This document shows positions 1-64,000 of a stretch of 64,000 nt of DNA, one piece after another. Below the pieces are notes generated by a model. That model searched no databases and had not been told where the DNA came from. It saw only the letters and a list, made by a program, of their open reading frames with translations. The DNA is taken from NCBI GenBank assembly GCA_964522395.1, contig CAZFVN010000007.1, forward strand, positions 25 through 64,024, read 5' to 3'. The position numbers and the translations under genes were made by a program. Positions within the stretch are counted from its first letter, which is position 1. The number at the start of each line of letters is the position of its first letter. Source of the DNA: an uncultured Myxococcales bacterium. Its GTDB lineage: Bacteria > Myxococcota_A > UBA9042 > CAIXZC01.

Positions 1-56
1 ACCGTGGGGTACGGCCGTGATCAGATCGCCCTCCCCTCACCTCTATGCGCTCCTAG

Positions 57-85
57 TTGACCAGAGGGGCGGAGGCCCATACAAT
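57..85 (+). promoter_or_regulatory. sigma70-type promoter for the PKD lipoprotein gene
   Basis: TTGACC(57-62)-17 bp-TACAAT(80-85), 30 bp upstream of the ATG at 115. Confidence 0.65.
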
Positions 86-114
86 ACCATGAAACAACCC
101 TTAGGCGGGAGTCG

Positions 115-906
115 ATGATGAGAGAATGGGTGCTTACTGCAACGCTCTTGGCTATCGGTTGCAGCGGCGGTAACGACCCCCGCGTGCCCCTGGCGAAACT
201 CTCGATTCCGGCCTGCGTGGCGGCAGGAACCATGGTCACGCTTGATGCCTCAGGTTCCACCGACCCCGATGGCCGCATTGCACGCTATGTATTCTCGGTG
301 GATGGGCAAGTGAAACTCGCCAACAACCAACCTTCGGTCACAATTCCATTCGCCCAACCGAAGATCGCCGATGGCCAGTTTCAGCAATTCGCGGTACGCC
401 TTACCGTTATTGATAATGACGGTTTCGAGGCCCATGCGCAGGCGAATCTCTTCGTCGTCTACGAAGTCAACCAGTGCCCCGACGGACCTCCGCCACAGTT
501 GGATGTAGTCCTCCAGGATATGGTCGGCCTTGATGTTTTCAGCGGCGAAATCTCAGTGGATTCAATGGAGTTTGACGTGGGAAACGATGTCGTCCCCATT
601 GACTTCTCGCCTCCTCCCGATGGTTCTGGACTGTGCCCGAACCTGACGGGTTCCTACAACGTCCAGGTCTTCTGCTTTGGCACCCTGCATCTCGAAATTG
701 AATTGGCTTTGGAGCAGAAGGATGGGTGCCTTATCGGCGAGGAGTATGCTCTGGTTGAGGGCGAGGTGGACGAAACTGGTCAGGTGACGCTCTCCTCAAC
801 TTTCTCCGATTTGAACATGGACGAATGCAAAGGGGTGATGGATGACCCCGACAACTTCGCCCTCGAATGTTCAAGTGGTTGCACCGCAGTATTTCTCAAG
901 AAATAG
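115..906 (+). CDS. PKD-domain lipoprotein with Cys-rich C-terminal domain
   Basis: Lipobox LAIGC; PKD-like motif VTLDASGSTDPDGRIARYVFS...AVRLTVIDNDG; stop abuts the stop of the convergent gene at 907. Confidence 0.7.
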   Translation: MMREWVLTATLLAIGCSGGNDPRVPLAKLSIPACVAAGTMVTLDASGSTDPDGRIARYVFSVDGQVKLANNQPSVTIPFAQPKIADGQFQQFAVRLTVIDNDGFEAHAQANLFVVYEVNQCPDGPPPQLDVVLQDMVGLDVFSGEISVDSMEFDVGNDVVPIDFSPPPDGSGLCPNLTGSYNVQVFCFGTLHLEIELALEQKDGCLIGEEYALVEGEVDETGQVTLSSTFSDLNMDECKGVMDDPDNFALECSSGCTAVFLKK

Positions 907-2700
907 TCAATCCAGAGTAGGTAGTTCAGGGAGCTTTCGGTTCTTGGTGGCCTTGGCCGGCTTTGCCGTTTGAGGTGCCACTTCAATGGTGGCTGGGGGA
1001 ACAAGAGCCGAGAAACGGGCGTAGGCCGCTTTTGCCTTGAGTGGACGGAGCCACTCCAAATCGTTGAAACGGGCCAGCACGATTTGGGCCGTAAAGGAGA
1101 TGGGCTGGTTGGACTTCACTGCCCGCAGCAATTCAGGTGCATTTTCTTTGCGCATCAGCCGATCATTTACGGCAAATCCCTGCCGCTGCAACTGGGTGGC
1201 CGCCTGACGCGCCCACTTCAGTTTGTGCTGCGCTTCGACGAACTTGCTCCAGCGTTCAGCCCGGGGGATCGTTTCGTCCAGTTCACCATCAGGCGGAACA
1301 ACGGGGACGCGGGTGGTGTAGAGGGTTTGCAGTCCCCGTAGGGCACGTTTGCGGATGGCGCGGTTTTTCGACTCCAAGAGGGGGGTCAGCAAGAGTCCGT
1401 CTGAAAGTGTTCGGGAGTAGCCCAGAGCCTGTGCGGCGAGGGCGCACAACTCCGGGAGGTTCTTGCTCCCGGTCGCTTCGTCCGGTTTGGGAGCCCTACA
1501 GGTCTGCTCTGTCAATATCTTGCGAGCGACCTTCCAGACGCGTCTATGCTGATAGGTGGCAACTGGCTTGAAGAGTACATAGAGCGTGTCGATATTGGGC
1601 GCGCATGTCAACTTGCGCGAGAGAGTCTCATCTTCCTTGTCGGAACGCAATCTGGGCAGCAGGCTGACGGCCCTCGCTACGATGGTTGACTTGGCGTCGC
1701 AAAGGAGGTCGTCAACTATGGTTGCGACATCGACCCCCGGAAGTTGCAGCAGCGCGTTGAGCGAAGCCAGGCGTTCCTTCGTAAGTCCATGCCGCGCCCT
1801 GCGACCTAGGAGCAGGAGTCGCTCTTCCAGTAGCCAATCGTCCCGAATCAAGGAGCTGCGGTCCGGTCCGTAGTCACGGCACCCGGCCGCTCGATCCCAG
1901 TCGCTGCAGAAGATGCGGACGTGCATATGGTCGGAGTGCGGTGCAGAGTCACCCGGCTGATGCAGGATGGCACCAGCCAGACGGATGACCTTCCTCGGTT
2001 CCTTTGCCTGACGGGCGTGCAGCAGCAGCGCGGCGCGAATGGGACGGGAGACGAAGATCCACTGTACCACCGGGTCCTCAGATGTGACCAGCGCCTTGAC
2101 CAGTGCCCAATTGCGACCGACGTCGAGGCTGTAGGGGCCGGCTTTCAAGTCAGCGTTGAATCTCAACATCCGCCCGGTGGCGCGACTCCGCCCCTTCCGA
2201 TCGAGGGCGAAGAAGACCAGGTCAACATCTCGACCGCCCTGGTGTGATTTGCTTTGCACTATCGGTCCGCCGTCGGCCCGTCCGGCATTGCCGATCTCGA
2301 CGATGGCACCTGGAAACTCGGCGGCAACCGCGTCCCCGGCGTGCTCCAGAAGTTGGACGAGGGCGGGCTTTCCGTAGTAGGTGCCCCGCTGCCGAATGGC
2401 GGGCAGGAAGCGCCACGAGCGGCCCTTCAAATCCATCTTTTCGCTTCGAACCAACTGTCCACGATTGGCTTGTCCGATGGATGTGGAGCGGCTTGCCAGT
2501 CGGGCTTCGTGGAACCAGCCGCCAAGATCGAAATTGGGCCCTGCGGGGGCCTTTGCGGCAACACGGTCACGTTTTTTTCGCCGCTTCCGCTTCCTCGCCT
2601 CAACGGGTGACGCGAAAGTGATTAGCAGCACCAGCGACAGAGCCCACACTCCGAGACGACCCGAATGAAGCGAATGGAATCGGATTTCTCGGTGGGTCAA
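907..2700 (-). CDS. Penicillin-insensitive murein endopeptidase (MepA/M74-like) fused to a HEAT-like helical C-terminal region
   Basis: Signal/TM segment then basic stretch; SIGQANRGQL, YYGKPALVQLL, SHQGGRDVD (H-x6-D) and HSDHMH (HxxHxH) LAS-type Zn motifs; Leu/Ala-rich helical repeats after about aa 290. Confidence 0.75.
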   Translation of the reverse strand: MTHREIRFHSLHSGRLGVWALSLVLLITFASPVEARKRKRRKKRDRVAAKAPAGPNFDLGGWFHEARLASRSTSIGQANRGQLVRSEKMDLKGRSWRFLPAIRQRGTYYGKPALVQLLEHAGDAVAAEFPGAIVEIGNAGRADGGPIVQSKSHQGGRDVDLVFFALDRKGRSRATGRMLRFNADLKAGPYSLDVGRNWALVKALVTSEDPVVQWIFVSRPIRAALLLHARQAKEPRKVIRLAGAILHQPGDSAPHSDHMHVRIFCSDWDRAAGCRDYGPDRSSLIRDDWLLEERLLLLGRRARHGLTKERLASLNALLQLPGVDVATIVDDLLCDAKSTIVARAVSLLPRLRSDKEDETLSRKLTCAPNIDTLYVLFKPVATYQHRRVWKVARKILTEQTCRAPKPDEATGSKNLPELCALAAQALGYSRTLSDGLLLTPLLESKNRAIRKRALRGLQTLYTTRVPVVPPDGELDETIPRAERWSKFVEAQHKLKWARQAATQLQRQGFAVNDRLMRKENAPELLRAVKSNQPISFTAQIVLARFNDLEWLRPLKAKAAYARFSALVPPATIEVAPQTAKPAKATKNRKLPELPTLD

Positions 2701-2730
2701 CTGGTACCTCGTCGATTTGTCAGGGGCCCG

Positions 2731-5289
2731 CTAGCGGCTGCGCAACACTGTGCGCGGTTTGCCGGCAGCTTCGGGCGGTCCAACGATACCCTCTTTCTCC
2801 ATGCGGGACATGAGTACCGCGGCCTTATTGTAACCAATGCCGAGTTCCCGCTGTAGTGCAGAGGTCGATATCTTGCCTCGAGCTACTGCAATGGTGACGG
2901 CCTGGTCGTAGAGTTCGTCCTTGGGATCACCCGAACTGGCGCCGGGTTCGGCTCCCTCCTCATCTCCCGCTTCGAGGGTCTGCATTATATCCTGATTGTA
3001 CGCAGGTTGCCCCTGGCCGCGCAGATAATCTACGACTCGATTGCGCTCCTCGGTAGTGACGAACGCACCGTGGATTCGCTTCAGCTTTGAGCTACCTGGT
3101 CCCAGGAAGAGCATGTCCCCGTAACCAAGTAGATCGTCGGCACCATTCTGGTCGAGGATGACCCGAGAATCCTGCATCGTTCGCACCTTGAAGGAGATGC
3201 GGGAGGGCATGTTGGCCTTGATGATACCAGTGACAACCTTGATGGTGGGATTCTGTGTGGCGATGATCATGTGAATGCCGGCGGCTCGCGCCATTTGCGC
3301 CAGCCGTGCGATGGACGACTCCACCTGCTTCCCGGCCACCATCATCAAATCTGAGAGTTCGTCTATGACGATGGCGATATAGGGCAGCTCTTCCAGTTCT
3401 TCGTCGGGATGGGCGAAGATCTGCTCTCGCTTCACCCCGCTGAAACTCTTGGTGATCTGCTTCAGTGCGGCTTTGCCCTCCGGGCTATCCTGACGCTTAC
3501 GGACGAATTGGTTGAACTCGGTGATGTTGGGGACGCTGGCGGCAGACATCATCCGGTTTCGCCGCTCCATCTCGCCCACCGCCCATCGTAGCGCTACAGC
3601 CGCATCACGCGCCTCGGTTACCACCGGCAACAGCAGGTGGGGAATCTCCGCGTAGGCAGTGAGTTCTAGCATCTTGGGGTCGATGAAGATGAACCGCACA
3701 TCCTTCGGGGTGTAGCGGAAGAGAATGGAGAGGATATAGGAGTGTACTGCTACCGACTTCCCCGACCCGGTGGTTCCCGCCACGAGGAGATGAGGCATCT
3801 TGGTAAGGTCGGTAATGGCGGGATTACCAGCGATATCCTTGCCCAGGACCATTGGCAGACGCTGCTTGCCTGACTGGTAGCTGCCATGTTGGAGCAGTTC
3901 ACGAAGGTGGACCATTTCCCGAACTTTGTTGGGAATCTCGAAGCCAACCACATCACGGCCGGGAATGGGCGCAACAATGCGGACCTGTTCGGCGGCCAAA
4001 GCCATGGCTATGTCCTTGGAGAGGTTCGAAATGGTGCTCAGTTTGACCCCTCGACCCGGCTTGAACTCATAGAGTGCGATGACTGGACCCGGGTGAATAT
4101 CGCCCACGCTCCCGTCGATCTTGAAGTCTTCGAGTTTTTCTTCGAGCTTGCGTGCAGAATCGTGAAGCTGCACGTCGTCCACCTTCCTCCCCGAAGGTGC
4201 GTTGTAGTCAAGCAGTGACAAATCTGGCATGACATACTTCTTCTTCTTGCGCACCACCCGTCCGGAATCAGGAGGGATGTTGCCGTCGCCCGCACTCTCG
4301 ACTTCCTTCTTCTCGCCACCGGTTGCTGCCTCAAACTCGTCTTCCGAGATGAGGTCCGGATTGTGGTGTCGAACCGCTCTGTCGGTCGCTTCCTTGCTCT
4401 CCGTCTTGACCCGGTTCGCCCTGGTCTTATCATCGGCAGGTGGTGGCGCGTCCTCGGTTGCTTCTTTGGCAGCAAGCCCCGTCTCGGGCTTCGCCACGGG
4501 GCGCTGAACGTTGGTCATCTCGCCATCGTCCTTACGCACTACTCGGGGCGCAGAATTTGCACCTGTGTGGTCCCTCACGGCGAGGGAACCCTCGGTGGTA
4601 AAGTCTGCAGAGTTCTCGGCGGCTTTCGGTGCTCGGTGCGTGAGGGCCCGCCAGATTCTATGACCCAATACCCAGGGAACCAGAAAGAAGCTCTTGACGT
4701 GAATTCGGAAGATTATTGAGAGGCCCGCAACGATGGCGGCGATGGCCAGGACCCAGGTGCCGGCCGTGCCGAGCAACCTTGCCAGCACCCATTCACCCAG
4801 CGCCTTGCCGACGAATCCGCCCCATCCCTGGGGTAGGGCTGTGGCTTCAGGGGTCAAAAAATGGAGTAGGACAGCCACCGGAAGAACGATTACCGAGATG
4901 CCCAACAGGTGTTCCCGGCGGAGGACCGCGAACCGCTGGGCGATGAGGAGGGCTCCAAAAAGGACGGTGGCCATGGCCAGTAAGACCCCCGCCATCCCGA
5001 GCATGAAGTAGACGTGAAGTGCGAGGTGGGCACCAACGGGGCCGATAAGGTTGCTGCCCTCCGCCATCCCGCCTTCGCTGCGACGCAGGACAAACGAGAG
5101 CAACGCGAGCAGCATCAATGAGCCGAGCACCGATATCCCCAGGCCCCATACGCCGCTCTCCATTCGTACGAAGAAGCTGCGGCCTTCGGCGATAGTCCTG
5201 GTGCGCTTCGAAGGAGCAGCCTTCCCTTTGGCCTTCGGCTTGGCTTTGGTCCTCGCTTTTGCTTTCGTTCCCGTTTTCGTCTTTGCCAT
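2731..5289 (-). CDS. ftsK: DNA translocase FtsK/SpoIIIE
   Basis: N-terminal TM helices, linker, GPVIALYE, PHLLVAGTTGSGKS Walker A, IVIDELSDLM Walker B, gamma domain (STSALQRELGIGYNKAA); start moved from 5307 to ATG 5289 (AGGAG RBS). Confidence 0.95.
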   Translation of the reverse strand: MAKTKTGTKAKARTKAKPKAKGKAAPSKRTRTIAEGRSFFVRMESGVWGLGISVLGSLMLLALLSFVLRRSEGGMAEGSNLIGPVGAHLALHVYFMLGMAGVLLAMATVLFGALLIAQRFAVLRREHLLGISVIVLPVAVLLHFLTPEATALPQGWGGFVGKALGEWVLARLLGTAGTWVLAIAAIVAGLSIIFRIHVKSFFLVPWVLGHRIWRALTHRAPKAAENSADFTTEGSLAVRDHTGANSAPRVVRKDDGEMTNVQRPVAKPETGLAAKEATEDAPPPADDKTRANRVKTESKEATDRAVRHHNPDLISEDEFEAATGGEKKEVESAGDGNIPPDSGRVVRKKKKYVMPDLSLLDYNAPSGRKVDDVQLHDSARKLEEKLEDFKIDGSVGDIHPGPVIALYEFKPGRGVKLSTISNLSKDIAMALAAEQVRIVAPIPGRDVVGFEIPNKVREMVHLRELLQHGSYQSGKQRLPMVLGKDIAGNPAITDLTKMPHLLVAGTTGSGKSVAVHSYILSILFRYTPKDVRFIFIDPKMLELTAYAEIPHLLLPVVTEARDAAVALRWAVGEMERRNRMMSAASVPNITEFNQFVRKRQDSPEGKAALKQITKSFSGVKREQIFAHPDEELEELPYIAIVIDELSDLMMVAGKQVESSIARLAQMARAAGIHMIIATQNPTIKVVTGIIKANMPSRISFKVRTMQDSRVILDQNGADDLLGYGDMLFLGPGSSKLKRIHGAFVTTEERNRVVDYLRGQGQPAYNQDIMQTLEAGDEEGAEPGASSGDPKDELYDQAVTIAVARGKISTSALQRELGIGYNKAAVLMSRMEKEGIVGPPEAAGKPRTVLRSR

Positions 5290-5384
5290 ACACAGACTCC
5301 TAGCCAACCGATCTTAAACCAGATCTGATATAGGGCAAATAATGGAAGGGGCAGATCTGTCCGGATTCAGACGTCAAGACGACC

Positions 5385-5987
5385 CTATTGTCGCCGGCGC
5401 CGCCACAAGATCACCGCGACCGCTATGAACACGACTATCCAAACCACCTGGAAGTAGCGGGTGAAGAGCTCTTCGAGTAAGGGCAGATTGTCACCCACCA
5501 CGAAGCCTGCACCGAGAAGTAGAGCGGTCCACAGTGCGGCCGAAAGAGTCGCATAGAAGAGTACCGCTGTCACTGGCAGGCGAGCCATGCCGGCAGCCAC
5601 GAAAAAGAGCGCTCGAATTCCCGGCAAGAAGCGATTTACCACGAGGAGAGCGGGCCCATACTTCCGGAAACCAGCCAGGACGTTGTGGAGGGCCGTTTCA
5701 TGGTTGGCGATTCGTCGGCGCCGGGTCAGACGTTCGGGGCTGAGGATGTGACGTCCCACAAGATAGTCGGCCATCGCCCCAACGAGGTTGCCAGCCATCA
5801 GGGCACCAAAAACCAACAGGATGCTCCAGTCTCCAAGGCGCGCCAGCACGGCCCCGGCCAAAGTAACTGTGTCGCCAGGAAAGGGCGGGAAGATGTATTC
5901 GATGGCCGCGGCTCCGGCAAGAATGGGTACCGCCCACCACTGACCATGCTCCACCAGAGTTCTCACCGTCTGCTGAAGAGATTCCAT
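5385..5987 (-). CDS. DedA family membrane protein
   Basis: IEYIFPPFPGDTVTLAGA and LLVVNRFLPGIRALFF DedA motifs. Confidence 0.85.
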   Translation of the reverse strand: MESLQQTVRTLVEHGQWWAVPILAGAAAIEYIFPPFPGDTVTLAGAVLARLGDWSILLVFGALMAGNLVGAMADYLVGRHILSPERLTRRRRIANHETALHNVLAGFRKYGPALLVVNRFLPGIRALFFVAAGMARLPVTAVLFYATLSAALWTALLLGAGFVVGDNLPLLEELFTRYFQVVWIVVFIAVAVILWRRRRQ

Positions 5988-5990
5988 GAT

Positions 5991-7367
5991 CTAGGTGTCG
6001 ATCGGGTGTTTCGAGAATATCCACGTGCCGATCGCGACGAAAACCGCTCCAGCGGGGAAACAAAGGTAGATTCCCAAGGGGGAAACTCGCGTGTTACCCA
6101 GTGCTAGCAAGCCGACCACGGCGGCCTGTGCCATCCCAATACCTGCCTTTGTCAGAAGTGCCGTGGCACCGGTGTAAGTGCCTTCCCGTCGGACGCCCGT
6201 GCGCTCGGCTTCGTAGTCCACCACGTCGCCATAGATGGCGTTGGGTAGGACCAGGGCGGCCGAAACGGGAAACCCGAGGACAACGAAGAGCAAGATGGCA
6301 GGGATGGCCGGGTCGGGGAAGAGGGCGGTGGCGGGCGTAAGCAAGAGGACGACGGTCATGATGATTCCGGCCAAAACAAAGAGTCGTCGTTTGCCGAGCC
6401 GTCCCGTAAGCACGTTGACTATGGGTATGCATAGCGCGGCCAATACGACCACTGCTGCCTGCAGCGCACCGGCCCACGACTCCCCATCTTCGTAAGGAAT
6501 GAGACCCGCTTCACCCGGGGCCGCCGCAAGCACCTGAGTGGCCAGATAGGGAATCGAAGCGATGACCATGGTGAGTCCCATTTGAATCAGCGCTGCCATG
6601 GCCAGATAGGTGCGGAACGCAGGGTTTCCAAAGGCTGTGGCGAGACCTTTGAATAGCCCCTTCGGGACCGCTTTCTCTCTTGAGTAGGGTCTCTCACGGA
6701 TATTGATCAGGGGGGCCCAGAAGAGGATCAGCAGCGAGAACGCAGCCAACACCGCCATCAACTGGATGCCGCTGGGAATGTGGAATCCGAGGAGGTTGAT
6801 ACCCTCCTTGAAATTGGACTGCAAGGAGCCCACGGCCCCCAGCCCTACGGCGAGTCCGAGTACGGTGAAGATAGCCATACTGCTTGAGAGCTGGACACGC
6901 TCCCTGCTGCTCTCGGCAATCTCGGGAATCAGCGCGAAGTAGGGGGCAACCACCAACGTGAAGGCGAACCAGTAGAAACAGAGGGTCGCCACGAGATAGG
7001 TCGAGTTGGCGAAGGACCCCGGGGCAAAGGGAGGGAACCAGAGGGCGAGAAACGAGAGGGCGAGAATCGGCCCGCCAAAGAGCAAGAAGGGCAGGCGTCG
7101 GCCCCAGCGATTGCGGCTCCGGTCTGACCAGTAGCCCACTAGCGGGTCGGCGATGGCATCGACGATGCGCCCGACCAATTGGGCAACCGCAAAAGCGGAG
7201 GCCGCCACGAGCGCGACCTTCCCTGCACCGGCATCTTCTGGTGGCAGATAGAAGTATGTAAGCCACCCACCAAAGAGGGCTCCAGATAGATTCATGGCGA
7301 AGCTGGGGAGACCGAAAGTAGTCTTCTGGCCGACGGTTAGCTGGCGGGGCTGGGGGACGTCACTCAT
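5991..7367 (-). CDS. MFS transporter, glycoside-pentoside-hexuronide (MelB/Mfsd2-like) family
   Basis: GRIVDAIADPLVGYWSDRSRNRWGRRLPF signature; about 12 hydrophobic segments; YGDVVDYEAERTGVRREGTY loop motif. Confidence 0.85.
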   Translation of the reverse strand: MSDVPQPRQLTVGQKTTFGLPSFAMNLSGALFGGWLTYFYLPPEDAGAGKVALVAASAFAVAQLVGRIVDAIADPLVGYWSDRSRNRWGRRLPFLLFGGPILALSFLALWFPPFAPGSFANSTYLVATLCFYWFAFTLVVAPYFALIPEIAESSRERVQLSSSMAIFTVLGLAVGLGAVGSLQSNFKEGINLLGFHIPSGIQLMAVLAAFSLLILFWAPLINIRERPYSREKAVPKGLFKGLATAFGNPAFRTYLAMAALIQMGLTMVIASIPYLATQVLAAAPGEAGLIPYEDGESWAGALQAAVVVLAALCIPIVNVLTGRLGKRRLFVLAGIIMTVVLLLTPATALFPDPAIPAILLFVVLGFPVSAALVLPNAIYGDVVDYEAERTGVRREGTYTGATALLTKAGIGMAQAAVVGLLALGNTRVSPLGIYLCFPAGAVFVAIGTWIFSKHPIDT

Positions 7368-8565
7368 GGTTCAGTTGCTCCGAGAGCGTGGCAATTGTCG
7401 ACACGACGGTGGCGGCCATATGGGGCCCCACTGACATGGTCTGCTCGTACTTGTACTCCTTGTTGCGGAAGAAATCGACGGGAATAATGTATCCAAGTTC
7501 GTCCTGTCCCAGCGCCATCAGCATGGCTGGCTCTCCACCTATGGCCTCCGCTATTTGGTCACCGACTTCGGGGGAGGGTTCACCTGGCACCGAAGCAATG
7601 CGTAGCGCCCCGATGCGACCTGCAAAGACCTCTGTCTGGATGGTGCCGTCGCCCATGGGCCGCGGGATCAGCCCGACTTTGTGGGCAAACGTGAAGCGGC
7701 GATTCTCGTTGGGGATGCTAAGTTGTTTTCTGGCGGTGCGGACGGGCCCGTCCAGGGGGCTGGCATCCATTGCCTGACGATGGGTCAATTCAGCTAGCAT
7801 ACGGCCGAAAAACTCGATGTATCGGACCCGGTCATCAAGGTCCGCCCCCACCGGAACCGCAGGCGTCAACATCGCCCCCAGCGGGCCGCTGAAAAAGAGC
7901 GGGTGACGCCATCCCAGGGCTGCGAGGTGGTTGCGCAGGGGGGCCGGATAGTCGGGGCTGAGCGACCTGTTATCTTCCCATAGCGCCTCGGGGTGAGCTG
8001 CATAGTTGAGGAGCAGAGCGTAGGGCCCATCTTTGTCGTGTGCAGTCAAGACTGTGGCCCGCGGGAAGTGGCCTCCGGCCTGTCGATCGTTGCGCACCCA
8101 ATGGGGAGGTGCTTCAAAAGAGGTGGCCGCGAGCTCCACCGGTCTCAGTCCCGCGCAGGCCTCCTCGACGGCGCGTCCTGCCAACTCCACCACCCGGTCG
8201 AGATAGTCGAGGTTTACTCCAGAGCGGTAGTTAACGCCAAACAGAGCAGGCCCCCAAAGGCCCAGAGTGTCCGGGCCGGAGTGAGTGTGGGTACTGCAGA
8301 CGAGAAGCTGTTCAGGGGCCACCAGATGTGCAACCCGAGTTCGAATCCGTTCAACCACTGGATTCAGTAGTCCGATGAGGTCCGCAGTGACCATGCAGAC
8401 TCTCCCCTGCGTCCCATCATCGATGACCAGGGCGCTGATCCCCAGGGGGTGCAATATAGATGTTGCCGTCCGATTTGGTGCGAAGCCGGCAAGATAGACC
8501 GGCTCGCGTAGCGAAGGTGTGATATCGATGGTGGCCGCACCGGCCCTATATTGTGCTGCGGACAT
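7360..8565 (-). CDS. Neutral/alkaline ceramidase-like amidohydrolase
   Basis: DITP..YLAGF, STHTHSGP, NYAAHPE, ELGYI, YE motifs; stop overlaps the MFS start. Confidence 0.7.
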   Translation of the reverse strand: MSAAQYRAGAATIDITPSLREPVYLAGFAPNRTATSILHPLGISALVIDDGTQGRVCMVTADLIGLLNPVVERIRTRVAHLVAPEQLLVCSTHTHSGPDTLGLWGPALFGVNYRSGVNLDYLDRVVELAGRAVEEACAGLRPVELAATSFEAPPHWVRNDRQAGGHFPRATVLTAHDKDGPYALLLNYAAHPEALWEDNRSLSPDYPAPLRNHLAALGWRHPLFFSGPLGAMLTPAVPVGADLDDRVRYIEFFGRMLAELTHRQAMDASPLDGPVRTARKQLSIPNENRRFTFAHKVGLIPRPMGDGTIQTEVFAGRIGALRIASVPGEPSPEVGDQIAEAIGGEPAMLMALGQDELGYIIPVDFFRNKEYKYEQTMSVGPHMAATVVSTIATLSEQLNHE

Positions 8566-8726
8566 GCCCGCTTCCCCAGTCTTTCCTGGCCTCTGTTACC
8601 CCGTTAAACCACCCCGAAAGTCCTTGACTGATTATGGTACGGCTGCGAACCTGTTGTCAACGCTGGGCAATGGCCGTCTAAGGCATTCTTCGATGCCTTG
8701 GAACGGCAGTCAAGGAGTCGCTAACG

Positions 8727-9293
8727 ATGCGGTCAAAGTCTGAGAATCTGCTTTTGGTGGGGTTGGTTGCACTGGCCCTGGGGAGCGGGAGCTGTCAGTC
8801 GACAGTTTCCACCTATCTCGATTGTTCATGTTGCCTGGGAACGGACGATACCGGGGCCACGCCCGATTTCGGCGTGGCAGTGGAACCCATCGTCGGCCAG
8901 GCTTGCGAAGCAAATGATGAGTGTGAGTTGGAGACCTGCCTTAACAAGGAGTTCCTTGCCGGGTTTGGAGTCGAAAACGAACTTATCGATATTCCCAACG
9001 GGATGTGCTCGAAACTTCTATGCACGGATGACGAATCTTGTGGTCCCAACGGCATTTGCTTCGACAGCGAGCCCTTTTCTGGAGCCACCATTAAGATCTG
9101 CCTGCTAAGTTGCGACGAGATGGTCGATTGCCGTTGGCAGGAGGGCTACTCCTGCTACTCTTCCCCCGCTGACCCCGATGACCCCGAGGCTGGTTTCATT
9201 CAGGCCTGTCTACCCGACAGTCTGATCGTGGCCATTGAGTGTGACGACGGTCACTGCGATTCGGCGGAACCGGCCGACGGGGAGGAGGGATAG
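8727..9293 (+). CDS. Cys-rich acidic lipoprotein
   Basis: Lipobox GSGSC; many Cys (CEANDEC, CSKLLCTDDESCGPNGIC); AAGGAG RBS. Confidence 0.7.
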   Translation: MRSKSENLLLVGLVALALGSGSCQSTVSTYLDCSCCLGTDDTGATPDFGVAVEPIVGQACEANDECELETCLNKEFLAGFGVENELIDIPNGMCSKLLCTDDESCGPNGICFDSEPFSGATIKICLLSCDEMVDCRWQEGYSCYSSPADPDDPEAGFIQACLPDSLIVAIECDDGHCDSAEPADGEEG

Positions 9294-9295
9294 CC

Positions 9296-10675
9296 ATGAA
9301 GAGAATCATCGTGACCATTCTACTCACCCTCTCCTGGCTCCTGGCAACTCCACTTCTGGCCGCGGAAATTGACCCTGCCATGGCTGAGGCCGGGGCTGAG
9401 GAAGAGAGCAGGAGTTGGACTGGGTTTCTCGACAGCGAGTTTGAGAAGATCGCCGGCATGGATCTTTACGGTGTTACCTCTCAGTTGCCCAAAGGCTACC
9501 TCAGCTTCAAGTGGGACTGGGGAACCATCCGAGCGAAGAACCGGTACAACAACAAGCGTAAGCTGGGCCCGGTGATGGAGCCAATCGCTTTCACCGACGA
9601 GGGCAATGAACTGATCAATATTGACCTTGGCCTGAATGGTCATGGCGGTGGACATACTTTCCAGTTGTCTTATGGCCTTACCGACCCTCTGGATTGGTAC
9701 ATTGAGATTCCCTTCACCTATATGAATGTTTCCTTTGATCCGAAACTGTCGAACATCAAGACTGCCGACGGGGAGGAGTACAAAGATGGCGATGGCGAGG
9801 GCGGCTACAAGGTCCATCCCAGTCTGGCACCGTTGCTGGGCATCAAGGATGGCAGGGATTTTACGGCCTGTCAGTTCTTGTACGAAACGATGCCTATGCT
9901 CGGCCGGCCGACGCCCGCGGCCGACTACCAGGGCAAATGGCTGCTGGGTGACATCAACACCGGCTTCTCATGGAACATCTATCGCACCGAGCTTTTCTCT
10001 GTCGCGCTCACGCCTCGAGTCTTCTTGCCCACCGGCCACAAACCACATCCCAATAACAATCTGTTGTGGGGAACCGGTCCTGAGATTGAAACCGGCATTG
10101 GCGGTTGGGCAGCCGGGTTCACGCAAGGGTATGACATGCGACTCTTTCGGCACACCTTCCATGTTGGCAAATTGCCGATTCCCCTCGACATCATTGCCAG
10201 CACAGAGTTTGGTGCTTCTTACGGATTCCCCCAGCAGCGGGAGTATCCCGACAACTTCCCCGTGCCCAACCCTCTGGCCGCGGAACTGGACCCCACCGCA
10301 TTTCCTGACCTATCGGAACTCGACGGGACCTTCACATACACGCCCGGTTGGTCGGTGGATTGGATCTCCCAGGTGCAGGTGCAGTTCGCCATCTTCGGGT
10401 TTGGCGTGGCCTACGGGATACAGCACAGTCAGGAACCTGAGCTCATCGGTGACGACACCTTCCTGATGATGGCCAAGGGCCTTGAATTGCTGGGGCAGCA
10501 GACCCTGGAAGCCGTGCAGTTCGCAGGTTCCATCTCGCTGCTTCCCTTCTATATCCCCCTCGATATTGCCTTCCAATATCGCAAGGTCGTCGATGGCTAC
10601 AATGCCATCGTCTTCGATAACTACTACCAACTCACCGTCAAGGGCTACATCCCCCTTAAGCTGTTGTGGGAGTGA
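9296..10675 (+). CDS. Exported protein, probable outer-membrane beta-barrel
   Basis: Signal peptide (LLATPLLAA); alternating aromatic/hydrophobic strands; GGAGG RBS; 2 bp after the preceding stop. Confidence 0.55.
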   Translation: MKRIIVTILLTLSWLLATPLLAAEIDPAMAEAGAEEESRSWTGFLDSEFEKIAGMDLYGVTSQLPKGYLSFKWDWGTIRAKNRYNNKRKLGPVMEPIAFTDEGNELINIDLGLNGHGGGHTFQLSYGLTDPLDWYIEIPFTYMNVSFDPKLSNIKTADGEEYKDGDGEGGYKVHPSLAPLLGIKDGRDFTACQFLYETMPMLGRPTPAADYQGKWLLGDINTGFSWNIYRTELFSVALTPRVFLPTGHKPHPNNNLLWGTGPEIETGIGGWAAGFTQGYDMRLFRHTFHVGKLPIPLDIIASTEFGASYGFPQQREYPDNFPVPNPLAAELDPTAFPDLSELDGTFTYTPGWSVDWISQVQVQFAIFGFGVAYGIQHSQEPELIGDDTFLMMAKGLELLGQQTLEAVQFAGSISLLPFYIPLDIAFQYRKVVDGYNAIVFDNYYQLTVKGYIPLKLLWE

Positions 10676-10676
10676 A

Positions 10677-10826
10677 CCTGGCAGCCGTCACCAAATGCGG
10701 AGCACTGTTTTAGACGCAGGGAGCGTGGACGAGTACGCCTCGGGACCGACGTTCTAGTCGCAGTCCGAGGGGCTCTCCGGAAGCAGAGCGACAGGAGGCG
10801 ATCTGATCTATGGTTCTGTAGCCGGG
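10677..10826. ncRNA. Candidate structured RNA element between convergent genes
   Basis: Nested complementary segments across 150 nt: CCTGGC/GCCGGG, CTGT/ACAG, CCTCGG..CGAC-GTTCTA-GTCG..CCGAGG, GCTCT/AGAGC; no ORF. Confidence 0.25.
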
Positions 10827-10827
10827 C

Positions 10828-12024
10828 TCAGTATGCGTGAGCTCTGTCTTGCATCAAATTGATGTACTTCGGTAAGACGCTGACAAAGAGCTTGGTTTTT
10901 GAAATCTTCTTGAAGTTGCCCGTCGTATCGAAGATATCCGTGCCGTAGCCTGTGCCAGAACTCGAGACGTTATAGACGCCTACGTCCAGCAGCTCAGCTT
11001 CTGAGTACCCCTTCGTGCTGTTGTTCTTGTTGAGGCCATTAAGTTGATAGCTGGCCGGACTTCCCTGAGAAATCCAGAACATCGCCTCGCGACCTCCATA
11101 TCTGGTTGGCTGGCGGTGGTCATGGAGGAACTGGATGCGAAGATAATGAACGTCGAGGTTTGGCAGGTAGGTGCGTGCCTCACGGTGGTTCCACCAGACG
11201 TCGTCGGCGCAGGTGACGCCGGCCTCACGAAGGATGAATCCGTTGGTGTTGCAAATGTAGCTGGTGGGGGTGCCGTCGAAGCCCTTACCGTCCGACGAAG
11301 TCCCCGTTGGGAACTTGTGTTTGCGCAGGTGGATGTCGAAGTCACAACGGGTCGTTGTTACGCCGAAACCGTCTTCGTTGATGTACCAACCCTCGAGGTC
11401 GACGTAGTAGGGAGATTGCGATACGAAGCAGCGGTTAGGCGGCCCCTCCACATCAATCAGGTAGGTGACGAAACTCATGAAGCTCTCGCGGTGACGAGCG
11501 AGCGCGCCGGTGGCAGTGCCCAGGCCGTAGCCCATTGAGAGAATGCCAAACCGATTGCCGTCGACCAGGCTCTTCTTCTCCCAGTGGTTGACCACGTCCT
11601 TCAGTGCGTCCTGGGACTTGTGTCCGCCGAAGTCTTCGTCACCCTCGCTTCGCTCGTCATATTCGCCGCGCCCCGGGGGATTGTAAATGATGATCACCGT
11701 CTCGAGAGCATGAGCCATATTCTCGGCAATCCCCTCGAACTGTTCCACTCCCCCCAATCCATCGGGGACGAGCACCAGTGCCGCACAGCCCTTGTTGCAC
11801 TTCACGGGGATATAGGCTCGAGAGAAGATCAACCCCGAGTCACCGGGAATCATCTCTTCCTTGGTCGTTACCCAGATAACATCAGGCGGTTTGACCGCTG
11901 CCGTCTCCTCAGCAATTGCGTCGGGGGCAATGTGACCGTCCTGAGTAAGCCCAGGCCCCTCAGAAGTCGAACATGCTAGAGTGAGTAATAGAGCGGTCCA
12001 GAGAGTTTTTTTGAGCTTTTGCAT
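10828..12024 (-). CDS. Alpha/beta-hydrolase-fold lipoprotein (nucleophile position appears to be Gly)
   Basis: Lipobox LTLAC; LVLVPDGLGG, YNPPGRGE..RSEG, RFGILSMGYG elbow region, YLIDVEGP. Confidence 0.6.
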   Translation of the reverse strand: MQKLKKTLWTALLLTLACSTSEGPGLTQDGHIAPDAIAEETAAVKPPDVIWVTTKEEMIPGDSGLIFSRAYIPVKCNKGCAALVLVPDGLGGVEQFEGIAENMAHALETVIIIYNPPGRGEYDERSEGDEDFGGHKSQDALKDVVNHWEKKSLVDGNRFGILSMGYGLGTATGALARHRESFMSFVTYLIDVEGPPNRCFVSQSPYYVDLEGWYINEDGFGVTTTRCDFDIHLRKHKFPTGTSSDGKGFDGTPTSYICNTNGFILREAGVTCADDVWWNHREARTYLPNLDVHYLRIQFLHDHRQPTRYGGREAMFWISQGSPASYQLNGLNKNNSTKGYSEAELLDVGVYNVSSSGTGYGTDIFDTTGNFKKISKTKLFVSVLPKYINLMQDRAHAY

Positions 12025-12083
12025 GGCTTCAACCCGATAAAGAAGGTGAGACGGATGTTACCAGAGAGCGGGAGGAAACGCCA

Positions 12084-13214
12084 ATGACCAGACACCTTCC
12101 ATGGGCCCAACGGTTCGGACCTTTGAACGAACGACGGGCTCGACAGATTCTCCTTGTCGGCCTCCGTGACCCGGCGACCATGGGACGCCTGGTGGCGCGG
12201 TACGGCACCGCACCTGCCGCGCTTGCGGCACCGGAACTGAGTTGGAATGAGGACGATGTGGCCCGGCGAGTGGAACGGGAGTTGACAAGGTTGGACGAGC
12301 TCCGGGTGAAGCTGTTGATTCCAGGTGATCATGGATGGCCGGACCAACTTGAAGGTGCCTGTTCGCCTCCCATTCTACTTTATGTCCGCGGAGACCTCCC
12401 CGACTGGGGCACCTCTCCAGGCCTGGGCATCGTAGGCAGCCGCTACCACGCGGCCTACGGCGAACGGGTGGCAGCGCGGGCGGCCGCAGCGTGGGCCAGC
12501 ATGGGCGGAAGTATGGTCAGCGGCGGTGCCCTCGGAGTGGACACCTCGGCCCATCGAAGTGCTCTCCACTCGAATGGCCCCACGGTCGCCGTGTTGGCCA
12601 CCGGTGTTGATCGACCCCACCCGGCGCAAAATCGGGAACTTTTCGCCAAAATTGTGGAACAAGGCGCACTTGTCAGCGAGTTGCCCTTGGGCACCCGGCC
12701 CCTGCCGCGGAATTTTCCATGGCGGAATCGTATCATTGCCGGTTTAAGCTGTGCGGTAGTAGTTGCTCAAGCCGCCGCTAAAAGCGGCGCTCTGCATACG
12801 GCAAGCTTTGCGTTGAAATATGGCCGAAAGTTGTTTACAGTCCCTGCCTCTGTGGAGGAAGAGGCCTGCTCCGGTAGCCTTGACCTGCTCGTTCAGGGAG
12901 TGACGGCGTTGGTTCGCCCCGAACAGCTTGCGGAGCTTTTCTCGCAGGCGGCCAAGACATCGGTAGAGGCTGCGGCAGCAGCAGCCGTCGCAGGTTCGGC
13001 ACGGCCCATGGTGCAATTGTCAACTGTCCCTGGGACGCTCCGGCAAGTGCTTGAAGCACTCCACAGAGGAGTCCTCCATATTGACGAACTGGGGGCAGAT
13101 CTTAATATGAGTCAGGCAGCGTTGTCGCTCGCGTTGCTCGACATGGAATTGAAAGACTGGATTGTCAAGCAGGCGGGTAACCGCTATGCATGCAACGTTC
13201 GCATCGTGAGGTAG
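12084..13214 (+). CDS. dprA: DNA-processing protein DprA
   Basis: PPILLYVRGD, GIVGSR, VSGGALGVDTSAH, FPWRNRIIAGLS, SGALHTA; C-terminal winged helix; upstream of topA. Confidence 0.92.
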   Translation: MTRHLPWAQRFGPLNERRARQILLVGLRDPATMGRLVARYGTAPAALAAPELSWNEDDVARRVERELTRLDELRVKLLIPGDHGWPDQLEGACSPPILLYVRGDLPDWGTSPGLGIVGSRYHAAYGERVAARAAAAWASMGGSMVSGGALGVDTSAHRSALHSNGPTVAVLATGVDRPHPAQNRELFAKIVEQGALVSELPLGTRPLPRNFPWRNRIIAGLSCAVVVAQAAAKSGALHTASFALKYGRKLFTVPASVEEEACSGSLDLLVQGVTALVRPEQLAELFSQAAKTSVEAAAAAAVAGSARPMVQLSTVPGTLRQVLEALHRGVLHIDELGADLNMSQAALSLALLDMELKDWIVKQAGNRYACNVRIVR

Positions 13215-13220
13215 CAGCCA

Positions 13221-15455
13221 ATGCCCAAATCACTCTTCATCGTTGAATCACCGGCAAAAGCAAAGACCCTGTCCCGCTATCTGGGAAAAGACTTCGTTGT
13301 CAAAGCAACCGTCGGGCACATCAAAGACCTTCCATCCAATAGTATCGGCGTAAACATTGAGAAAGAGTTCACGCCTTACTACCGGGTTATTCGCGGCAAA
13401 TCGAAGGTGGTCCAGGGGATCAAGACTGCGTCGGCCGACGTAGAGGCAGTCTACCTGGCATCTGACCCTGACCGCGAAGGTGAAGCAATTGCCTGGCATG
13501 TGGTTGAGGAGATTTCCCGAGGACGGAAGAAGGACGACCGCCCTAAATTCTACCGGGTTATGCTTCACGAGATTACTCGCTCAGGATTGAAGAAGGCATT
13601 GGCGGAGGCCGGGGAGTTGGACCGCAGCAGATACGAATCCCAACTCGCCCGCAGAATTCTTGACCGTCTCGTCGGTTACGAACTGAGTCCGCTGCTCTGG
13701 AAGAAAGTGAGCGCCGGCCTCTCCGCCGGCCGCGTGCAATCGGTTGCGGTTGCCCTGGTCGTCGACCGGGAACGTGAGATTCAGATCTTCGACCCCCAGG
13801 AATACTGGGTTATGCGGGCCGACCTTGAAGGGTCAAATCCGCCTCCGTTCCAAGCCAAGCTCGTGCGCATCGACGGCGAAAAGGCGCAGATTGTAAGTGA
13901 GGACCAGGCCAAGCCAATCCTCGCCACCCTTAAGACCGCGCCGTGGGTCGTGAAGACCGTCCAGCGGGACGAGAAGAAGCGTTATCCGTTGCCGCCTTTT
14001 ATCACCAGTACGCTGCAACAGGAAGCGCACCGTCTCTACCGCTTCTCCGCTAAGAAGACAATGTCCCTGGCCCAGCGCCTCTACGAGGGTGTTGATCTGG
14101 GTGAGATGGGGACCCACGGTCTCATTACCTACATGAGAACGGATTCCACCAGATTGGCCGATGAGGCCATCTTTGGCGTGAGAGGATTTATTGAGAAGGC
14201 TTATGGCAAAGAGTACTTGCCAGGCGGGCCTGTCCGCTACAAGAACAAGCGGTCTGCTCAGGATGCCCACGAGGCCATCCGCCCCACCGCGCTTGAGTTC
14301 TCGCCGGACAAAGTGGTCAGTGCACTGGACCGAGATGTATTGCGCCTCTATCGCCTGATTTGGAACCGTTTCCTCGCATGCCAGATGGCGCCTGCACGCT
14401 TCGACGTAACCGTCGCCAGTGTTCTGGCCGGGGAGTCGTGGACCTTTGAGGCTACCGGCCGCATTCTGCTCTTTGATGGTTACCTCAAACTCTACCGCGA
14501 GGCGGAATCGCAGGATGCCGATGCCGGTCGCTTGCCAGAGATCAAGGAAGGAGAGACGCTCAAACTTCTGAAAGTGGATGGTGAGCAGCACTTCACCCAG
14601 CCACCACCTCGATTCTCGGAAGGTACGCTCGTCAAAGAGCTGGAGAGGAAGGGTATCGGCCGGCCGTCGACCTATGCCACGATCCTCTCTACGATCCAGG
14701 AGAAGAACTATGTCGACCGGGAGAAGGGCAAGTTCTCGCCTACTGAACTCGGATTTGTCGTGACGGACCTTCTGCGGGACAACTTTCCCGATGTCATCGA
14801 GTCTTCTTTTACCGCACAAATGGAAGAGGAACTGGACCGAATCGAAGAGGGACAAAGCAATCGAGGGGAGATTCTCGGCTCATTCTGGAGCAAGTTCAAG
14901 GTCTCGCTCGATACCGCCAAAGACAACATGAAGAGCGTCAAGAAAGATCCGGAAAAGACCGACATTGTCTGTCCCGCCTGTACCGCTCCCATGGTCATAC
15001 GGTTCGGTCGCAACGGTGCCTTCCTTGCCTGCTCCGCATTTCCTGAATGCAAAACAACCCTCGCTTTCGAAAGAGATGAGAAGGGTACTCCTGTTATCAT
15101 CGAGCAGAAAGTGAGCGATGACTCTTGCGAGGCATGTGGTGGCAAGCTGATCCTGAAAGATGGTCGCTTCGGCAAGTTCTGGGCCTGCGCCAACTATCCT
15201 ACCTGCAAGACGACTCTCCCCTTCTCCACTGGCCATGTCTGTCCGCGGGAGAAGTGCGAAGGTACACTCCTGGAGAAGCGCTCTAAGAAGAAGACGACCT
15301 ATTACCGATGCTCGGCTGCTCCTGGCTGCGACTTCGTCCTCTTTGGCAGGATCTCAGAGAGCCCCTGCCCCGCTTGCCAGAACCCCTACATGGAAGAGCG
15401 TGGTCGAGGCAAATCCCGCAACCTCCGCTGCCCCAAGTGCGGTCACGGCGAGTAG
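13221..15455 (+). CDS. topA: DNA topoisomerase I
   Basis: IVESPAKAKT, LASDPDREGEAI, SAGRVQS, LITYMRTDS (catalytic Tyr), AHEAIRPT; C-terminal Cys4 zinc ribbons. Confidence 0.97.
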   Translation: MPKSLFIVESPAKAKTLSRYLGKDFVVKATVGHIKDLPSNSIGVNIEKEFTPYYRVIRGKSKVVQGIKTASADVEAVYLASDPDREGEAIAWHVVEEISRGRKKDDRPKFYRVMLHEITRSGLKKALAEAGELDRSRYESQLARRILDRLVGYELSPLLWKKVSAGLSAGRVQSVAVALVVDREREIQIFDPQEYWVMRADLEGSNPPPFQAKLVRIDGEKAQIVSEDQAKPILATLKTAPWVVKTVQRDEKKRYPLPPFITSTLQQEAHRLYRFSAKKTMSLAQRLYEGVDLGEMGTHGLITYMRTDSTRLADEAIFGVRGFIEKAYGKEYLPGGPVRYKNKRSAQDAHEAIRPTALEFSPDKVVSALDRDVLRLYRLIWNRFLACQMAPARFDVTVASVLAGESWTFEATGRILLFDGYLKLYREAESQDADAGRLPEIKEGETLKLLKVDGEQHFTQPPPRFSEGTLVKELERKGIGRPSTYATILSTIQEKNYVDREKGKFSPTELGFVVTDLLRDNFPDVIESSFTAQMEEELDRIEEGQSNRGEILGSFWSKFKVSLDTAKDNMKSVKKDPEKTDIVCPACTAPMVIRFGRNGAFLACSAFPECKTTLAFERDEKGTPVIIEQKVSDDSCEACGGKLILKDGRFGKFWACANYPTCKTTLPFSTGHVCPREKCEGTLLEKRSKKKTTYYRCSAAPGCDFVLFGRISESPCPACQNPYMEERGRGKSRNLRCPKCGHGE

Positions 15456-15461
15456 CCTCTC

Positions 15462-16781
15462 ATGTCATCGGATGTGACTATTGTCGGCGGCGGTCTGGCC
15501 GGCACTGAAGCTGCTCTGCTCCTAGCCCGATTCGGGCTCAAAGTCACCCTTTGCGAAATGCGTCCAGAGAAACCAACTCCTGCCCACGAGAGTGGACATC
15601 TGGCCGAACTCGTCTGCTCCAATTCGCTGCGGGCAAAAGACCCCACTATCGCTGCCGGGCTGCTCAAGGAAGAACTCGGACACCTCAATTCTCCCCTTCT
15701 GGCCATGGCTGAAACTCACCAGGTTCCAGCGGGGGCAGCCCTTGCGGTTGACCGCAAGGCCTTCGCTCAAGCTCTTACCGAGAAGGTGGAGGAGAACCCG
15801 GCAATCAGCCTGGAAAGGAGGGAAGTTCAAGACCTGCCGACCAACCTGGCAATCCTCGCTCCTGGCCCCCTGGCGTCATCTTCTATCATGAAGGCTGTTG
15901 AGCGACTCGTTGGCCAGGAAAGACTCTTCTTCTTCGACGCTATCGCTCCCATCATCGATGCTGAGAGCCTGGACCGGGACCGGCTCTTCCAGGCTACCCG
16001 GCACGACAAAGGCGACCCCGATTATCTCAACGCGCCCTTGGACCGGACCGGGTACTTCAAGTTTGTCGAGGAGCTTCTGGCCGGTGAACAGGTTGTGCCG
16101 AAAGGCTTTGATGCCACCGACAAACTGCCCCTCTTTCAAGGATGCCAGCCCATCGAGACCATTGCCGATGGTGGCCCCCTCTCACTCGCTCACGGACCCA
16201 TGCGTCCCGCCGGCTTCGAGAATAACGTCCACAACCCTATGGGACGCAATCTCTTCGCCGTGGTCCAATTGCGGGCCGAAAACCAGGCCTGCACCGCCTA
16301 CAATATGGTGGGTTTTCAGACTCGCCTCAGGCGGCCGGAGCAGCGCCGCATCTTCCGTCAGATTCCCGGCCTGGAGAAGGCAGACTTCCTACGCTACGGT
16401 TCACTTCATCGAAACAGCTACATTGACGGCCCCCGATTGCTGCAACGGGACCTCTCCTTAAAAGTCGCCCCCAATCTCTTTGTGGCCGGACAGTTCGCCG
16501 GGGGCGAAGGCTACGTCGAGTCCATCGCACTTGGCCACCTTGCCGCCCGCTGCCTGGCCGATCGGGTTGCCGGACGAGAGCCCCAACTGCCCCCCGAGGA
16601 GACCGCTCTAGGCGCACTCCACTATCATGTCACCGCCGCCGTCGAGGAACCGCTTCAACCCAGCCACGTCCACTGGGGCCTCTTCCCCTCGGTCCCCGCA
16701 AGGGGCAAGAAAGCACGCCGGAAACTAATGCTGGAAAGAGCGCGGCTCTCCCTACAAGACTGGCTCTCAAACCTCTCGTAG
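15462..16781 (+). CDS. trmFO: tRNA (uracil-5-)-methyltransferase TrmFO
   Basis: GGGLAGTEAA, ELVCSNS, FFDAIAPI, YLNAPL, NMVGFQTRL, YGSLHRN, FVAGQ..GYVES; usual position after topA. Confidence 0.93.
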   Translation: MSSDVTIVGGGLAGTEAALLLARFGLKVTLCEMRPEKPTPAHESGHLAELVCSNSLRAKDPTIAAGLLKEELGHLNSPLLAMAETHQVPAGAALAVDRKAFAQALTEKVEENPAISLERREVQDLPTNLAILAPGPLASSSIMKAVERLVGQERLFFFDAIAPIIDAESLDRDRLFQATRHDKGDPDYLNAPLDRTGYFKFVEELLAGEQVVPKGFDATDKLPLFQGCQPIETIADGGPLSLAHGPMRPAGFENNVHNPMGRNLFAVVQLRAENQACTAYNMVGFQTRLRRPEQRRIFRQIPGLEKADFLRYGSLHRNSYIDGPRLLQRDLSLKVAPNLFVAGQFAGGEGYVESIALGHLAARCLADRVAGREPQLPPEETALGALHYHVTAAVEEPLQPSHVHWGLFPSVPARGKKARRKLMLERARLSLQDWLSNLS

Positions 16782-16818
16782 CCCAACCAATCGCCTCAAA
16801 CTGAAATCGTATAACCGA

Positions 16819-16902
16819 CGGAAATGAAACAGCGTTCTGGCGGTGCGTCCGCTGATTTAGCGGAAATGAAACAGCGTTCTGGCGGCGCGTCCGCTGATTC
16901 AG
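16819..16902. repeat. Two tandem 42-bp direct repeats
   Basis: CGGAAATGAAACAGCGTTCTGGCGG(T/C)GCGTCCGCTGATT(T/C)AG at 16819-16860 and 16861-16902, 2 mismatches, no spacer. Confidence 0.9.
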
Positions 16903-16989
16903 AGCGTACTTGCCGACAATTGACCAATCACAGTCAGGGAACGTGCTTGTTACGAAGTTGGATTTCGTAACTTGCGGAAATTGAAGGGT

Positions 16990-17140
16990 GTTTTGGCGGT
17001 TCGTCCGGTGTTCTTGGGTGCTGGCGGTGCGGCGTCTGGGTTTGGTTGTTTTTGTGAACTGTGTTTTGGCGGTGCGTCCGCTGGTTTTGGTTGTTTTTTC
17101 GTTCTGGCGGTGCGGCGGCTGGTTTTGGTTGTTTTGGTGC
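16990..17140. repeat. Degenerate G/T-skewed repeat tract sharing the TGGCGGTGCG core
   Basis: TGGCGGT(G/T)CG core recurs near 16994, 17022, 17067 and 17105; the last three are followed by TTTGGTTGTTTT. Confidence 0.7.
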
Positions 17141-17157
17141 TTGCTTTGGTAGGTTGC

Positions 17158-18867
17158 CTACTCGCACTCGGGTTTGTATCTGACTACCCAGAAGTCGGTC
17201 TTTGAGAAGTTGTAGTCTGCTGCGTGATCTGCGTAGCCGGCGAGGACGATGCGGTTGCTGCTGTCGACGAGGACGTCCCTTGGATAATCCTCCATGGTGC
17301 CGCCGATGTTAGCGTTCCACATGAGGAACCCGGAGGCGGAGAATCGGGCGATGAAACCATCCCGTCCACCAATTGCATTGGTCGTCGTGTCGCCAACCAG
17401 AACAAAGCCTCCGGAGGGATGTTTGGTCAGACCGTAGCCGCGGTCGTTTCCTTCACCAGCCCACTCTCCATGGCCCACGATCTCTCCGTCCGAGTTGGTG
17501 AGCCAGAGGTGAGCGTCGTCTCCAGACTCCTCTCCAGTCTGGTGTCCGCCCACGGCATAGCCGCCGTCGATGGATTGTACATCGTGGGCTTCCCCTTGCC
17601 CCAATTCCCGTTCCCAGACGAGATTGCCCGAAGGGTCGAACTTCACGAGTAGAGCCTGCCCACTGGCGTGGGAGAACCCGGCCACCACAAAGCCATCATT
17701 TGCCACGACGACAGCGTGCGCCTCCTGACGACCGGCCTCCCCGTGCTGAAAGCCGGGAAGCTGAGGCACGCCGGCTACATCGGTGAGCACAATCCACATG
17801 TCCCTCTCACTCTCCTCTGCGGTGGTTTGCCGGTAGCCAACGAGGACGAATCCGGAGCCGCCTGGGAGCGGCTTCATGTCGAAGGCCTCTTCGATATTGC
17901 TGCCACCAAAGTACTCTAGCGAGTCCTTGTTCATATTGCAGGCGGTTGGCGCACTCAGACTCAAGAGGAAACCGAAGTCCCATTTATTGGGAAAGCCACC
18001 GGCCGGGCTGGAATGGGTACCGGCCAGCGCCATGATGCCATTGTCCATGGGCCATAGCGCACGGACTCTGTTGGTGCCGCTACCGGGAAGGTATTGTGAG
18101 CAGAACTGGTTGCCGTTGGGGGAGACTCGCAGCAAGTGGAAGTTGCGAACGATGCTTGACCCGTAAGAGTCTCCCCCGACCACGTAGTTGCCATCGGAAT
18201 CGAGGGAGATCGTGTATGCATAGTCTTCGTCCCCACGTTTGTAGAACTTGTCGAAGTCCACCTGAGGCGTAGCGGTGCAGATGCAGACGGAGTTCTGGCA
18301 CGAGAGTCCGCTCCAGATGTCACAATCACCGCAATTCCCGCCGCAGCCATCGTCGCCGCATTCTTTGTCCAAACAATCGGGCTGGCAGACCTCTTCTTCG
18401 TCCATCAGGTCCACGGTCTCCTCTTCGAGATCCGGGTCTTCCTGGGGCAGGTCTGACAGTTCTGTCGTAACGTCGAGGATTTCCTCTGTGACTTCAGGTA
18501 GTTCAGGGGTGTCGGAACTGTCGAGCAGATCCGATGCGTTGCCATCGAAGAGGTCGAGGTGGGTATCCGAAAGGTCGTCTCCGGCATCAGTCGGTGCTGG
18601 AAGATCGACGAGGTCATGGACATCGGTCGGGGCCGGTACGTCCGGCAGGTCTGCAGAGGTCCCATTATCTGACTGGTCCAGAAGGACGCTATCCAGAGGG
18701 ACTTGAGCAATGTCCGAAGCGTCGGTTTGTATCAAGTCGGACCGGCCATCGGCAATCTGACCCGCGTTGTCCACCGGCGGTGTGCCGTCCGGTTTCCACC
18801 GCTCCGGCTGTTCCACACAAGCCACCACGACTAGGGTCATAAGTAGCGTCCAGGCGATTTTCTGCAT
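17158..18867 (-). CDS. Surface lipoprotein: acidic linker, Cys-rich hinge, C-terminal beta-propeller
   Basis: Start moved to ATG 18867 (GAGGAGGA RBS); lipobox VVVAC; Asp/Glu-rich linker; CQPDCLDKECGDDGCGGNCGDC; repeated blades (GGFVLVG..T, D.WIV..D..G..W). Confidence 0.75.
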   Translation of the reverse strand: MQKIAWTLLMTLVVVACVEQPERWKPDGTPPVDNAGQIADGRSDLIQTDASDIAQVPLDSVLLDQSDNGTSADLPDVPAPTDVHDLVDLPAPTDAGDDLSDTHLDLFDGNASDLLDSSDTPELPEVTEEILDVTTELSDLPQEDPDLEEETVDLMDEEEVCQPDCLDKECGDDGCGGNCGDCDIWSGLSCQNSVCICTATPQVDFDKFYKRGDEDYAYTISLDSDGNYVVGGDSYGSSIVRNFHLLRVSPNGNQFCSQYLPGSGTNRVRALWPMDNGIMALAGTHSSPAGGFPNKWDFGFLLSLSAPTACNMNKDSLEYFGGSNIEEAFDMKPLPGGSGFVLVGYRQTTAEESERDMWIVLTDVAGVPQLPGFQHGEAGRQEAHAVVVANDGFVVAGFSHASGQALLVKFDPSGNLVWERELGQGEAHDVQSIDGGYAVGGHQTGEESGDDAHLWLTNSDGEIVGHGEWAGEGNDRGYGLTKHPSGGFVLVGDTTTNAIGGRDGFIARFSASGFLMWNANIGGTMEDYPRDVLVDSSNRIVLAGYADHAADYNFSKTDFWVVRYKPECE

Positions 18868-19028
18868 GAGTCCTCCTCGTGCCAGCAGGCACGAAGATGG
18901 TATCACGTCCGCTCGCAACGGCAAAGGCAACGACACGAGTGGTGCGGGGAGGCCCTTCCAGTCCGCTCCGCTCCCATCAGGGTGACACGGGAGGCACCAT
19001 CGCAATTGCTCTTGAGACCACCCGGCCG

Positions 19029-19057
19029 TTGACATTCCTGCGGCTACCTGTTAGAAA
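19029..19057 (+). promoter_or_regulatory. Possible sigma70 promoter of the NtrC-family regulator operon
   Basis: TTGACA(19029-34)-17 bp-TAGAAA. Confidence 0.45.
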
Positions 19058-19083
19058 TCTGACAGTCTCTGGGAGGGAGTGCT

Positions 19084-20481
19084 GTGGCGCTTGATTATAG
19101 CAGATACCCGATATTGGTTGTCGACGACGAGGAGGATAACCTCGTTGCCTTTGAGATGACCTTTGGTGATACCTTCAAGCTGCTGACGGCCTCGTCAGGT
19201 GAGTTGGCCTTGGAGATACTCCGCAAGCAGACTGTTTCGGTGATGGTGGTTGATCAGCGTATGCCTGGCATGACCGGCACAGAGTTGCTGGCCGGGGCAG
19301 CGGCCATCGCCCCCGACGCAGTTGGGATTCTGCTCACTGCCTATCGCGATATTGACGTCATCATATCGGCTCTCCACTCCGGTCGCGTATATCGCTACTT
19401 GCAGAAGCCCTGGGATGCTCGAGAGGTTGAAGTGGTGCTCAGGCAGGCCATCGAACGACATGCCATGGCGGCGGAGAACCGTCGTCTCAATCGTCGGCTT
19501 CAGGAGTTGTCCAACTATCTTGGGCGTGAGGTCGATTCCCGGTACAACTACGGTGAAATGGTAGGGGATTCGACTCCCTTGCAAGAGGTACATGCGGTGA
19601 TCCGCAAGGTCGCTCCAACGAAGGCCACCGTACTCATTTCTGGGGAGAGTGGAACGGGCAAGGAATTGGCCGCCAGAGCCATTCACCATCAGAGCTCCCG
19701 CAAGGGTGGCCCCTTTGTTCGAGTCAATCTGGCGGCGCTGCCGGCCACACTCATAGAGAGTGAGCTTTTTGGCCACGAGAAGGGTGCTTTCACCGGTGCG
19801 GTTGCACAGAAGCTAGGTCGTTTTGAGCTGGCTCACGGAGGCACGCTCTTCCTCGACGAGATTGGAGATCTCCCGCTGGAGACGCAGATAAAGCTGCTGC
19901 GTGTCATTCAGGAGAAGGAGTTTGAGCGAGTCGGCGGCACGGAAACGGTGCAAGTGGACGTTCGCCTTATCGCGGCGACCAATAAGAACCTTGAAGAGTT
20001 GGTACAAGGGGGGGCTTTTCGTGAGGATCTGTACTACCGCGTCCGGGTCTTCCCCATTGAAATCCCACCCCTCAGGGACCGAGTGGATGACATCCCCAAG
20101 CTGGCCCACCATTTTCTCCACCAGCTCTCGGGCGGTGATGGCAGTACGGTGGAACTTGGCCCCGATTCTCTGGCTCGCTTGACCGCCTACCACTGGCCTG
20201 GCAACGTTCGGGAACTGGAAAACGCCATGGAGCGGGCGCTGATTCTGGCAGAGGACGAAGTCGTCCGGGCGGAAGATCTGGCTTTTCTGGAGGTCGACCG
20301 GAGCCAACCGAAGCTGCCCCTCAATGCCAGCCTCGATGTGGTGCTCGGTACTATGGAGAAGCACCAGCTTCAGGAGGCGTTGGCCCGTCACGACGGCTCG
20401 GTCAGTGCAATGGCACGGGAACTCGGCCTCAATCGGACTACTCTCTACTATCGACTCAAGAAATACGGACTGATGACATGA
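19084..20481 (+). CDS. Sigma54-dependent response regulator (NtrC/AtoC family: REC-AAA+-HTH)
   Basis: VVDDEED..VVDQRMPGM receiver; GESGTGKE Walker A; GAFTGA; LFLDEIGD; WPGNVRELEN; Fis-type HTH. No cognate kinase in the window. Confidence 0.93.
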   Translation: MALDYSRYPILVVDDEEDNLVAFEMTFGDTFKLLTASSGELALEILRKQTVSVMVVDQRMPGMTGTELLAGAAAIAPDAVGILLTAYRDIDVIISALHSGRVYRYLQKPWDAREVEVVLRQAIERHAMAAENRRLNRRLQELSNYLGREVDSRYNYGEMVGDSTPLQEVHAVIRKVAPTKATVLISGESGTGKELAARAIHHQSSRKGGPFVRVNLAALPATLIESELFGHEKGAFTGAVAQKLGRFELAHGGTLFLDEIGDLPLETQIKLLRVIQEKEFERVGGTETVQVDVRLIAATNKNLEELVQGGAFREDLYYRVRVFPIEIPPLRDRVDDIPKLAHHFLHQLSGGDGSTVELGPDSLARLTAYHWPGNVRELENAMERALILAEDEVVRAEDLAFLEVDRSQPKLPLNASLDVVLGTMEKHQLQEALARHDGSVSAMARELGLNRTTLYYRLKKYGLMT

Positions 20482-20843
20482 AGGTTGAACTGCGTAAGAG
20501 TTTCCGTTTTGAAGCGGCCCACCATCTTCCCTTTGCACCTGAGGGGCATCGCTGTCGTCAGGTTCACGGTCATGGCTACGTCGTCGAGGTGGTAGTGGAG
20601 GGGGAAATCGACCCTGTGCACCGCTGGCTCGTGGACTATGGAGAGATTCTGCGACTTTGTGAACCAATAAAGGCACAACTTGACCACAAGCTGGTCAATG
20701 AGATTCCGGGGCTCGAATCTGGCACCGCCGAGGACCTCTCGATCTTCGTTTGGAACGGTCTCAAGCCACGGCTTCCTCAACTGACGGCGGTAATTGTACG
20801 AGAGACGGACACGTCGTCATGCACCTATCGAGGGGAGGCGTAA
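20478..20843 (+). CDS. queD: 6-carboxy-5,6,7,8-tetrahydropterin synthase
   Basis: FEAAHHLP, CRQVHGHGY, LDHKLVNEIPGL, TAE, V.VRETDTS; ATGA overlap with the regulator stop. Confidence 0.88.
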   Translation: MKVELRKSFRFEAAHHLPFAPEGHRCRQVHGHGYVVEVVVEGEIDPVHRWLVDYGEILRLCEPIKAQLDHKLVNEIPGLESGTAEDLSIFVWNGLKPRLPQLTAVIVRETDTSSCTYRGEA

Positions 20844-20885
20844 CGTCTTGTTGCGCCACCCAGTATCGAGTCTGGCGGCAGGAGA

Positions 20886-22880
20886 GTGATGGATTCATCG
20901 CCGCAAAAGAGACTTTTTGGCGATGGAATTCTGGCTCGTGAGGCTGGTTTTGATGACGCCGAAGTGACCGTGCCCGACAACCTGCCTTCGCTCGCCGTGG
21001 GGAGCGTTTGGGATGGGCCCGTGGGGGCGCTGCTCTTCGCTGTTGCGGGCCTCTTCTACTTGATTCACACGGGTCCAAATTCCTTTTGGCTCGATTCCGC
21101 TGAGTTTGTTACTACCGGACACGGAGTAGGAGTAGCTCACCCCCCCGGTACTCCGCTTTACGTGCTGTTCTCGGCTCTCTTCGCCCGCTTTCCCCTTGGT
21201 GCGGCCACTTTTCGACTTCACCTGATGAATGTTCTCATCGGTGCCGGAGCGGTTGTAGTTGTCTATCGTGTCGGGCTGTTGGTGGTGCGGCGTGCGGGGT
21301 TGTCAGGAGTACCCTCCCTGGTTGCGGCAACGAGTGTGGCAGCAGCAACTGCGCTCAACGCCGGGCTCTGGTTCCATGCAGTGCGGGCCGAAGTCTACGC
21401 CCTGAATATTCTCCTCTGCCTGGCCATCGTCTGGTGTACCTTGTTGTGGGAGGAGCGCCCGCAAGGCTCCCGTTATCTTCTGCTCATCGCCCTGCTGGGG
21501 GGCTTGGGGCTGGCCAATCACCACCTGCTTACGGGCCTGACCGGCCTGGTCTGCCTGGGCTACGCCGCGACCCACAAAGAGATGCGAAAGTGCTTGTTTT
21601 TCAGGTACCTGCCCGTTGCGGTGGCGCTCTTTGCCGGGGGACTGTTGACCTACCTGTATCTGCCTATTCGATCCGCCGATGGTTGGCGGATGTGGGGCGA
21701 TGCCGGTAGCCTTTCCGGCTTCCTGGAGATGGTCTCGGCACGCGCCTTCCACATTAGCGTAACCGATTCTCCCAAGGCTCCACTGATGGTGGCCCTCATA
21801 ACAATTTTCGACAGTTGGCTGGGGCTCATGGGCCTACCCCTCGTGGTGGCCTCTGTCGCCGGTCTCTGTGCCCTCCTGGCCATGCGCCGTCGGGAGGCCT
21901 TGCTCCTGCTCGGGCTTGCCCTGGCTGGTGCGCTCTCCAAGGCCATCATGTATCTGGACGTAGAGAACCCCGACGACCACGCCTATTTCCTCATCGGCAT
22001 GGTGGCCCTCTCTCTGGCTGCGGTCGGTCTGGCGGCCGCCCCACGTTGGCTGCGGCTGCGCGGGAGAGTGGCTCCCTGGCTCGGGGCAACCGTGGTGGCC
22101 GGAGTGGCGCTAGTGAACGTCTTCTTGCTCTATCAGGCCAACAATCAACGGTGCGACCTCTCCCGTTTTCACGGGCCAGACTCGCTCAATCGTCACTTCC
22201 ACGAGCGAGTGCCCCCCGATGCGCTCTTCATGCCCAGCTACTACGCGACCTTCTTCAACCACCTTCTCTTCCGCTCGGTGGAGCAGCGGCGACCTGACCT
22301 TCTGATGGTACACCAATCCCTCTACTCAAGATTCGGCAAAGGAGTCGCCTACGCCGCAGACATCAGTAAGAAGCACCCTGACGCAGCCCCGCTTTTCGCC
22401 GAATTTCTCGAAGCGGGAGGATTCCCCCTCGAAGCTCTAGTCGAGTTGGCTCGATCGCGGGAGGTTCTCCTGGAAAACGATACCGTCGCCGTGACGCTGG
22501 ACGTCCCCTATTTGCAGCAGTTCACTCTGGGCGACGGCGGACTGCCGCTTGCGGCCGATGACCTGGCCTTCGACGGCCCCGGTGTGCTCTATAATGTCCC
22601 CCCACGAGTAGGCTGGAACGAAGGAGCACTCCAACAGGAGTTCTGGACCGGTTTCTACGAGGACCTGGGCACCGTTGGTGGAATCCACGCTGAGTTGTCA
22701 AAGCTCCTTGTCTGGTATCACTATCGCAACGCACTCTTCTTCGTTAACCGGCAGTCGCCCCGTCGCGCACTCCTCGAGGTGAAGCTTGCCCGACAGTTGA
22801 AACCTGACTTTGAGCGCCTGATTGAATTTGAAAACGCTCTAGTTTCGCCGCCAAGTGTAGAAAATATCATCACTCACTGA
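20886..22880 (+). CDS. DUF2723 / TMEM260-like multi-pass membrane protein (GT-C glycosyltransferase-like)
   Basis: FWLDSAEF, GVAHPPGTPLY, AEVYALN, GLGLANHHL, YLYLPIRS motifs; many TM helices; exact start uncertain. Confidence 0.75.
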   Translation: MMDSSPQKRLFGDGILAREAGFDDAEVTVPDNLPSLAVGSVWDGPVGALLFAVAGLFYLIHTGPNSFWLDSAEFVTTGHGVGVAHPPGTPLYVLFSALFARFPLGAATFRLHLMNVLIGAGAVVVVYRVGLLVVRRAGLSGVPSLVAATSVAAATALNAGLWFHAVRAEVYALNILLCLAIVWCTLLWEERPQGSRYLLLIALLGGLGLANHHLLTGLTGLVCLGYAATHKEMRKCLFFRYLPVAVALFAGGLLTYLYLPIRSADGWRMWGDAGSLSGFLEMVSARAFHISVTDSPKAPLMVALITIFDSWLGLMGLPLVVASVAGLCALLAMRRREALLLLGLALAGALSKAIMYLDVENPDDHAYFLIGMVALSLAAVGLAAAPRWLRLRGRVAPWLGATVVAGVALVNVFLLYQANNQRCDLSRFHGPDSLNRHFHERVPPDALFMPSYYATFFNHLLFRSVEQRRPDLLMVHQSLYSRFGKGVAYAADISKKHPDAAPLFAEFLEAGGFPLEALVELARSREVLLENDTVAVTLDVPYLQQFTLGDGGLPLAADDLAFDGPGVLYNVPPRVGWNEGALQQEFWTGFYEDLGTVGGIHAELSKLLVWYHYRNALFFVNRQSPRRALLEVKLARQLKPDFERLIEFENALVSPPSVENIITH

Positions 22881-22956
22881 TCTGCGTGTCTTGATTGTGG
22901 CTTGAAATTGTCCCCTGATTGGCCCATTGAGGGTCGCAAGTGCGCATCCATGGCCG

Positions 22957-22973
22957 TTGGCACGGGCTTTGCT
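22957..22973 (+). promoter_or_regulatory. sigma54 (-24/-12) promoter
   Basis: TTGGCACGGGCTTTGCT matches YTGGCACGRNNNTTGCW; GG 22959-60 and GC 22971-72 are exactly 10 bp apart. Confidence 0.8.
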
Positions 22974-22983
22974 TTAGAGAGAA

Positions 22984-23117
22984 GACAGGTTTGACAATTG
23001 AACACGTTTCGGAGGTGCCCCTCCTTCCAGCCTTCGAAACGCTTCCTCCTTCCAAGGTGAGATTGCGACCTAGCTACCGAGGGCCGAGAGCGGCAACGTT
23101 CTCGGCCCTCACCTTTT
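22984..23117 (+). ncRNA. Candidate sigma54-dependent small RNA with duplicated C-rich motifs
   Basis: Lies between the sigma54 promoter and a terminator; 11-bp stem 23005-23015/23031-23041 with C/U loop; CCTCCTTCCA at 23020-29 and 23045-54; no ATG-started ORF. Confidence 0.6.
23079..23117 (+). terminator. Rho-independent terminator
   Basis: 14-bp stem GAGGGCCGAGAGCG/CGTTCTCGGCCCTC with GCAA tetraloop, followed by ACCTTTT. Confidence 0.75.
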
Positions 23118-23125
23118 AAAGGCAA

Positions 23126-23893
23126 TCAGATTTCGCCTTCCACTGAACCGGTCACAAACTGGCGCACCACAGAATCATTGCTGTCGAAGAAGTCGTCCGC
23201 TGAACCGTGAAAACGGACCCGGCCATCAAAGAGGAAGAGCACGTCGTCCGCCAGGCGCCGGATAGAGCGCAGGTCATGCGAGATTATCAGTAGGGTTACA
23301 CCGGTCTCCAGGAGAACCTCAACTTGCTGGTCCAACTTGTAGGCGGCATTTGGGTCAAGCCCGGTGGTCGGTTCGTCGAGAATCAGCACGTCTGGCTCCA
23401 GAGCCAGGGCGCGGGCCAGCGAGACCAGCTTCTGATCCCCGGATGGGAGGCGTGTGGGCTTGCTTCGAGTGACACGACCCAGGCCCATCTTCACGAGCTG
23501 GTCGTTAGCCTTGACCTCGGCCGCCTCCGGCGTGAGGCCGAGGTGGTACTTCATCACCACCGCAACGTTTTCGGAAACCGTCATGGAATCGAAAAGGGTG
23601 GGGTGCTGGAAAACATAGACACATCTCTTGCGCAGTTCGAGCAACTCCTCTTCCGACAGGAGATCAACCCGATTCTTGCCGAGGTAAACCTCGCCGCGAT
23701 CGGGCTGTAGCAACCCCACCAGGTGCCTTACCAGGACACTCTTCCCGGTGCCCGACGGGCCAGCGACGAATGAGCATCTGCCCGCTGGAAATGTGGCGTC
23801 GACTCCGCGCAATACGTGGTTATCTCCGAAAGATTTCTCCAGCCCAACGATTCGGGCAGCGGGTATCGTTGACCCGGTTCTCTTGCCACTCAT
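23126..23893 (-). CDS. MlaF-like ABC ATPase (degenerate signature motif)
   Basis: Walker A GPSGTGKS, FQ Q-loop, signature LPSGD, Walker B LILDE, SHD switch. Confidence 0.85.
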   Translation of the reverse strand: MSGKRTGSTIPAARIVGLEKSFGDNHVLRGVDATFPAGRCSFVAGPSGTGKSVLVRHLVGLLQPDRGEVYLGKNRVDLLSEEELLELRKRCVYVFQHPTLFDSMTVSENVAVVMKYHLGLTPEAAEVKANDQLVKMGLGRVTRSKPTRLPSGDQKLVSLARALALEPDVLILDEPTTGLDPNAAYKLDQQVEVLLETGVTLLIISHDLRSIRRLADDVLFLFDGRVRFHGSADDFFDSNDSVVRQFVTGSVEGEI

Positions 23894-24621
23894 AAGAGCA
23901 CCTCGCCGACATAGGAGAGGATGGCATCAAGGAGGATTACTGCGAACGATGAGATGACTACGGCTTTTGTCGTCGCCTGGCCAACTCCCTCGGAGCCCTC
24001 GTCGGCTTCGAAACCACAGGCGCAACTGACCAGCGGCACCGTGAAACCGAAAGTGACGCTCTTGGCGATCCCAATCAGCAAGTCCCCTTCGCGTACGAAT
24101 CTCAGGGAGAGGTAGGTGTCGGGCAGAATGGAGAAACCGAACCACGCCACCAACATGCCCACAAAATAGGCGATTGCGGTGCCGAGTGCGGCCAGGGCGA
24201 CCCCGGCCAGGGTTGCGGCAATCAGCCGCGGCAGCACGAGCAACTCGATAGGGTCGACGGCGTTGAGTTTCATCGCCTCGAGCTGGTCGGTTACCTTCAT
24301 TGAGCCAAGCTCGGCGGCCATTCCTGTGCCCACTCGAGTGGCCAGCAGCAGGCCCGCCATTACCGGCCCCAGTTCACGAGTGAGGCCCTGCAAGACGGCC
24401 CCGCCCAGGGTGGAGTATTCCGGTAGTACCCGCGCCATGGTCGAGGCCAATTGGTAGACACCGATCATGCCGATGAAGGCCATTGTAACGGAGACGAAGA
24501 GAACCGAGCGGTTGCCCGCCTCATAGAACTGACGGAGGATTTCACGGGGCTTGACGCGCAAGCGGACCAACGACCAGAGCGAAAGGGAAAAAAGTTCGAA
24601 CATGCGGTAATAGAGCGTCAC
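23890..24621 (-). CDS. MlaE-family ABC permease
   Basis: RELGPVMAGLLLATRVGTGMAAELGSMKVTDQLEA..LVLPR; GVGQATTKAVV. Confidence 0.88.
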   Translation of the reverse strand: MTLYYRMFELFSLSLWSLVRLRVKPREILRQFYEAGNRSVLFVSVTMAFIGMIGVYQLASTMARVLPEYSTLGGAVLQGLTRELGPVMAGLLLATRVGTGMAAELGSMKVTDQLEAMKLNAVDPIELLVLPRLIAATLAGVALAALGTAIAYFVGMLVAWFGFSILPDTYLSLRFVREGDLLIGIAKSVTFGFTVPLVSCACGFEADEGSEGVGQATTKAVVISSFAVILLDAILSYVGEVLL

Positions 24622-24625
24622 TCGA

Positions 24626-25408
24626 CTATCCGTACACGATGTTGATCCAGGCCCAGGTGATAATATAATCAGAGACGAAGATGCCTAGCGCGGTGGCCAC
24701 GACGCAACCATTGACGGCGTTGCCAACTCCCCGTGCGCCGCCCCGAACCGCCAGCCCGTAAGTAGTACTGCAAATAGAGATGACGATGCCGAAGAAGAAT
24801 GCCTTCACGAGGCCCGCGATGAACGCATCAAGAAGCTCAGCCTCCAGCAGACCCGCGACGAATGTCCGCCAATCAATTCCCAGGAGCCAATGGGCCGTGG
24901 AGGCCCCGCCGATGATGCCGAATAGATCGCCGACTAGCGTCAATGCCACCAGGGAAATGCAGATGGCGACGAAGCGGGGGGCCACCAAGAACTTCACCGG
25001 GTCGATAGCCAGTGCGCGTAGCGCATCGATTTGTTCCGAAACCACCATATTACCGAGCTCTGCTGCGGCGTTGGCGCCGACACGACCAGAGAACATCAGT
25101 CCGATGAGAGTTGGACCCAACTCCGCCAGTACCGCCAGGCCGGAGCCAGAGCCGACAAAGGAAGTGGCTCCAGTGGCCCGCACGTAGCTCATTGTCTGGA
25201 GTACCATGATAACCCCTACGAGAAAGGCGGTAAGGGTGACGATGGGCAGGGAAAGAAAGCCGATGCGATAGAGCTGGCGCCAAACCTCAGCGCCGTCGAG
25301 ACGGGGTGGAATCAGTGCTCTAACGACGCGATAGAAGGTGATATTGAGGGCCCCCAGGATCTCCAGAGTAGCCAGAACTTCCCGGCCGATGGCAGCGAAC
25401 AGTCTCAC
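24626..25408 (-). CDS. MlaE-family ABC permease
   Basis: ELGPTLIGLMFSGRVGANAAAELGNMVVSEQIDALRALAIDP..LVAPR; GVGNAVNGCVV. Confidence 0.88.
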   Translation of the reverse strand: MRLFAAIGREVLATLEILGALNITFYRVVRALIPPRLDGAEVWRQLYRIGFLSLPIVTLTAFLVGVIMVLQTMSYVRATGATSFVGSGSGLAVLAELGPTLIGLMFSGRVGANAAAELGNMVVSEQIDALRALAIDPVKFLVAPRFVAICISLVALTLVGDLFGIIGGASTAHWLLGIDWRTFVAGLLEAELLDAFIAGLVKAFFFGIVISICSTTYGLAVRGGARGVGNAVNGCVVATALGIFVSDYIITWAWINIVYG

Positions 25409-26181
25409 GACCCTTGAACCTCCCGCTGCGGCTCAGTCGCGGCGAAGACAAAATCCCGGATGACCGGGCGCGCACAGTCATATACCTCTTCCTGGAGTCC
25501 GTCATAGAGAACCTGGCCGTCAAATAGACCGACGAGGCGAGTCACGACTGGAAAGAGACGCTGCAGGTCGTGGGTGGCGATTACCACCAATGAATGCGCC
25601 TCCTCTGCATAGGCAGAGAGCATTCGCATGATCTTCGCTGAGTTTACCGGGTCAAGTCCGGCAACCGGGTCATCAAAGAACGCGATGTCGGGGCGAGCAG
25701 CCATTACTCGGGCGATGGCCACTCGGCGCCTCATACCGCCCGAAAGCGCCTCGGGCGACGTCCCCTGGGTGCCGTCCATACCCACTTTGGCGAGAACCTC
25801 CGCTACCCTCTGGTCCACCTCGTGTGCCGGCATCGTGGAGCCCTGGTCGAGGGAGAATCCCACGTTCTCCCGGACGTTCAGAAAGTCGAAGAGAGCGAAG
25901 TTTTGAAACTGCAAACTGATGCGGGCACGGGCTGCCGCCAGGACTCTGCGGTTGAGACGTGAGATACGTTCACCGAATAGTTCAATCGAGCCTCGTTGCG
26001 GAAAGCGTAGAGTGGCCATGGATTTGAGGAGCTGCGTTTTGCCACTTCCACCGGGGCCAAAGAGCCCTACTACTTCGCCGGGGTCAAAGGAGAGCGTGAC
26101 ATCGTCCAGCACGATGCGCCGACCATAGCGAAGAGTTACGCCGTCGAGACGGACCAGATGGGAGTCCGGAATCGTGTCCAA
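25405..26181 (-). CDS. MlaF-like ABC ATPase (Walker B catalytic Glu replaced by Asp)
   Basis: Walker A GPGGSGKT, FQ Q-loop, signature LSGGM, Walker B AFFDD, THD switch. Confidence 0.85.
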   Translation of the reverse strand: MDTIPDSHLVRLDGVTLRYGRRIVLDDVTLSFDPGEVVGLFGPGGSGKTQLLKSMATLRFPQRGSIELFGERISRLNRRVLAAARARISLQFQNFALFDFLNVRENVGFSLDQGSTMPAHEVDQRVAEVLAKVGMDGTQGTSPEALSGGMRRRVAIARVMAARPDIAFFDDPVAGLDPVNSAKIMRMLSAYAEEAHSLVVIATHDLQRLFPVVTRLVGLFDGQVLYDGLQEEVYDCARPVIRDFVFAATEPQREVQGS

Positions 26182-26191
26182 GTTGCCTCCC

Positions 26192-27856
26192 TTAGATCTC
26201 GATGATCTCCTTGAAGCGGCCGAAGACTTTGGTCAGGGCCCCAGAGATTTCACCGACTGTCGCTCCAGCGCGCACCGCGGCAACCATCGGCGGCATCAGA
26301 TTGTCGTCACTCCTGGCCGCGGCGACGACTGTGCTCAGCGCAGCCTCGAGTGCCGTGGCATCACGCGCCTCCTTGAAACGGTGAAGGCGTGTTCGCTGGT
26401 CCTCTTCAACCGCTCGGTCAACCTTCAGGATGTCACTCGGTGGTTCCTGCTTAGCAGCGAATTTGTTGACTCCTACAACGATTGCCTCGTTGTCTTCCAC
26501 CTGCCGCTGGAAGCGGTATGAGGTATCAGAGATCTCCTTCTTCACAAAGCCTGACTCAATAGCCCGCAGCATGCCGCCCATATTGTCGATGCGCTCGATC
26601 ATGGCAGTTGCCTGGGCATCGATGTGGTCCGTGAGTGCCTCCACCGCGTAGCTACCGCCGAGGGGGTCAACGAAGTCTGCCACTGAGCTTTCGTGGCCAA
26701 TAATCTGTTGCGTACGCAGGGCGATGGTAACCGCTTCCTGGGTAGGCAAGGAGAGGGCTTCGTCGTAGCTGTTGGTGTGTAACGACTGGGTGCCGCCCAG
26801 GACCGAGGCGAGGGCTTGGAGGGTAACTCTTACGATATTGTTCATGGGCTGCTGCGCGGTGAGGGTGCACCCCCCCGTCTGAGTGTGGAACCGCAGCAAC
26901 ATGCTACGGGGGCTCTTGGCCCCGAACCGCTCCTTCATGATGGTTGCCCAGAGCCGTCGCGCAGCACGAAACTTCGCCACTTCTTCGAGGAAATTATTGG
27001 AGACGCTGAAGAAGAAGGCCAATCGGCCGGCGAATTGGTCGACGTCGAGGCCTTTCTTAATCGCGGCATCGACGTAGGCAATGCCATCGGCCAGGGTGAA
27101 CGCAACCTCCTGGACAGCATCGGCTCCTGCTTCCCGGATGTGGTAGCCAGAAATGGAAATCGTGTTCCACTTCGGCACCTCTTTGGAGCAGAAATCGAAG
27201 ATGTCGGTGATGATGCGGAGGGAGGGCTCAGGCGGAAAAATGTAAGTGCCGCGGGCGATATACTCTTTAAGCACGTCGTTTTGGATGGTGCCGTTGAGCT
27301 GCTCTCTGCCAATTCCCCTCTCCTCCGCTACCGCCACGTAGAGTGCCAGCAAGACTGCGGCGGTCGAGTTGATGGTCATGGACGTCGAGACCTTGTCCAA
27401 GGGGATCTGGTCGAAGAGAATGCGCATGTCTTCGATGGAGTCGATGGCAACCCCAACCTTGCCCACTTCCCCCTGGGAGAGCGGATGGTCTGAGTCGTAT
27501 CCCATTTGTGTCGGCAGGTCGAAGGCAACGCTCAGCCCTGTCTGACCCTGGTCAAGCAGGTAGCGGTACCGCAGGTTGGATTCTGTCGCGGTTCCAAAGC
27601 CGGCGTATTGACGCATGGTCCACATACGTCCCCGGTGCATGTTGGGCTGAACGCCCCGGGTGTAGGGATGGCGACCAGGAAAACCGAGCTTGCCCTCGTA
27701 GTCAAAAGGCTCCTCAGGGTAGTAGAGAGGGTCAATCGTGCTGCCATCCGAGAGGCGAAAAGAGTCGCGACGAGGTGCGAATCTGGTTTCGGCCGGGTCC
27801 AGCACCTCTTCTTTCCATTGCTGGAAATCCTGTTGCAACTTCTCGTGGTCACTCAT
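26192..27856 (-). CDS. Methylmalonyl-CoA mutase, catalytic (large) subunit without B12-binding domain
   Basis: [17 protein letters not shown] (specificity Tyr), [55 protein letters not shown]; start moved to 27856 (ATGAGTGA overlap with upstream stop). Confidence 0.92.
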
Positions 27857-29240
27857 ATTGTTCGCTCCCTTCCTGTTTATCATCTGGTCCCCCACCCGTA
27901 GAGACGCGGTTCCGGCCCTGATGCTTGGCCGCATAGAGCGCCTGGTCCGCCCGGGTGACGAGGTCCATCGGTTCTAACATGTCCGCGGTCAGTTCAGCTA
28001 CTCCGACGCTGACCGAAAGGCATCCCTCGGGCTGTTCCGCGCCAAATGGAAATTCGTGGTAGGCGACCTTTCGGCGCAGGGCCTCGGCAACCAGCGCAGC
28101 CTCCTCAAGTCCCGTGTCGAGAAAGAGGACTGCGAATTCCTCGCCGCCGTAACGACAGGTGATGTCGGTCTGTCGGACCCGCTGGAGGAATAGCTTGGCC
28201 AGTTCACGGAGGACTTTGTCCCCCTCTGGATGACCCTGAGTATCGTTGTAGTGCTTGAAATGGTCAACGTCGATCATGGCAAAGGCCAGGGGTCTGTCAC
28301 CGCGGCGGGCCAGTTCGAAGTAGAAGGGTAGCGCTTCTTTGAGATGGCGCACATTGGGCAGCCCGGTTAGGGAATCGGTTCGGGCCAATTGCTCTAGCTG
28401 CGTGTTGGCGGCACGGAGCTTGGCCATCGTGGCGACCAGCTCTTCGTTCGCCTTGCCAAGCTCGTCGGTGCGTTCCAGGACCAACTCCTGCAGATCGTGG
28501 GTATGCCGCTCCAGCTCAGCAGTCATGGCGTCGAAACTCTGCCCCAGACGTGCCACCTCGCTGCTACCCTTCATGTGGACTCGTGCGGCGAGGTCGCCGC
28601 CGCGCACCGTGTCGGCGACGGAGGATAGCCGTAGAACCGGTCTCAAGAAGAGACGCTCCGCCATGAAGTAGAGGAGCAGAGCTGTGAGGAGGGCGAAGAT
28701 GAGCATGACTTTCATGGAACGCCAGATGAAGGTCTTCAGAATCTCGGCCTCCCCGGAGAGGTCGAGCTCCGCCGTGAGGGTCCCCCACCGGATACCGGGG
28801 AGCCCCTCCACTGATGTGCTCAAGGGATAGGCCATCCGCATGACACGATGGTCACCTTCCCGCAGATATTGGACTGCCGGGGTGTCCCCTTCGCTGGCGA
28901 GAATCTCAAAGGGGTCAGAGAGCAGTTTGCCGTACATGCTCTTTTCAGTGTGTCCCATGACTCTTCGCTGACGGTCCAGCACAGCTACTGAACGCACTCC
29001 AGCGGTAGCTGCCATTCGGATGTGGAATTCGTCAACCACCCGATCGAGCTCTTCGATGCGATTTTGCGCCAGGGCGGAGACGCACGGGGCAGACAATGCA
29101 GCCATGAGCACACGGGCCCGATTCTCCACCTCATCCGTATAGATCGTACGCTCGTGGTCAGCCACGTAGAAGGCCATGAGCAGCATGGACAGCAGGACCA
29201 TGGCAACGCCCGCGGCAAGGACTCTGACGCGAATGCTCAT
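27849..29240 (-). CDS. Membrane diguanylate cyclase (TM-periplasmic sensor-TM-HAMP-GGDEF)
   Basis: Two TM helices, HAMP ([27 protein letters not shown]), [21 protein letters not shown]-site RQTD, RYGGEEF. Confidence 0.92.
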
Positions 29241-30187
29241 AGGCCTGTCTCTGTCATCAGATCCAACTTCTCTCTGACCGGGTCATAGACCGCATCCCGA
29301 GTTGCAACCCAACCGCTGATCTCCAGGCCGCCGGTAAGCACCTTCCGGCCCTCCTCCGAGGCAGTGTTGAGATGTGCTAGAGCTTCCTTGATTGCCCCAG
29401 CTACTCCGGGAGGCAGGCCCGGACGGGCGACTATTGCATCATGGGGAATACGGCCCGTGACGGCCAGCACTCGCAGATTCCCCACATCCAGCTTCATAGC
29501 CCGGGCTGGCCGCATGAAGGAAGAAAATGTGGCTGTGGCATCGACCTTGCCATCAAGGAGTAGCTTGATCGCGTTGAGGTGATCTCCGGCAAAGACAATT
29601 TCGCCAAAGAAGTCCTCTGCTTTCTCGTTGCGTTCGAGGAGAAAAGCTCTAGGAAAGAGGTAGCCTGAGGCTGATCCTGGAGCAGTGAACGCGAAGCGTT
29701 TGCCGCGTAAGTCCTCTACGCCGCTAACCGGGCTGTCGGCCCGGGATACCAGGTATCCGGAGTAGCTGACAGACCCAAAGGAAACCTGGGTCAAAAGGAG
29801 TTGCATGCAAGGCATGCGCTTGCGTGCCTGTACGTAGGAGAGGGGCGAAAGAGAGGCGAGATCGACTTTCCCCTCAGCCAGGTCGTCAACCAGCCCTGTG
29901 TAGCTGGTGCCCGGGACCTCCTCAAAGAGATAGCCGGTGCGTTCGCTCAGGTAACCTAGAATTGGTTCGAAATTCTGCGAAAGTAGATCGGTGTCAAGGT
30001 ATGGTGTAACTCCAAATCTAATCACCGTGGGGACAACTTTGTCAGCCTCGCAGGAGGCTGGTCTAGAGCTCTCCTCGACCTTGCTCCTCCGGGCCTCGTC
30101 CAGCGGTCGTGGAGCTGTGGATTCTTGACCGCAGGCAGCGACCAGCAACAATGCCATCACCGCAATCACCCTGCCACCCGACGCCAT
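29237..30187 (-). CDS. PhnD/PtxB-family substrate-binding lipoprotein
   Basis: Lipobox LVAAC; IRFGVTPY, DLRGKRFAF..SASGYLFP, GDHLNAI..GKVDA, IPHDAIVAR; start 30187 preferred (ORF can extend to 30304 through the repeats); ATGA overlap with the cyclase. Confidence 0.82.
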   Translation of the reverse strand: MASGGRVIAVMALLLVAACGQESTAPRPLDEARRSKVEESSRPASCEADKVVPTVIRFGVTPYLDTDLLSQNFEPILGYLSERTGYLFEEVPGTSYTGLVDDLAEGKVDLASLSPLSYVQARKRMPCMQLLLTQVSFGSVSYSGYLVSRADSPVSGVEDLRGKRFAFTAPGSASGYLFPRAFLLERNEKAEDFFGEIVFAGDHLNAIKLLLDGKVDATATFSSFMRPARAMKLDVGNLRVLAVTGRIPHDAIVARPGLPPGVAGAIKEALAHLNTASEEGRKVLTGGLEISGWVATRDAVYDPVREKLDLMTETGL

Positions 30188-30270
30188 CCCCGCAATCCAT
30201 TGGTCACCGTACGTCATCCCGGCTATCCATTGGTCACGGTATGCTATCCCCGCGGTCCATTGGTCACATG
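30181..30270. repeat. Three tandem 30-bp repeats over the start of the PhnD-like gene
   Basis: Core TCCATTGGTCAC at 30196, 30226 and 30256 (period exactly 30); in frame encodes DQW(T/I)AG(I/M)xx. Confidence 0.9.
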
Positions 30271-30312
30271 ATCTTATGCTCGGAAAAGCCTGCCGTCCCA
30301 TCAAAAAACTCG

Positions 30313-31650
30313 CTAGGTGATCTTGGTGAAGCGTTCCCAGGTAAGAGGGCTCAACTGGCGCGCCGCTGCCGCGACGGCATCGGGAGCAATGGTAAGCACC
30401 TTGCCCTCGGCCATGAGGAAGCGACCGTTACACATGGTGTGAGTTACCCGTGATGGATGTACGCCAAAGAGAAAGTGCCCGTACCAGTTTTCAACTGAAA
30501 TTGGCGTGAAGGGATAGTGCTCGACAATGATCAGGTCCGCTGCCGCACCCTTCTCCAGGGAACCCAGTCTGGTCCCAAATTGCTCGGAGGCAAAGGCTGC
30601 GTTGTTACGGACGAGGAGATCCACCGCTTCGCCGAAACCCACCGTTGGGTCGCCCTTGACCTGCCGCTGAAGTAACATCGCGATACGAGCCTCTTCGATC
30701 ATGTTGGAGGTCATTCCGTCTGTGCCGAGCCCAACGCGAATCCCCTCTTCCAGCATGCCCAACACGTCTGCCGCTCCCACCGCATTATTCATGTTCGATT
30801 CCGGGTTGTGGGCGACGAACGTTCCGCTATCCTTGAGCAGCTTTCGCTCGGTTTCGTCCACGTGGATGCAATGGGCGAGGATCGTCTTGGGACCAAGCGC
30901 GCCGGCATCGTGGTAGCGCTGTATAACCCGCTTGCCGTACTTGTTCAGACTGTCTTCCTGGTCCGAGAGATCCTCAGCCGCATGGACGTGGATGCCGATG
31001 TCGGCTTCCTTTGCCATGGCGACCGACCGCTCCAGGGTGGGCTGGGAAACGGTCATGGAAGCGTGTAGTCCAAACATGCCACGCAGCATATTTCCAGTGC
31101 CATTAACCTGGGCTGCGAACTCAGCATTCTCTGCCAGTCCCGCCTCCAGAGATTCGGTGCCGTCCCGGTCACTTACTTCGTAGCAGAAGCTACTCCGGAC
31201 TCCAGCCGCTGAGGCCGCTTGAGCCAGCGTATTCAGGCTCCCCTTCACCGCCCAGGGCGAGGCGTGATGGTCGATGACGGTGGTGGTGCCAGAAATGATC
31301 GCCCGGTAATAGGGGACCATCGCGCTGTAGTAGACATCTTCCAGCGAAAGGGCGCGGTCGAGCTTCCACCAGAGCTTCTGCAAGATCTCCGGGAAGTTGA
31401 AGGCCGGCTCGCCGGCCAGTCCGCAGGCAAAGGTCGAATAGAGATGCATGTGCCCATTGACCATGCCGGGCATTACTACGCGACCGGCCGCATTAACCAC
31501 CGATGCCGCAGGGTACTTGTCCATCAGATCGGCAGTGGTGCCGACCTCGGCGATTGTGGTTCCATCGACGCAAACCGCGCCATCTTCGATGACGAAATCG
31601 GGAGTTCCGGGACTGACTACGGTGCCGTGAATTATCAACGTCTGACTCAT
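30313..31650 (-). CDS. ssnA: SsnA-like metal-dependent amidohydrolase
   Basis: PGMVNGHMHLYSTFACGL, GTTTVIDHHASP, CYEVSDRDG, FGLHASMT, HVHAAED, AHNPESNMNNAVG, GLGTDG. Confidence 0.8.
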   Translation of the reverse strand: MSQTLIIHGTVVSPGTPDFVIEDGAVCVDGTTIAEVGTTADLMDKYPAASVVNAAGRVVMPGMVNGHMHLYSTFACGLAGEPAFNFPEILQKLWWKLDRALSLEDVYYSAMVPYYRAIISGTTTVIDHHASPWAVKGSLNTLAQAASAAGVRSSFCYEVSDRDGTESLEAGLAENAEFAAQVNGTGNMLRGMFGLHASMTVSQPTLERSVAMAKEADIGIHVHAAEDLSDQEDSLNKYGKRVIQRYHDAGALGPKTILAHCIHVDETERKLLKDSGTFVAHNPESNMNNAVGAADVLGMLEEGIRVGLGTDGMTSNMIEEARIAMLLQRQVKGDPTVGFGEAVDLLVRNNAAFASEQFGTRLGSLEKGAAADLIIVEHYPFTPISVENWYGHFLFGVHPSRVTHTMCNGRFLMAEGKVLTIAPDAVAAAARQLSPLTWERFTKIT

Positions 31651-31698
31651 AGGGTACGTCTCCTCATTGGGTTGATTGGTTGGGTGATGGACGGAATT

Positions 31699-34011
31699 CT
31701 AGGAACCCTGGCCGAACTTCCCTTCTCCGCTGGACTTCGGGCTGTCAACACCTGTAGGTTCCTTGATCTCTTCTTCTATCTCTTCTTTCTTGTCTTCCAT
31801 TTGGGCTTCTTCCATGGCGTCGCGATAGGCCTTCTCTTCGGCCTTCATCAAGGTCTGACTACGCACCTCTTGCATCTTACGGTCCAGCTCCCACGCCTTG
31901 TCTTCCAGTCCCCAGACATCCTTGCGGCGACCTGAATGCAGTTCATCAATGGCAATCCCGTCTTGAATGAGGTGCTCTACTAGCGCCGCGACGCTTTCAT
32001 CTCCGATATAATGCCCGCCGTAGCCGTAGAAGTTCTCCCCCTCTTTCACACCGACCATGGCGGTAACCCCAATGCGGGACATCATCTGGCCGATTCGCTT
32101 GTTGGTCTCGGTCTCAATCTCCTGACGTCTCTTCTTTGCTTTGGCCCGAAGCTCCGTCTGCTCCGCCTTCAGCTTCTTGTACTCGTCACTGAAGGGTACT
32201 TTCGACGGCTCAGCCGGCTGAGTTACGGCCCAGTCAGCAGAGGAGCGGCCAATTCCCACGAAGAAAGCTGCAAAGGAACCGAAGTCCATGGCCGCAATGC
32301 CCGTGCTCTCTTCCAAACTCAAAAGAGCCACCAGCTCCTCGTTGTCCAGTTCGTCAACGAAGCTGCGACGGGTCTTACTCTTGAATGCCGCGACAAACTC
32401 GGGATCGGTAGTGGCCACGAGGTAGCCGTCCGTGATTGTCAAAGAGAGCGTGCGCCACTCCGGTACCGGCACGTCCCACGAGTTGACACCGGTGGATTTA
32501 ACGAAGGGTTTCACCATCTCAAGGGCGAAGATCTTTTCTAACGAGGTGGCTGTCTTGTCCACATCCGCCAAGCCCAGCAAGAGGGTGCCACCGATAAGCT
32601 TGAAGCCCTCTAGTTCACCCGTCAGGATTTCCTGGAGATCGCCAAAGACCGTGAAGCCGATATCGCCGGAGAAGATCGCCAGAATATCTTCCTGCAGGTC
32701 GAGCCCGGTGAACTTCTTGAACTCTTTGCCAGCCTCTGCAATGGACATTCCTTCAGGAGCCAGCATCAGGTCGATAAGTTCCAGGTAGCCTTTCAAATCG
32801 ATGTTCAAGTGAGCGAGGTAGAAGGGGCGATATGGCGAATACTCGATAATGGGAGATGGGCCCTTCACCGGGCGTGCGAGCGTACCCCAGCGCGATTCGG
32901 CTCCAATCTGGGTGTAGCTCTTGAAACGGAGGCTCTTTTCAGCCAACTCGACGCCCATGGCAACGGTGCCCGTACCTGTGAGGAGCGACTCAAACATCTC
33001 CTTCTCAGCGGCCTGTCGTTTGCGCTCCCTCTCGGCCCATTCGCGGTCTGACTTGACCCGCGACTCCAAATACTCGACTTCACTTTCGTCGCCAGCTTCG
33101 CGGGCCCGCTTGAGCTGCCCCTCGGAGTCTGCCAGGGACTCTTCGGCCCAGCGATTACCCATTCCCAGCACAGACTTCAGCATTGCCGGAGTGTCAATAT
33201 AGACTGCCGCATCCTTGCCAAAAGCCAACTCCTTGAGCGTATTCTTGAAGAGTTCGTTTTCGGCGAGAGAGGGGCCTTCCGTGTCCCGGGCGGCAAACTT
33301 GAGTGCCAACGCGAGCGCCTCTTCATCGGCCATGTCCGCAAAATGCACAAATGCCAGCTTGTCTTTGATAATGAAGCAGACCTCTTCGTCGTTCCTGGGG
33401 CAAATGACCGTGGCCCCTCCAGCTACGTGGGGCTCCATCTTCTCGCGCACCCTCCCGGCGATCGAGTAAATGGTAGTCTTGAATCTGTCAGCATCGGTCA
33501 GGGACCAGAAGGCGACGCCCACGGGACGCTGGAACTGGAGCATGGCAAATCCGGCAGTGCCGGTCGGGTCGATCCCGACGTTGGTTAGGTTCTTGGGTAC
33601 GAGCACGTTTTCACCCACAGCCTGGGTGACCTCTGCAACGGCCATCTCGTAATACTGAGCGAAGGTCTTGGTCAGTCGCTCCCGACCAAGCCTGTCCAGC
33701 AAATCCTGAGGGTTTGCTGCGACCACGAGCATGGGGGTTTCAACCGGCAGATACCTGAGCGCTTCCAGGTCATCCAGCGCGGTTGGCCCCTCGGGGAAAG
33801 CTCGGGTGAGGGGGTCTTCTTCCTGGGCCACCGGAGCCGCCGTCGGGACCTCTTCGGCAGGTGAGGTCTTCTCCCCCGGTGATGGAGCCGCCTCCTTCTG
33901 CTTCGCCAACTCTTCCTTGGATTTAGGTTCAGGGCGTTGGCACTGTACCAGGCCAGACAGGGTGAGAGACAAGACAAGAAGCTGCACGAGGTAGGTCGCT
34001 TGCCGGGTCAT
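31699..34011 (-). CDS. Large exported/lipoprotein of unknown function (DUF3352-like, with coiled-coil inserts)
   Basis: Start moved to ATG 34011 (GGAGG RBS; listed start lies inside the promoter); signal ending ..GLVQC; GIDPTG, FSGDIGFTV, LVATTD motifs; charged coiled coils. Confidence 0.6.
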   Translation of the reverse strand: MTRQATYLVQLLVLSLTLSGLVQCQRPEPKSKEELAKQKEAAPSPGEKTSPAEEVPTAAPVAQEEDPLTRAFPEGPTALDDLEALRYLPVETPMLVVAANPQDLLDRLGRERLTKTFAQYYEMAVAEVTQAVGENVLVPKNLTNVGIDPTGTAGFAMLQFQRPVGVAFWSLTDADRFKTTIYSIAGRVREKMEPHVAGGATVICPRNDEEVCFIIKDKLAFVHFADMADEEALALALKFAARDTEGPSLAENELFKNTLKELAFGKDAAVYIDTPAMLKSVLGMGNRWAEESLADSEGQLKRAREAGDESEVEYLESRVKSDREWAERERKRQAAEKEMFESLLTGTGTVAMGVELAEKSLRFKSYTQIGAESRWGTLARPVKGPSPIIEYSPYRPFYLAHLNIDLKGYLELIDLMLAPEGMSIAEAGKEFKKFTGLDLQEDILAIFSGDIGFTVFGDLQEILTGELEGFKLIGGTLLLGLADVDKTATSLEKIFALEMVKPFVKSTGVNSWDVPVPEWRTLSLTITDGYLVATTDPEFVAAFKSKTRRSFVDELDNEELVALLSLEESTGIAAMDFGSFAAFFVGIGRSSADWAVTQPAEPSKVPFSDEYKKLKAEQTELRAKAKKRRQEIETETNKRIGQMMSRIGVTAMVGVKEGENFYGYGGHYIGDESVAALVEHLIQDGIAIDELHSGRRKDVWGLEDKAWELDRKMQEVRSQTLMKAEEKAYRDAMEEAQMEDKKEEIEEEIKEPTGVDSPKSSGEGKFGQGS

Positions 34012-34045
34012 GGTTGCCTCCATGGTCATTTGAACGGCTCGCCAC

Positions 34046-34075
34046 AGTCTAGTGGCTCGCGTGCGCACGTGTCAA
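34046..34075 (-). promoter_or_regulatory. sigma70-type promoter for the lipoprotein-ssnA-phnD-dgc-mcm-mla gene run
   Basis: Minus strand TTGACA(34075-70)-18 bp-TAGACT(34051-46). Confidence 0.55.
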
Positions 34076-34100
34076 TGCCCACTACGTCGCATCTGTACGT

Positions 34101-35243
34101 TTAGCGCGAGGGGAGATCTTCGGTGGTTTCGATGAAGTGTACGTTGCGGTCGGCGAGCCCCTTCATTACCAGCTCAAAAAGCGGCGTGACAGCACCGATG
34201 TTCTCGGGGGGGATGATGCCTTGAAGGGTCACTTCTTTGCGGGCCAACAGGCGCGCCATGATGGCGGCCGGGAACCCCGTTGTACGGGCCATGGACGACA
34301 TTCCACTGGCCGCATCATATTCGTCATAAAGGTCCCAGGTGAACCGTCGTCCCATCCCGCCAACGACGCCTTCCACCAGGACTTGCATGACCGTCAATTC
34401 CGGTTCATCGTCCGCCAGCTTCCAGGCATCAAAAAGAAGGGCGGCGGTGACGTCAAAGGGAACGATGTCCTGCCCCTTGATGTGGCGTTTCTCGGTGCTG
34501 AGGAAGCCGGAATCACGGAGCAACTTGATCTTCTCCGCGTATCCCGGATAGCGCAGCGTACGTTCTCGCATGAAAGGAGCATCGACTGTCTGGATGAGGG
34601 TTCTCAGCCCATCCGTGTTGAAGGCCTCCAAAGTGCCCACGATCGGTAACTCGATTTCCTCAATCTCGGAGAGCGCTCGCTTCTCTACGATCTGTCCATA
34701 CTCTACCAGGCGGGCCGGCCGGGTGTACTCCTCGAGGACATCAACGGGCGAAAAAGGTGCGGTGTATTCCCAGGGCAGGCTGCGCCGTCGAGGCAATCCG
34801 CCCACGACGATTTCACATCGGGTCACTTCTTCCAGCAGGGCGGCAGCTCGACCGACCAGTACATTTGACATTCCAGGTGCTACTCCGAAGTCAACTACCG
34901 CGGGTACGCCCCGTTCCCGGGCGAGGTCGTTGAGTCCAAAGAAATCTTCCGGCATGAACGCGATGTCCACTACCGGAATGGAGGCATCGATGACGCTTCT
35001 CAGCGTTTCGTAGCCAAGGAAGCCAGGGACCGCGTTGACTACTACCGACGAGTTGGCAATGGCCCGACGTAACGCGTCGCGGTCGGTGACGTCCAACTCT
35101 GCAGTGGCGATTCCATACTGTGCCACCCGCGCCAATGAGGTCGCGCTCCGGTCGTAGGAGTGGACTTCCAGCTCTTCGTCTTGCGCCAGGTCTCGAGCAA
35201 TTGCGCCGCCCACCATACCGGCACCCAGAACAGAGATCTTCAT
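34101..35243 (-). CDS. Saccharopine dehydrogenase / lysine 6-dehydrogenase family protein
   Basis: VLGAGMVG Rossmann motif, NAVPGFLG, DFGVAPGMSN, FSPVDVLEEYTRPAR, LEAFNTDGLRTL, TLRYPG, MARTTGFPAA. Confidence 0.85.
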   Translation of the reverse strand: MKISVLGAGMVGGAIARDLAQDEELEVHSYDRSATSLARVAQYGIATAELDVTDRDALRRAIANSSVVVNAVPGFLGYETLRSVIDASIPVVDIAFMPEDFFGLNDLARERGVPAVVDFGVAPGMSNVLVGRAAALLEEVTRCEIVVGGLPRRRSLPWEYTAPFSPVDVLEEYTRPARLVEYGQIVEKRALSEIEEIELPIVGTLEAFNTDGLRTLIQTVDAPFMRERTLRYPGYAEKIKLLRDSGFLSTEKRHIKGQDIVPFDVTAALLFDAWKLADDEPELTVMQVLVEGVVGGMGRRFTWDLYDEYDAASGMSSMARTTGFPAAIMARLLARKEVTLQGIIPPENIGAVTPLFELVMKGLADRNVHFIETTEDLPSR

Positions 35244-35284
35244 GGGCTATCTCCTTCCCCAGGGGGTCAAGAACGCCATTTATC

Positions 35285-37606
35285 TCACTTTCGCTGGGAA
35301 TAGTAAACCGACAACCAGACCGTGCTCCAGAGTTGTGCTGGATTGGATTGCGTGGCGTGGCTAGAACGGCTCCCAAAAGCCACCGGATCGAGGCGGCCGT
35401 CCCGTACCTCCCAACTCCAGAGTTCTGCCGCGGCCAGCGCCGGAATGCGACTTCGTAGCTTCTCCAGCAGAGTCTCCAGGCGGGCCAGCTCCTCACACGC
35501 ATCGCCACACTCACCGGCGAGCTCCTGGAGGTAGGCTTGTTGTCGGCGCAGTCCCAACTCAAGCATGCCCACAACCCAACCCCAGACAACGGAACCGTGG
35601 TATCGGTCGGGGCCAAACATGGCCAACCAGTCGGGCTCGCCTCCTGCCACCGGATTGGCCACCACCGGCCCCACTTCGGTCCAGAGACCAAGGGGGTAGG
35701 GGTAGACGAAGGCTTTCAACACCGCCTCTAGCTGGTCCACGGGGAGCGGGTTGTCGAAGAGCGCCAGCACGCCGTCGCTGTGCAAGACCGGGAGCGGTTG
35801 TCCCTTTTCATCCAGGGCCAGGGCGATCTGGGGCAGCCCCTCGGCCAGATCTGCCGGATAGCAATGACCCCGAGCAAAGGTGGCGAGATTACACCCCGGT
35901 TCGACCTCCAGATTTGCGAAGTAGGTTCTGGTAACAGCATCGGCCTTGCCCAGGAATTCCTTCACCGAACTGCGCAAGTGGGGCAGGGGCCGGACCACGC
36001 GATACCTGGCTGTTACTTGCTCGTAACGACGGAGCAATGAGTCGAGCCAGTCGGGGTCCATGGTCGCCCGATAGAGCGAGGGATAGGGACCGGTTTCGAG
36101 GAGTGCGTGAAGGCCCGCCTTACTGGTCAGGGGCTGACTCAGAACTTCGCCGACGGCGACCAGCGCGGCGGGTGCCAGGTAGGCGTTGACATCCCCGGGG
36201 TAGCGACCCTTGGCAAGACCCTCAAGGGAGTCGCGCCAATTACCTACACTTACTCCTTGCGCCAGGGGGATTCCATTGGGCAGCAGATCTTCTGCGGAAC
36301 CCATCATCAGAACATATTCAAAGTTCTGCGCCAGACAGGCCAGCCGCTCACCCTTGGCCCCGGCAATGAGTCGCTGTCGGGCCTCGTCGTCGAGGCCTGG
36401 AGCGGGTGCTACCAGCAGGTCGCGCACCAGGGGGGCCAACAGGAAGTCATCATCGACCATGGTGTAGTCCATAACTGGCTTGTGGTGGTTGCGCAGGGCC
36501 TCCAAGGCCGGGTCAATTCGGCCCTCGCCCATAAGCTTCGCAAAGCGCTGGAGATGTTGCAGCGTAGCCTCGTTGCCAATGGCCTCCTCGTGTGCCACGC
36601 GTCCCTCTGGAGAGAGGCGTCGGCAGACCGACTCCAGCGCCGCGTCGATCAGTCCTTCAGCGGCCACCGGGAGAAGCATTCGGGTGGTGAGCAGGGTGTC
36701 TCGGCCGAAGTAGGTCAGGAAACGATGGCTCCCCGCCAGTAGCTTGTCCCCGTAGGAAAGGAAGGAGAGGCTCTTGTGGGCTCGCTCCAACAGCGCCACG
36801 GCTTCCTGCCCCGTGCCGGCTGCTGCCGGGGAGTTCAGGAAGGAGCGGGCGTCCGCATGTAGCAGGTTATCGTCGCTTAGAGGGGAAAGGGGCTGGTGCG
36901 GACTGTACGCCTCCACCGTCAGAGTCAATTCCCCGCTTTGCGGGCAACTGAGCCGCAATTGGCGACCGCCCAGCGTCTGGCAGGTGGTGGGCAACGACAA
37001 AGCGAGCCGATACTCCTTTTCGCCGAGGTACTCCTGGCGCGCCAGGGTGAGCACTCGGCGGTCGCCCATGTTTCCGGCGCGCCAGTTGCTGGTCAGGGTA
37101 TCTCGCGGTTGGGTCACGAAGACACCGTCACTTTCAAGACCTGTCCGTTGGCCCTCGGTGAGCTTCCCGGCGGCCTCTTCAAACGCCGCGACAGCATCTT
37201 CTTCATGGGCAAGATTACCGTTGGCAATGAAGCGGCGGATCTCCCGTAAAGACCCTTGCACCACCCGTTCTACCGTGGCCTGGTTCCCGACGAAGGAGAC
37301 GTCAACTGCGACTTGCGACCCGTTCCCCGACCGTCCCGCATGAAGACTCTTCAAACGCAGCGATCGGACGGCCGGGGTCTCCTTCGAGAATTCGACCAGC
37401 GCACCAGAGTTGCCGCCCGGGAAAGCGAAGAGGAGGCGTGGGGGGCCCTGCTTGAAACGAATGACGTGCGCAGTATGTCCTCGTTCGCGCACCAGGAAAT
37501 GGTCGGCCACCGCATCGGTGACTACAAATGACTCCGGGGCAGCAGTCGCTGCCAGCGGCAAAGTTAGGCTGGCGAGGAGCACCAGGGTGAGGGTCCGGAC
37601 CATCAT
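35285..37606 (-). CDS. Exported (alpha/alpha)6-barrel glycoside hydrolase-like protein (glycogen-debranching C-terminal-like)
   Basis: Signal peptide; FLSYGDKLLAGSHRFLTYFGRDTL, HEEAIG, DYTMVDDDFLL, GNWRDS..GRYPGDVN, YHGSVVW. Confidence 0.65.
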   Translation of the reverse strand: MMVRTLTLVLLASLTLPLAATAAPESFVVTDAVADHFLVRERGHTAHVIRFKQGPPRLLFAFPGGNSGALVEFSKETPAVRSLRLKSLHAGRSGNGSQVAVDVSFVGNQATVERVVQGSLREIRRFIANGNLAHEEDAVAAFEEAAGKLTEGQRTGLESDGVFVTQPRDTLTSNWRAGNMGDRRVLTLARQEYLGEKEYRLALSLPTTCQTLGGRQLRLSCPQSGELTLTVEAYSPHQPLSPLSDDNLLHADARSFLNSPAAAGTGQEAVALLERAHKSLSFLSYGDKLLAGSHRFLTYFGRDTLLTTRMLLPVAAEGLIDAALESVCRRLSPEGRVAHEEAIGNEATLQHLQRFAKLMGEGRIDPALEALRNHHKPVMDYTMVDDDFLLAPLVRDLLVAPAPGLDDEARQRLIAGAKGERLACLAQNFEYVLMMGSAEDLLPNGIPLAQGVSVGNWRDSLEGLAKGRYPGDVNAYLAPAALVAVGEVLSQPLTSKAGLHALLETGPYPSLYRATMDPDWLDSLLRRYEQVTARYRVVRPLPHLRSSVKEFLGKADAVTRTYFANLEVEPGCNLATFARGHCYPADLAEGLPQIALALDEKGQPLPVLHSDGVLALFDNPLPVDQLEAVLKAFVYPYPLGLWTEVGPVVANPVAGGEPDWLAMFGPDRYHGSVVWGWVVGMLELGLRRQQAYLQELAGECGDACEELARLETLLEKLRSRIPALAAAELWSWEVRDGRLDPVAFGSRSSHATQSNPAQLWSTVWLSVYYSQRK

Positions 37607-38436
37607 TCAGCAGCCTCCTCAGCTTCACCCGCGGCCGGATCTGCTATGTAGCGGCTCACCCGTTTGGCCAGCTTCCCAGCGATGAATCCATCCATTACAC
37701 GATGGTCAAATGTAGCAGTAATAATGCACACCGGTCGAATAACGATTTCGCCATCCACCACTACCGGGCGGTCCTTGAGGGCTCCGATCGCAAACAGCAA
37801 AGAGGTGCGGCTCATCGGCACTAGCGGCGGATACGCCTCGTCGATGCCCAGGCTGCCGATGCTTGTTACCATCGCCCCGCCAAAAGGGTCTTTGGGCAAT
37901 CCGGCCCAGCGCATGTCCAGGTTGAATGTGTAGCTGATAAAACCGACGATCCAGAGCAGGAAGCGCATGACAAAGACCGGGAAGAAGTTCATAAGCTTGC
38001 GCGTGTCCCCCAGTTCTTTGTCTTTTCCTTCCCTGACTTTGGCAGCCCGGTCCCGCAGTTCTTTGGCAATCTCGGACGGTCTTTTGGTGTCGACCTGGCG
38101 CAGGGTCGCTCCAGAGAGGTCTGGTGTCTCTCCAGGAATGGCAATTTGACAGAAGATATCGACGCTCTCACGCTGATATGACCGATCGAGACGGAGGCAC
38201 ACGTTACTCGCCGGAACGTCCCGCAGGCCTAGCGCCACCCCCCGCACCACCATATGTGTGGGAGTGACTTTCTCTCCGGTTCGTTCAGATTCGGCTGCAG
38301 CAAAGGCCATGGCTGGGCCCATGTCAACCTCCATCCGACCATAGACCGTCGGGTCCTTGGCATCACGCCAGTTGGCAAAAGACATCTTCCGCCACATAGA
38401 GGAACTTCGATGCGGTCGCAGTGGCACATTGGGCAT
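37603..38436 (-). CDS. 2-oxoacid dehydrogenase E2-type acyltransferase catalytic domain only (no lipoyl domain)
   Basis: FGGAMVTSIGSLG, RPVVVDGEIVIRP, TFDHRVMDG (HxxxDG); only 277 aa. Confidence 0.85.
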   Translation of the reverse strand: MPNVPLRPHRSSSMWRKMSFANWRDAKDPTVYGRMEVDMGPAMAFAAAESERTGEKVTPTHMVVRGVALGLRDVPASNVCLRLDRSYQRESVDIFCQIAIPGETPDLSGATLRQVDTKRPSEIAKELRDRAAKVREGKDKELGDTRKLMNFFPVFVMRFLLWIVGFISYTFNLDMRWAGLPKDPFGGAMVTSIGSLGIDEAYPPLVPMSRTSLLFAIGALKDRPVVVDGEIVIRPVCIITATFDHRVMDGFIAGKLAKRVSRYIADPAAGEAEEAAE

Positions 38437-38514
38437 AGCTCAATCTCCGCGTTATGTTTGAGACACATGGTAAAGCAAAAGAGATGCTAATGGAACAGCG
38501 ATAACGACCACTTC

Positions 38515-38928
38515 TCAGGGTCGCCAACTCCGATCTTTCTTCTTCTGGGATTGTTGGCGCTTTGACTCCAGGCGGCGTTCCTTTGCCGCCCGGGAAACCC
38601 GGGTTTTCACCCGCTTCTTCTTCACCACCAGCGCCTCCGCCAGAAGCCTGGCAAATCGTTCCAAGGCATCATGACGGTTGTCGAGCTGAGTGCGGTGGTT
38701 GTGGGCATCAATGAGGAGCCTGCCCTCTTTGTCTATTCGGTTGCGAAGCTTGTTGACGATGGTCTCACGCTGCCACTGATTCAGGCTCGGTGATTGCGAG
38801 ACGTTAAATCGCAGTTGCACCCGCGTATTCACCTTGTTGACGTTCTGGCCTCCCGGTCCACCACTGCGCGCGAAGTGGTACTCCAGTTCGTCGTCAGGAA
38901 TCTCCAGGTGGTCGTTGATTCGTACCAT
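38515..38928 (-). CDS. arfB: Alternative ribosome rescue peptidyl-tRNA hydrolase ArfB (YaeJ)
   Basis: ARSGGPGGQNVNKVNT (GGQ), basic tail KRVKTRVSRAAKERRLESKR; start moved to 38928. Confidence 0.92.
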   Translation of the reverse strand: MVRINDHLEIPDDELEYHFARSGGPGGQNVNKVNTRVQLRFNVSQSPSLNQWQRETIVNKLRNRIDKEGRLLIDAHNHRTQLDNRHDALERFARLLAEALVVKKKRVKTRVSRAAKERRLESKRQQSQKKKDRSWRP

Positions 38929-39011
38929 GAGGCGGATTGTACCCATGGGGGGGCACCATGTCGAGACAAGCTGACACCTGCCTGCTATACTCCCCAACGC
39001 AGGAGGGAGTT

Positions 39012-42000
39012 ATGAGGAGACGGTTGTGGGTAGCTGTCATATCAGTGCTTGCCGCATGCAGCACACCATCCGAAGTAGTGCAAGATGTGGTCGCAGATAG
39101 TGCCTCAACCATCGACACTACCAGCGACGTCAGATTGGCTGAGATGGCGGTGACGGATACCGTCCCGGACGCGTTCCAGCCGTTGGAATTGCCCCTGGTT
39201 GACGTGATTCCAGAAGCGCTGGAACCGGCCTGCCAACCGGGCGAGGGTTGTTTCTTGGACCCCTGCGCCGAAAACTCCGATTGTCTGTCGAGTTGGTGTG
39301 TCCAGCATATGGGTGAGCCGGTCTGCACCTCAACCTGCCAGGACGAATGTCCCCCCGGCTGGACCTGCCAGTTGGTCGCCGGCTCTGTCCCCGATGTCGT
39401 CTTCATCTGTATATCCGATTTCACCCATCTTTGCCGGCCCTGTGCCACGGCCGCTGATTGTCAGAGCGCGGTGGGTACAGAAGATGTCTGCGTTGACTAC
39501 GGCGTCGAGGGCTTTTATTGCGGGGCGGGATGTACGGCAGACGGGGATTGCCCGTGGGGGTTCTCATGTGGAACGACAGTCACGGTCGATGGGGTCAGCA
39601 CATTGCAGTGTGTGGCAGATGCGGGAGTCTGCCCCTGCACGTCAACTGCTGTCGAACTCTCCCTGTGGACGCCCTGTGATGTGGTCAATGAGTGGGGAAC
39701 TTGTGAGGGCAAACGGGTTTGCACGGATGATGGGCTCTCGGATTGTGATGCGGCAGTTCCTGCGGAAGAGTCCTGTAACGGGCTCGACGATGATTGTGAC
39801 GGAGATGTCGACGAAGGAACTTGCGATGATGACAACCTGTGTACAGAAGATAGCTGCCTCGGTGCGGACGGCTGCCAACATCTGCCGCTGGACGAAGGCG
39901 AGTGTATCGACGGAAATCCCTGCACCGTGGCGGATCACTGCATCGCCGGCGAGTGCGTGGGAACTGAGGTGATCTGCGATGATGAGAATCTTTGCACCGA
40001 CGATTCCTGCGACGAGACCGGCGGTTGTTTTTTCGTGGCTAACGACGTGGATTGCGATGACGGTAATCCCTGTACCGTCGCTGATCAATGCAAGGAAGAA
40101 GGGTGCGTCGGCTACGCGGTCGACTGCGCCTGTCAGGAGAACGCCGATTGCGGAGCCCTGGAAGATGGCGACCTGTGCAACGGAACTCTTGTTTGCGATA
40201 CGGAAAAACTCCCTTACCAGTGCGTCGTTGATACCGAGACTCTAGTGGTTTGCCCCCCGCCCGAGGGCGACAATGCCTTCTGTCTGGCGGCTAGCTGCGA
40301 CCCCGCAATAGGCGGCTGTTCCATGGTACCCGATCACGGTGGATTTGCCTGTAGTGACCTTGATGCCTGTACCATGGGTGAGGTCTGCAGCGAGGGCGTT
40401 TGTGCCGACGGTGTTCCGGTGAATTGTAACGATGGAAACCCTTGCACCGATGATAGCTGTGACTCCGCCACCGGTTGCGAGCACGCAGCCAACACCGCGG
40501 TCTGTAGCGACAATGATACCTGCACTGTTGGCGACATCTGCGTTGATACACTCTGCGTCAGCGGCGAAGCTGCCGACTGCGACGATGGGAACGTTTGCAC
40601 TGATGACAGTTGTGACGTCTCACTTGGTTGCCAGCACGTGGCCAATGACTTGGAATGTGATGATGGCGATGGCTGCACTCTGGGTGACTTCTGTGCGGGT
40701 GGCCAATGCCAGAAGGGCCCCAATACTGTCCAATGCAATGATTCAAATCCTTGCACCGATGAGGCCTGCGACGGGCTCGGGGGGTGTACGTTCCAGAATA
40801 ATAGTAACCCCTGTGAGGACGGGAATCTCTGTACCTTTGGTGACTCCTGCCAGGCGGGCGAGTGTAAGGCCGGTAACGTGGCGCTGCCATGCGACGATGA
40901 TGACCCTTGCACCGATGATGCCTGTGATCCTGGCCAGGGCTGCGTCTACTCGTTGAATGAGGCACCGTGTGAGGACGGTAACGCCTGTACAGTCGACAAC
41001 TTCTGCAGCGGGGGAGTTTGTGCTGGCGTCCTGAAGTCTTGTGATGACAAGAGCAAATGTACAGTTGACCATTGCGACCCTGTCATCGGTTGTTACTATA
41101 CGCCAAAATGCGAGGGCTGTGCGGGAATCTGTGTCGTCGAGATCTGTGACCCAGCTACCGGGGAGTATGATTATCTGCCATTGTGTGACGACGATAACGC
41201 TTGCACAGTCGACACCTGCACCGAAGAGACAGGCGGATGCATCTACATACCGGTTGACTGCGATGACCAGAATCTGTGCACAGAGGATACCTGCCAACCG
41301 GACGTGGGCTGCCTCAACCCCCCGAACCAGGTCCCATGCGATGACGGCAACCTATGTACGCTAAAAGATCAGTGCTCGGGTGGTGAATGTGTCGGTACTA
41401 CCCCTCTCGACTGCGACGACTCCAACCCTTGCACTGACGATAGCTGCAACGGTGAAACCGGATGCGTTCATATAGTCCACGACGGGGCGTGTGACGACAG
41501 TAATGCCTGCTCCGACGGCGATACCTGCCAAAATGGGCTCTGCATTCCCGGGCCCGAAACCGACTGTGACGACGACAACGAATGTACTGCCGATGGCTGC
41601 GATGAGCTGGATGGATGTGAGTACTTCGAATTGCCCGACGGCACCGCGTGCAACGGCGGGGGCAAGTGGGGATGCAAAGATGGGGACTGCGCCTGTACCC
41701 CCCAATGCGATGGAAAACTGTGCGGCGACGATCAGTGCGGCGGTAGCTGTGGCACTTGCGACGAAGATTACAACTGCAACCAGAACACCGGCAAGTGTTA
41801 CCCGGGTGGTGGCATTATCTATCGGGACTACACCTGGTACCTGGGCCCCCGGGGAAAGAGCTGTCTGGGGGTCTGCGAAGGGGCCGGGCTGACCTGTGCC
41901 AATCTCGTCGCGGTGAACTATCAGGAAAGCTGCGGCGACAATGTCTGCATGCAGTTCTTCCAGGGCCTCGGCTGCGACGGCGACGGTGATGGCCCCCGCC

Positions 42001-42131
42001 TCTCGGCCACCAATGCCCAGGGCCTCCCCAGCGGCAACTCCAAGTGTGTCTACCGCTCCAACAACTGGGGTGGCTGGTCCTGTGCCTGGGTCCAGCGAGT
42101 TGACGATGTCCGCTTCTGCCCGTGTGAGTAA
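39012..42131 (+). CDS. Large Cys/Asp-rich repeat surface lipoprotein
   Basis: Start 39012 (GGAGGGAG RBS); lipobox VLAAC; one EESCNGLDDDCDGDVDEG motif; about 20 C-x-D-x-N-x-CT-x(1-2)-D-x-C repeats; Cys hinge, then a small distinct C-terminal domain. Confidence 0.85.
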   Translation: MRRRLWVAVISVLAACSTPSEVVQDVVADSASTIDTTSDVRLAEMAVTDTVPDAFQPLELPLVDVIPEALEPACQPGEGCFLDPCAENSDCLSSWCVQHMGEPVCTSTCQDECPPGWTCQLVAGSVPDVVFICISDFTHLCRPCATAADCQSAVGTEDVCVDYGVEGFYCGAGCTADGDCPWGFSCGTTVTVDGVSTLQCVADAGVCPCTSTAVELSLWTPCDVVNEWGTCEGKRVCTDDGLSDCDAAVPAEESCNGLDDDCDGDVDEGTCDDDNLCTEDSCLGADGCQHLPLDEGECIDGNPCTVADHCIAGECVGTEVICDDENLCTDDSCDETGGCFFVANDVDCDDGNPCTVADQCKEEGCVGYAVDCACQENADCGALEDGDLCNGTLVCDTEKLPYQCVVDTETLVVCPPPEGDNAFCLAASCDPAIGGCSMVPDHGGFACSDLDACTMGEVCSEGVCADGVPVNCNDGNPCTDDSCDSATGCEHAANTAVCSDNDTCTVGDICVDTLCVSGEAADCDDGNVCTDDSCDVSLGCQHVANDLECDDGDGCTLGDFCAGGQCQKGPNTVQCNDSNPCTDEACDGLGGCTFQNNSNPCEDGNLCTFGDSCQAGECKAGNVALPCDDDDPCTDDACDPGQGCVYSLNEAPCEDGNACTVDNFCSGGVCAGVLKSCDDKSKCTVDHCDPVIGCYYTPKCEGCAGICVVEICDPATGEYDYLPLCDDDNACTVDTCTEETGGCIYIPVDCDDQNLCTEDTCQPDVGCLNPPNQVPCDDGNLCTLKDQCSGGECVGTTPLDCDDSNPCTDDSCNGETGCVHIVHDGACDDSNACSDGDTCQNGLCIPGPETDCDDDNECTADGCDELDGCEYFELPDGTACNGGGKWGCKDGDCACTPQCDGKLCGDDQCGGSCGTCDEDYNCNQNTGKCYPGGGIIYRDYTWYLGPRGKSCLGVCEGAGLTCANLVAVNYQESCGDNVCMQFFQGLGCDGDGDGPRLSATNAQGLPSGNSKCVYRSNNWGGWSCAWVQRVDDVRFCPCE

Positions 42132-42156
42132 CGATTTCGGTCCTAGTGAGGAGAAC

Positions 42157-44604
42157 ATGATGCGGCGGTTTTGGTGGGTAGTGGCGATGGTGGCGGCCTG
42201 TGGTACGACGAGCGAGAGTCAGGACGTTGATTCTGATGTCGTGACCGACGTGGTGGCGGAGGAGGTCGTGGCCGATGTAGACAAGACATCTGACGTAGCG
42301 GGGACTGATGAAGTAACTTCCGACCTCCCAACCTCCCCCGACCCCAACCACGTTACCGAAGAACTCAATCATCCAAACTGCCTGCCCGACGGCCCCTACC
42401 TGGTGCATAGGTCCGAGCAGGTCCGGGTCTCAGAAGTGCTGACCGACCTGGATGTTCACGCCGTGTTGGCCTATGGAGACCGGGTCTTCGCCGGTGCCGA
42501 TAGCGGGCTCTATGTGCAAGAGGCTGGGGCCGTGTTCTTTGAGCCGGTGGCCCTGCCCGCCCCGGGATGCGCGGTTCGTTCATTGGTGGCCGTGGAATTG
42601 GGCATTGCTGTGGGCTGTCTCCTGGACGATTGTGGCGGCGCAGTCATCTTGCTGGACGAGGAATTGCAGCCCACGGCTGCCACCGCTGCGGAATGTGGCG
42701 GCGAAAGTGTGATCACCATTATGCCCCTCGACTGCGGTGACTATTTCTATGTGCTCTACGGAACCACTCTTAGGCTGATCGATGAGATCGAGAAACCGTT
42801 GGTCGAGGGTGTTGCCGACACCGCATGCGTGAATGAGAATCCCTGGATCGTAAGTCCAGGCGGTGTGCACCGTTTGGAGGGAGACCCCGATGGTGGGGAG
42901 TGGGTTCCGGTGTGTGGTCCTCAGTCCTGCGGCGACCTGCAAATCATGGCCGGAGGTATAATTCCTTTTGCTGCCGGGGGCATCCGGGTGGCTGAGTTCT
43001 CCGCCGATGGGCTCAAGCAGGAGTGGCTCTCTGGCCTGAGCGGCCTGCCATACGATCACTTCACCGCTCTCGCCCCCTCCCCCGACGGCACGAAACTGGC
43101 CATTGGGCACGAAATCGGCGTGACTATCCTCCACCTCGAAACCGGCGCAACCGACTACTTCCACTCCAAACGGTGGCTCCCAGGGGAAGAGGTGCGTGGC
43201 CTCTCCTGGGAATCCGATGGTGCCCTCTGGGTGGCAACCAATGCAGGACTGGCCCGTCTTTGGAATGAAGAAATATACCTCCGGGACAAGGCCAATTTAC
43301 TCCTGACCAAGATGGAGGACTGGTTCTTTCGCCTCGATGGTTTTTTGACCGCCGGTGCCCAGTTCGATGATCCCTGGGAAGACGACACTGAGTTCCTCTG
43401 GGACGACGACAACGATGGCCAATGGACCGAAGAGGGAATCGGGGCCATGTGTTATGCCTACGCGGTCACCGGAGAAGAGCGCTACTACGAAGCCGCCCGC
43501 CGCTGCGTGGAAAACATGATGATGCTCATTGATATTCCTGCGGTCACTTTCGAAGAGGCTGGCATGAACCGGGGATTCATCTCCCGTTCCGTTGTCCGTG
43601 ACGACGAAGAGGCCTGCTTTGCCAGCAAAGTCACCGAGGACAACTGGCACCTGGTCCACTGGAGTGACGGGCATGACTACTACTGGAAAGATGATACCTC
43701 CTCGGACGAATTGACCGGTCATTTCTACGGGTTGCCAATCTACTACGACCTCTGCGCCAAAGATGATGCCGAGCGGGCCGAGATTGCCGAACATGTTATG
43801 GTTGCTGCGGACTACCTGCTGGACAATGGCTACCTGCTCCTCGACCTCGATGGGCTGCAGACTGAGCACGGCAACTGGACTCCAGAGCGCCTGACTATGG
43901 CCCTTGACGGGCTTCCGGCTTGCGTGGAGGCCGGTCAGGAGTTGGTCGACTGCATCGACTCCTGGGGTGGCGGCGCCTTCCTTGATTCCGTAGAAATCCT
44001 CAGTTTCATGGCTGCCGCGTGGCACGTCACCGGCGAGCTGCGCTTCCTGGAGTCCTTCGAGTATCTGGCCGGGCCAGCCCGAGTCGGCGAATCTGCTATG
44101 TTCACTGAAAATGTAGCTACCTGGACCGGGCGGGGCACAACGAACTACTGCGACCACGAACTTGCCGACCTCGCTTTTCTGACCCTGCTGCGCTACGACC
44201 CCGACCCCGACCGTCGCCAACAATGGCTCGACTCCATGCTGGCAGCGTGGCAGTACGAAAAGGGCGAGCGCAACCCCCTCAAAGCCCTCTCCATGGCCGC
44301 TAGTCTCTCCGAGAGTGAGGGCCTGACAGAAGGTGTCCAAAGCCTCGTTGAGTACCCTGATGACCTGCGCATGTGGCTGGTCGACAACAGCCACCGACTC
44401 GATGCCGAACACGACGTCAACGACCGTCACGACGACCCCCAGTTCAAGACCGCGCTACCCTATGACGAGTTGCCCATCTTGCGTTGGGACCACAACCCCT
44501 ACGGCATGATCGGCGGCAGCAGCGGCAACAACCGTATGAGCCCGGCGTTTTGGCTCCTGCCTTACTGGGGGCTACGCTACCATGGGGCGATCTGTCCTGA
44601 ATGA
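42157..44604 (+). CDS. Lipoprotein with beta-propeller and C-terminal (alpha/alpha)-toroid domain, function unknown
   Basis: Start 42157 (GAGGAG RBS); lipobox VAAC; propeller blades (LWVATNAGLARL); DDDNDGQWT, YYWKDDTSSDELTGH, YCDHELA motifs. Confidence 0.7.
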   Translation: MMRRFWWVVAMVAACGTTSESQDVDSDVVTDVVAEEVVADVDKTSDVAGTDEVTSDLPTSPDPNHVTEELNHPNCLPDGPYLVHRSEQVRVSEVLTDLDVHAVLAYGDRVFAGADSGLYVQEAGAVFFEPVALPAPGCAVRSLVAVELGIAVGCLLDDCGGAVILLDEELQPTAATAAECGGESVITIMPLDCGDYFYVLYGTTLRLIDEIEKPLVEGVADTACVNENPWIVSPGGVHRLEGDPDGGEWVPVCGPQSCGDLQIMAGGIIPFAAGGIRVAEFSADGLKQEWLSGLSGLPYDHFTALAPSPDGTKLAIGHEIGVTILHLETGATDYFHSKRWLPGEEVRGLSWESDGALWVATNAGLARLWNEEIYLRDKANLLLTKMEDWFFRLDGFLTAGAQFDDPWEDDTEFLWDDDNDGQWTEEGIGAMCYAYAVTGEERYYEAARRCVENMMMLIDIPAVTFEEAGMNRGFISRSVVRDDEEACFASKVTEDNWHLVHWSDGHDYYWKDDTSSDELTGHFYGLPIYYDLCAKDDAERAEIAEHVMVAADYLLDNGYLLLDLDGLQTEHGNWTPERLTMALDGLPACVEAGQELVDCIDSWGGGAFLDSVEILSFMAAAWHVTGELRFLESFEYLAGPARVGESAMFTENVATWTGRGTTNYCDHELADLAFLTLLRYDPDPDRRQQWLDSMLAAWQYEKGERNPLKALSMAASLSESEGLTEGVQSLVEYPDDLRMWLVDNSHRLDAEHDVNDRHDDPQFKTALPYDELPILRWDHNPYGMIGGSSGNNRMSPAFWLLPYWGLRYHGAICPE

Positions 44605-44724
44605 GCTGATGCGGTGCTTGAAAGAGGCTCTCTTCGGTCAACCTCGGGGCTCGGACTGGGGTCTTACGGTGACGAAGGTCGTGCGCATTTTGCTTATAGC
44701 CCGCAGGACCTGCGCGGCGGAGGA

Positions 44725-44753
44725 TTGACACCACCGGCCTCGTGCGCGATAAG
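44725..44753 (+). promoter_or_regulatory. Possible sigma70 promoter of asd
   Basis: TTGACA(44725-30)-17 bp-GATAAG. Confidence 0.45.
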
Positions 44754-44776
44754 GCGTGGGCCGCATGGAGGTGTTC

Positions 44777-45784
44777 ATGAAGAAGTCCCCTAGAGTCTCT
44801 ATAGTTGGTGCCACCGGTCTGGTTGGCCGCTCCCTGGTGGAGCTGCTTCAGGTTCGCAAGTTCCCCCTCTCCGAGCTGACTCTCTTTGCCTCCAGTCGCT
44901 CTGCCGGAACCACCGTGCCTTATCTGGACGATGAGTTGGAGGTCTTGGAGTTGACCCCCGAAGCCTTTCGGGAGAAGACCGATCTGGCGCTCTGTTCCGC
45001 GGGCCGCAAGGTCAGTTACATGGTGCGGGACTGGATCGAAGGAACGGACATTGTAGTGGTGGACAACTCCTCCGCGTTTCGTATGAATGATGAGGTGCCC
45101 CTCGTTGTACCAGAGGTGAACCCGGTAGCACTAAGGAGCCACAACGGTTACATCGCTAACCCCAATTGCTCCACGATCCAACTGGTCATGGCACTCAAGC
45201 CTATTCATGACAGTTTCGGCCTGCGCCGGGTTGTCGTTTCGACCTACCAATCTGTGAGTGGGGCGGGTCAGGAGGGCATAGACGAGCTTTCAGCGCAGAC
45301 CGTCGCCCTCTTCAATCAGGAGGAGCATGAGCCGAAGGTTTTCCCCTACCAGATTGCCTTCAACGCAATTCCGCAAATCGGCCCTCTGGGCCTTGAGGGA
45401 TACAGCGAAGAAGAACTCAAAGCAACCCATGAGACTCGCAAGATCCTCGGCCTGCCGGAACTTGGAGTATCTTGCACTGCCGTACGTATTCCAACATTCG
45501 CCTGCCACGGTGAGTCCGTCATGGTGGAAACTGAGAACGAAGCCTCACCCGAGCAGTTGCGCGAGGCGCTTTCAGCATTCCCCGGCGTCAAAGTTGTCGA
45601 CGTGCCCGCCGATAATCTCTATCCCGTGCCGACCATGACTGTCGACCTGGATGATGTCTTTGTGGGGCGGATCCGGCGGGATCTGTCAGCCCCCAACAGT
45701 TTTCATCTCTGGATCGTGGCCGATAACGTGCTCAAGGGCGCGGCCCTGAACACAATCCAAATCGCCGAAACTCTACTGGCCTGA
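44777..45784 (+). CDS. asd: Aspartate-semialdehyde dehydrogenase
   Basis: IVGATGLVG, DNSSAFRM..VPLVVPEVN, ANPNCSTIQ, STYQSVSGAG, CTAVRIP, WIVADNVLKGAALN; start 44777 (GGAGGT RBS). Confidence 0.95.
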   Translation: MKKSPRVSIVGATGLVGRSLVELLQVRKFPLSELTLFASSRSAGTTVPYLDDELEVLELTPEAFREKTDLALCSAGRKVSYMVRDWIEGTDIVVVDNSSAFRMNDEVPLVVPEVNPVALRSHNGYIANPNCSTIQLVMALKPIHDSFGLRRVVVSTYQSVSGAGQEGIDELSAQTVALFNQEEHEPKVFPYQIAFNAIPQIGPLGLEGYSEEELKATHETRKILGLPELGVSCTAVRIPTFACHGESVMVETENEASPEQLREALSAFPGVKVVDVPADNLYPVPTMTVDLDDVFVGRIRRDLSAPNSFHLWIVADNVLKGAALNTIQIAETLLA

Positions 45785-45828
45785 GTCTGCGTGCCAATCT
45801 GGCGTCTCGGCCGCGTTCCACACCACCG

Positions 45829-45847
45829 TTTTGACAAAAAGTCAAAA
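45829..45847. promoter_or_regulatory. Perfect 7-5-7 inverted repeat, candidate enhancer (UAS)
   Basis: TTTTGAC-AAAAA-GTCAAAA, about 130-150 bp upstream of the sigma54 -24 element at 45980. Confidence 0.5.
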
Positions 45848-45977
45848 TCGGGTTGCTCCTGCTCCCGACGGGAATAGGGTCTCTGCCCCGCGGGTTGCCC
45901 ATGACAGATGACGCAACTCCTTGTGCCACGCCGCTTGTGACGTGCGGTGAGCCGGAAGGTGACGGGCCATTTCCTTG

Positions 45978-45994
45978 CTGGTACGGACGTTGCA
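45978..45994 (+). promoter_or_regulatory. sigma54 (-24/-12) promoter
   Basis: CTGGTACGGACGTTGCA; GG 45980-81 and GC 45992-93 (N10 spacing); GGAGGA RBS and ATG 46034 follow. Confidence 0.72.
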
Positions 45995-46033
45995 TGGTAG
46001 AAACGGACTGGTTGTTTTTGGAGGATATGTAAG

Positions 46034-47995
46034 ATGACTATGTTTAAGCAGATACTCGCGGCCGCGGCCCTGTTGCTCCTGGTACTTCCCGCGCAAGCGA
46101 CGGAAGTTCAGGGTTTCACCGTCAACAAGGTCGAAGGCGTCGGTGACCTGGAGGGGCAACTCAAGGAGCGGCTCACCGAGGACTACGTCGTCTCCTATAC
46201 CGATTGCCTATTCTATCTGGAGGGGTACGTTGCAACCGAGGGCCCCGAAGTTGCCTGCAGCAGCGATCTCGACTGCAAGGCCACCGATGGAGCCAATGCC
46301 TGCTCCAGCCTCGGAGGCATCACTGCTTGTGTCGAGTGCGCCAGGGATAGCGATTGTGCAATGGCCGATGATGGCAAAGTGTTTTGCGACCTTGCCACTC
46401 GAATGTGTGCTTTGGAGCCGGTGTCAGGCGAGTGCGCGGTGGACGCAGATTGCTCCATCGGAATTTGCGCGTTGTGGGACGGAGCTTATGTCTGTCTCGA
46501 ATGTCAGCTCAATGAAGATTGCCAGGAAGGCGAGTGGTGTCAGTTCAACGAGGCCGGCTCCGGCTGCGTGGTCGAGGCCGGAGGTACTGGTTGCGACCCT
46601 TGCCCCGAAACCTGTTTCCTCGATGAACTTGATGGTTTTCGCTGCGGCCAATGCCTCACTGACTTCGATTGCATCGAATCGGCCAACGGGCCCAACTGTG
46701 ACCTCTCCAGTCACTCATGCGACGTTCCCGCGACGCAGGGAGAATGCACTGCAGATGCGGACTGCGCCACCGGCTATTGCGTCCTTTGGGGGGCCGAGTT
46801 CAAGTGTGTTCCCTGTACCATTGACGCAAACTGTACTTCAACCGTGCCGGTGTGCCTTGCTGATGCCGTCTCGACCGCCTGTGTCGGTTGTGTGGATGAC
46901 GGAGATTGCACAACGCAGGGTGACGGCCTCGTCTGCAACTCTGTAACGACCCAGTGCGAAGTGAAGTCGGGAGGAGAGATTGCCGCATCGCCCAAGATTC
47001 TTGTGCGGTTCTCAGTAGATTCCTCCTCATATCCGTCCGGCGAATACGCGGTAAAGGTGGGAACCGCCTGTTCCGAATCGGGCGATGGCATGCTTGATTC
47101 CGAGGACTCCGACTCCTGCTCCACGGTAGCCTCCCGCAGAGATTTCGATGGCTCATATACTAATCTCGAGGTCACCGTTCCCCTCGCCGATATTCTGGGC
47201 GATGAATGTGTCGACGGGAGCGAAGGAGTCTCATCCATCTACTTCTATGCCAGCGTAGACGACGGGTTTACGCTCATCAACGAAGTCTCCAGACTCGAAA
47301 TACGATATGACTATGAGGCACCGATTCCCCCGCAGAATATTGTGGTAGAGCCGGGGGAAGGCAACCTGAAAGTAAGTTGGGATGATGACTCCAACAACGA
47401 GGAAGTGGAGTATCGAGTCCACTGGGCCGCCAGCATCTATGACGAAAGCAATAAGGATAAGGCCCTGACCAAGAGCGGTTTGACTGCCAAATCATACCAG
47501 ATCGATGACCTGGACAATGCAACCTCCTACTTCGTCGCAGTCACGGCAGTTGACGAAGCAGACAACGAAAGTGAACTCTCCACCGTAGTTGAGGAAATGC
47601 CGGTTGCGGTGGACGATTTCTGGGAATACTACAAAGGGGCCGGTGGCGGCGAGGAAGGGGGCTACTGTTTTGTTGCCACCGCCGCCTACGGCACTTCCAT
47701 GGAGCCGACGGTGATCGTGCTCCGGGCATTTAGAGACCGCGTCTTGCTCCCGTCGGCATGGGGCCGGGCGATGGTCGACTGGTATTACATCAATGGTCCT
47801 CTTGGCGCTAACTTCATCAGAGAGAGTAGAGGTTTACGTCTGGCTGCACGAGTAGTCCTTCTGCCCGCGGTTGCCGTGGCCTGGTTGACCGTCGAAGCGT
47901 TACCCGCTACCCGGATCGGGATTCTCTTGCTCCTAATGACCGGGGCCATGTTGCTTTGGCGTCGACGACTTCAGGTCCGGGGAGGGAAATCATGA
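46034..47995 (+). CDS. Surface protein: Cys-rich repeats, fibronectin type III domain, CFI-box-CTERM-like C-terminus
   Basis: Signal peptide; eight C-x2-[DN]-x-[DN]-C type repeats; FN3 (PPQNIVVEPGEGNLKVSW..YFVAVTAVDEADNES); CFVATAAYG..LRAFRD..WYY..GP plus TM tail. Confidence 0.8.
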   Translation: MTMFKQILAAAALLLLVLPAQATEVQGFTVNKVEGVGDLEGQLKERLTEDYVVSYTDCLFYLEGYVATEGPEVACSSDLDCKATDGANACSSLGGITACVECARDSDCAMADDGKVFCDLATRMCALEPVSGECAVDADCSIGICALWDGAYVCLECQLNEDCQEGEWCQFNEAGSGCVVEAGGTGCDPCPETCFLDELDGFRCGQCLTDFDCIESANGPNCDLSSHSCDVPATQGECTADADCATGYCVLWGAEFKCVPCTIDANCTSTVPVCLADAVSTACVGCVDDGDCTTQGDGLVCNSVTTQCEVKSGGEIAASPKILVRFSVDSSSYPSGEYAVKVGTACSESGDGMLDSEDSDSCSTVASRRDFDGSYTNLEVTVPLADILGDECVDGSEGVSSIYFYASVDDGFTLINEVSRLEIRYDYEAPIPPQNIVVEPGEGNLKVSWDDDSNNEEVEYRVHWAASIYDESNKDKALTKSGLTAKSYQIDDLDNATSYFVAVTAVDEADNESELSTVVEEMPVAVDDFWEYYKGAGGGEEGGYCFVATAAYGTSMEPTVIVLRAFRDRVLLPSAWGRAMVDWYYINGPLGANFIRESRGLRLAARVVLLPAVAVAWLTVEALPATRIGILLLLMTGAMLLWRRRLQVRGGKS

Positions 47996-48714
47996 GACGA
48001 TTCTTGCTCCTCACAATGACCCTCTCTCTCCTGGCGCTGCCCCTGACGGCGAGTGCTGATGAATCGGCTCAGACTTCGGCCATGGAGCTTCGCTTCGGCA
48101 CCTATCAGCCGGCCATCGATAGCGAATTCTCCGGCGATGTTTCGCCCTATGAGGATATCTTCGGCGACGAATCTGCGTGGCTCTTTGGAGCTGAGTATGA
48201 TGCTCAACTGTGGCATGGCTTCGGGTCACTCGGACTCTTCGGGTCAGCGGCCTGGGGATTTGTCAGCGGCAAGGGCGTTGCGCCGGAAGGTGCTGAGACT
48301 TCGGATGAAACAACCCTCTCCTTGGTGCCGTTGGTCTTCGGCGCGGTCTACCGCTTCGATGTTCTGGCCGATCGCTACAATATTCCCTTCGTCCTCACCG
48401 GCAAGCTTGGCTTGGACTACACCGTCTGGTGGATTCGGGACGGCGTTGACGAAATCACCGAATATAGCACCGGCAACGGTGGAACTCTGCCTGGCAACGG
48501 TGGAACGTTTGGCCTCCATTGGGCCGTCGGCCTCCACATCCTCCTCGACTTCTTCGAGCCGCACACCGCCAAGATCTTCGACAATGAAATGGGCGTCAAT
48601 AACAGCTATCTTTTTGCCGAATATGTGGGGTATTGGGTCAACGACTTCGGCGCATCGGACAGCTTTGACCTCTCCCATAGCGGCGTCGTCTTCGGCCTGG
48701 CTTTCGAACTGTGA
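47992..48714 (+). CDS. Outer-membrane beta-barrel protein (resembles myxobacterial MXAN_2562-type family)
   Basis: Start 47992 (ATGA overlap); signal peptide; LVFGAVYRFD..GKLGLDY..WW, GLHILLDFFEP..FDNEMGVNNSYLFAEY; C-terminal LAFEL. Confidence 0.7.
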   Translation: MRRFLLLTMTLSLLALPLTASADESAQTSAMELRFGTYQPAIDSEFSGDVSPYEDIFGDESAWLFGAEYDAQLWHGFGSLGLFGSAAWGFVSGKGVAPEGAETSDETTLSLVPLVFGAVYRFDVLADRYNIPFVLTGKLGLDYTVWWIRDGVDEITEYSTGNGGTLPGNGGTFGLHWAVGLHILLDFFEPHTAKIFDNEMGVNNSYLFAEYVGYWVNDFGASDSFDLSHSGVVFGLAFEL

Positions 48715-49484
48715 GACCGCTGCTCCTGTGGGTTCGGTACGATGGTACGGACTTTCACGGCTGGCAGATCCAGGCCCCCGGTACACGAACTGTCCAGGGG
48801 GAGTTGAAGCGAGCACTTTCCGCGATGCTGGGAGACGACTTTCGTCTGGCCACCTCCTCTCGCACCGATTCGGGAGTTCATGCTGCCCGTCACCCCGTAG
48901 TTGTGAAGACCGGCAGCACCATCGCAGCCGGTTCTCTTCAGCGAGGGCTCAATGCACTCCTTCCGGGGGATATGGCTATCGTCGATTTTCGGCCTGTGTC
49001 ACCCTACTTTGACTCTCGTAGATTCGCCCTCGGCAAGACCTACCGCTATTGCGTGGATGGATCTTTCAACCCCGACCCCTTCATGGAGCGCTTTTCCTGG
49101 CGCCCACGATCACGATTGAACCACGCCCTGATGGTGGAAGCAGCGCGCCACCTGGTTGGCGAGCATGATTTCGATGCCTTCCGCTCTATCCATTGCGATT
49201 CACCTACGACCCGGCGCCTCATTCAGGCGATCCATGTAGAGAGGCGAGGTAGAACCATTCAAATAGATGTCACTGGCAACGCTTTCTTGCGAAACATGGT
49301 GAGGGTTATGGTCGGTACGCTGGTGGACGTCGGCCGCAGACGACTGGCCCCCAATGATATTCCGCGAATACTGGAGAGTAGAGACCGCACCGAGGCGAGC
49401 ATGACCGCGCCGGCGCAAGGCCTCACCCTGATGGATGTCTACTATCCGGTAGAGCTGCTCTGCTACGGAGCCCACGGATGGTAG
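48711..49484 (+). CDS. truA: tRNA pseudouridine(38-40) synthase TruA
   Basis: YDGTDFHGWQ, SSRTDSGVHA, HDFDAFRS, GNAFLRNMVRVMVG, TAPAQGL; GTGA overlap with the barrel gene. Confidence 0.95.
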   Translation: MRPLLLWVRYDGTDFHGWQIQAPGTRTVQGELKRALSAMLGDDFRLATSSRTDSGVHAARHPVVVKTGSTIAAGSLQRGLNALLPGDMAIVDFRPVSPYFDSRRFALGKTYRYCVDGSFNPDPFMERFSWRPRSRLNHALMVEAARHLVGEHDFDAFRSIHCDSPTTRRLIQAIHVERRGRTIQIDVTGNAFLRNMVRVMVGTLVDVGRRRLAPNDIPRILESRDRTEASMTAPAQGLTLMDVYYPVELLCYGAHGW

Positions 49485-49590
49485 GCTCGGGCCATCCCTG
49501 GTCTTGCATATTTCCGGTTCGGCGCGTATATAATAAGACCACTCGGGGCGGGTACCTTCTCCCCTATTCGAGAGGCGAAAGAGGAACAAC

Positions 49591-50163
49591 ATGAGAGTAC
49601 ATGAATTGGCGAAACAGCTCTCCATGAAGAGCCGGGAACTGCTGGACGCATGTGAAAGACTCGGCATCGAGGTGAAGTCCCACGCTTCGGCCCTGGGGGA
49701 TGAGGAAGCGACTCGACTGAAGAATGATCTTCTGCAGTCAGAAGAAGAGGTGGAAGTCGAGGAAGTGAAAGCCACCGAAGCGTCGAATAAGCCCGTAGCA
49801 CCAGCCGTCGACCCCGGCAACGAGGCGCTGCCGGTAGAAGATGAAGACGATATCGAAGAGGATGCCGATGGCAATCGAGATGTCCCCATCCCGGCGAAAC
49901 GCAAAGGAGGGGGGGGCACAACGAGAGGGAGCACTCAAAGGCAGTGGGGAGGACTCTCCGAAGATGACCCCTTCTTCAAATTCGGGTCCCCTCCCGAAAC
50001 CTGGGGCAGTACCCGAAAGCAACAGGACCGACCACGCCATAGCCGCCCAAAGACCTATCTCGAGTGCACTAACTGTGGCGTCAAGATTGAGAAGAAGCGT
50101 GCCCATGGTGGCAAGAAGGTAAGATGTCCATTCTGTCCCCGCTGGATGAGGGAAGTGAAGTAG
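49591..50163 (+). CDS. Stand-alone IF2 N-terminal-like domain fused to acidic linker and C-terminal zinc ribbon
   Basis: MRVHELAKQLSMKSRELLDACERLGIEVKSHASALGDEEA; CTNC..CPFC at the end; no GTPase domain. Confidence 0.75.
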   Translation: MRVHELAKQLSMKSRELLDACERLGIEVKSHASALGDEEATRLKNDLLQSEEEVEVEEVKATEASNKPVAPAVDPGNEALPVEDEDDIEEDADGNRDVPIPAKRKGGGGTTRGSTQRQWGGLSEDDPFFKFGSPPETWGSTRKQQDRPRHSRPKTYLECTNCGVKIEKKRAHGGKKVRCPFCPRWMREVK

Positions 50164-50171
50164 GAGGGTCC

Positions 50172-50663
50172 GTGCCCGCCATTACGTTTGCTACACACGT
50201 CTGTCCCGTTACCATCGAGTTTGCCAACCGCAGAGTCACCCGGTTGAAGCTCCATTCGTCTGACGACAAAGATGGCCCCACGAACTCTGGCGGAGTGCCT
50301 GCCTGGCTACAACCACTGGTGGTACGCGTGAAGCAGCACATGCAGGGGGATAGTCAGAGCTTTCAGGATGTTGATCTTGAGCTGAGCGGGCGCAGCGACT
50401 TTGCGCGGCTGGTATACGCGGCTTTGCGTCAGGTGCCGGCCGGAGAGACCATCTCATACGGTGGTTTGGCGGCGCGTGTGGGGAGGCCAACTGCCGCCCG
50501 AGGTGTCGCCTCAGCTATGGCGGCGAATCCCATCCCGTTGCTCATTCCCTGCCATCGAGTAGTGGGGGCGAAGGGCCAACTCACTGGCTTTTCGGGGGCT
50601 GATGGCCTCGTCACCAAGGCACGGCTCTTGACCGTCGAGGGGGCCCCGGTCTCCATTGAATAA
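50172..50663 (+). CDS. ogt: Methylated-DNA-[protein]-cysteine S-methyltransferase
   Basis: VPAGETISYGGLA, AARGVA..NPIPLLIPCHRVV; GTG 50172 after GGAGG. Confidence 0.9.
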   Translation: MPAITFATHVCPVTIEFANRRVTRLKLHSSDDKDGPTNSGGVPAWLQPLVVRVKQHMQGDSQSFQDVDLELSGRSDFARLVYAALRQVPAGETISYGGLAARVGRPTAARGVASAMAANPIPLLIPCHRVVGAKGQLTGFSGADGLVTKARLLTVEGAPVSIE

Positions 50664-50707
50664 GCCATCGGCAGTGCTATGTTTTATTCTGGGTTGGTGA
50701 GGACGGA

Positions 50708-51910
50708 ATGACCAGGAGGAAGTTGGCCACAATGCGATACAGTCAATTGGTATGGTTGGTGCTGATTCTGCTGGCGAAACCGTCGATCTCTTGCGCGGAC
50801 GATGAGATTGTTCCGCCTCCACCACCTGCGGGGACGTTGCTCGCCGGGCCATACTTGCTTGGCCCGGAACCCACCGGAATAGTAGTGCAATGGGAGGTGC
50901 AGGGCCCTAAGGATTCGTCCATTGTTCTCTTGCTCCCAGATGATCTGGAGGTGCGCCATGCCGGCCAGCTCATGCCCGCCGACGAGCAGACAAAGGACCT
51001 CACCGGAAGGGTCTACCGTGTCTCTCTTTCTCAGCTCAAACCCTGCACCAGATATCGCTACCGGTTGGCGCCCTTCGAGACTGACATCAGCCACGCCTTT
51101 CGCACCCCACCACTGCCCGGTAAGCATTGCGCTGCAGGTATTTCCGTAGTGGTACTCGGAGACACCCGCTCTCATCCCACGCGGCATGCCAAGGTGGTAG
51201 AGGAAATACTCCCGCACCAGCCTGACCTGGTTATTAATACCGGGGACATTGTCAGCTTCGCTCGCCAGGTGGACCAATGGCAGGATTTCTTCGCAGTGGC
51301 CCGTCCGTTGCTCGCTGAGGCCGCTTTTGCATTGGCCGCTGGCAACCACGAGGGTTACCAGGACGAGGACTTCGGGGCCTCCATGATGGAACGTTATTTC
51401 GGCCTGCCAGGCCGCACCGGCACCGGCCATTATTCATTTGACTATGGACCGATCCACGTTGTGATCCTCGATGCCTACTGGGGCCGGTCGCTCTCGGCAC
51501 GCGGGAAGAAGTGGTTGCGCAAGGACCTTGCAGCCGTGCCCAAAGACCGCTTCAAATTCGTGGCCATCCATACCCCGCTCTATTCCTTTGGTCGGCACAA
51601 GGTATACTCTACGGCCATCGGATTGCGGGAGGTCATGAAGGAGTTTGGCGTCCACGCCGTCTTCTCGGGGCACTCCCATTCCTATGAGCACTTTCTTGCT
51701 GACGGCACCCACTTTCTGACCCTCGGTGGCGGCGGCGCATCTTTCCACGAACCCAACATGCAGGAGATCCCGGAGGAGAAGCATCTACTCCTGAATACCG
51801 GTGCGTTCCACCACTTCCTGTTGATTGATGTGCATCCAGAGGGCCTCCGTCTACGAGTCTACAATACCGACGAAAAGGTCCTTCACGAGGAGTGGAAGAT
51901 CCCCAAGTAG
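50708..51910 (+). CDS. Exported purple-acid-phosphatase-type metallophosphoesterase
   Basis: Signal peptide; N-terminal FN3-like domain; GDTR, GDIV, GNHE, HTPLYS, GHSHSYEH. Confidence 0.85.
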   Translation: MTRRKLATMRYSQLVWLVLILLAKPSISCADDEIVPPPPPAGTLLAGPYLLGPEPTGIVVQWEVQGPKDSSIVLLLPDDLEVRHAGQLMPADEQTKDLTGRVYRVSLSQLKPCTRYRYRLAPFETDISHAFRTPPLPGKHCAAGISVVVLGDTRSHPTRHAKVVEEILPHQPDLVINTGDIVSFARQVDQWQDFFAVARPLLAEAAFALAAGNHEGYQDEDFGASMMERYFGLPGRTGTGHYSFDYGPIHVVILDAYWGRSLSARGKKWLRKDLAAVPKDRFKFVAIHTPLYSFGRHKVYSTAIGLREVMKEFGVHAVFSGHSHSYEHFLADGTHFLTLGGGGASFHEPNMQEIPEEKHLLLNTGAFHHFLLIDVHPEGLRLRVYNTDEKVLHEEWKIPK

Positions 51911-52036
51911 GTCAATCCGCTTATCTCCCAATCTCGACCCTGCGTCCTCCTCGCTGTCCCCTGGTTTGCCTTTGTCTTCACCCTGTATTATCCTGTGGGC
52001 CGACCTTTTTGACGCGCTGCTGAGTGAGGATTCTGG

Positions 52037-53071
52037 ATGAGCCTTGGTACCCGATCTTCTGCCGCTGTCGCGGCCCTTGTCGCTGCACTCTTCTCCTCCG
52101 TTGTGATGGCCCAAACTGCCGCCATCATGAATAGCCATGAGCCGCTGCTTGACTGGCAGAAGAACACCTTCCTCTCCAGCGAAGAGGACCCGCCAGGAGC
52201 CACCTTGCTGGCCACCGAGAAACGCCTGGAAGGACGCCATTACGTTACCTGCGACGAATGGTACCTCCACAAGTTCGCAGACAAGATCAGAGGATTGGGG
52301 GGTGGATATGCCGGGGTGGGCACCGACCAGGCCTATCTCTTCCTCGGTTGGCAACGTCCACATCTGGCGTGGCTCTTCGACTATGACCCCTGGGTGGTCT
52401 ACATTCACCACGCATATGGCGTCTTCTTCCGAGAGGCCGAGACCATCGAGCAGTTCCTCGCGTTCTGGACCAAGGACAACCGTAAGTCCAGTATCGCCTT
52501 GCTCAAGGAGAAATTGGCAGACCATCCCAACATGAAGATCGTGGTGACGGTGTTTAAACATAACCGCTCCACTATCGACCGGCGACTGAGCCGGGTGATT
52601 CGAAAACTGGCCAAGGAAGACGTAACGAGCTACCTATCTGACCCTGAAGAATACGCCTTTGTGCGCAATCTCATCCTCGCCGGTCGCGTACGACCCATGG
52701 TTGGCGACTTGCTGGGGAAGAAGGGGCTTCTTGGATTGGCCGCCTCCGCTCGGGCGCTGGCTGTGCCGCTGCGGGTCCTCTACGTTTCCAACGCCGAAGG
52801 CTACTGGAAGTACAACACCGAGTATCGCATCAACATCATCGGGCAGTACTTCGATGATAAATCGCTCTTCCTCCGTACTGTGGCCGCCAAATGGACCAAT
52901 GGCGACTACCGCTACAATATTCAGAAGGCTTTCAACTTCCAGGAATGGCTCAAGCACGATTGGGTTACCTCCTATCGGCAAATCGTCCCCCGGACCAAGC
53001 TCAAGGGCAAGGGGGACATTCCACTGACTTATGTGGACAAGGACCCTACCACCGTGAAGCGCAAGAAGTAG
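52037..53071 (+). CDS. Exported hypothetical protein (methyltransferase-like fold possible)
   Basis: Signal peptide; GGGYAGVGTDQAYLF, LFDYD, LYVSNAE; family not confidently named. Confidence 0.55.
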   Translation: MSLGTRSSAAVAALVAALFSSVVMAQTAAIMNSHEPLLDWQKNTFLSSEEDPPGATLLATEKRLEGRHYVTCDEWYLHKFADKIRGLGGGYAGVGTDQAYLFLGWQRPHLAWLFDYDPWVVYIHHAYGVFFREAETIEQFLAFWTKDNRKSSIALLKEKLADHPNMKIVVTVFKHNRSTIDRRLSRVIRKLAKEDVTSYLSDPEEYAFVRNLILAGRVRPMVGDLLGKKGLLGLAASARALAVPLRVLYVSNAEGYWKYNTEYRINIIGQYFDDKSLFLRTVAAKWTNGDYRYNIQKAFNFQEWLKHDWVTSYRQIVPRTKLKGKGDIPLTYVDKDPTTVKRKK

Positions 53072-53079
53072 GAGCCCAC

Positions 53080-53766
53080 ATGATGTCTCTGCTAGTAGCC
53101 GCCATGCTCGTAGCAAACCTGACGGCCGAAACGCCGGCCAAGCGGCAGCAGCCAGAGACCTGTACCTACAAGACCTACCAGTGGAGCACCACCCAACGAA
53201 AATCAGTGAACCGCAAGACGGTTAAGAAGCAGTACTCGGACCTGGTGGCGGAAGAGAAGGGACCCGATTTTGAGAAGTCCGGCTGCACGGTCTGCGAAGA
53301 GGACCAGGTTGAGGTGGCAGTTGAAGGACTCCCGGTCATCAAAGTTTGCAAGTACTACGCCCCCCAAGTGCTGGAGGCCCTGACTGCGCTGCAGGCTGAC
53401 AAGACCTTCCGGATTCAGGAATTGGTCGGGTATCGCTGTGGCCAGACACGTGGACGCATCGTGGACGGCTTGCGCACCCAATTCTCCAACCACAGCTTCG
53501 GCACCGCCGTCGATATCAACGCCCGCACCAATGGGCTCTATCGTCGCTGTGATTTGAAGGGGAAGGTGCCCACCGTCGCTAAGGACATTGAGCGCTGCAA
53601 GAAGGGCATTGGAGGCGAGTGGAACCCGAAGAAGAACCGCAGGACTACCATCACCCCAAGCTCCAAGGCCTATGAACTCTTCACCACCTTGGTTGGTTGG
53701 AAATGGGGCGGCGAAATCCCAGGCCGCACCAAGGACTTCATGCATTTTTCGGTTGATGGTTTTTAA
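53080..53766 (+). CDS. M15-family metallopeptidase (D,D-carboxypeptidase / L,D-endopeptidase type)
   Basis: Start 53080 (AGGAG RBS); SNHSFGTAVDIN (H-x6-D), WKWGG..DFMHFS. Confidence 0.85.
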   Translation: MMSLLVAAMLVANLTAETPAKRQQPETCTYKTYQWSTTQRKSVNRKTVKKQYSDLVAEEKGPDFEKSGCTVCEEDQVEVAVEGLPVIKVCKYYAPQVLEALTALQADKTFRIQELVGYRCGQTRGRIVDGLRTQFSNHSFGTAVDINARTNGLYRRCDLKGKVPTVAKDIERCKKGIGGEWNPKKNRRTTITPSSKAYELFTTLVGWKWGGEIPGRTKDFMHFSVDGF

Positions 53767-53770
53767 TTCT

Positions 53771-53805
53771 GCCAGGGTGCGGCGACGTTGCGCCGCGACC
53801 CTGGC
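53771..53805. terminator. GC-rich hairpin between convergent genes, probable terminator
   Basis: GCCAGGGT-GCGGCG-acgttg-CGCCGC-g-ACCCTGGC, 14 bp with one bulge. Confidence 0.65.
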
Positions 53806-53834
53806 GCATTGCGTACCACCCAGATCTTCCGCAT

Positions 53835-56126
53835 CTAGTCCAGCAGTCCCTTTGGTGCCGCTTCAATCTCGTCGATGGCATCGCCCGCGAGATTGATCAG
53901 GTCTTCATCATCTGACTGCTTCTGGAATTCCCGGAGAGGGGTGAGGCCCTTCTTGTGGCCCATCAAACGGAGACCCTCAATGGCCGCTGTCTGGACCTCT
54001 CGGCTACCGTCAGCGAAGCCGCGGGCAATATGCTCAACTACGTTGTGGTCCTTCGAGCGACCCAACGCGATAATCGTAGCTGCTCGGATTCGATGGTCAT
54101 CGTGCATAATCAGGATGCCCGACTGCAGCAACGGAACAACCATGGGGTCGATAATGTGCTGGAGGCCATCCACCGCTGCGAGCTGTATGTCCGCGTTTTG
54201 TTCGAAGATGAGCTTCTTGTAAATCTCGTAGAACTCCTTGTGCTCATCGCCAGTCTCGTTCAGGGCGACGATGGTGCGCAGCGCTTCCGCCTTCTGATCG
54301 GCGTTGCGAGACTCAACCATAAACTTCAACTTGCCCCGGGCCGACTTCAACTTACGTACGCGAATGGCCTTGATGGCCGCAATTCGGACCGCATCGTCCT
54401 CGTCCCCGAGCAACTCGAGGGTCACCGTGTCACCATCCTCATTGGCAAGCGAGAGGGCCGCCTTCCCCACCAACATTCGGACGTCGGAAGAAGGATCCTT
54501 CTTCATGCGGAGCAGTCGTCGCCAGTTGCGAATGCCACCAATCTCGTAGATGGCCTGCACCGCCGCTCGCTTAATGACCTCGGCCTTGTCTTTCATGGAA
54601 TCGCCAAGGAGTTCGAGAATCGGTTCAATGTCTTTCTTTTCGGCAGCAAGAACCTTGGCTTCAGCCACCAGGGCGAGGACTGCAAGTTCGCGAATGACGA
54701 TGTCTTCGGACTTGGCCCGCTTCATGAGCTGGAAGTTGGAGAGCTTGCCCAGGAGACCCGAGATGGTGGTACGGGCGGCGCTCTTGAGGACCGGGCTGAG
54801 CGAGGCTTTGGATAGTGCAGGCAGTTGGTCCATCAGTTCCAACTTGCCGATGGCGACTACCGCGGCCAGAGAGACCTTATCGTCGACGTGGGCCAGGGCT
54901 TTGACCAACAGCTCGGCCATATCTTTGTAGCCCCGCATCTCAATCGTGGAGATGGCCTGCACCGCGGGGTCACCCTTGTGTTTCTCCACGAGGTAGGTAA
55001 TGCCCTGTGCGGCAAATGCGGCATCTTCCTGGAGCATCAACTCAACGGCCCCATCTCGACGGTACTGTTCCAGAATAGCGGCGTTGGAGAGTAGCCCTTT
55101 GAAGGTCTCAAGGTCGCGCAGTTGCTTGAGGCCGGCGAAGGCTGCCTTGCGCACGTTTTCGTTGGCATGGGACAACTGTCGAACGATGGCCGGTAGCACC
55201 CGCTTGTCACCTGATGCCGCCAGTTTCTGCACCGTCTGGACCACCACCGCCGGGTCCTTGCTCTTCAACTCTTCAAAGAGGATGTAGATCTTGTAATTCA
55301 CCTTGTTGTTACCCACTAGAATGCGTGCTGCCCGCAATTGCGTCTCAGGGTCCTTTGTGGAATCCGCGGTCATGGCCAGGGCATTGAGGACCAGGGGGTC
55401 CGTCTTCTTGGTGAGGAGGTCGATGACCTTGTAAACGATGGCAAGATCCACGTCTTGAAGGAGCGGAATGAGCAATTCGTTTTCGTTAGCGAACTTCAGG
55501 TGAGGGAAGGCCTTGAGGACTGTCATCCGGACGTAGGCCTCGGGTGATTTCAAAAGATTGGCGATCTTCTGGAAGAGCACTGGGTCTTTTCGGGCCATCT
55601 TCTCGTCGAAGTCCCTTGATTCTGTGTATTCGTTGGGCCCCAGGCGGACTATGGCGTGGGGGAAGTTAGCTGGAGGGAGCGCCTCCCAGAGCGGCACCGT
55701 CGGCACGAAGTAGGGATACTTCATCTGAGTATCGGTGATCTGCTTGCCGTCGTTCAACTTCACGTCGGCGATCCCGATGGTCGTCAGTGTGAGGTAGATT
55801 TCGCCGATGATAACATCGCGGAATCGTTCTTGCTCAGCATCGACGTGAAGAGTAGCGGTGAACTTGCCATCATTCTCTCGGACCACCAGATGCGTGCTTC
55901 CGTAAATCGCTTGACGAGATCCGTGGAGTTTCTCGAATAGAACACCAACTTTGCGCTCCATCTGCCGATGAGTTGGGCCGGTGAATGAGAAGGGCACGAA
56001 GAAGATCCGCTGCTGCCCTTGATATTCCATCTGCTCGGCAGAAAACGCGAAGTAGACTTCTGCCCGCGCCAGTGCCGGAGCCAATACCACGAGAGCAACA
56101 AGAGAGATAACCAGCCGTTTCAACAT
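53835..56126 (-). CDS. Exported HEAT-repeat protein
   Basis: Start 56126 (GGAGG RBS); signal peptide; many HEAT repeats (D..VR.AA..AL); non-repeat N-terminal domain. Confidence 0.78.
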   Translation of the reverse strand: MLKRLVISLVALVVLAPALARAEVYFAFSAEQMEYQGQQRIFFVPFSFTGPTHRQMERKVGVLFEKLHGSRQAIYGSTHLVVRENDGKFTATLHVDAEQERFRDVIIGEIYLTLTTIGIADVKLNDGKQITDTQMKYPYFVPTVPLWEALPPANFPHAIVRLGPNEYTESRDFDEKMARKDPVLFQKIANLLKSPEAYVRMTVLKAFPHLKFANENELLIPLLQDVDLAIVYKVIDLLTKKTDPLVLNALAMTADSTKDPETQLRAARILVGNNKVNYKIYILFEELKSKDPAVVVQTVQKLAASGDKRVLPAIVRQLSHANENVRKAAFAGLKQLRDLETFKGLLSNAAILEQYRRDGAVELMLQEDAAFAAQGITYLVEKHKGDPAVQAISTIEMRGYKDMAELLVKALAHVDDKVSLAAVVAIGKLELMDQLPALSKASLSPVLKSAARTTISGLLGKLSNFQLMKRAKSEDIVIRELAVLALVAEAKVLAAEKKDIEPILELLGDSMKDKAEVIKRAAVQAIYEIGGIRNWRRLLRMKKDPSSDVRMLVGKAALSLANEDGDTVTLELLGDEDDAVRIAAIKAIRVRKLKSARGKLKFMVESRNADQKAEALRTIVALNETGDEHKEFYEIYKKLIFEQNADIQLAAVDGLQHIIDPMVVPLLQSGILIMHDDHRIRAATIIALGRSKDHNVVEHIARGFADGSREVQTAAIEGLRLMGHKKGLTPLREFQKQSDDEDLINLAGDAIDEIEAAPKGLLD

Positions 56127-56190
56127 TTTATCCTCCACAGAATCGACTACATTCTGTCTTTAACAGATCAGAAGTCAATGATCTTCCGGG

Positions 56191-57765
56191 CTACGCCTTT
56201 GTCTTAAAATCCTTCCCCAACCAGCCCTTAGCCGCAATCAACATGACTGTGGACATCAAGGCGATGCAGGCGAATATGAACCACATGGTCTGAGTGTCCT
56301 TGGGGCCCTCCGCGGGGCAGTATCGATCCATCATCCAGCCCGAGTAGAGCAGCGGAACGAGAAGCTTGGTCAGGAACCACGGGAACTGTGCCACGCCCAT
56401 ATAGGTTCCGGTGCGGCCTTCCGGCGCGATTTCTGCGGCATACTGGAGGAAGCGGGGTTGCCACATGGCCTCACCAATGGTCATCACCAGGATGTAGGTG
56501 AAGAGTGCCCACGGTTGCGGTCCGGCCACCAGCAGGAAGGCCGGGGCGGCCATGATCAAGGTACCCCAGATCATCATGTTGTAGACCTTCGCCCGCATGG
56601 TCACAGCAGTAATGATTGGCACTAGAATGAAGATGAGAATCGGGTTGGCGTTGGCCGCAATCTCGAAGTACTCACCGATCCAGCCATCAAAGGCTCGGGA
56701 TATATACTGCGGCAGCACCAGCCAGTTGTAAGTGAAGAGCGTCTGGACCGGAATCAGGGCAAAGATGAAGAAGGCAAACTTGACGTTGGAGAGGGGATGG
56801 AGCGCGATCCACTGTACGACCTTCTCCCGTCGTGTCGCGGGGAGTAGCAGGATATATACGGGTAGGAGTCCGACGGCTGCGGCCGCATAGTAGGCAGCAG
56901 GTGCGGGGACCCGCCACAAAATGGCTGCGACAATGGCAGCTAGTAGTAGCCACATGTGCCACGGCACGCTTGAGGGGAGCTCCTCCTCTACCACTGGTGC
57001 AATCTCCGACCTGTTCTCCGGTTCGGCAGCAATTGCTTCGGCTTCACTCCTTTCCCGCTCAAGCTTAGCAGCCTTGGTGGCCTCGATAACGGTCTTCCGG
57101 GTCAAAATGAAGACAGTGGCCAGCAGCGCCACGACGGTGAAAGCCGTGTAGACCCAGAAAGTGCCCGGTATTCCCAGGCCCAGGTAATCGTCATCCCGCA
57201 CGAGGAAAGCGAAGGAAGGTAGCCAACCGCCCAGGTTCATTAGCGCGTAGAGCATGGCGAATCCCATGGCCGCGGTCTTGGGAGTTGTGAACTGACGAAC
57301 TGCGGCGTAGGCCGCAGGTTGGTACATTCCATAGCCGATGACAATGAGTACGATTCCTCCCATTGTTACCAGATGAAGCGGCGACCATAGTCCTGCGGGC
57401 TCAAGTCCTAGTACCGTGGGGGCCGCCGACATTATCACCCGGCCAATGAGCATGAAGACAAAAGCAATCAGTAGAGCTCTCCTCACTCCCCATTTGTCAC
57501 CCACAAAACCGAGGAAGAACATGGAGATCGTAATACCCGCGGTGAGCACCATCACCATGGTGTGAGACCATTCGTCGGCGTGGTCGACGCCTGTGAAGAC
57601 ATACTCGGAGAAGTGGATCGCCAGATAGCCCAGCATTCCGAAGTAGACCATTCCTTCCAGCAAATAGGCCACGTTGATGCCCCACAGGGCACGGGGGGCG
57701 TGAACCAGGTCCACAAAAGGCTGGACGATCTCTTTGAGCGGATTCTTCGGGGTTTCGTTCGCCAC
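56191..57765 (-). CDS. MFS transporter, POT/peptide-transporter-like
   Basis: GTG 57765 fits AGGAGG spacing; GFVGDKWGVRRAL, AMGFAMLYALMNLGG, ANPILIFILVP, TIGEAMWQPR. Confidence 0.8.
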   Translation of the reverse strand: MANETPKNPLKEIVQPFVDLVHAPRALWGINVAYLLEGMVYFGMLGYLAIHFSEYVFTGVDHADEWSHTMVMVLTAGITISMFFLGFVGDKWGVRRALLIAFVFMLIGRVIMSAAPTVLGLEPAGLWSPLHLVTMGGIVLIVIGYGMYQPAAYAAVRQFTTPKTAAMGFAMLYALMNLGGWLPSFAFLVRDDDYLGLGIPGTFWVYTAFTVVALLATVFILTRKTVIEATKAAKLERERSEAEAIAAEPENRSEIAPVVEEELPSSVPWHMWLLLAAIVAAILWRVPAPAAYYAAAAVGLLPVYILLLPATRREKVVQWIALHPLSNVKFAFFIFALIPVQTLFTYNWLVLPQYISRAFDGWIGEYFEIAANANPILIFILVPIITAVTMRAKVYNMMIWGTLIMAAPAFLLVAGPQPWALFTYILVMTIGEAMWQPRFLQYAAEIAPEGRTGTYMGVAQFPWFLTKLLVPLLYSGWMMDRYCPAEGPKDTQTMWFIFACIALMSTVMLIAAKGWLGKDFKTKA

Positions 57766-57831
57766 TTTCATTCCTCCTAGCAGTGCGGCACAGTACAGCA
57801 ATGGTGCCACTTTGTGTCAAGGACAATCTCA

Positions 57832-57860
57832 TTGACACTGCGTCCACCAAAACCTAGGAT
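57832..57860 (+). promoter_or_regulatory. sigma70 promoter (back-to-back with a minus-strand TTGACA at 57820-57815)
   Basis: TTGACA(57832-37)-17 bp-TAGGAT(57855-60). Confidence 0.65.
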
Positions 57861-57883
57861 TTTGGGAGTAGCCCGGAGGTTCT

Positions 57884-58582
57884 ATGCGTTGTAGACTCGC
57901 CCTGACTATCGTCGTTTGTGTTCTGTTGCCCATCTCTTTCGGTTGCCAGGAGGTGGAGAAGATTGCCAACAAGGTGAAAGACAAGGTAACCGGAAAGAAG
58001 AGTGCCCAGGCGCCTGACCCGAAGCCGGCTCAACCCGAAAAGAAGTCAGTGGAAAGCGGTACTATCGCCCTGCTCATCGCTTCAGAAGGCTACCAGGATA
58101 AGGAACTGGAAACCGCTCGCACCACCTTCGTCGAGGCAGGCTTTGATGTCCAGGTGATCTCCTTCTTCGGCGGTCAGGCGACCGGAGCGCTGGGGGGCGA
58201 AACCGCAGTGGACAAGCAACTCGAAGATATTTTGGAGAACGTCGAGGATTACGTTGCAGTGGTGCTTATCGGGGGCCCTGGTGCCACCTTCTACCACAAG
58301 GATAAGAAGGCCCACGATTTTGTGCAAAAGGCCATGGCTGCCGAAAAGGTCGTGGGGGCCATCTGCCTTGCACCGTTCACCCTCGGCTATGCCGGTGTTC
58401 TCAAAGGCCGCAAGGCGACCGCATGGACCGGCGGTAGATTCTCCCCTGAAATGCTAGCCGCCGAAGGTGCCCTCTTCCGGGATGAATCGGTGGTCGTGGA
58501 TGAGAACCTGGTAACCGCCAATGGCCCTGACGCTGCCGGGGCTTTTGCCAACGCCGTTGTAGCAACATTGAAGGGGAACTAA
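57884..58582 (+). CDS. DJ-1/PfpI family protein with lipoprotein signal
   Basis: Lipobox SFGC; EGYQDKEL, VVLIGGPGA, GAICLAP (catalytic Cys), VVDENLVTANGP. Confidence 0.85.
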   Translation: MRCRLALTIVVCVLLPISFGCQEVEKIANKVKDKVTGKKSAQAPDPKPAQPEKKSVESGTIALLIASEGYQDKELETARTTFVEAGFDVQVISFFGGQATGALGGETAVDKQLEDILENVEDYVAVVLIGGPGATFYHKDKKAHDFVQKAMAAEKVVGAICLAPFTLGYAGVLKGRKATAWTGGRFSPEMLAAEGALFRDESVVVDENLVTANGPDAAGAFANAVVATLKGN

Positions 58583-58657
58583 ACTGTAAGACCTGATTGG
58601 TCGAAACGACCCAACATGCGTGTGCCTGCCCCGGCGCCATCAACCTGAGGTAGTACA

Positions 58658-59251
58658 ATGTTCAAGAAAGCAGCCGCATTTATCGGTACCTACGTTCTGC
58701 TCGCCGCCTGTTCGGCCGCTCCGGTGGCATCCACTTCTCTCGCGGCAGCGACTACGCCCGAGGCAGCCGTAGCGCCGGTAGAGGCTCCTGCCGCTGAGGT
58801 GGCCGCAGCCGAGGAGAGCAAGACCGGTCTGGAATCGCTGGTGCTTTACGATCTCAAGGGACGGCCCATCGACTTTGGGCAATTGGTGGGTAAGAAGACT
58901 CTGGCCATCAGCTTCTGGGCCACTTTCTGCAAGCCTTGTAAATCGGAAATGCCCTTCCTCCAGAAGATGGTTGAGAAATACGGTGCGGACGGATTCGAGG
59001 TACTGGCAATCAGCCTCGATACTCCAGACACAGAGGCATCGGTCCGGCCCTTCATTCAGAAGAACAATTACACCTTTCAGGTCACCATCGACCGCCAGAG
59101 TGAAGCTACTCAGCTTCTGAATTCCAAGAGTGTCCTACCATTTCTCATTGTTATGGACCGCAAGGGGAACATCGTGAAACAGAAGGATGGCTTCACCGTG
59201 GGTGACCAGCCCGCCCTGGAGAAGCTCATCCAGGATCTGGTTGCACAATGA
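58658..59251 (+). CDS. TlpA-family thioredoxin-like lipoprotein
   Basis: Lipobox LLAAC; SFWATFCKPCKSEMP; VLAISLD; LPFLIVMDRKG. Confidence 0.88.
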   Translation: MFKKAAAFIGTYVLLAACSAAPVASTSLAAATTPEAAVAPVEAPAAEVAAAEESKTGLESLVLYDLKGRPIDFGQLVGKKTLAISFWATFCKPCKSEMPFLQKMVEKYGADGFEVLAISLDTPDTEASVRPFIQKNNYTFQVTIDRQSEATQLLNSKSVLPFLIVMDRKGNIVKQKDGFTVGDQPALEKLIQDLVAQ

Positions 59252-60954
59252 GACTGTTTCTACTTGCAGCAGCTTGCCTTGCACTTACCCTCGGACCTAC
59301 CCCGGCAACCGCCCAACTCTTCACCGCCGGTGACGTCGATTTCGGGCTGACCGAGTCTTTCTATGCCGACTGGCACAAGAACTATCGGGTCCAGATTGGT
59401 GATGAGACCTACAACTACCTGGATATCAAGAACCGCCTCAATCTGACGGCCCGGGCGCGGTCCTGGCAGGCTGGCTTGCGCCTTGACACCGCCGGTTTTT
59501 CGGGTCCTGACACTGGGGTCACGGGAGATGACTTTGACAAGCAGTTTCTAAGCGGGCTTGATGCTTCATCCGCGAACATGGATGCAAGGCTCGAGAAGCT
59601 CTATGTCAGGTTCCGAAAAGGGGCCTATGGGATCGAAGCAGGGGATGTCTACGGTTGCCTGGGAAAAGGAATGGCCCTTTGCGTTAAGAAGGTGGACGAA
59701 CTATCCACCGACACCTCTTTGCGAGGCCTCAAGGCCTACTACAATGGACGCATGTTCGGGGCTACCGCCCTCGGTGGACTCGCCAATATCGTCAACGTTG
59801 GCGACAAGATCGAGCAGTTCCTACCAGATCCCAATGATTTCGTGGGCGGTGCAGAGGTGCGCGTCAATCCGGTTTATTGGTTGAGAGCCTCGGGCCACGC
59901 CGGTTTCCTTCTCGACCGCAGGGAAATCGGGGATATCGATCTCCCCGGCTTCGTTTCCGCGGAGGAATTTGAGAATGACGATGTCGTGCGACGGCAATTG
60001 CTGCTTACCGTTGGTCCCAATCTGACCATCAATGATATCTTTGGCCACGGTACCTTCGTCCTTGAATATGAAGCGATTCTGCAAACCTGGGTTAATGAAG
60101 ACCCTGACGACCCCCAGGATGCTCTGGTCGGTGAGGCGGTCTACGCCAATGCCACCTTCAACTGGGGTCTTGTCAATGTACTTGCGGAAATGAAATGGTA
60201 CGAGAGCCGCATCGACGAAGGAGCCAGTTCCGTCAACTTCATGGGGACCAAAGTCGAGGGCCCCTCCGAGCAGGTCGATTTTGTTTACTACGGCGTCTTG
60301 CCCCCGCTGGAGGACGAGAATCTTCTCTTCCGCAACGACCGTCCCTGGGATGTTGTTGGCGGACGAACCCGCCTCGATCTTGAAGTTCCACCGACCCATG
60401 GCGGCATCGCCTGGGCGAGCTACTCACATTTCACCGACAGTGACGGTGGTCCCAAACTCACTAGTGAGTATAAGGTGCAGCATGTCATGGGAGGCTGGGA
60501 GCAACGCCTCGATGACCTTTCCATATCTGCAAACGTGTCGGGAGGCTATCGCAAGGAAGACTTCCATTTCACAAAAGAGAACATGTGGCACATCGAAGGA
60601 GATGTCCATCTGCCAATTTACGGGCCCCACTCCTTTGAAATCTCGGCAAGACGAGAATCCTACGACCAGCCTGATTTCATGGTCGAGTATACTATCATGC
60701 AATTGGTCTCGACTTACTCCTTCGCCCCCTGGCTGGGCCTCAGCTACACCTTCGAACAATCGGACCAGCCTGGCCCGAACCCTGCTACCCGCGGCAATTT
60801 CCACTCGGCCGAGGTGATCTACCGCTTCATGTCCGGGTCCTATGCCAAGGTCTTCGTCGGCTCCTCCCGCGGCGGCCTCAAATGCGCTGGAGGCATGTGC
60901 CGCACCTTCCCGCCCTTCGACGGCGTCAAGGGCGAATTGACGCTGCGGTTTTAG
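59248..60954 (+). CDS. DUF6029-like outer-membrane protein
   Basis: Signal peptide; beta-strand pattern; YGCLGKGMAL; C-terminal SRGGLKCAGGMCRTFPPFDG..LRF; ATGA overlap with tlpA. Confidence 0.65.
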   Translation: MRLFLLAAACLALTLGPTPATAQLFTAGDVDFGLTESFYADWHKNYRVQIGDETYNYLDIKNRLNLTARARSWQAGLRLDTAGFSGPDTGVTGDDFDKQFLSGLDASSANMDARLEKLYVRFRKGAYGIEAGDVYGCLGKGMALCVKKVDELSTDTSLRGLKAYYNGRMFGATALGGLANIVNVGDKIEQFLPDPNDFVGGAEVRVNPVYWLRASGHAGFLLDRREIGDIDLPGFVSAEEFENDDVVRRQLLLTVGPNLTINDIFGHGTFVLEYEAILQTWVNEDPDDPQDALVGEAVYANATFNWGLVNVLAEMKWYESRIDEGASSVNFMGTKVEGPSEQVDFVYYGVLPPLEDENLLFRNDRPWDVVGGRTRLDLEVPPTHGGIAWASYSHFTDSDGGPKLTSEYKVQHVMGGWEQRLDDLSISANVSGGYRKEDFHFTKENMWHIEGDVHLPIYGPHSFEISARRESYDQPDFMVEYTIMQLVSTYSFAPWLGLSYTFEQSDQPGPNPATRGNFHSAEVIYRFMSGSYAKVFVGSSRGGLKCAGGMCRTFPPFDGVKGELTLRF

Positions 60955-60972
60955 GGGCGCACCTCCCACGAC

Positions 60973-61002
60973 TTGACACATGCACATGAACATGCACATA
61001 AT
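60973..61002 (+). promoter_or_regulatory. vapBC promoter with overlapping direct-repeat operator
   Basis: TTGACA(60973-78)-18 bp-CATAAT(60997-61002); ACATGCACAT at 60978-87 and 60990-99. Confidence 0.7.
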
Positions 61003-61019
61003 GACTTCGGAGGTTACCT

Positions 61020-61268
61020 ATGGGACTGACCAAGCGAGTACAGGTGCTAATGGAGCCGGAGGATTTTGAAGAACTAGCCCGGGTGGCCCGGCGCAAGCGG
61101 GTTTCCGTCGCTGAGCTGCTCCGCCGGTCCGCAGCAGAGAAATATCTCGTATGTGGGGATCATGTGCACGCGGTCGTGGACGAAATCGCAGCCATGGACC
61201 TCCCCGTAGACGATTGGGCCACGATGAAGCAGGAACTTGAGGAGATGGCCGATGACCGTCTTCCTTGA
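61020..61268 (+). CDS. vapB: Ribbon-helix-helix (CopG-like) antitoxin
   Basis: KRVQVLMEPEDFEELARVARRKRVSVAELLRR; acidic C-terminus; overlaps the PIN gene. Confidence 0.78.
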   Translation: MGLTKRVQVLMEPEDFEELARVARRKRVSVAELLRRSAAEKYLVCGDHVHAVVDEIAAMDLPVDDWATMKQELEEMADDRLP

Positions 61269-61656
61269 TACCAACATCTTCGTCTATGCTGCCGGAAGAG
61301 AGCACCCGCATAAGGCTCCCTGCCTGCAGGTACTGCGCGAAGTTGCCAACGGATCCTTGTCCGCCGTTACCAGTGTCGAAGTGATCCAGGAACTGCTCCA
61401 TCTGTTCTCTCGCCGCAGCCAGCGCTTAGACGGAATCATGCTTTGCCGGCGTGTGCTCGCCTTGATTCCTGAGCCGCTGCCCGTCGAACGCAAAACCGTC
61501 GAACTGCTCTGCAAGCTTGCTGAGAAATACCCCGACAAGGGAACCCGAGACCTGCTCCATCTGGCCTCCATGGTTGCCGCGGGTATCCAGCAGATTGTCT
61601 CCGTGGACCAGGACTTCGAGCTTTTCGACGAGGTGGAACGTTTGGAGCCTGGGTAG
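61252..61656 (+). CDS. vapC: PIN-domain toxin
   Basis: VFLDTNIFVYA, VIQEL, RDLLHLA, IVSVDQDF acidic tetrad; start 61252. Confidence 0.88.
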   Translation: MTVFLDTNIFVYAAGREHPHKAPCLQVLREVANGSLSAVTSVEVIQELLHLFSRRSQRLDGIMLCRRVLALIPEPLPVERKTVELLCKLAEKYPDKGTRDLLHLASMVAAGIQQIVSVDQDFELFDEVERLEPG

Positions 61657-61718
61657 GCACATGACACCCGCTCCCACATCAGCTACACTACACTGGCAGT
61701 GCCGAATAGGGGAGGCCT

Positions 61719-63338
61719 ATGGCCGATGCTGGAAACATATGCGGGTTGTTGAACCTCACCGTCAAGTGCAATCAGAATTGTCTATTCTGCTGTGACGGAG
61801 ACGTGAAGGACTCCGGCTACCATCTGACCTTCGAGGAAGCCAAGGAGCGGGTCACGCAAATCGTCAGTGAAGGAGCCGACTCCATAACCTTCATCGGTGG
61901 GGAGCCTCTGGTTCAGAAGTATCTGGCCGACCTCGTACGGTTCTCCCGCGAAAATGGCTTGCGAGTGGGACTCACGACCAACGGCACCCTGCTTACCGAG
62001 GAACGCCTGACTGCGCTCATGGATGCCGGCCTTACCTCCCTCGAAGTCTCTATCCACTCATTTGACCCGGAACGCTCCGCGGAAATCTCCCGGGGCAAGA
62101 ATACGGCGGCCAAACAGCGCCGCGCTCTTGAGTTGCTCGGGTCTCTCCAGGGCAAGGGGGGGCCCAGACTTTCCATCAATTTCGTACTCTTCGAGCGCAA
62201 CTACAAGGAGTTGCCCGACTTCGCTCGCACCGTCGTCCAGGACTATCCCTTCGTGGACGAGTTTTTTGTGAACTTCCTCGACCCCATCGGCTATCCGGCC
62301 CACGACCATTCTCTGCTCCCTGCCTACCGGGAGGTCCAGCCCTATCTCCGGGAGGCCCTGGACGTTGTTCATGAGGCGGGCATTTCCTTTACCGTAGACT
62401 CTGTGCCCAGTTGCATTCTGGGGCCTTACGCGCTTTTCCTGCGGGCTACTCGCGAGAAGCTGCGAGGCGTTCGCTACGCGAAGCAGACTTTGCGCATTGA
62501 GAACTCGGCCCCTGACCCCGATCTTTCTCAGTACTACCGCGTCAACGCCTGTCACGCCTGTCCCATCAGCGGGCTCTGCCCCGGAGTCAACTTCCGCTAC
62601 CTCGGGATTCGTGGCGAAGGTGAGTTTCGTCCCTTCCCTCTCGACCTGCTCCAAGAGGGCGGAGTATATGCGCCCAGAGAGGCCCCTCCTGATCTGCTCA
62701 CGGAGCTGGGTGTGACGGGGCGAGACCTCGCCCGGCGCCGCCAGCAAAGGGTGAACTTCCAGATAACGTCACGCTGCAACAACAACTGCCGCTGGTGCGG
62801 CTGCACTGTGGCCGGGGAGGAACCGTCGCCGGCCAAAGTGGCCCGAGAGCTGGGAGAGATGGTCGCCAGGGCGGACGGTCCCGAGGTCTTGCTCACAGGG
62901 GGAGAGCCTGCCATCCACCCCAACTTCCTACAGTTCATCAAACATCTTTCAAGCGCCGGCCGCGGCGTTGGATTTGTCACCAACGGTCGTCTCTTTTCAT
63001 ATGAGCAGTGGGGACGGAAGGTGGCGGATCGAGGGGCGACCTTCGTCGAGTTACATCTCCCAGCTCCCCTGGGCATTCTCTCCGCCCACGTCCAGGATGA
63101 GGCAGCGGAGGGCCAGGTTCTCCAGGGCTTCACCAACCTCCTGAAAGAGCGGCGACTCCATATTGCCGTGCGTCTATTCGTCCCGGCGGGTAGCGAGGCC
63201 CGGGTGGAATCTACTCTGGAAGTTCTGGCTGACCTTGGTATCTATCGCATTGCCATTACTTGCGAAGAACCGGCTGACTCTGCGTTGCGGTTCGCCTGGT
63301 CTGAGGCGGCTAGACGTCTGACTTTGCAGCTTTCGTGA
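61719..63338 (+). CDS. Tandem double radical-SAM-domain protein
   Basis: CNQNCLFC (61767-90) with FIGGEP and TTNG; auxiliary CHACPISGLC; second CNNNCRWC (62775-98) with LTGGEP and VTNG. Confidence 0.88.
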   Translation: MADAGNICGLLNLTVKCNQNCLFCCDGDVKDSGYHLTFEEAKERVTQIVSEGADSITFIGGEPLVQKYLADLVRFSRENGLRVGLTTNGTLLTEERLTALMDAGLTSLEVSIHSFDPERSAEISRGKNTAAKQRRALELLGSLQGKGGPRLSINFVLFERNYKELPDFARTVVQDYPFVDEFFVNFLDPIGYPAHDHSLLPAYREVQPYLREALDVVHEAGISFTVDSVPSCILGPYALFLRATREKLRGVRYAKQTLRIENSAPDPDLSQYYRVNACHACPISGLCPGVNFRYLGIRGEGEFRPFPLDLLQEGGVYAPREAPPDLLTELGVTGRDLARRRQQRVNFQITSRCNNNCRWCGCTVAGEEPSPAKVARELGEMVARADGPEVLLTGGEPAIHPNFLQFIKHLSSAGRGVGFVTNGRLFSYEQWGRKVADRGATFVELHLPAPLGILSAHVQDEAAEGQVLQGFTNLLKERRLHIAVRLFVPAGSEARVESTLEVLADLGIYRIAITCEEPADSALRFAWSEAARRLTLQLS

Positions 63339-63813
63339 CTTCTCGCAGCAGCTCGCGACTCGCTTCTCCGGATGCGATAAGGTGAAAGCGCCGGCCATCG
63401 ATTCCAGTGCGCTCGATGTTGATGCGCAGATGGTCTGCATCGAAGGCCTCAGGGAAGAGTTCAAACCACTCAACGACCAGCGCAGTGCGCTCATCCAGCA
63501 GGTCTTGCAGCCCGATCCCTTCGAGTTCTTGCGCATCGGCAAGGCGATAGAGGTCGAGATGGCAGATGCGGATCTCGGTGGCATCGTAGAGATTCAGGAT
63601 TGTGAAGGTTGGACTGTTTACCGGTACGGGTTTCGGGACTCCGGCACCACGGGCGATGGCCCTGGTCAGGGTGGTCTTTCCGGCACCGAGTTCCCCGCAT
63701 AGTCCGACTACGTCACCTGGGGCCAGCGAGACTCCTAGCGCTCGCCCGAACCTGGCCGTATCCTCGTTGTCCTTGATGACGAAGCTCTCTTCCGATGTTG
63801 GCTGGTCGAGCAC
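63310..63813 (-). CDS. tsaE: tRNA threonylcarbamoyladenosine biosynthesis ATPase TsaE
   Basis: LCGELGAGKTT, VNSPTFTILNLY, HLDLYRL, VVEW. Confidence 0.92.
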   Translation of the reverse strand: MLDQPTSEESFVIKDNEDTARFGRALGVSLAPGDVVGLCGELGAGKTTLTRAIARGAGVPKPVPVNSPTFTILNLYDATEIRICHLDLYRLADAQELEGIGLQDLLDERTALVVEWFELFPEAFDADHLRINIERTGIDGRRFHLIASGEASRELLREVTKAAKSDV

Positions 63814-64000
63814 AACTCCTCCCGTGCAAACTGCACTGAAGCAGATACCACATTTCGGTTATCCCGTTAACATTAATATACGGGAGACGGCGTTTGACGT
63901 GGTGTTTGTTCGGCTTAGGCGGTTCGTCCCCCCATCGGCCCGCATGGGCCTCGGTCCCCCGGGGCCCACTGGATCCGCATCCAACTTGTAGTTCTATTAC

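Follow-up and report, generated by a model that had tools for sequence, protein, structure and literature searches.

The gene described here lies in a 64-kb stretch of DNA (the whole of what was analysed, called the window below), between a TMEM260-like gene and a Mla-type ABC operon. The features of the locus are given by their positions in the window, with + for the forward strand.

19084-20481, +: NtrC-family REC-AAA+-HTH enhancer-binding protein (bEBP), first gene of a bEBP-QueD-like-TMEM260-like operon
20889-22880, +: TMEM260-like (PF11028) membrane protein gene, glycosyltransferase-like, adjoining the sRNA gene upstream
22856-22872, no strand assigned: candidate enhancer UAS-1, the palindrome TGTAGAAAATATCATCA with consensus TGTRGA-N5-TCYACA, from conservation
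22909-22926, no strand assigned: second upstream element, TGTC-N10-(GACA), from conservation, read by eye
22958-22973, +: sigma54 (-24/-12) promoter, TGGCACGGGCTTTGCT, a perfect consensus match
22984-23117, +: predicted sRNA transcript of ~134 nt, its 5' end estimated from promoter geometry and its 3' end from the terminator
22988-22999, +: 5' arm of the closing helix P1, GGUUUGACAAUU, pairing with 23061-23071
23005-23041, +: hairpin P2, whose 13-nt loop (23017-23029) shows motif 1, CCUCCUUCC (23020-23028)
23043-23058, +: motif 2, UUCCUCCUUCCAAGGU, in the unpaired junction that links P2 to the 3' arm of P1
23061-23071, +: 3' arm of P1, GAUUGCGACCU, pairing with 22988-22999
23079-23117, +: terminator hairpin of 14 bp with a GCAA loop, followed by ACCUUUU

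Comparison with relatives gives good support to the view that positions 22984-23117 (+) hold a stand-alone non-coding sRNA gene, conserved and so far uncatalogued. A search with a covariance model from which the promoter had been left out recovered 16 homologs, nine of them in the 13 genomes of the same family and seven on metagenome contigs, and in every genus of the family the sRNA gene stands directly behind the TMEM260-like gene. Three helices covary in these sequences, namely the closing helix P1, the hairpin P2 and the terminator hairpin. Over the three, 94.2% of cells are paired, as against 39-52% when the partners are slid, compensatory changes are seen in 25 of 34 pairs, and none of 500 shuffles reached the observed values. 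In P1 (helix 2), five of eight pairs show compensatory changes with 92% of cells paired, and between clades the helix goes from UUGACAAU/AUUGCGA to GUGCAGCA/UGCUGCAC. The 12-bp stem of P2 (23005-23016 with 23030-23041) includes two G-U pairs, has compensatory changes in 9/12 pairs and is likewise paired in 92% of cells. The terminator arms (23079-23092 with 23097-23110) pair in 99% of cells, again with compensatory changes in 9/12 pairs; the U tract consists of four U in the source genome and is missing in clade B, and because it is so short a simple terminator scan makes no call.

Both motifs are nearly invariant, whereas the stems vary. The 10-mer CCTCCTTCCA occurs twice, at 23020-23029 and 23045-23054; the loop motif 1 within the first copy is invariant in 13 of the 16 homologs, and UCCUCCUUC of motif 2 in all 16 as well as in the diverged copy of genome G006. 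The initial annotation had proposed an unannotated sigma54-promoted sRNA here, and the relatives back a non-coding RNA of ~134 nt. The promoter, stem, twin 10-mer and terminator that it described are all in place, its claim of a C/U motif in a hairpin loop with an identical unpaired copy is borne out, and conservation in syntenic relatives, which had been put forward beforehand as a test, is what we find: the 16 homologs share the promoter, the helices and the two motifs, so that the feature is not mere chance.

The promoter (TTGGCACGGGCTTTGCT at 22957-22973, with the core TGGCAC-N5-TTGCT) matches the sigma54 consensus perfectly, as does no other site in the window. Since the 5.3-Mb genome has 25 occurrences of the strict pattern, one match would not be proof by itself; a perfect TGGCA[CT]-N5-TTGC[AT] is however present in 16/16 homologs at a constant distance from P1, and this is independent evidence, as the promoter was excluded from the search model. 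Two features expected of a sigma54-dependent sRNA are present, a conserved -24 GG/-12 GC promoter directly upstream and a sigma54 encoded in the genome, the latter as a 479-codon ORF with the RpoN box ARRTVAKYR on contig C5. No sigma70-like promoter was found in 22700-23300.

Upstream of the promoter, the palindrome UAS-1 is our candidate enhancer. It is found with at most two mismatches in 12 of the 16 homologs (0.075 expected in shuffles), and its distances upstream from TGGCAC, 79-123 bp, differ in steps of ~11 bp. UAS-1 overlaps the final codons of the TMEM260-like gene, where paired changes of the type A/G...T/C keep the palindrome while replacing Tyr with His in the protein, and the probable enhancer appears to have shaped the last codons of a protein gene. 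In genus g5, palindrome and sigma54 promoter are both absent, and no further copy of UAS-1 was found in front of any of the genome's 24 remaining strict sigma54 promoters. In clade B the second upstream element, TGTC-N10-(GACA), forms a good palindrome, and in the source genome a half-site alone (instances are TGTCCTGCTTTCAGGACA in G002 and TGTCTCGCTTCGGGGACA in L194), and its TGTCC half is conserved across clade A. The imperfect C(T/C)TGA repeats that had been suggested as enhancer half-sites are present, but their conservation does not reach beyond the genus, and from the pattern of conservation the UAS-1 palindrome would be the better candidate.

The same annotation had named the bEBP at 19084-20481 as the possible driver of the RNA, and this idea does not hold up well, as the two do not track each other. 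The protein matches Pfam and NCBIfam models, none of them at the equivalog cut-off, and heads the bEBP-QueD-like-TMEM260-like operon in five of seven genera. By reciprocal best hits and synteny, orthologs are present in genera g1, g3, g4, g5 and g6 and absent from g2 and g7. Yet g2 and g7 retain the RNA, its sigma54 promoter and the palindrome, and g5, which has kept the bEBP, has downstream of it just a degenerate, promoter-less remnant with a related hairpin and terminator. These comparisons lead us to reject the neighbouring bEBP, one among the family's roughly 50 bEBPs, as a conserved activator, and it is probably not the activator of the RNA. There is a general caution for annotation in this: a bEBP gene beside a sigma54 promoter is insufficient to assign an activator, for here the two dissociate in either direction.

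Our main reading, to which we give a probability of roughly 0.6, is that a sigma54-transcribed RNA of ~134 nt with the P1/P2/terminator fold uses its twin anti-Shine-Dalgarno (anti-SD) motifs to pair with SD regions and so block 30S binding. Because the promoter is of the sigma54 type, its transcription would need an enhancer-binding ATPase, probably bound at TGTRGA-N5-TCYACA ~100 bp upstream. In the predicted fold, P1 would enclose both P2, with CCUCCUUCC in its loop, and an unpaired junction carrying the second copy, and the terminator hairpin would follow. In sequence, the two motifs equal the anti-SD tail of 16S rRNA (the source MAG itself contains no 16S gene from which the host's own 3' tail could be read), and they would most likely pair with GGAGG-type SD regions, best with GGAAGGAGG, of a set of mRNAs. 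A signal would then activate the enhancer-binding protein, the RNA would be made, and the target mRNAs would be repressed. As a sigma54 promoter stays tightly shut in the absence of its activator, the RNA would act as an all-or-none translational switch.

The full 9-mer complement is present at 26 ribosome-binding sites in the genome, and judged by 9-mer matches and duplex energies the longest complementarities are 15 nt at a lipoprotein gene (C51:10426) and 13 nt at a Pal-like gene (C38:32400). For these two candidates, the ones tested, the extended complementarity is lost in orthologs even within the genus, and the orthologs retain the generic GGAGG(A) core alone. SDs are equally strong in genomes that lack the RNA, and no local target was found within the window. 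No functional theme stands out among the candidate targets: lipoproteins are weakly enriched, at p = 0.04 uncorrected and with noisy gene calls, and a simple motif search, which is a weak one, gave no Hfq in a genome that is 88% complete.

An RNA of this kind could also titrate a protein, as do RNAs of the CrcZ/RsmZ/GlmY type, the two CCUCCUUCC sites then sequestering, in place of any pairing with mRNAs, an RNA-binding protein with a preference for C/U-rich single strands (for example a KH, cold-shock or S1-like one). We regard this as unlikely, but it is the strongest of the alternatives: CrcZ and GlmY, which are sigma54-dependent, are decoys (PMC4063720, PMC7073468), both motifs are invariant over 9-10 nt and displayed unpaired while the rest drifts, and the two best candidates gave no conserved mRNA partner. 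Invariance of this degree is however equally a trait of the motif in the cuckoo RNAs, which its authors read as anti-SD-like (PMC4615179). Moreover, no candidate binding protein has been found so far, known sponges have many sites where this RNA has two, and the motif, being the anti-SD sequence, has an obvious RNA partner.

A third reading would make the element the structured 3' end (terminator or 3'UTR element) of the TMEM260-like mRNA, with the sigma54 match serving some other purpose. Its constant position directly behind that gene in the family, the overlap of the upstream palindrome with the gene's last codons, and the related hairpin and terminator that g5 retains without a sigma54 promoter all fit such a role. 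In family f10, however, the related sRNA unit lies next to the start of a TMEM260-like gene and points away from it, a position that excludes its being the 3'UTR of that gene. Together with the perfect promoter at a constant distance from P1 in every homolog, and with motifs and P1/P2 helices conserved far beyond the needs of a terminator, this makes the reading quite improbable.

Still less probable is a functional RNA on the minus strand, where UGGAAGGAGG would occur twice and the GGA motifs would resemble those of sponges that bind CsrA/RsmA. Although the reverse complement does have four GGA triplets, with one set in a hairpin loop, the polarity of promoter and terminator is that of the + strand, and a promoter-like site looked for on the other strand was not found. 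The many conserved G-U pairs, which would become A-C mismatches, and the fold, with z = -5.2 against shuffles on the + strand and z = -1.8, no better than shuffles, on the - strand, favour the + strand and lead us to reject the minus-strand RNA. The least credible reading is a small protein from the TTG-started ORF 22991-23119 (42 codons), which the initial annotation had kept as its alternative, or from the GTG ORF 22940-23119 (59 codons): both frames are open in the source genome, yet they are broken by in-frame stops and frameshifting indels in six relatives (G003, G007, G011, G004, G008 and G002), have no Pfam match and no SD before them, and lie where conservation follows helices and not codons, so a coding gene is rejected.

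Returning to the proposed RBS-pairing RNA, its design may extend beyond the family. Two or more other families of the class, among them f7 and f10, have diverged homologs. Further units with a sigma54 promoter plus CCUCCUUC are found in families f3 and f11, and when 401 genomes of the phylum were searched for a sigma54 promoter with CCTCCTTC after it, there were 21 instances, as against one for the reversed control. The combination of promoter and twin motif is specific in that none of the 121 twin-motif matches listed in other taxa had such a promoter; the pattern scan gave, among the matches listed, low-complexity sequence and coding repeats, and none of its 80 loci is a homolog or has a sigma54 promoter. 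One could imagine an old class-wide, possibly phylum-wide design, with this RNA as one branch, in which a sigma54/bEBP-gated mimic of the 16S anti-SD tail competes with ribosomes for the strongest SD sites, acts in this way as a general translation brake and is anchored to the TMEM260-like glycosyltransferase-type gene, though we hold this broader picture to be doubtful. If true, one enhancer-sensed signal would be linked with how much is made from highly translated mRNAs, perhaps from those of envelope proteins, and the anchoring to the TMEM260-like gene would span at least two families, with the RNA downstream of the gene in f1 and, in f10, at the gene's start in divergent orientation.

To our knowledge, next to nothing is known of the sRNAs in uncultured lineages of the deltaproteobacterial type (probably Myxococcota-like), and Pxr is the single well-studied myxobacterial example. 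For the source lineage, a protein of a close relative bears the NCBI label 'Deltaproteobacteria bacterium'. The present work provides a usable sRNA family with a covariance model, at least 16 members, a defined promoter type, a structure and two seeds. In its wiring, the sRNA would bring together enhancer-dependent transcription by sigma54 and mimicry of the anti-SD, each a known theme in itself.

Among known systems, RsaE/RoxS of the Firmicutes are similar in that their C-rich seeds are duplicated and pair with SD regions. They differ from the RNA of the window in their CCCC motif, promoter type, structure and phylum, and gave no Rfam match. At E <= 10, the Rfam scan returned sub-threshold matches alone (ctRNA_pGA1, driven by the terminator, and ar14, driven by the motif), without a sequence or structure match to Qrr, CrcZ, GlmY or Pxr. 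The best of them, alpha-r14/cuckoo (RF02344), scores 20.9 bits (E = 0.34) and falls far short of its gathering score, 58.8, but no other Rfam model shows any resemblance, and the motifs of this one align with those of our RNA. Members of RF02344 are CcsR1-4/RSs0680a-d of Rhodobacter and NfeR1/SmelC397 of Sinorhizobium, and like our RNA they are short, with variable stems and a repeated, invariant, C/U-rich anti-SD-like 9-mer, and are read as RBS-pairing repressors (PMC4615179, PMC10746234); it has been proposed that anti-SD-like motifs are the hallmark of sRNAs which pair with the RBS and thereby repress translation (PMC4615179). The repeated motif is a trait that our RNA shares, with CCUCCUUCC present twice, whereas the cuckoo motif is CCUCCUCCC. 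Cuckoo RNAs consist of two to four adjacent hairpins with CCUCCUCCC in each loop and no multiloop (PMC4615179), while the RNA of the window has one loop motif and one junction motif, both inside a covarying closing helix. The promoters also differ, being dependent on RpoHI/RpoHII for RSs0680a-d in Rhodobacter (PMC4615179) and of the sigma54 type here, and so do the hosts, Alphaproteobacteria on the one hand and a deltaproteobacterial-type lineage on the other.

The sigma54-dependent sRNAs known so far include Qrr1-5/LuxO in Vibrio, CrcZ/CbrB in Pseudomonas, GlmY/GlrR in Enterobacteria and Pxr in Myxococcus (PMC5568312, PMC7073468, PMC4063720). Our RNA has in common with them the -24/-12 promoter, candidate enhancer sites ~100 bp upstream, a short stand-alone form with a predicted terminator of its own and, in several genera, a bEBP gene close by; it is unlike them in the distribution of this bEBP, which does not follow that of the RNA, and in its seed, which mimics the anti-SD twice. 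Pxr, from Myxococcus xanthus and other Cystobacterineae, is similar in being sigma54-promoted, in lying downstream of a sigma54-dependent response-regulator gene and in its deltaproteobacterial-type host, and is described as a 108-nt RNA with three stem-loops between nla19 and an NADH dehydrogenase gene (PMC5568312). By these descriptions the RNA of the window is set apart from it, with ~134 nt, a P1/P2/terminator fold and a context of TMEM260-like gene and Mla ABC operon. The family is uncatalogued, and the kind of regulator to which it belongs is one that is already known.

At 22984-23117 (+ strand) lies a genuine sRNA gene, conserved and uncatalogued; from its sequence we put at about 0.9 the probability of a structured non-coding RNA gene with a sigma54 promoter. 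The source genome is a MAG (88% complete, 219 contigs, 58% G+C), in which the surroundings of the sRNA are as follows.

19084-20481, + strand: NtrC-family REC-AAA+-HTH protein (bEBP), upstream of the sRNA
20478-20843, + strand: QueD/PTPS-like gene, its start overlapping the bEBP stop (ATGA, 20478-20481)
20889-22880, + strand: TMEM260-like (PF11028) membrane protein, upstream of the sRNA
22856-22872: candidate enhancer palindrome, TGTRGA-N5-TCYACA
22909-22926: conserved TGTC-N10-GACA-type element, ~25-50 bp 3' of the palindrome
23126-26181, convergent: Mla-type ABC operon (two permease and two ATPase genes), downstream of the sRNA

A methylmalonyl-CoA mutase gene comes after the Mla-type operon, and this operon and the sRNA are syntenic in genera g1, g3, g4, g6 and g7 of the source family.

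In a BLASTN comparison with relatives, the sRNA region had matches within the genus (82% identity) and in two further genera. A covariance model (R1), built from four sequences and running from 3' of the promoter onward, matched 9 of 13 family genomes (5 of 7 genera), each in a single copy, with no further match among 107 genomes of the class. A twin-motif pattern scan of metagenomes returned 52 loci, eight of them matched by R1 (one being the same contig as relative G007), and the remaining 44 are coding repeats or low-complexity sequence. Checked in syntenic relatives, the promoter, helices and motifs recur in 16 homologs, which form two clades, A (with the source genome) and B. Elsewhere, twin CCTCCTTCC often belongs to tandem repeats within coding sequence, such as ...TPPSGGGTGT... 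units (loci L168, L180, L182 and L218, on metagenome contigs), so that motif-only searches for anti-SD sRNAs are dominated by such repeats.

The sigma54 promoter proposed in the initial annotation, TTGGCACGGGCTTTGCT, is present at 22957-22973, and its TGGCAC-N5-TTGCT core is the sole perfect consensus match within the 64-kb window. Across the 5.35-Mb genome the strict pattern is found 25 times, where by a rough count ~10 would arise by chance, and a single match therefore proves little. The strongest argument that sigma54 would transcribe the sRNA is that in all 16 homologs TGGCA[CT]-N5-TTGC[AT] precedes the first motif copy by a set spacing of 48 or 61-62 nt; because R1 begins 3' of the promoter, this conservation is independent of the model. 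Such a promoter accompanies 0 of the 121 twin-motif matches listed from unrelated genomes. An RpoN gene with its RpoN box was found in the source genome, and simple scans of 22700-23300 found no sigma70-type promoter.

The + strand of 22984-23119 folds at -55.1 kcal/mol (z = -5.2 vs shuffles; - strand, z = -1.8), and frequent G-U pairs also mark + as the sRNA strand. Both hairpins described initially appear in the predicted fold: P2, with 12 bp (23005-23016/23030-23041) and a 13-nt loop, and the GCAA-capped terminator, with 14 bp (23079-23092/23097-23110) followed by ACCUUUU, which a simple scan did not call because it has only four T. The duplicated 10-mer was likewise recovered, CCTCCTTCCA lying at 23020-23029 in the P2 loop (motif 1) and at 23045-23054, unpaired, in the junction with the closing helix P1 (motif 2). 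Motif 1 (CCUCCUUCC) is identical in 13 of 16 homologs and motif 2 (UCCUCCUUC) in 16 of 16. In a 16-sequence alignment (A4), standard pairs fill 94.2% of cells vs 39-52% with partners slid, and compensatory changes occur at 25 of 34 pairs, values reached by 0 of 500 shuffles and somewhat inflated, A4 being fitted to the covariance model. Nine of 12 pairs covary in P2 and 9 of 12 in the terminator hairpin; in P1, UUGACAAU/AUUGCGA of clade A becomes GUGCAGCA/UGCUGCAC in clade B. Just 3' of the sRNA in G007 (contig C14, L003:1636-1735) are three tandem copies of the terminator 3' half and tail, CCGGCCCTCAACC(C)TTTTCCACCCGCTCCCCATC, apparently from local duplication of the terminator arm.

In sequence the motif equals the 16S anti-SD tail (CCUCCUU...), so that pairing with GGAGG-type SDs is possible, with GGAAGGAGG as the best fit. 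We lean modestly towards an sRNA that would act by such anti-SD/RBS pairing, because of the motif identity, its display in loop and junction, and the analogy with the RBS-pairing cuckoo/NfeR1 RNAs (PMC4615179, PMC10746234), rather than because of identified targets. The GGAAGGAGG 9-mer has 92 genome copies, of which 26 lie 3-12 nt ahead of the start codon in ORFs with 60 or more codons. Complementarity extends furthest at C51:10426 (15 nt; Cys-rich lipoprotein), at C38:32400 (13 nt; Pal-like lipoprotein) and on contig C62 (14/15 nt). In the RBS of the C51 gene, which encodes 477 aa (G000:C51:10386-10428, ACCTTGGAAGGAGGA), 15 nt are perfectly complementary to motif 2 and its flank. Chance alone would give the genome about 0.01 such matches; the complement is absent from the orthologs in relatives G001, G007 and G011. 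The main rival to RBS pairing is that the sRNA serves as a protein sponge. In orthologs of C51:10426 and C38:32400 the extension beyond GGAGGA is unconserved, same genus included, the SDs are similar in genomes without the sRNA, and lipoprotein enrichment among candidates is weak. Translation of the locus can be dismissed, since stops or frameshifting indels break the TTG-started ORF in at least six homologs, and its frame at the sRNA locus has no Pfam match.

The C(T/C)TGA repeats once suggested as enhancer half-sites are common to the same-genus genome only. Allowing up to 2 mismatches, the palindrome recurs in 12 of 16 homologs vs 0.075 expected in shuffles, a count over related sequences that gives no probability. 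It lies 79-123 bp 5' of the -24 element, clustering at about -80, -90, -101, -113 and -123, positions spaced by approximately a helical turn, and coincides with the last ~seven TMEM260-like codons (V-E-N-I-I-T-H, 22856-22880). Its halves covary among homologs (TGTAGA...TCTACA to TGTGGA...TCCACA), the left change being synonymous and the right one Tyr to His. Such paired changes, Tyr to His included, point to selection on DNA, not protein, and a DNA site seems to have shaped the C-terminus of the TMEM260-like protein. In genus g5 the palindrome and the sigma54 promoter are both missing and the protein end differs. In clade B the TGTC-N10-GACA-type element forms a palindrome; the source genome has just a half-site. 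In g4 (L036:1157-1330, G004:C508) there is no palindrome; two ~40-bp direct repeats, CTGCAACCTGCAC[AG]CTGCCACCTCCC..., stand directly before TGGCAC.

The bEBP-QueD-like-TMEM260-like operon is kept in g1, g3, g4, g5 and g6, which makes the bEBP/sRNA pairing put forward in the initial annotation reasonable. However, the two dissociate both ways. Genera g2 (three genomes, at most 95% complete) and g7 (two; 94% and 96%) retain the QueD-like and TMEM260-like genes, the sRNA and a perfect promoter without this bEBP, their closest bEBPs (43-47% identity) being reciprocal best hits of other source-genome paralogs; the best palindromes are in g2. Conversely, g5 retains the bEBP operon, with no sigma54 promoter behind the TMEM260-like gene (L297, L296). 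This argues against the bEBP as a conserved activator, and we consider it doubtful that it activates the sRNA in the source genome. Behind the TMEM260-like gene, g5 has a degenerate hairpin (CCCUCCAACCCUUCCAGCGG) and terminator, possibly a relative of the sRNA that has decayed or been re-wired; at L297:1870-2000 (-) (G005:C112) and L296:700-831 (G009:C133) the order is hairpin, AUCCCUCCAACCCUUCCAGCGG, strong terminator. A sigma70-like TTGACA-N17-TAGAAA was seen by eye at 19031-19059, in the 48-nt gap 5' of the bEBP operon.

A second model (R2), built from all 16 homologs, found a diverged syntenic copy in G006 (genus g6) that keeps motif 2 alone, with promoter CGGCAT-N5-TTGCA, and, elsewhere in the class, weak full-length matches that have sigma54 promoters in families f10 (G034, 29 bits) and f7 (G018, 34.9 bits). 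Three f10 genomes carry a sigma54-plus-CCCUCCUUCC unit divergent from a TMEM260-like gene start, and families f3 and f11 have further sigma54-plus-CCUCCUUC units whose bodies differ. Counting sigma54 promoters with CCTCCTTC 20-60 nt behind them gave 19 forward matches vs 5 in the reversed control in the class, and 21 vs 1 in 401 phylum genomes, matches that need not all be sRNAs. The f3/f11 unit, a sigma54-promoted GUGUGGUCAAACUCCCUCCUCCUUCCCUCCC... with a palindrome TCTCAA-N-TTGAGA upstream (L292, G014:C6:107160-; L293, G075:C561:2303-; L294, G022:C9:79316-), could represent a second family of anti-SD sRNAs. In G276, of the same phylum, a sigma54 promoter precedes GGGGAAGGAGACUGCC...GGCAGUCCUCCUUC in two copies (C22:398-459, C329:4238-4299), where the anti-SD-like stretch pairs with an SD-like one, a self-sequestered design.

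The sRNA belongs to no Rfam family, and no account of it turned up in a full-text search for CCUCCUUCC or in a literature search on sigma-54 and anti-Shine-Dalgarno sRNAs. The sigma54 sRNAs Qrr, CrcZ, GlmY and Pxr are closest in transcription (PMC5568312, PMC4063720, PMC7073468), though none of them was matched in the Rfam scan. In design, the closest is the alpha-r14/cuckoo family, from which the sRNA differs in score, motif, architecture and host.

Follow-up and report, generated by a model that had tools for sequence, protein, structure and literature searches.

The window analyzed here is a 64-kb stretch from a Myxococcota metagenome-assembled genome (MAG) that is 88% complete. Positions 23126-26181 of its minus strand hold four translationally coupled genes, F1-E1-E2-F2, in which two MlaE permease genes lie between two genes for MlaF-family ATPases. 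F1 (25405-26181; 258 aa) and F2 (23126-23893; 255 aa), both on the minus strand, match the Pfam family ABC_tran. E1 (24626-25408, minus strand; 260 aa) and E2 (23890-24621, minus strand; 243 aa) match Pfam MlaE (PF02405; E = 7.8e-63 and 6.5e-60, respectively). All four reading frames lie where an earlier note, made from the DNA alone, had placed them. F1 starts with a TTG codon preceded by the Shine-Dalgarno sequence GGGAGG; the F1 stop codon overlaps the E1 GTG start (GTGA); 4 nt separate E1 from E2; and the E2 stop codon overlaps the F2 ATG start (ATGA). This arrangement suggests coupled, equimolar expression of the four genes. A search for RNA runs with this stretch found none; it is present in marine metagenome DNA runs only. 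The mirror order, F1-E1 / E2-F2, sets each ATPase gene beside one permease gene, and would also be expected for two tandem half-systems.

The upstream neighbor, a gene of the methylmalonyl-CoA-mutase family (26192-27934, minus strand; PF01642, E = 3.6e-227), is on the same strand and ends 10 nt ahead of the F1 start. It occupies this position in all nine loci from the window's order, and the loci of other families lack it.

E1 and E2 are 31% identical. Their scores with the MlaE domain (PF02405 / TIGR00056; 212 and 203 bits, respectively, against a Pfam cut-off of 22.5) place both in the MlaE family, and their NCBIfam subfamily scores (186 and 176, under the cut-off of 212) mark them as divergent members of it. 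F1 and F2 are 29% identical, and in the tree they fall with canonical MlaF, apart from non-Mla ATPases (SH-aLRT 100). For both, the leading PDB sequence matches include MlaF and MceG, and the NCBIfam MlaF equivalog scores (136 for F1 and 140 for F2) fall far below the cut-off of 441.

The two ATPases differ in their catalytic motifs, all read from the minus strand. F1 has Walker A GPGGSGKT (26035-26058; Walker A Lys K48), the consensus signature LSGGM (25732-25746), and the H-loop ATHD. Nothing is altered in its Walker A, Q-loop, or D-loop, nor, in the window's class, in the H-loop. Its Walker B motif is AFFDDP (25666-25683), however, with D171 (codon GAC, 25669-25671) at the position of the catalytic Glu. 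F2 shows the converse pattern: Walker A (GPSGTGKS), the Q-loop, Walker B (LILDEP, 23369-23386, with catalytic Glu E174), and the H-loop (ISHD, with switch His H206) are intact, whereas the signature, LPSGD (23435-23449), is degenerate. In an alignment that includes canonical MlaF paralogs, LPSGD aligns column by column with LSGGM. The DNA thus bears out what the earlier note had read in both ATPases, and for F2 the alignment with canonical MlaF does so too. The aligned F2 sequences also retain a C-terminal tail of the QFxxGxxxGP type, which we take to be a motif of canonical MlaF.

ABC nucleotide-binding domains dimerize head to tail. At each ATP site, consequently, one subunit supplies Walker A, Walker B, and the H-loop, and the other supplies the signature. 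In an F1-F2 heterodimer, site 1 would comprise F1 Walker A, Walker B (Asp), and H-loop together with F2 LPSGD, and so would be degenerate; site 2 would comprise F2 Walker A, Walker B (DE), and H-loop together with F1 LSGGM, and so would match consensus. F1 would be the degenerate-site subunit, and F2 the catalytic subunit of the consensus site. By the same logic, both sites would be impaired in an F1-F1 as well as in an F2-F2 homodimer, leaving a consensus site only in the heterodimer.

Conservation of these lesions was examined through a motif census of 61 F-E-E-F clusters from Myxococcota; the related clusters come from MAGs and from genomes labelled Kofleriaceae, Haliangiales, Polyangiales, Bradymonadales, and others. 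None of the 61 has an SGG signature in F2, where the variants include LSAGQ, LSSGE, VGPSE, IGDGL, FGDGM, LGDGM, and LSDGM, whereas F2 keeps the Walker B Glu (DEP, 61/61), the switch His (60/60), and a Phe as the A-loop aromatic (61/61). The F1 signature retains SGG in 60 of the 61, its A-loop position is variable, and every F1 carries a catalytic lesion: not one has both the Walker B Glu and the switch His. Two different substitutions account for this. Glu is replaced by Asp in 38/61 clusters (one of which also has Ser, and another Gln, at the switch His), and the switch His is replaced by Ser, with Glu kept, in the other 23/61. The former occurs in the window's class, where every F1 ortholog read has DDP, and in Bradymonadia; the latter, in Polyangia-type clusters. 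The remaining ATPase motifs are invariant and the reading frames intact, and the complementary lesions are retained down to about 40% sequence identity. Canonical MlaF controls, by comparison, have xSGG[MQ] in 11/11 sequences and DEP in the 10/10 for which Walker B was captured.

The earlier note had proposed that both lesions meet in one composite site, and had suggested alignment of orthologs as a check. Within the window's order, F1 has FDDP in 10/10 sequences and F2 is non-SGG in 8/8. The outcome that the note had named as counting against it, orthologs with DE and LSGG, was not obtained. Across 61/61 clusters, the lesions of both subunits fall in the site made of the F1 P-loop side and the F2 signature, and the other site stays consensus; this is neither chance nor strain-specific drift. 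The occurrence of two different F1 lesions in the same site argues for selection on degeneracy rather than drift. The F2 signatures in the window's order (LPSGD, LSAGQ) are less divergent than their relatives' IGDGL, VGPSE, and FGDGM.

The four genes also travel and diverge together. The order F1-E1-E2-F2 is retained in 60/60 related clusters; the genes are never separated, and an E1-type permease gene adjoins F1 in every case. Orthologs of F1 form one clade inside the MlaF family (SH-aLRT 100), as do those of F2 (SH-aLRT 87), and the two subtrees are congruent, revealing co-divergence. Branches are longer in F1, whose mean pairwise identity is 46% compared with 57% for F2. This faster evolution is as expected for a non-catalytic partner. 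F1 is present in 13/13 genomes of the window's order, and an F1-type match in 84/107 genomes of its class. (Across the phylum, the F1 profile at E 1e-60 matched 385/401 genomes, a threshold at which F1 is not separated from canonical MlaF; the scores form two tiers, of qualitative use only.) The profile also retrieved loci from Bdellovibrionota (L162, L204, and others). These encode a stand-alone ATPase with YDDP and no adjacent MlaE gene; they do not count as evidence for a four-gene system and were excluded. At L204, the YDDP ATPase gene adjoins phosphonate-type ABC genes.

No MlaD/MCE gene is present in the 64-kb window. The earlier note had drawn from this that the periplasmic partner might be encoded elsewhere, and had advised a genome search, which found three MCE genes, all outside the window. 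One of them is an orphan mlaD on another contig (G000 C5:37801-39030; 409 aa; MCE domain PF02470, 60 bits), orthologous to the mlaD that follows F2 in sister families, in keeping with the note's proposal of a partner encoded elsewhere. The genome's two canonical Mla systems, each a complete E-F-D set (contigs C17 and C22), are separate: in the MlaD tree the orphan proteins form a clade (support 99) that is sister (89) to the operon-encoded proteins, apart from those of the canonical systems. In other families of the window's class, the gene for the C5-type MlaD lies directly after F2 or next door. The arrangement F1(DDP)-E1-E2-F2-MlaD occurs in Bradymonadales, and complete genomes of 5.05, 5.85, and 8.05 Mb contain the cluster. 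All ten of the other cluster-bearing genomes examined likewise carry a C5-type MlaD, with no MlaE or MlaF gene within the approximately 1.5 kb read on each side. In the window's order, the MCE gene has moved from the operon to another locus. Orthology and co-occurrence make the C5 MlaD the candidate partner of F1F2-E1E2.

The C5 MlaD combines a transmembrane helix with an MCE domain and a tail, also helical, of about 250 residues. The AlphaFold2 monomer model is confident in the transmembrane helix and MCE domain only; the tail is of low confidence, so the architecture is used here but the geometry is not. The best fold matches of this model are Mce1B, Mce1F, and Mce1C. Most lineages have one MCE gene per cluster, and some Polyangia-type clusters have two. 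Genes farther downstream of mlaD in the sister families are not conserved, and thus identify no further fixed component; Bradymonadia differ in having a small OMP-like gene there, a homolog of which was not found in the source genome. The search of this 88% complete MAG for MlaA (PF04333) returned no match; it contains one MlaC-like match, on an unrelated contig (C71).

To our knowledge, the ATPases of all solved Mla/MCE transporters (MlaFEDB and Mce1) are symmetric homodimers in which both ATP sites match consensus, a trait that the members share and not one that defines them. In the literature, we found no account of MlaF heterodimers made of paralogs, or of Mla/MCE systems with a degenerate site. 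(The labels "MlaF1" and "MlaF2" do appear there, for the protomers or stoichiometry of the MlaF homodimer.) Asymmetric membrane subunits are familiar from LptB2FG and LolCDE, extractors of envelope lipids or lipoproteins that have two different membrane subunits. Their transmembrane fold differs from that of MlaE, and their ATPases, LptB and LolD, form homodimers in which both sites match consensus.

The cluster shares with MlaFEDB of Escherichia coli, Acinetobacter baumannii, and Pseudomonas aeruginosa (6xbd, 7d06, 7ch8) an MlaE-fold permease and an MlaF-family ATPase, and the C5 MlaD is a candidate for the MCE-domain periplasmic subunit. MlaFEDB, however, is built on E2F2 homodimers with two consensus sites, whereas in the cluster the E and F proteins each come as two paralogs, and one site would be degenerate. 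Known Mla systems also have a short MlaD (about 180 aa), in contrast to the 409-aa protein with its long helical tail encoded elsewhere, and have MlaB along with MlaC and MlaA partners, whereas the searches of the source genome for MlaA and MlaC gave only the MlaC-like match noted above. Mycobacterial Mce1 and Mce4 (YrbE-A/B, MceG, and Mce A-F; 8fed, 8fef) provide a second point of comparison: they have a heterodimeric permease pair, and the C5 MlaD resembles their MCE proteins in its transmembrane helix, MCE domain, and long helical region. Yet the Mce systems rely on one MceG homodimer with consensus sites, not on two different dedicated ATPases, and six different MCE genes (A-F) follow the YrbE-A/B pair in place of a single gene located elsewhere in the genome.

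The closest parallel for the ATP sites comes from heterodimeric type IV exporters. In PatAB, TM287/288, TAP1/2, and MsRv1273c/72c, the lesions of both nucleotide-binding domains fall in one composite site (PMC9541285; PMC12038006). The PatAB degenerate site, for example, combines a Walker B Asp, an altered H-loop, and the signature SAGQ (PMC9541285). The likeness to the cluster extends to the type of lesion: in one domain the Walker B Glu has become Asp, the H-loop His is lost, or both, and the other domain has a non-consensus signature. The surroundings differ. Type IV exporters have an unrelated transmembrane fold and are made of half-transporters in which membrane and nucleotide-binding domains are fused, whereas the cluster encodes separate nucleotide-binding polypeptides, an MlaE-fold pair, and a presumed periplasmic MCE assembly.

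Together, sequence and analogy suggest that the cluster probably encodes F1F2-E1E2 as an obligate complex in which one ATP site is consensus and the other degenerate, and which would function with an Mce1-like MCE protein. This would be a single MlaE-fold ABC transporter with pseudo-twofold asymmetry, in which the F1/F2 ATPase heterodimer drives the E1/E2 permease heterodimer. Site 1 probably binds ATP and serves to keep the dimer together or to regulate it, with slow or absent hydrolysis; hydrolysis at site 2 would power lipid movement. The single-MCE-domain C5 protein presumably assembles on E1E2 as a hexamer, in the form of a ring or tube. We infer the physical heterotetramer and the silence of site 1 from sequence and by analogy with the type IV exporters, and the co-divergence of F1 and F2 and the fixed gene order lend the heterodimer indirect support; lipid as the substrate, and any direction of transport, are likewise presumptive. 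Glu to Asp is a conservative change that can leave residual hydrolysis, and some members of the window's order have an F2 signature that is only mildly altered (LSAGQ), so a degree of activity might persist at site 1.

Taken further, that possibility yields a heterotetramer in which both sites hydrolyze ATP and the asymmetry resides in subunit identity (an asymmetric substrate path, for instance) rather than in catalysis. The Asp is still a carboxylate, the other F1 motifs listed above (including, in the window's class, the H-loop) would support turnover, and a signature such as LSAGQ is near consensus. It is nevertheless unlikely that both sites are active: most lineages have strongly divergent F2 signatures (IGDGL, VGPSE, FGDGM); Polyangia-type clusters have lost the switch His instead of the Glu; the F1 A-loop aromatic is unconserved and F1 is the faster-evolving partner; and the same lesions mark the impaired sites of characterized heterodimeric exporters (PMC9541285).

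The adjacency of each ATPase gene to one permease gene might instead reflect a tandem duplication that produced two homodimeric transporters, F1(2)E1(2) and F2(2)E2(2), with their own or a shared MCE protein. Homodimeric ATPases are indeed the precedent, since the structures of E. coli MlaFEDB and of Mce1 each contain two identical ATPase chains per entry (6xbd, 8fed). Here, however, an F1 pair would combine two Asp or Ser lesions, and an F2 pair two degenerate signatures. Separate transporters also fit poorly with four genes that are never apart in 60 clusters, with F1/F2 co-divergence, with most lineages having a single MCE gene in each cluster, and with complementary lesions that persist to about 40% identity. 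Two such homodimers therefore seem improbable. Least credible is neutral drift or decay in paralogs made redundant by the complete canonical systems on C17 and C22, a very remote prospect given intact frames, lesions conserved in 61 clusters, otherwise invariant motifs, and F1 in 13/13 genomes of the order with F1-type matches in 84/107 of the class. On this conservation, the drift or pseudogene reading was rejected.

We lean, with more reserve, toward the view that Polyangia-type Myxococcota, Bradymonadia, and the window's uncultured marine class share an undescribed class of MCE lipid transporter. It would be asymmetric throughout (F1/F2, E1/E2, and in some cases D1/D2), with one catalytic ATP site and one structural or regulatory site, permanently occupied by nucleotide, that has arisen through at least two different lesions.

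It is still debated how Mla/MCE transporters couple ATP turnover to the movement of lipid, and in which direction. A motor with one competent site is known from drug exporters; for the Mla/MCE class no description was found. A transporter of this class that is natural, widely conserved, and equipped with only one consensus site would show that hydrolysis at one site can power MlaE-fold transport. One ATP per cycle would then be enough for these transporters, and the degenerate site could set the direction or rate of transport. Such a system would open both direction and energy coupling of Mla-type transport to experiment, extend the degenerate-site principle of type IV exporters to an unrelated ABC architecture, and provide an asymmetric complex ready for structural and mechanistic study. 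Moreover, the Myxococcota are known for predation and complex envelopes. Within the window's class the F1 family is nearly universal, and its place in such a phylum probably indicates a core function in the envelope or in lipid uptake.

The four genes lie on the minus strand in the order F1-E1-E2-F2: the ATPase F1 (25405-26181; 258 aa; Pfam ABC_tran); the permease E1 (24626-25408; 260 aa; Pfam MlaE, PF02405, E 7.8e-63); the permease E2 (23890-24621; 243 aa; Pfam MlaE, PF02405, E 6.5e-60); and the ATPase F2 (23126-23893; 255 aa; Pfam ABC_tran). Read from the DNA, the F1 stop overlaps the E1 start (GTGA), a 4-nt gap separates E1 from E2, and the E2 stop overlaps the F2 start (ATGA). F1 begins with TTG, preceded by the Shine-Dalgarno sequence GGGAGG, 10 nt past the stop of a methylmalonyl-CoA-mutase-family gene. 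The layout is that of one operon, predicted to be translationally coupled. NCBIfam places E1 and E2 in the MlaE family with scores under the subfamily cut-off, and its MlaF equivalog gives F1 136 bits and F2 140 bits, both far under the cut-off of 441; all four proteins are therefore divergent members. Within the genome, E1 and E2 share 31% identity, and F1 and F2 share 29%. Directly 3' of F2 is a gap (22880-23119), bounded by F2 and a convergent TMEM260-like gene.

The mutase-family gene (26192-27934, minus; PF01642) encodes a catalytic subunit of 580 aa. It stands directly upstream of F1 in 9/9 loci of the window's order (L008, L009, L011-L016, L033), and in none of the loci read from other families. 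The mutase-family and transporter genes may share a transcript; a connection with the metabolism of acyl-CoA, or of odd- or branched-chain lipids, is speculation. Upstream of it, genes for a PhnD-like binding protein and a GGDEF cyclase (27849-30304, minus) also keep their place at the related loci L008, L009, L011, and L014.

The ATPase motifs, also read from the DNA, diverge in complementary fashion. F1 has Walker A GPGGSGKT, Q-loop LQFQN, signature LSGGM, Walker B AFFDDP, D-loop AGLD, and H-loop ATHD; the corresponding F2 motifs are GPSGTGKS, YVFQH, LPSGD, LILDEP, TGLD, and ISHD. The earlier note had reported an Asp for the catalytic Glu in F1 and a degenerate signature in F2, and was correct in every particular: in an alignment that includes both canonical MlaF paralogues of the genome, D171 of F1 stands in the catalytic-Glu column, and F2 LPSGD falls gap-free onto the LSGGM columns.

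Searching with F2 brought up nine more Myxococcales-labelled MAGs with this gene order, plus one contig fragment carrying the F2 end only (42-78% identity). Among the sequences read from these, FDDP is present in all F1, and no F2 has an SGG signature. F1 has an orthologue in all 13 genomes (seven genera) of the window's order, and an F1-type match in 84 of the 107 genomes of its class. Sampling was widened to regions from other families of the class and to 80 loci that an F1 profile (A1) retrieved. The cluster reaches MAGs and genomes labelled Kofleriaceae, Haliangiales, Polyangiales, Sandaracinaceae, Bradymonadales, Lujinxingiaceae, and Microvenator.

Motifs were counted over 61 non-redundant F-E-E-F clusters. 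F2 lacks an SGG signature in 61/61, yet has the Walker B Glu (61/61), the switch His (60/60), and an A-loop Phe (61/61). F1 has the signature xSGG[MQ] in 60/61 and one of two main lesions: catalytic Glu to Asp with the His kept (36/61), or switch His to Ser with the Glu kept (23/61). One cluster combines Asp with Ser and one Asp with Gln; in none are Glu and His both intact. Most His-to-Ser clusters have Walker A GPAASGKS. The F2 signatures (LPSGD, LPSGE, LPAGE, LSSGE, LSAGE, LSAGQ, VGPSE, IGDGL, LGDGL, FGDGM, LGDGM, LSDGM) are least diverged in the window's order. Among canonical MlaF controls, SGG is present in 11/11 and DEP in the 10/10 whose Walker B was captured. The comparison of orthologues that the earlier note proposed thus supports its asymmetric-site interpretation: rather than giving way to DE and LSGG, as strain-specific changes would, the lesions are kept across all 61 clusters.

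A maximum-likelihood tree places all 26 F1 sequences in one clade (SH-aLRT 100) and all 26 F2 sequences in another (87); relative to non-Mla ATPases, both belong with canonical MlaF (100). The same seven genome groups recur in each of the two subtrees, so F1 and F2 have diverged in step from one old duplication onward. Permease positions are likewise fixed, with the E1-type adjoining F1 in 60/60 clusters. F1 branches are the longer, and mean pairwise identity is 46% for F1 versus 57% for F2; this is the usual signature of a non-catalytic partner.

Where is the MCE subunit? The window's genome, a 5.35-Mb MAG (88% complete; marine, by the sequencing runs holding the stretch), has three PF02470 genes. 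Two belong to E-F-D clusters of canonical type, on contigs C22 and C17. The third (L001; contig C5:37801-39030, plus strand; 409 aa) stands apart from any MlaE or MlaF gene; its neighbors are a gene that looks, from sequence alone, cysteine-desulfurase-like and one for a 1182-aa protein. All ten other cluster-bearing genomes examined have this C5-type MlaD; about 1.5 kb of flanking sequence was read in each direction, and it contains no MlaE or MlaF gene. In one of the ten this is the sole MlaD. This MlaD type directly follows F2 in some loci of the class's other families (L124, L127, L130, L133-L135, L137, L143), and in others of them it lies next door to the cluster on the opposite strand. 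The MlaD tree groups the ten orphans as a clade (99), sister (89) to the operon-encoded MlaDs and apart from the C17 and C22 types. The C5 orphan is orthologous to the MlaD following F2, in support of the expectation that the partner is encoded elsewhere. On the simplest reading, the ancestral cluster was F1-E1-E2-F2-MlaD, and its last gene moved elsewhere in the window's order; the window's variant is the one whose operon lost the MCE gene.

In the predicted structure of the C5 MlaD, a transmembrane helix is joined by a confidently modeled MCE domain (pLDDT >90) and by long helices spanning about 250 residues. Compared by fold, it matches Mce1B, Mce1F, and Mce1C best, and MlaD less well. A C-terminal motif, G-x-G-T-x-G-x-L-x-x-D-x-E-x-Y-D-D...K-x-x-P-W-K-x-x-W-K-E, hardly varies among Myxococcota orthologues. 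At 88% completeness, the genome gives a single MlaC-like match, located on an unrelated contig, and none for MlaA; a tube- or bridge-type MCE system would therefore fit better than the E. coli shuttle pathway. (The canonical C17 cluster has its own peculiarities: its MlaE, C17:15819-17084, minus, 421 aa, carries an N-terminal extension of about 160 aa before the MlaE domain, and the cluster terminates in a 207-aa ORF of lipoprotein-like appearance.)

Related loci offer further variations. Bradymonadia-type clusters have an extra gene between E2 and F2 (L225 3592-4254, L227 8501-9295, L228 8350-8994), with no homologue in the window's genome. The encoded protein (about 210 aa) has a signal peptide and a terminus, ...GFQYGF or ...IVWGF, resembling the C-terminal signal of an outer-membrane beta-barrel; it may serve the system as an outer-membrane partner. 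In Polyangia-type clusters (Kofleriaceae, Haliangiales), two different MlaD genes are often present beside F-E-E-F (L148, L168, L169, L175, L180, L181, L196, L199, L200, and others), which suggests that the asymmetry extends to the MCE ring; their F1 keeps the Walker B Glu, with Ser as switch residue and Walker A GPAASGKS. Bdellovibrionota MAGs encode a stand-alone F1-like ATPase with YDDP Walker B and intact LSGGM (L204 3504-4262, L162 5974-6744). No MlaE gene adjoins it at either locus; at L204 its neighbors are putative phosphonate-type (PhnD/PhnC/PhnE-like) ABC genes, judged by sequence.

ABC nucleotide-binding domains dimerize head to tail, each site pairing the Walker A, Walker B, and H-loop of one subunit with the signature of the other. 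In an F1/F2 dimer, all lesions would meet in one site (F1 P-loop side, F2 signature), leaving the other (F2 P-loop side, F1 signature) consensus; either homodimer, F1/F1 or F2/F2, would be impaired at both sites. In PatAB, the degenerate site shows Asp for the Walker B Glu, Gln for the H-loop His, and SAGQ for SGGQ (PMC9541285). Because the lesions are complementary in a heterodimer and the same triad occurs in PatAB, we infer an obligate F1F2-E1E2 hetero-complex.

Other readings fare less well. Both ATP sites might be active in spite of the changes, given that Asp retains a carboxylate and some F2 signatures of the window's order are mild; this is unlikely, however, as F2 changes are severe in other lineages, F1 has the alternative lesion His to Ser, and its A-loop is relaxed. 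The mirror gene order would permit two separate homodimeric transporters, a rather improbable arrangement given complementary lesions, a fixed four-gene unit, F1/F2 co-divergence, and a single MCE gene. Drift has next to no probability, being excluded by conservation of the lesions: two different F1 lesions, always facing a degenerate F2 signature, point to selection for one degenerate composite site.

By its parts the system is an Mla/MCE-type transporter: the MlaE domain and MlaF lineage are there, and a candidate MCE subunit is present but unlinked. Two paralogous ATPases with one predicted degenerate site set it apart from all members solved so far (MlaFEDB; Mce1). A predicted permease heterodimer and a long-tailed MCE protein recall Mce1, although there is one MCE gene here, not six, and no shared MceG homodimer. 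Heterodimeric type IV exporters seem alike at the nucleotide-binding domains, but their membrane architecture is unrelated. Our literature search found no report of an Mla/MCE system with paralogous ATPases and a degenerate site; a phylogenomic study of Mla mentions just "several duplications" of MlaDE in Gracilicutes (PMC10665443).

The mechanism proposed here is inferred as to heterodimerization and loss of hydrolysis, and equally as to transport direction and substrate. In the F1F2-E1E2 hetero-complex, ATP would be hydrolyzed by F2, and the F1 site would bind nucleotide for dimer stability or regulation. The C5 MCE protein would join it as a ring or tube, and the complex would move lipid between membranes.

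Follow-up and report, generated by a model that had tools for sequence, protein, structure and literature searches.

Bacteria have many c-di-GMP enzymes, but ligands have been identified for only a few of them. In one receptor design, a periplasmic binding protein controls a membrane cyclase. We found one experimentally studied example in the literature, XAC2383-XAC2382, and two major reviews do not mention it. The Teixeira 2018 study of this pair in Xanthomonas citri reportedly describes XAC2383 as a receptor without a transporter, co-transcribed with XAC2382, a membrane cyclase carrying a periplasmic Cache domain. The two proteins are said to interact, with XAC2383 favouring phosphate-containing anions and inhibiting the cyclase, and homologous pairs with varied outputs reportedly occur in several phyla. 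Structures of XAC2383 are available (PDB 5UB3-5UB7; Teixeira et al. 2018, J Biol Chem 293:10767), with ATP in one crystal form.

Another set of close precedents is formed by the arsenic-oxyanion sensor systems AioX-AioS-AioR, ArxXSR and ArrXSR. In these systems, a signalling-only PF12974 protein is combined with a membrane sensor that has an sCache-like domain and HAMP (for AioX-AioS, see PMC8050422 and PMC5908839). NspS-MbaA of Vibrio cholerae and ScrB-ScrC of V. parahaemolyticus also use a transporter-independent binding protein that controls a membrane c-di-GMP enzyme via its periplasmic domain. However, these binding proteins are of the SBP_bac_8 and SBP_bac_3 types, the sensors are dCache-like, the enzymes are GGDEF-EAL proteins, and the ligands are polyamines and an autoinducer.

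Here, we analysed a window of 64,000 nucleotides (the whole stretch of DNA) that contains a gene pair of this general design. As with XAC2383-XAC2382, a PF12974-fold receptor is encoded next to, and in the same orientation as, a membrane cyclase that has a Cache domain on its periplasmic side, and there is no transporter. The GGDEF domain of the window cyclase is intact. We estimate a probability of about 0.8 that the lipoprotein is the outside ligand detector of the cyclase, serving no transporter, and that the pair is a bipartite periplasmic receptor, as comparison of the sequences suggests. Since this matches the logic of XAC2383-XAC2382 and AioX/AioS, the two-part design is not new. The pair adds to it a well-delimited, class-wide clade of binding-protein-gated cyclases. 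A first-pass annotation of the same DNA had offered NspS-MbaA as the precedent. That system does illustrate a binding protein controlling a c-di-GMP enzyme, but XAC2383-XAC2382 and AioX/ArrX, the latter with kinases, are closer, which makes the idea less new than the annotation had supposed.

XAC2383 itself is a remote relative of the window protein (18-19% identity), further away by profile comparison (E=3e-10) than PhnD (7e-22) or AioX (8e-33). Structures 5UB3/5UB7 match the model of the window protein in Foldseek at E~2e-20, with target-normalised TM-scores of 0.72-0.75. Unlike XAC2383, the window protein is a lipoprotein with a linker of ~35 residues. AioX and ArrX are its nearest solved relatives, but they work with a histidine kinase and its response regulator, whereas the window protein is paired with a HAMP-GGDEF protein. 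Arsenic redox enzyme genes also adjoin the AioX, ArxX and ArrX systems, unlike the window pair.

The binding-protein and cyclase genes are translationally coupled

From the letters alone, the first-pass annotation had described a PhnD-like binding lipoprotein whose stop overlaps the ATG of a cyclase with a periplasmic domain, HAMP, an intact GGEEF and an RxxD site, in a window with no PhnC/PhnE-type genes and only Mla-type ABC genes. Our analysis bears out this description throughout. The binding-protein gene (29237..30187, minus strand, 316 aa from ATG 30187) encodes a PF12974 (PhnD/AioX-fold) lipoprotein. It matches Pfam Phosphonate-bd at E=2e-59 and scores 157 bits against TIGR01098, above the family cut-off. 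Against the PhnD equivalog model TIGR03431 it reaches 134 bits, below the cut-off of 261.

Counted from the first possible TTG, the open reading frame covers 29237..30304 on the minus strand. ATG 30187 is the likely start, but ATG 30217 is an alternative, and the true start is ambiguous because a 30-bp tandem repeat triplicates this region (30181..30270, minus strand, three copies by Tandem Repeats Finder). The repeat is found nowhere else in the genome. Read from ATG 30187, the N-terminus is MASGGRVIAVMALLLVAAC, a lipoprotein signal peptide (30131..30187, minus strand, from the translation) that ends in the lipobox VAAC with Cys19. An A-C lipobox of this kind is common to most orthologues.

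The binding-protein and cyclase genes are translationally coupled, with the stop TGA of the former sharing bases with the ATG of the latter in an ATGA at 29237-29240. The cyclase gene (27849..29240, minus strand) encodes 463 aa, arranged as a transmembrane helix, an sCache-like domain, a second transmembrane helix, HAMP and GGDEF. The HAMP domain covers residues 196-244 (28509..28655; PF00672, E=2.2e-10) and the catalytic GGDEF domain residues 287-445 (27906..28382; PF00990, E=3.5e-44). Within the latter are a DVDHFK...ND motif, GGEEF (residues 365-369, 28134-28148) and an RxxD I-site, RQTD (residues 356-359, 28164-28175), all on the minus strand. The RQTD lies five residues upstream of GGEEF, the same spacing as in PleD. 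Judged by its GG[D/E]EF motif, metal and substrate residues and RxxD inhibitory site, the protein is predicted to be an active diguanylate cyclase.

Between its two hydrophobic helices, the cyclase has a periplasmic domain of ~145 residues (about residues 27-170, 28731..29162, minus strand). This domain is under the Pfam sCache_3_2 threshold in the window protein itself (E=0.17), and the family is matched directly by 42 of 68 relatives. Profile-profile comparison aligns it with the sensors of AioX-type pairs (98.4%, E=7e-15). The AF2 model (pLDDT 85) has the WalK extracellular domain (query-normalised TM-score 0.81), DcuS and CitA as its best Foldseek matches. We assign the domain as a putative single Cache (PDC) sensor on the basis of the profile comparison and the predicted fold.

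SsnA, the binding protein, the cyclase, a mutase and the Mla-type ABC genes are all encoded on the minus strand. Directly downstream of the cyclase, the gene for a methylmalonyl-CoA mutase large subunit (26192..27856; Pfam MM_CoA_mutase, E=3.6e-227) has its likely start at ATG 27856, giving an 8-nt overlap with the cyclase stop and an SD-like GGAAGGGAG. Two MlaE permeases and two ATPases (23126-26181) are the only ABC genes of the window region. No arsenite oxidase or arsenate reductase genes are near the pair, whose neighbours are SsnA, the mutase and the Mla-type system. A scan for promoters and terminators detected no clear promoter in the gap between SsnA and the binding-protein gene and no terminator within the gene string.

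Pairing in the genome and its relatives

By its TopA homologues, the genome belongs among uncultured 'Deltaproteobacteria'/Myxococcota-like MAGs. It has four PF12974 genes, and directly after each one, at a distance of 0-16 nt, comes the gene for a homologous sCache-HAMP sensor. The outputs of these sensors are GGDEF, GAF-GGDEF, GAF-HD-GYP and HisKA_3 (plus a LuxR-type regulator). Orthologues at 43-74% identity retain the binding-protein gene and, overlapping it by 4 nt, the gene for the HAMP-GGDEF protein. The gene order is reversed, still with an overlap, for a relative at 38% identity, and a relative at 28% identity lies in a genuine phnD-C-E-E transporter locus.

A neighbourhood survey had been proposed by the first-pass annotation, which named usual clustering of orthologues with phnCE as evidence against its reading. 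Our survey covered 45 strong PF12974 loci in 40 related genomes. PhnE was beside the PF12974 gene at none of these loci and an ABC ATPase at one, so the evidence against the reading did not materialise. At 38 of them the PF12974 gene adjoins a sensor gene of this kind, with GGDEF as the output in 29 cases, HisKA_3 in three, HisKA in two and HD-GYP in one (three were cut by contig ends). Both the overlap and the pairing are seen again in orthologues with as little as 43% identity and at 38 of the 45 loci, so the arrangement goes beyond chance. The sensor-domain family comprises ~67 clusters at 50% identity and is nearly always followed by HAMP-GGDEF.

In the binding-protein tree, the signalling type is split from the transporter type with an SH-aLRT of 100%. 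AioX and ArrX group with the genome paralogues C179 and C31 (SH-aLRT 99%), so this clade takes in two paralogous pairs of the same genome, and the sensor domains of those pairs are homologous to that of the window cyclase. The window protein falls outside the AioX/ArrX clade, in a separate GGDEF-coupled clade of 36 entries. The sensor-domain tree has the same major clades. At the level of their sequences, the binding protein and the sensor domain have co-diversified (Mantel r=0.86, a value that none of 2000 permutations attained). This correlation, like the congruent trees, is also expected from plain co-inheritance of neighbouring genes.

Binding pocket and ligand class

The AF2 model of the binding protein (pLDDT 92) looks like the closed, liganded forms of its relatives. 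Among solved structures, it comes closest to ArrX, PtxB and AioX (target-normalised TM-scores 0.85-0.92). By E-value, the solved relatives rank as ArrX (E=2.7e-24), AioX (1e-20) and then PhnD (1.7e-12), and Foldseek agrees. The ABC importer proteins PhnD (phosphonate), PtxB (phosphite) and HtxB (hypophosphite) share both the fold (target-normalised TM-score 0.76-0.92) and the oxyanion core. They differ in that their genes adjoin an ATPase and PhnE-type permeases, and transporter-type proteins form a separate clade.

The pocket of AioX consists of Tyr88, Cys106, Tyr131, Ser161, Ser163, His192 and Asp210 (PMC5908839). In an alignment made against AioX and ArrX, these positions correspond to Y96, S114, Y142, S172, S174, H203 and F221 of the window protein (29525..29902, minus strand). 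Five of the seven residues are identical, the exceptions being Ser114 in place of Cys106 and Phe221 in place of Asp210. The core residues Y96, Y142, S172, S174 and H203 are invariant or nearly so across the clade (33-59 sequences), and together they form a Tyr-Tyr-Ser-x-Ser-His oxyanion core that phosphite and phosphonate binders also have. The positions equivalent to Cys106 and Asp210 vary across the clade, and S114 and F221 are unlike those of every characterised relative.

The likeliest ligand is a tetrahedral oxyanion such as phosphate, phosphite, a phosphonate or arsenate. The first-pass annotation had proposed phosphate, phosphonate or another oxyanion. The oxyanion part of that proposal is consistent with the retained core, but the two specificity positions, unlike those of characterised relatives, do not narrow it to phosphate or phosphonate. 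The ligand class is uncertain because PF12974 proteins can bind non-oxyanions, as in the family member BstB, which binds sterols, and because ArrX crystals contain acetate, malonate or sulfate.

Three specific candidates were rejected. An arsenite sensor does not fit, as the pocket Cys is absent, no arsenic genes are near, and the clade is a different one. A BstB-like sterol binder is disfavoured by the far weaker structural match to BstB (7T1M, E=5e-16, rank 43) and by the intact polar oxyanion core. A link to selenate, through SsnA and the putative selenate-binder model TIGR04553, was dropped because the protein scores 108 bits against a cut-off of 250, far below it.

Mechanism and alternative readings

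In the proposed receptor, the lipoprotein would act as a Venus-flytrap that closes on a small periplasmic ligand and then docks on, or leaves, the single-Cache domain of the cyclase. From there, the signal would travel along the second transmembrane helix and through HAMP into the GGDEF domains, raising or lowering c-di-GMP synthesis, which may also be subject to product inhibition through the RxxD site. The Cache domain may itself bind a ligand, so the binding protein is possibly one of two inputs. Four parts of this scheme are inferred: that the receptor touches the cyclase, whether it activates or inhibits it, which ligand is bound and what c-di-GMP acts on downstream. The first-pass suggestion that a transporter-less binding protein serves as receptor for a c-di-GMP cyclase gains support from the lack of PhnE, the four pairs in the genome, the class-wide pairing and the congruent trees.

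Some binding proteins do both transport and signalling (reviewed in PMC8050422), and the lipoprotein could instead feed a transporter encoded elsewhere, for example an ABC importer at an unlinked locus or the nearby Mla-type system, which lies on the same strand 1.7 kb downstream. Adjacency to the cyclase would then be operon hitch-hiking. We give this explanation almost no weight. No PhnE-type permease was found in the window, nor by three methods (TIGR01097, tblastn and a local HMM) in the genome, which is 88% complete, so a permease may have been missed. The permeases of the downstream ABC system are MlaE proteins, which partner MlaD/MCE proteins and not flytrap binding proteins. Furthermore, the conserved neighbour of the binding protein is a sensor and not an ABC gene, PF12974 proteins linked to transporters belong to a separate clade, and the binding protein is not clustered with phnC- and phnE-type genes in the window, the genome or the 45 related loci. 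It thus appears to have no cognate ABC permease or ATPase. It is also highly unlikely that the lipoprotein is a ligand-independent periplasmic partner that constantly inhibits or stabilises the cyclase as in YfiR-YfiN, with sensing left to the Cache domain. Cache domains of the DcuS/CitA type do bind ligands directly, the modelled domain has such a fold, and an R-W-G-T motif (R151-W152-G153-T154) is nearly invariant in the sensor domain. However, an invariant or nearly invariant pocket core would be difficult to account for if the binding protein bound no ligand, and the model of this protein resembles closed, liganded relatives.

A different question is whether the pair is a receptor for another small anion, such as a mono- or dicarboxylate connected with the mutase, whose gene is probably co-transcribed, or an oxyanion of sulfur or selenium. 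The Ser and Phe at the variable Cys106 and Asp210 positions would be compatible with this, as would the malonate, acetate and sulfate in ArrX crystals. Family-level relatives keep the gene order binding protein-cyclase-mutase together with its overlapping stops and starts, and an SsnA-type aminohydrolase gene is usually directly upstream of the binding-protein gene. We nevertheless regard another anion as rather unlikely, given the Tyr-Tyr-Ser-x-Ser-His core shared with phosphite and phosphonate binders and the low score against the putative selenate-binder model. Linkage to the mutase occurs in just one family of the class and not in most GGDEF-coupled relatives, so it may be plain synteny. 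A related long shot is that the clade represents an ancient envelope sensor passed down vertically within an uncultured deltaproteobacterial/Myxococcota-like class, with a pocket rebuilt for a ligand class new to PF12974 receptors. That ligand could be a carboxylate similar to methylmalonate or succinate, with a connection to methylmalonyl-CoA mutase, whose gene is translationally coupled to the pair. If so, an external organic acid would be linked to c-di-GMP and propionate metabolism.

The practical value of the bipartite receptor is modest until its ligand is found. The genome does provide a natural comparison set of four paralogous binding protein/sCache-HAMP modules with four different outputs, which lends itself to work on the divergence of partner and ligand specificity among duplicates. 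An arsenic-sensor-type pocket is present in two of the four PF12974 paralogues and absent from the other two.

An overlapping pair of binding-protein and cyclase genes

The first-pass annotation had described two overlapping genes, for a binding protein and for a cyclase with a periplasmic domain, HAMP, GGEEF and RxxD site, and ORF and domain analysis bore out every detail. The upstream gene of the pair (minus strand) spans 29237–30304 in its longest form, read from the first possible TTG. PF12974 (Phosphonate-bd) covers the whole length of this ORF (E = 2e-59), and the product passes the broad TIGR01098 cut-off while missing that of the PhnD equivalog (134 vs 261 bits). From the ATG at 30187, the N-terminus (MASGGRVIAVMALLLVAAC) is a lipoprotein signal, followed by a ~35-residue linker before the fold starts. 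The ATG codons at 30187 and 30217 are both possible starts, because a 30-bp unit with an SD-like sequence and an ATG is present three times (30181–30270). The tandem copies (GTGACCAATGGA..GC.GGGAT..., minus strand), absent elsewhere in the genome, duplicate the SD-like sequence and start codon in frame. Since an orthologue (P0004, 76% identical) carries an independent repeat (QAFRTAIAWVEK, 2.5 copies) at the same N-terminal place, this 5' end seems prone to tandem duplication. Cys46 (30050–30052), in the linker just ahead of the fold, and Cys127 (29807–29809), within the motif MPC, do not vary among the five closest orthologues; a disulfide between them could pin the linker to domain 1.

The binding-protein stop and the cyclase start share bases in ATGA (29237–29240). 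The cyclase gene (27849–29240, minus strand) encodes 463 aa: a periplasmic domain of ~145 residues between two hydrophobic helices, followed by HAMP and GGDEF; GGEEF occupies residues 365–369 and RQTD lies five residues ahead of it. An AlphaFold2 model of residues 21–175 is a single PDC/Cache fold (pLDDT 85), nearest among solved structures to the WalK extracellular domain (query-normalised TM-score 0.81), DcuS and CitA. Pfam sCache_3_2 directly matches three of the four periplasmic domains in the genome's pairs; that of the window is too divergent (E = 0.17), but a profile built from its clade hits that of the kinase-linked clade with 98.4% probability (E = 7e-15). Searched in full against 1.84 billion representative proteins, the window's sensor domain had only 67 relatives at E ≤ 0.001. 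Counting the query as well, 57 of the 68 sequences carry HAMP, 54 carry GGDEF and 42 match sCache_3_2.

Upstream of the pair lies an SsnA-type aminohydrolase gene (30313–31650, minus strand) and downstream the large subunit of methylmalonyl-CoA mutase (26192–27856, minus strand). The likeliest mutase start, ATG 27856, is preceded by GGAAGGGAG and gives an 8-nt overlap with the cyclase stop. This gene encodes the large substrate-binding part alone (554 aa); a likely B12-binding small subunit is on another contig (C6:57658–57978; 155-aa ORF, PF02310, E = 7.5e-25). Six related genomes from the same family keep the order binding protein–cyclase–mutase. Upstream of the aminohydrolase gene, a 789-aa protein (31699–34068, minus strand) has no Pfam or NCBIfam match, and three orthologous metagenomic contexts have at the same position a 748–796 aa gene, likewise lacking any Pfam match.

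Signalling or transport

The absence of a PhnC/PhnE-type importer from the window, claimed in the first-pass annotation, was confirmed; the ABC genes there are Mla-type, with two MlaE permeases and two ATPases beyond the mutase. Nor was a PhnE-like permease found in the entire assembly (5.35 Mb in 219 contigs; completeness 88%) by TIGR01097, a local HMM or tblastn with two PhnE proteins of a true phn locus. In metagenomic orthologues (74, 50, 49 and 43% identity), the binding-protein gene always overlaps a HAMP-GGDEF gene by 4 nt, and the mutase comes next. A 38% identical relative has the cyclase gene first and retains the overlap, and a 28% identical one, from Wenzhouxiangella, belongs to a classical importer (binding protein–ATPase–permease–permease).

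We surveyed gene neighbourhoods in the 40 genomes closest to the window's own, which share its genus, family or class, taking 60 loci and annotating them with Pfam and home-built HMMs for binding protein, sensor domain, GGDEF, kinase, ABC ATPase and PhnE. With the window's own genome included, PF12974 was present in 37 of 41. An adjacent, same-strand homologous sensor gene accompanied 38 of the 45 strong PF12974 genes, with GGDEF (29), HisKA_3 (3), HisKA (2) or GAF-HD-GYP (1) as output and three cut by a contig end. The others adjoined an ABC ATPase (1), lay behind a hybrid kinase (1), met a contig end (1) or were unclear (4). None of the 45 loci had an adjoining PhnE, and so the usual clustering of orthologues with phnCE, which the annotation had set against its own reading, was not what we saw. 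The missing PhnE and the prevalent sensor neighbour support a binding-protein receptor paired with a c-di-GMP cyclase, to which we give a probability of 0.8. Three weaker PF12974 genes that have no Cache-HAMP neighbour (L057, L058 and L059, in genomes G016, G036 and G017) adjoin large Ser/Thr protein kinase genes (Pkinase of ~800 aa in L058 and L059; in L057 an ORF of 585 aa whose partial match is weak, at the cut-off). In this class, the association with signalling and not with transport seems to extend even to divergent PhnD-fold proteins.

Phylogeny and the ligand pocket

A maximum-likelihood tree was built from 59 binding proteins; it sets those linked to transporters apart from all others (SH-aLRT 100%). 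AioX and ArrX form a clade (99%) with kinase- and HD-GYP-linked proteins, including two paralogues from the window's genome (on contigs 179 and 31). The window protein falls in another clade (36 rows, 93%), drawn from ten families of the class and almost all HAMP-GGDEF-coupled. All three major groups, and most of the sub-groups, also appear in the sensor-domain tree, and pairwise distances of the two proteins correlated at r = 0.86, a value reached in 0 of 2000 permutations. The pairs thus duplicated, and were passed on, as units. Such congruence supports a functional unit and is not proof of contact, because co-inheritance alone would give the same pattern.

The AioX pocket comprises Tyr88, Cys106, Tyr131, Ser161, Ser163, His192 and Asp210 (PMC5908839). 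At these positions the AioX/ArrX clade has Y-C-Y-S-S/T-H-D/H, transporter proteins Y-P-Y-S-S-H-Y and the GGDEF-coupled clade Y-[S/P/A/T]-Y-S-S-H-[F/Y/A/S/G]. The window protein has Y96-S114-Y142-S172-S174-H203-F221. It thus retains the oxyanion-holding core, lacks the arsenite-binding cysteine and resembles no characterised relative at two specificity positions. Its best PDB sequence matches were ArrX (E = 2.7e-24) and AioX (1e-20), then PtxB and HtxB, then PhnD (1.7e-12). The clade profile gave AioX 8e-33, ArrX 9e-31, PhnD 7e-22 and XAC2383 (5UB3) 3e-10, with the reverse preference in a transporter-linked relative (PtxB 4e-21, ArrX 2e-6). An AlphaFold2 model (pLDDT 92) was closest to ArrX, PtxB and AioX (target-normalised TM-scores 0.85–0.92) and fitted closed, ligand-bound structures (rmsd about 2 Å) much more closely than apo PtxB (~6.4 Å). 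XAC2383 ranked 37–40 (0.72–0.75, 18–19% identity) and the sterol binder BstB (7T1M) 43. A phosphorus- or arsenic-type oxyanion is our tentative choice of ligand, at slightly less than even odds.

Known systems and paralogous modules

For the Xanthomonas citri pair XAC2383–XAC2382, Teixeira et al. reportedly found that the receptor interacts with the Cache domain and prefers phosphate-containing anions; the two mutants are said to have opposite motility phenotypes, and homologous pairs with varied outputs to occur in several phyla. PF12974 listings include that receptor (PDB 5UB3; one crystal form with ATP). The work is absent from both a 2021 review (PMC8050422), whose PF12974 example in signalling is AioX-AioS and whose c-di-GMP enzymes with binding proteins are only NspS-MbaA and ScrB-ScrC, and a 2022 census of c-di-GMP sensory inputs, according to which SBP_bac_3 alone has been studied within the binding-protein clan. 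Because the X. citri pair has the PF12974 receptor-cyclase design, this design is already known and the window pair is a system of the same kind, but not a close relative; nor is it a member of the arsenic-sensing XSR subfamily. New here are a separate clade of GGDEF-coupled proteins, with its own pocket signature, that is conserved throughout the class; the fact that, in one family, the pair is translationally coupled to methylmalonyl-CoA mutase; and the occurrence in a single genome of four paralogous modules with different wiring.

From this anatomy and the published behaviour of AioX-AioS and XAC2383–XAC2382, we infer that the binding protein, ligand-loaded or ligand-free, would contact the Cache domain of a dimeric cyclase. 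The signal would pass via TM2 and HAMP to alter how the two GGDEF domains are arranged, and thereby c-di-GMP synthesis, with the RxxD site adding product inhibition.

PF12974 matches at four places in the genome; at each, a gene opening with a homologous TM-periplasmic domain-TM-HAMP unit lies 0–16 nt downstream of the binding-protein gene. The outputs differ: GGDEF in the window, GAF-GGDEF on contig 36, an apparently truncated GAF-HD on contig 179, and on contig 31 a HisKA_3 kinase with a LuxR-type response regulator after it. The contig 179 sensor (C179:3362–4792, locus L002 region) ends within its HD domain at 476 aa, and its orthologue in a related genome (L020) has 602 aa and a complete HD-GYP (HD_5) domain; a frameshift, misassembly or pseudogenisation may account for the short form. 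The binding proteins at C179:2328–3365 and C31:37260–38270, inside the AioX/ArrX clade, retain the arsenite-binding cysteine, and the former has the AioX pocket complete. The flanks read around these two pairs showed no arsenic redox genes. Both proteins are candidate arsenic-oxyanion sensors, putatively wired to an HD-GYP phosphodiesterase (C179) and a HisKA_3 kinase (C31).
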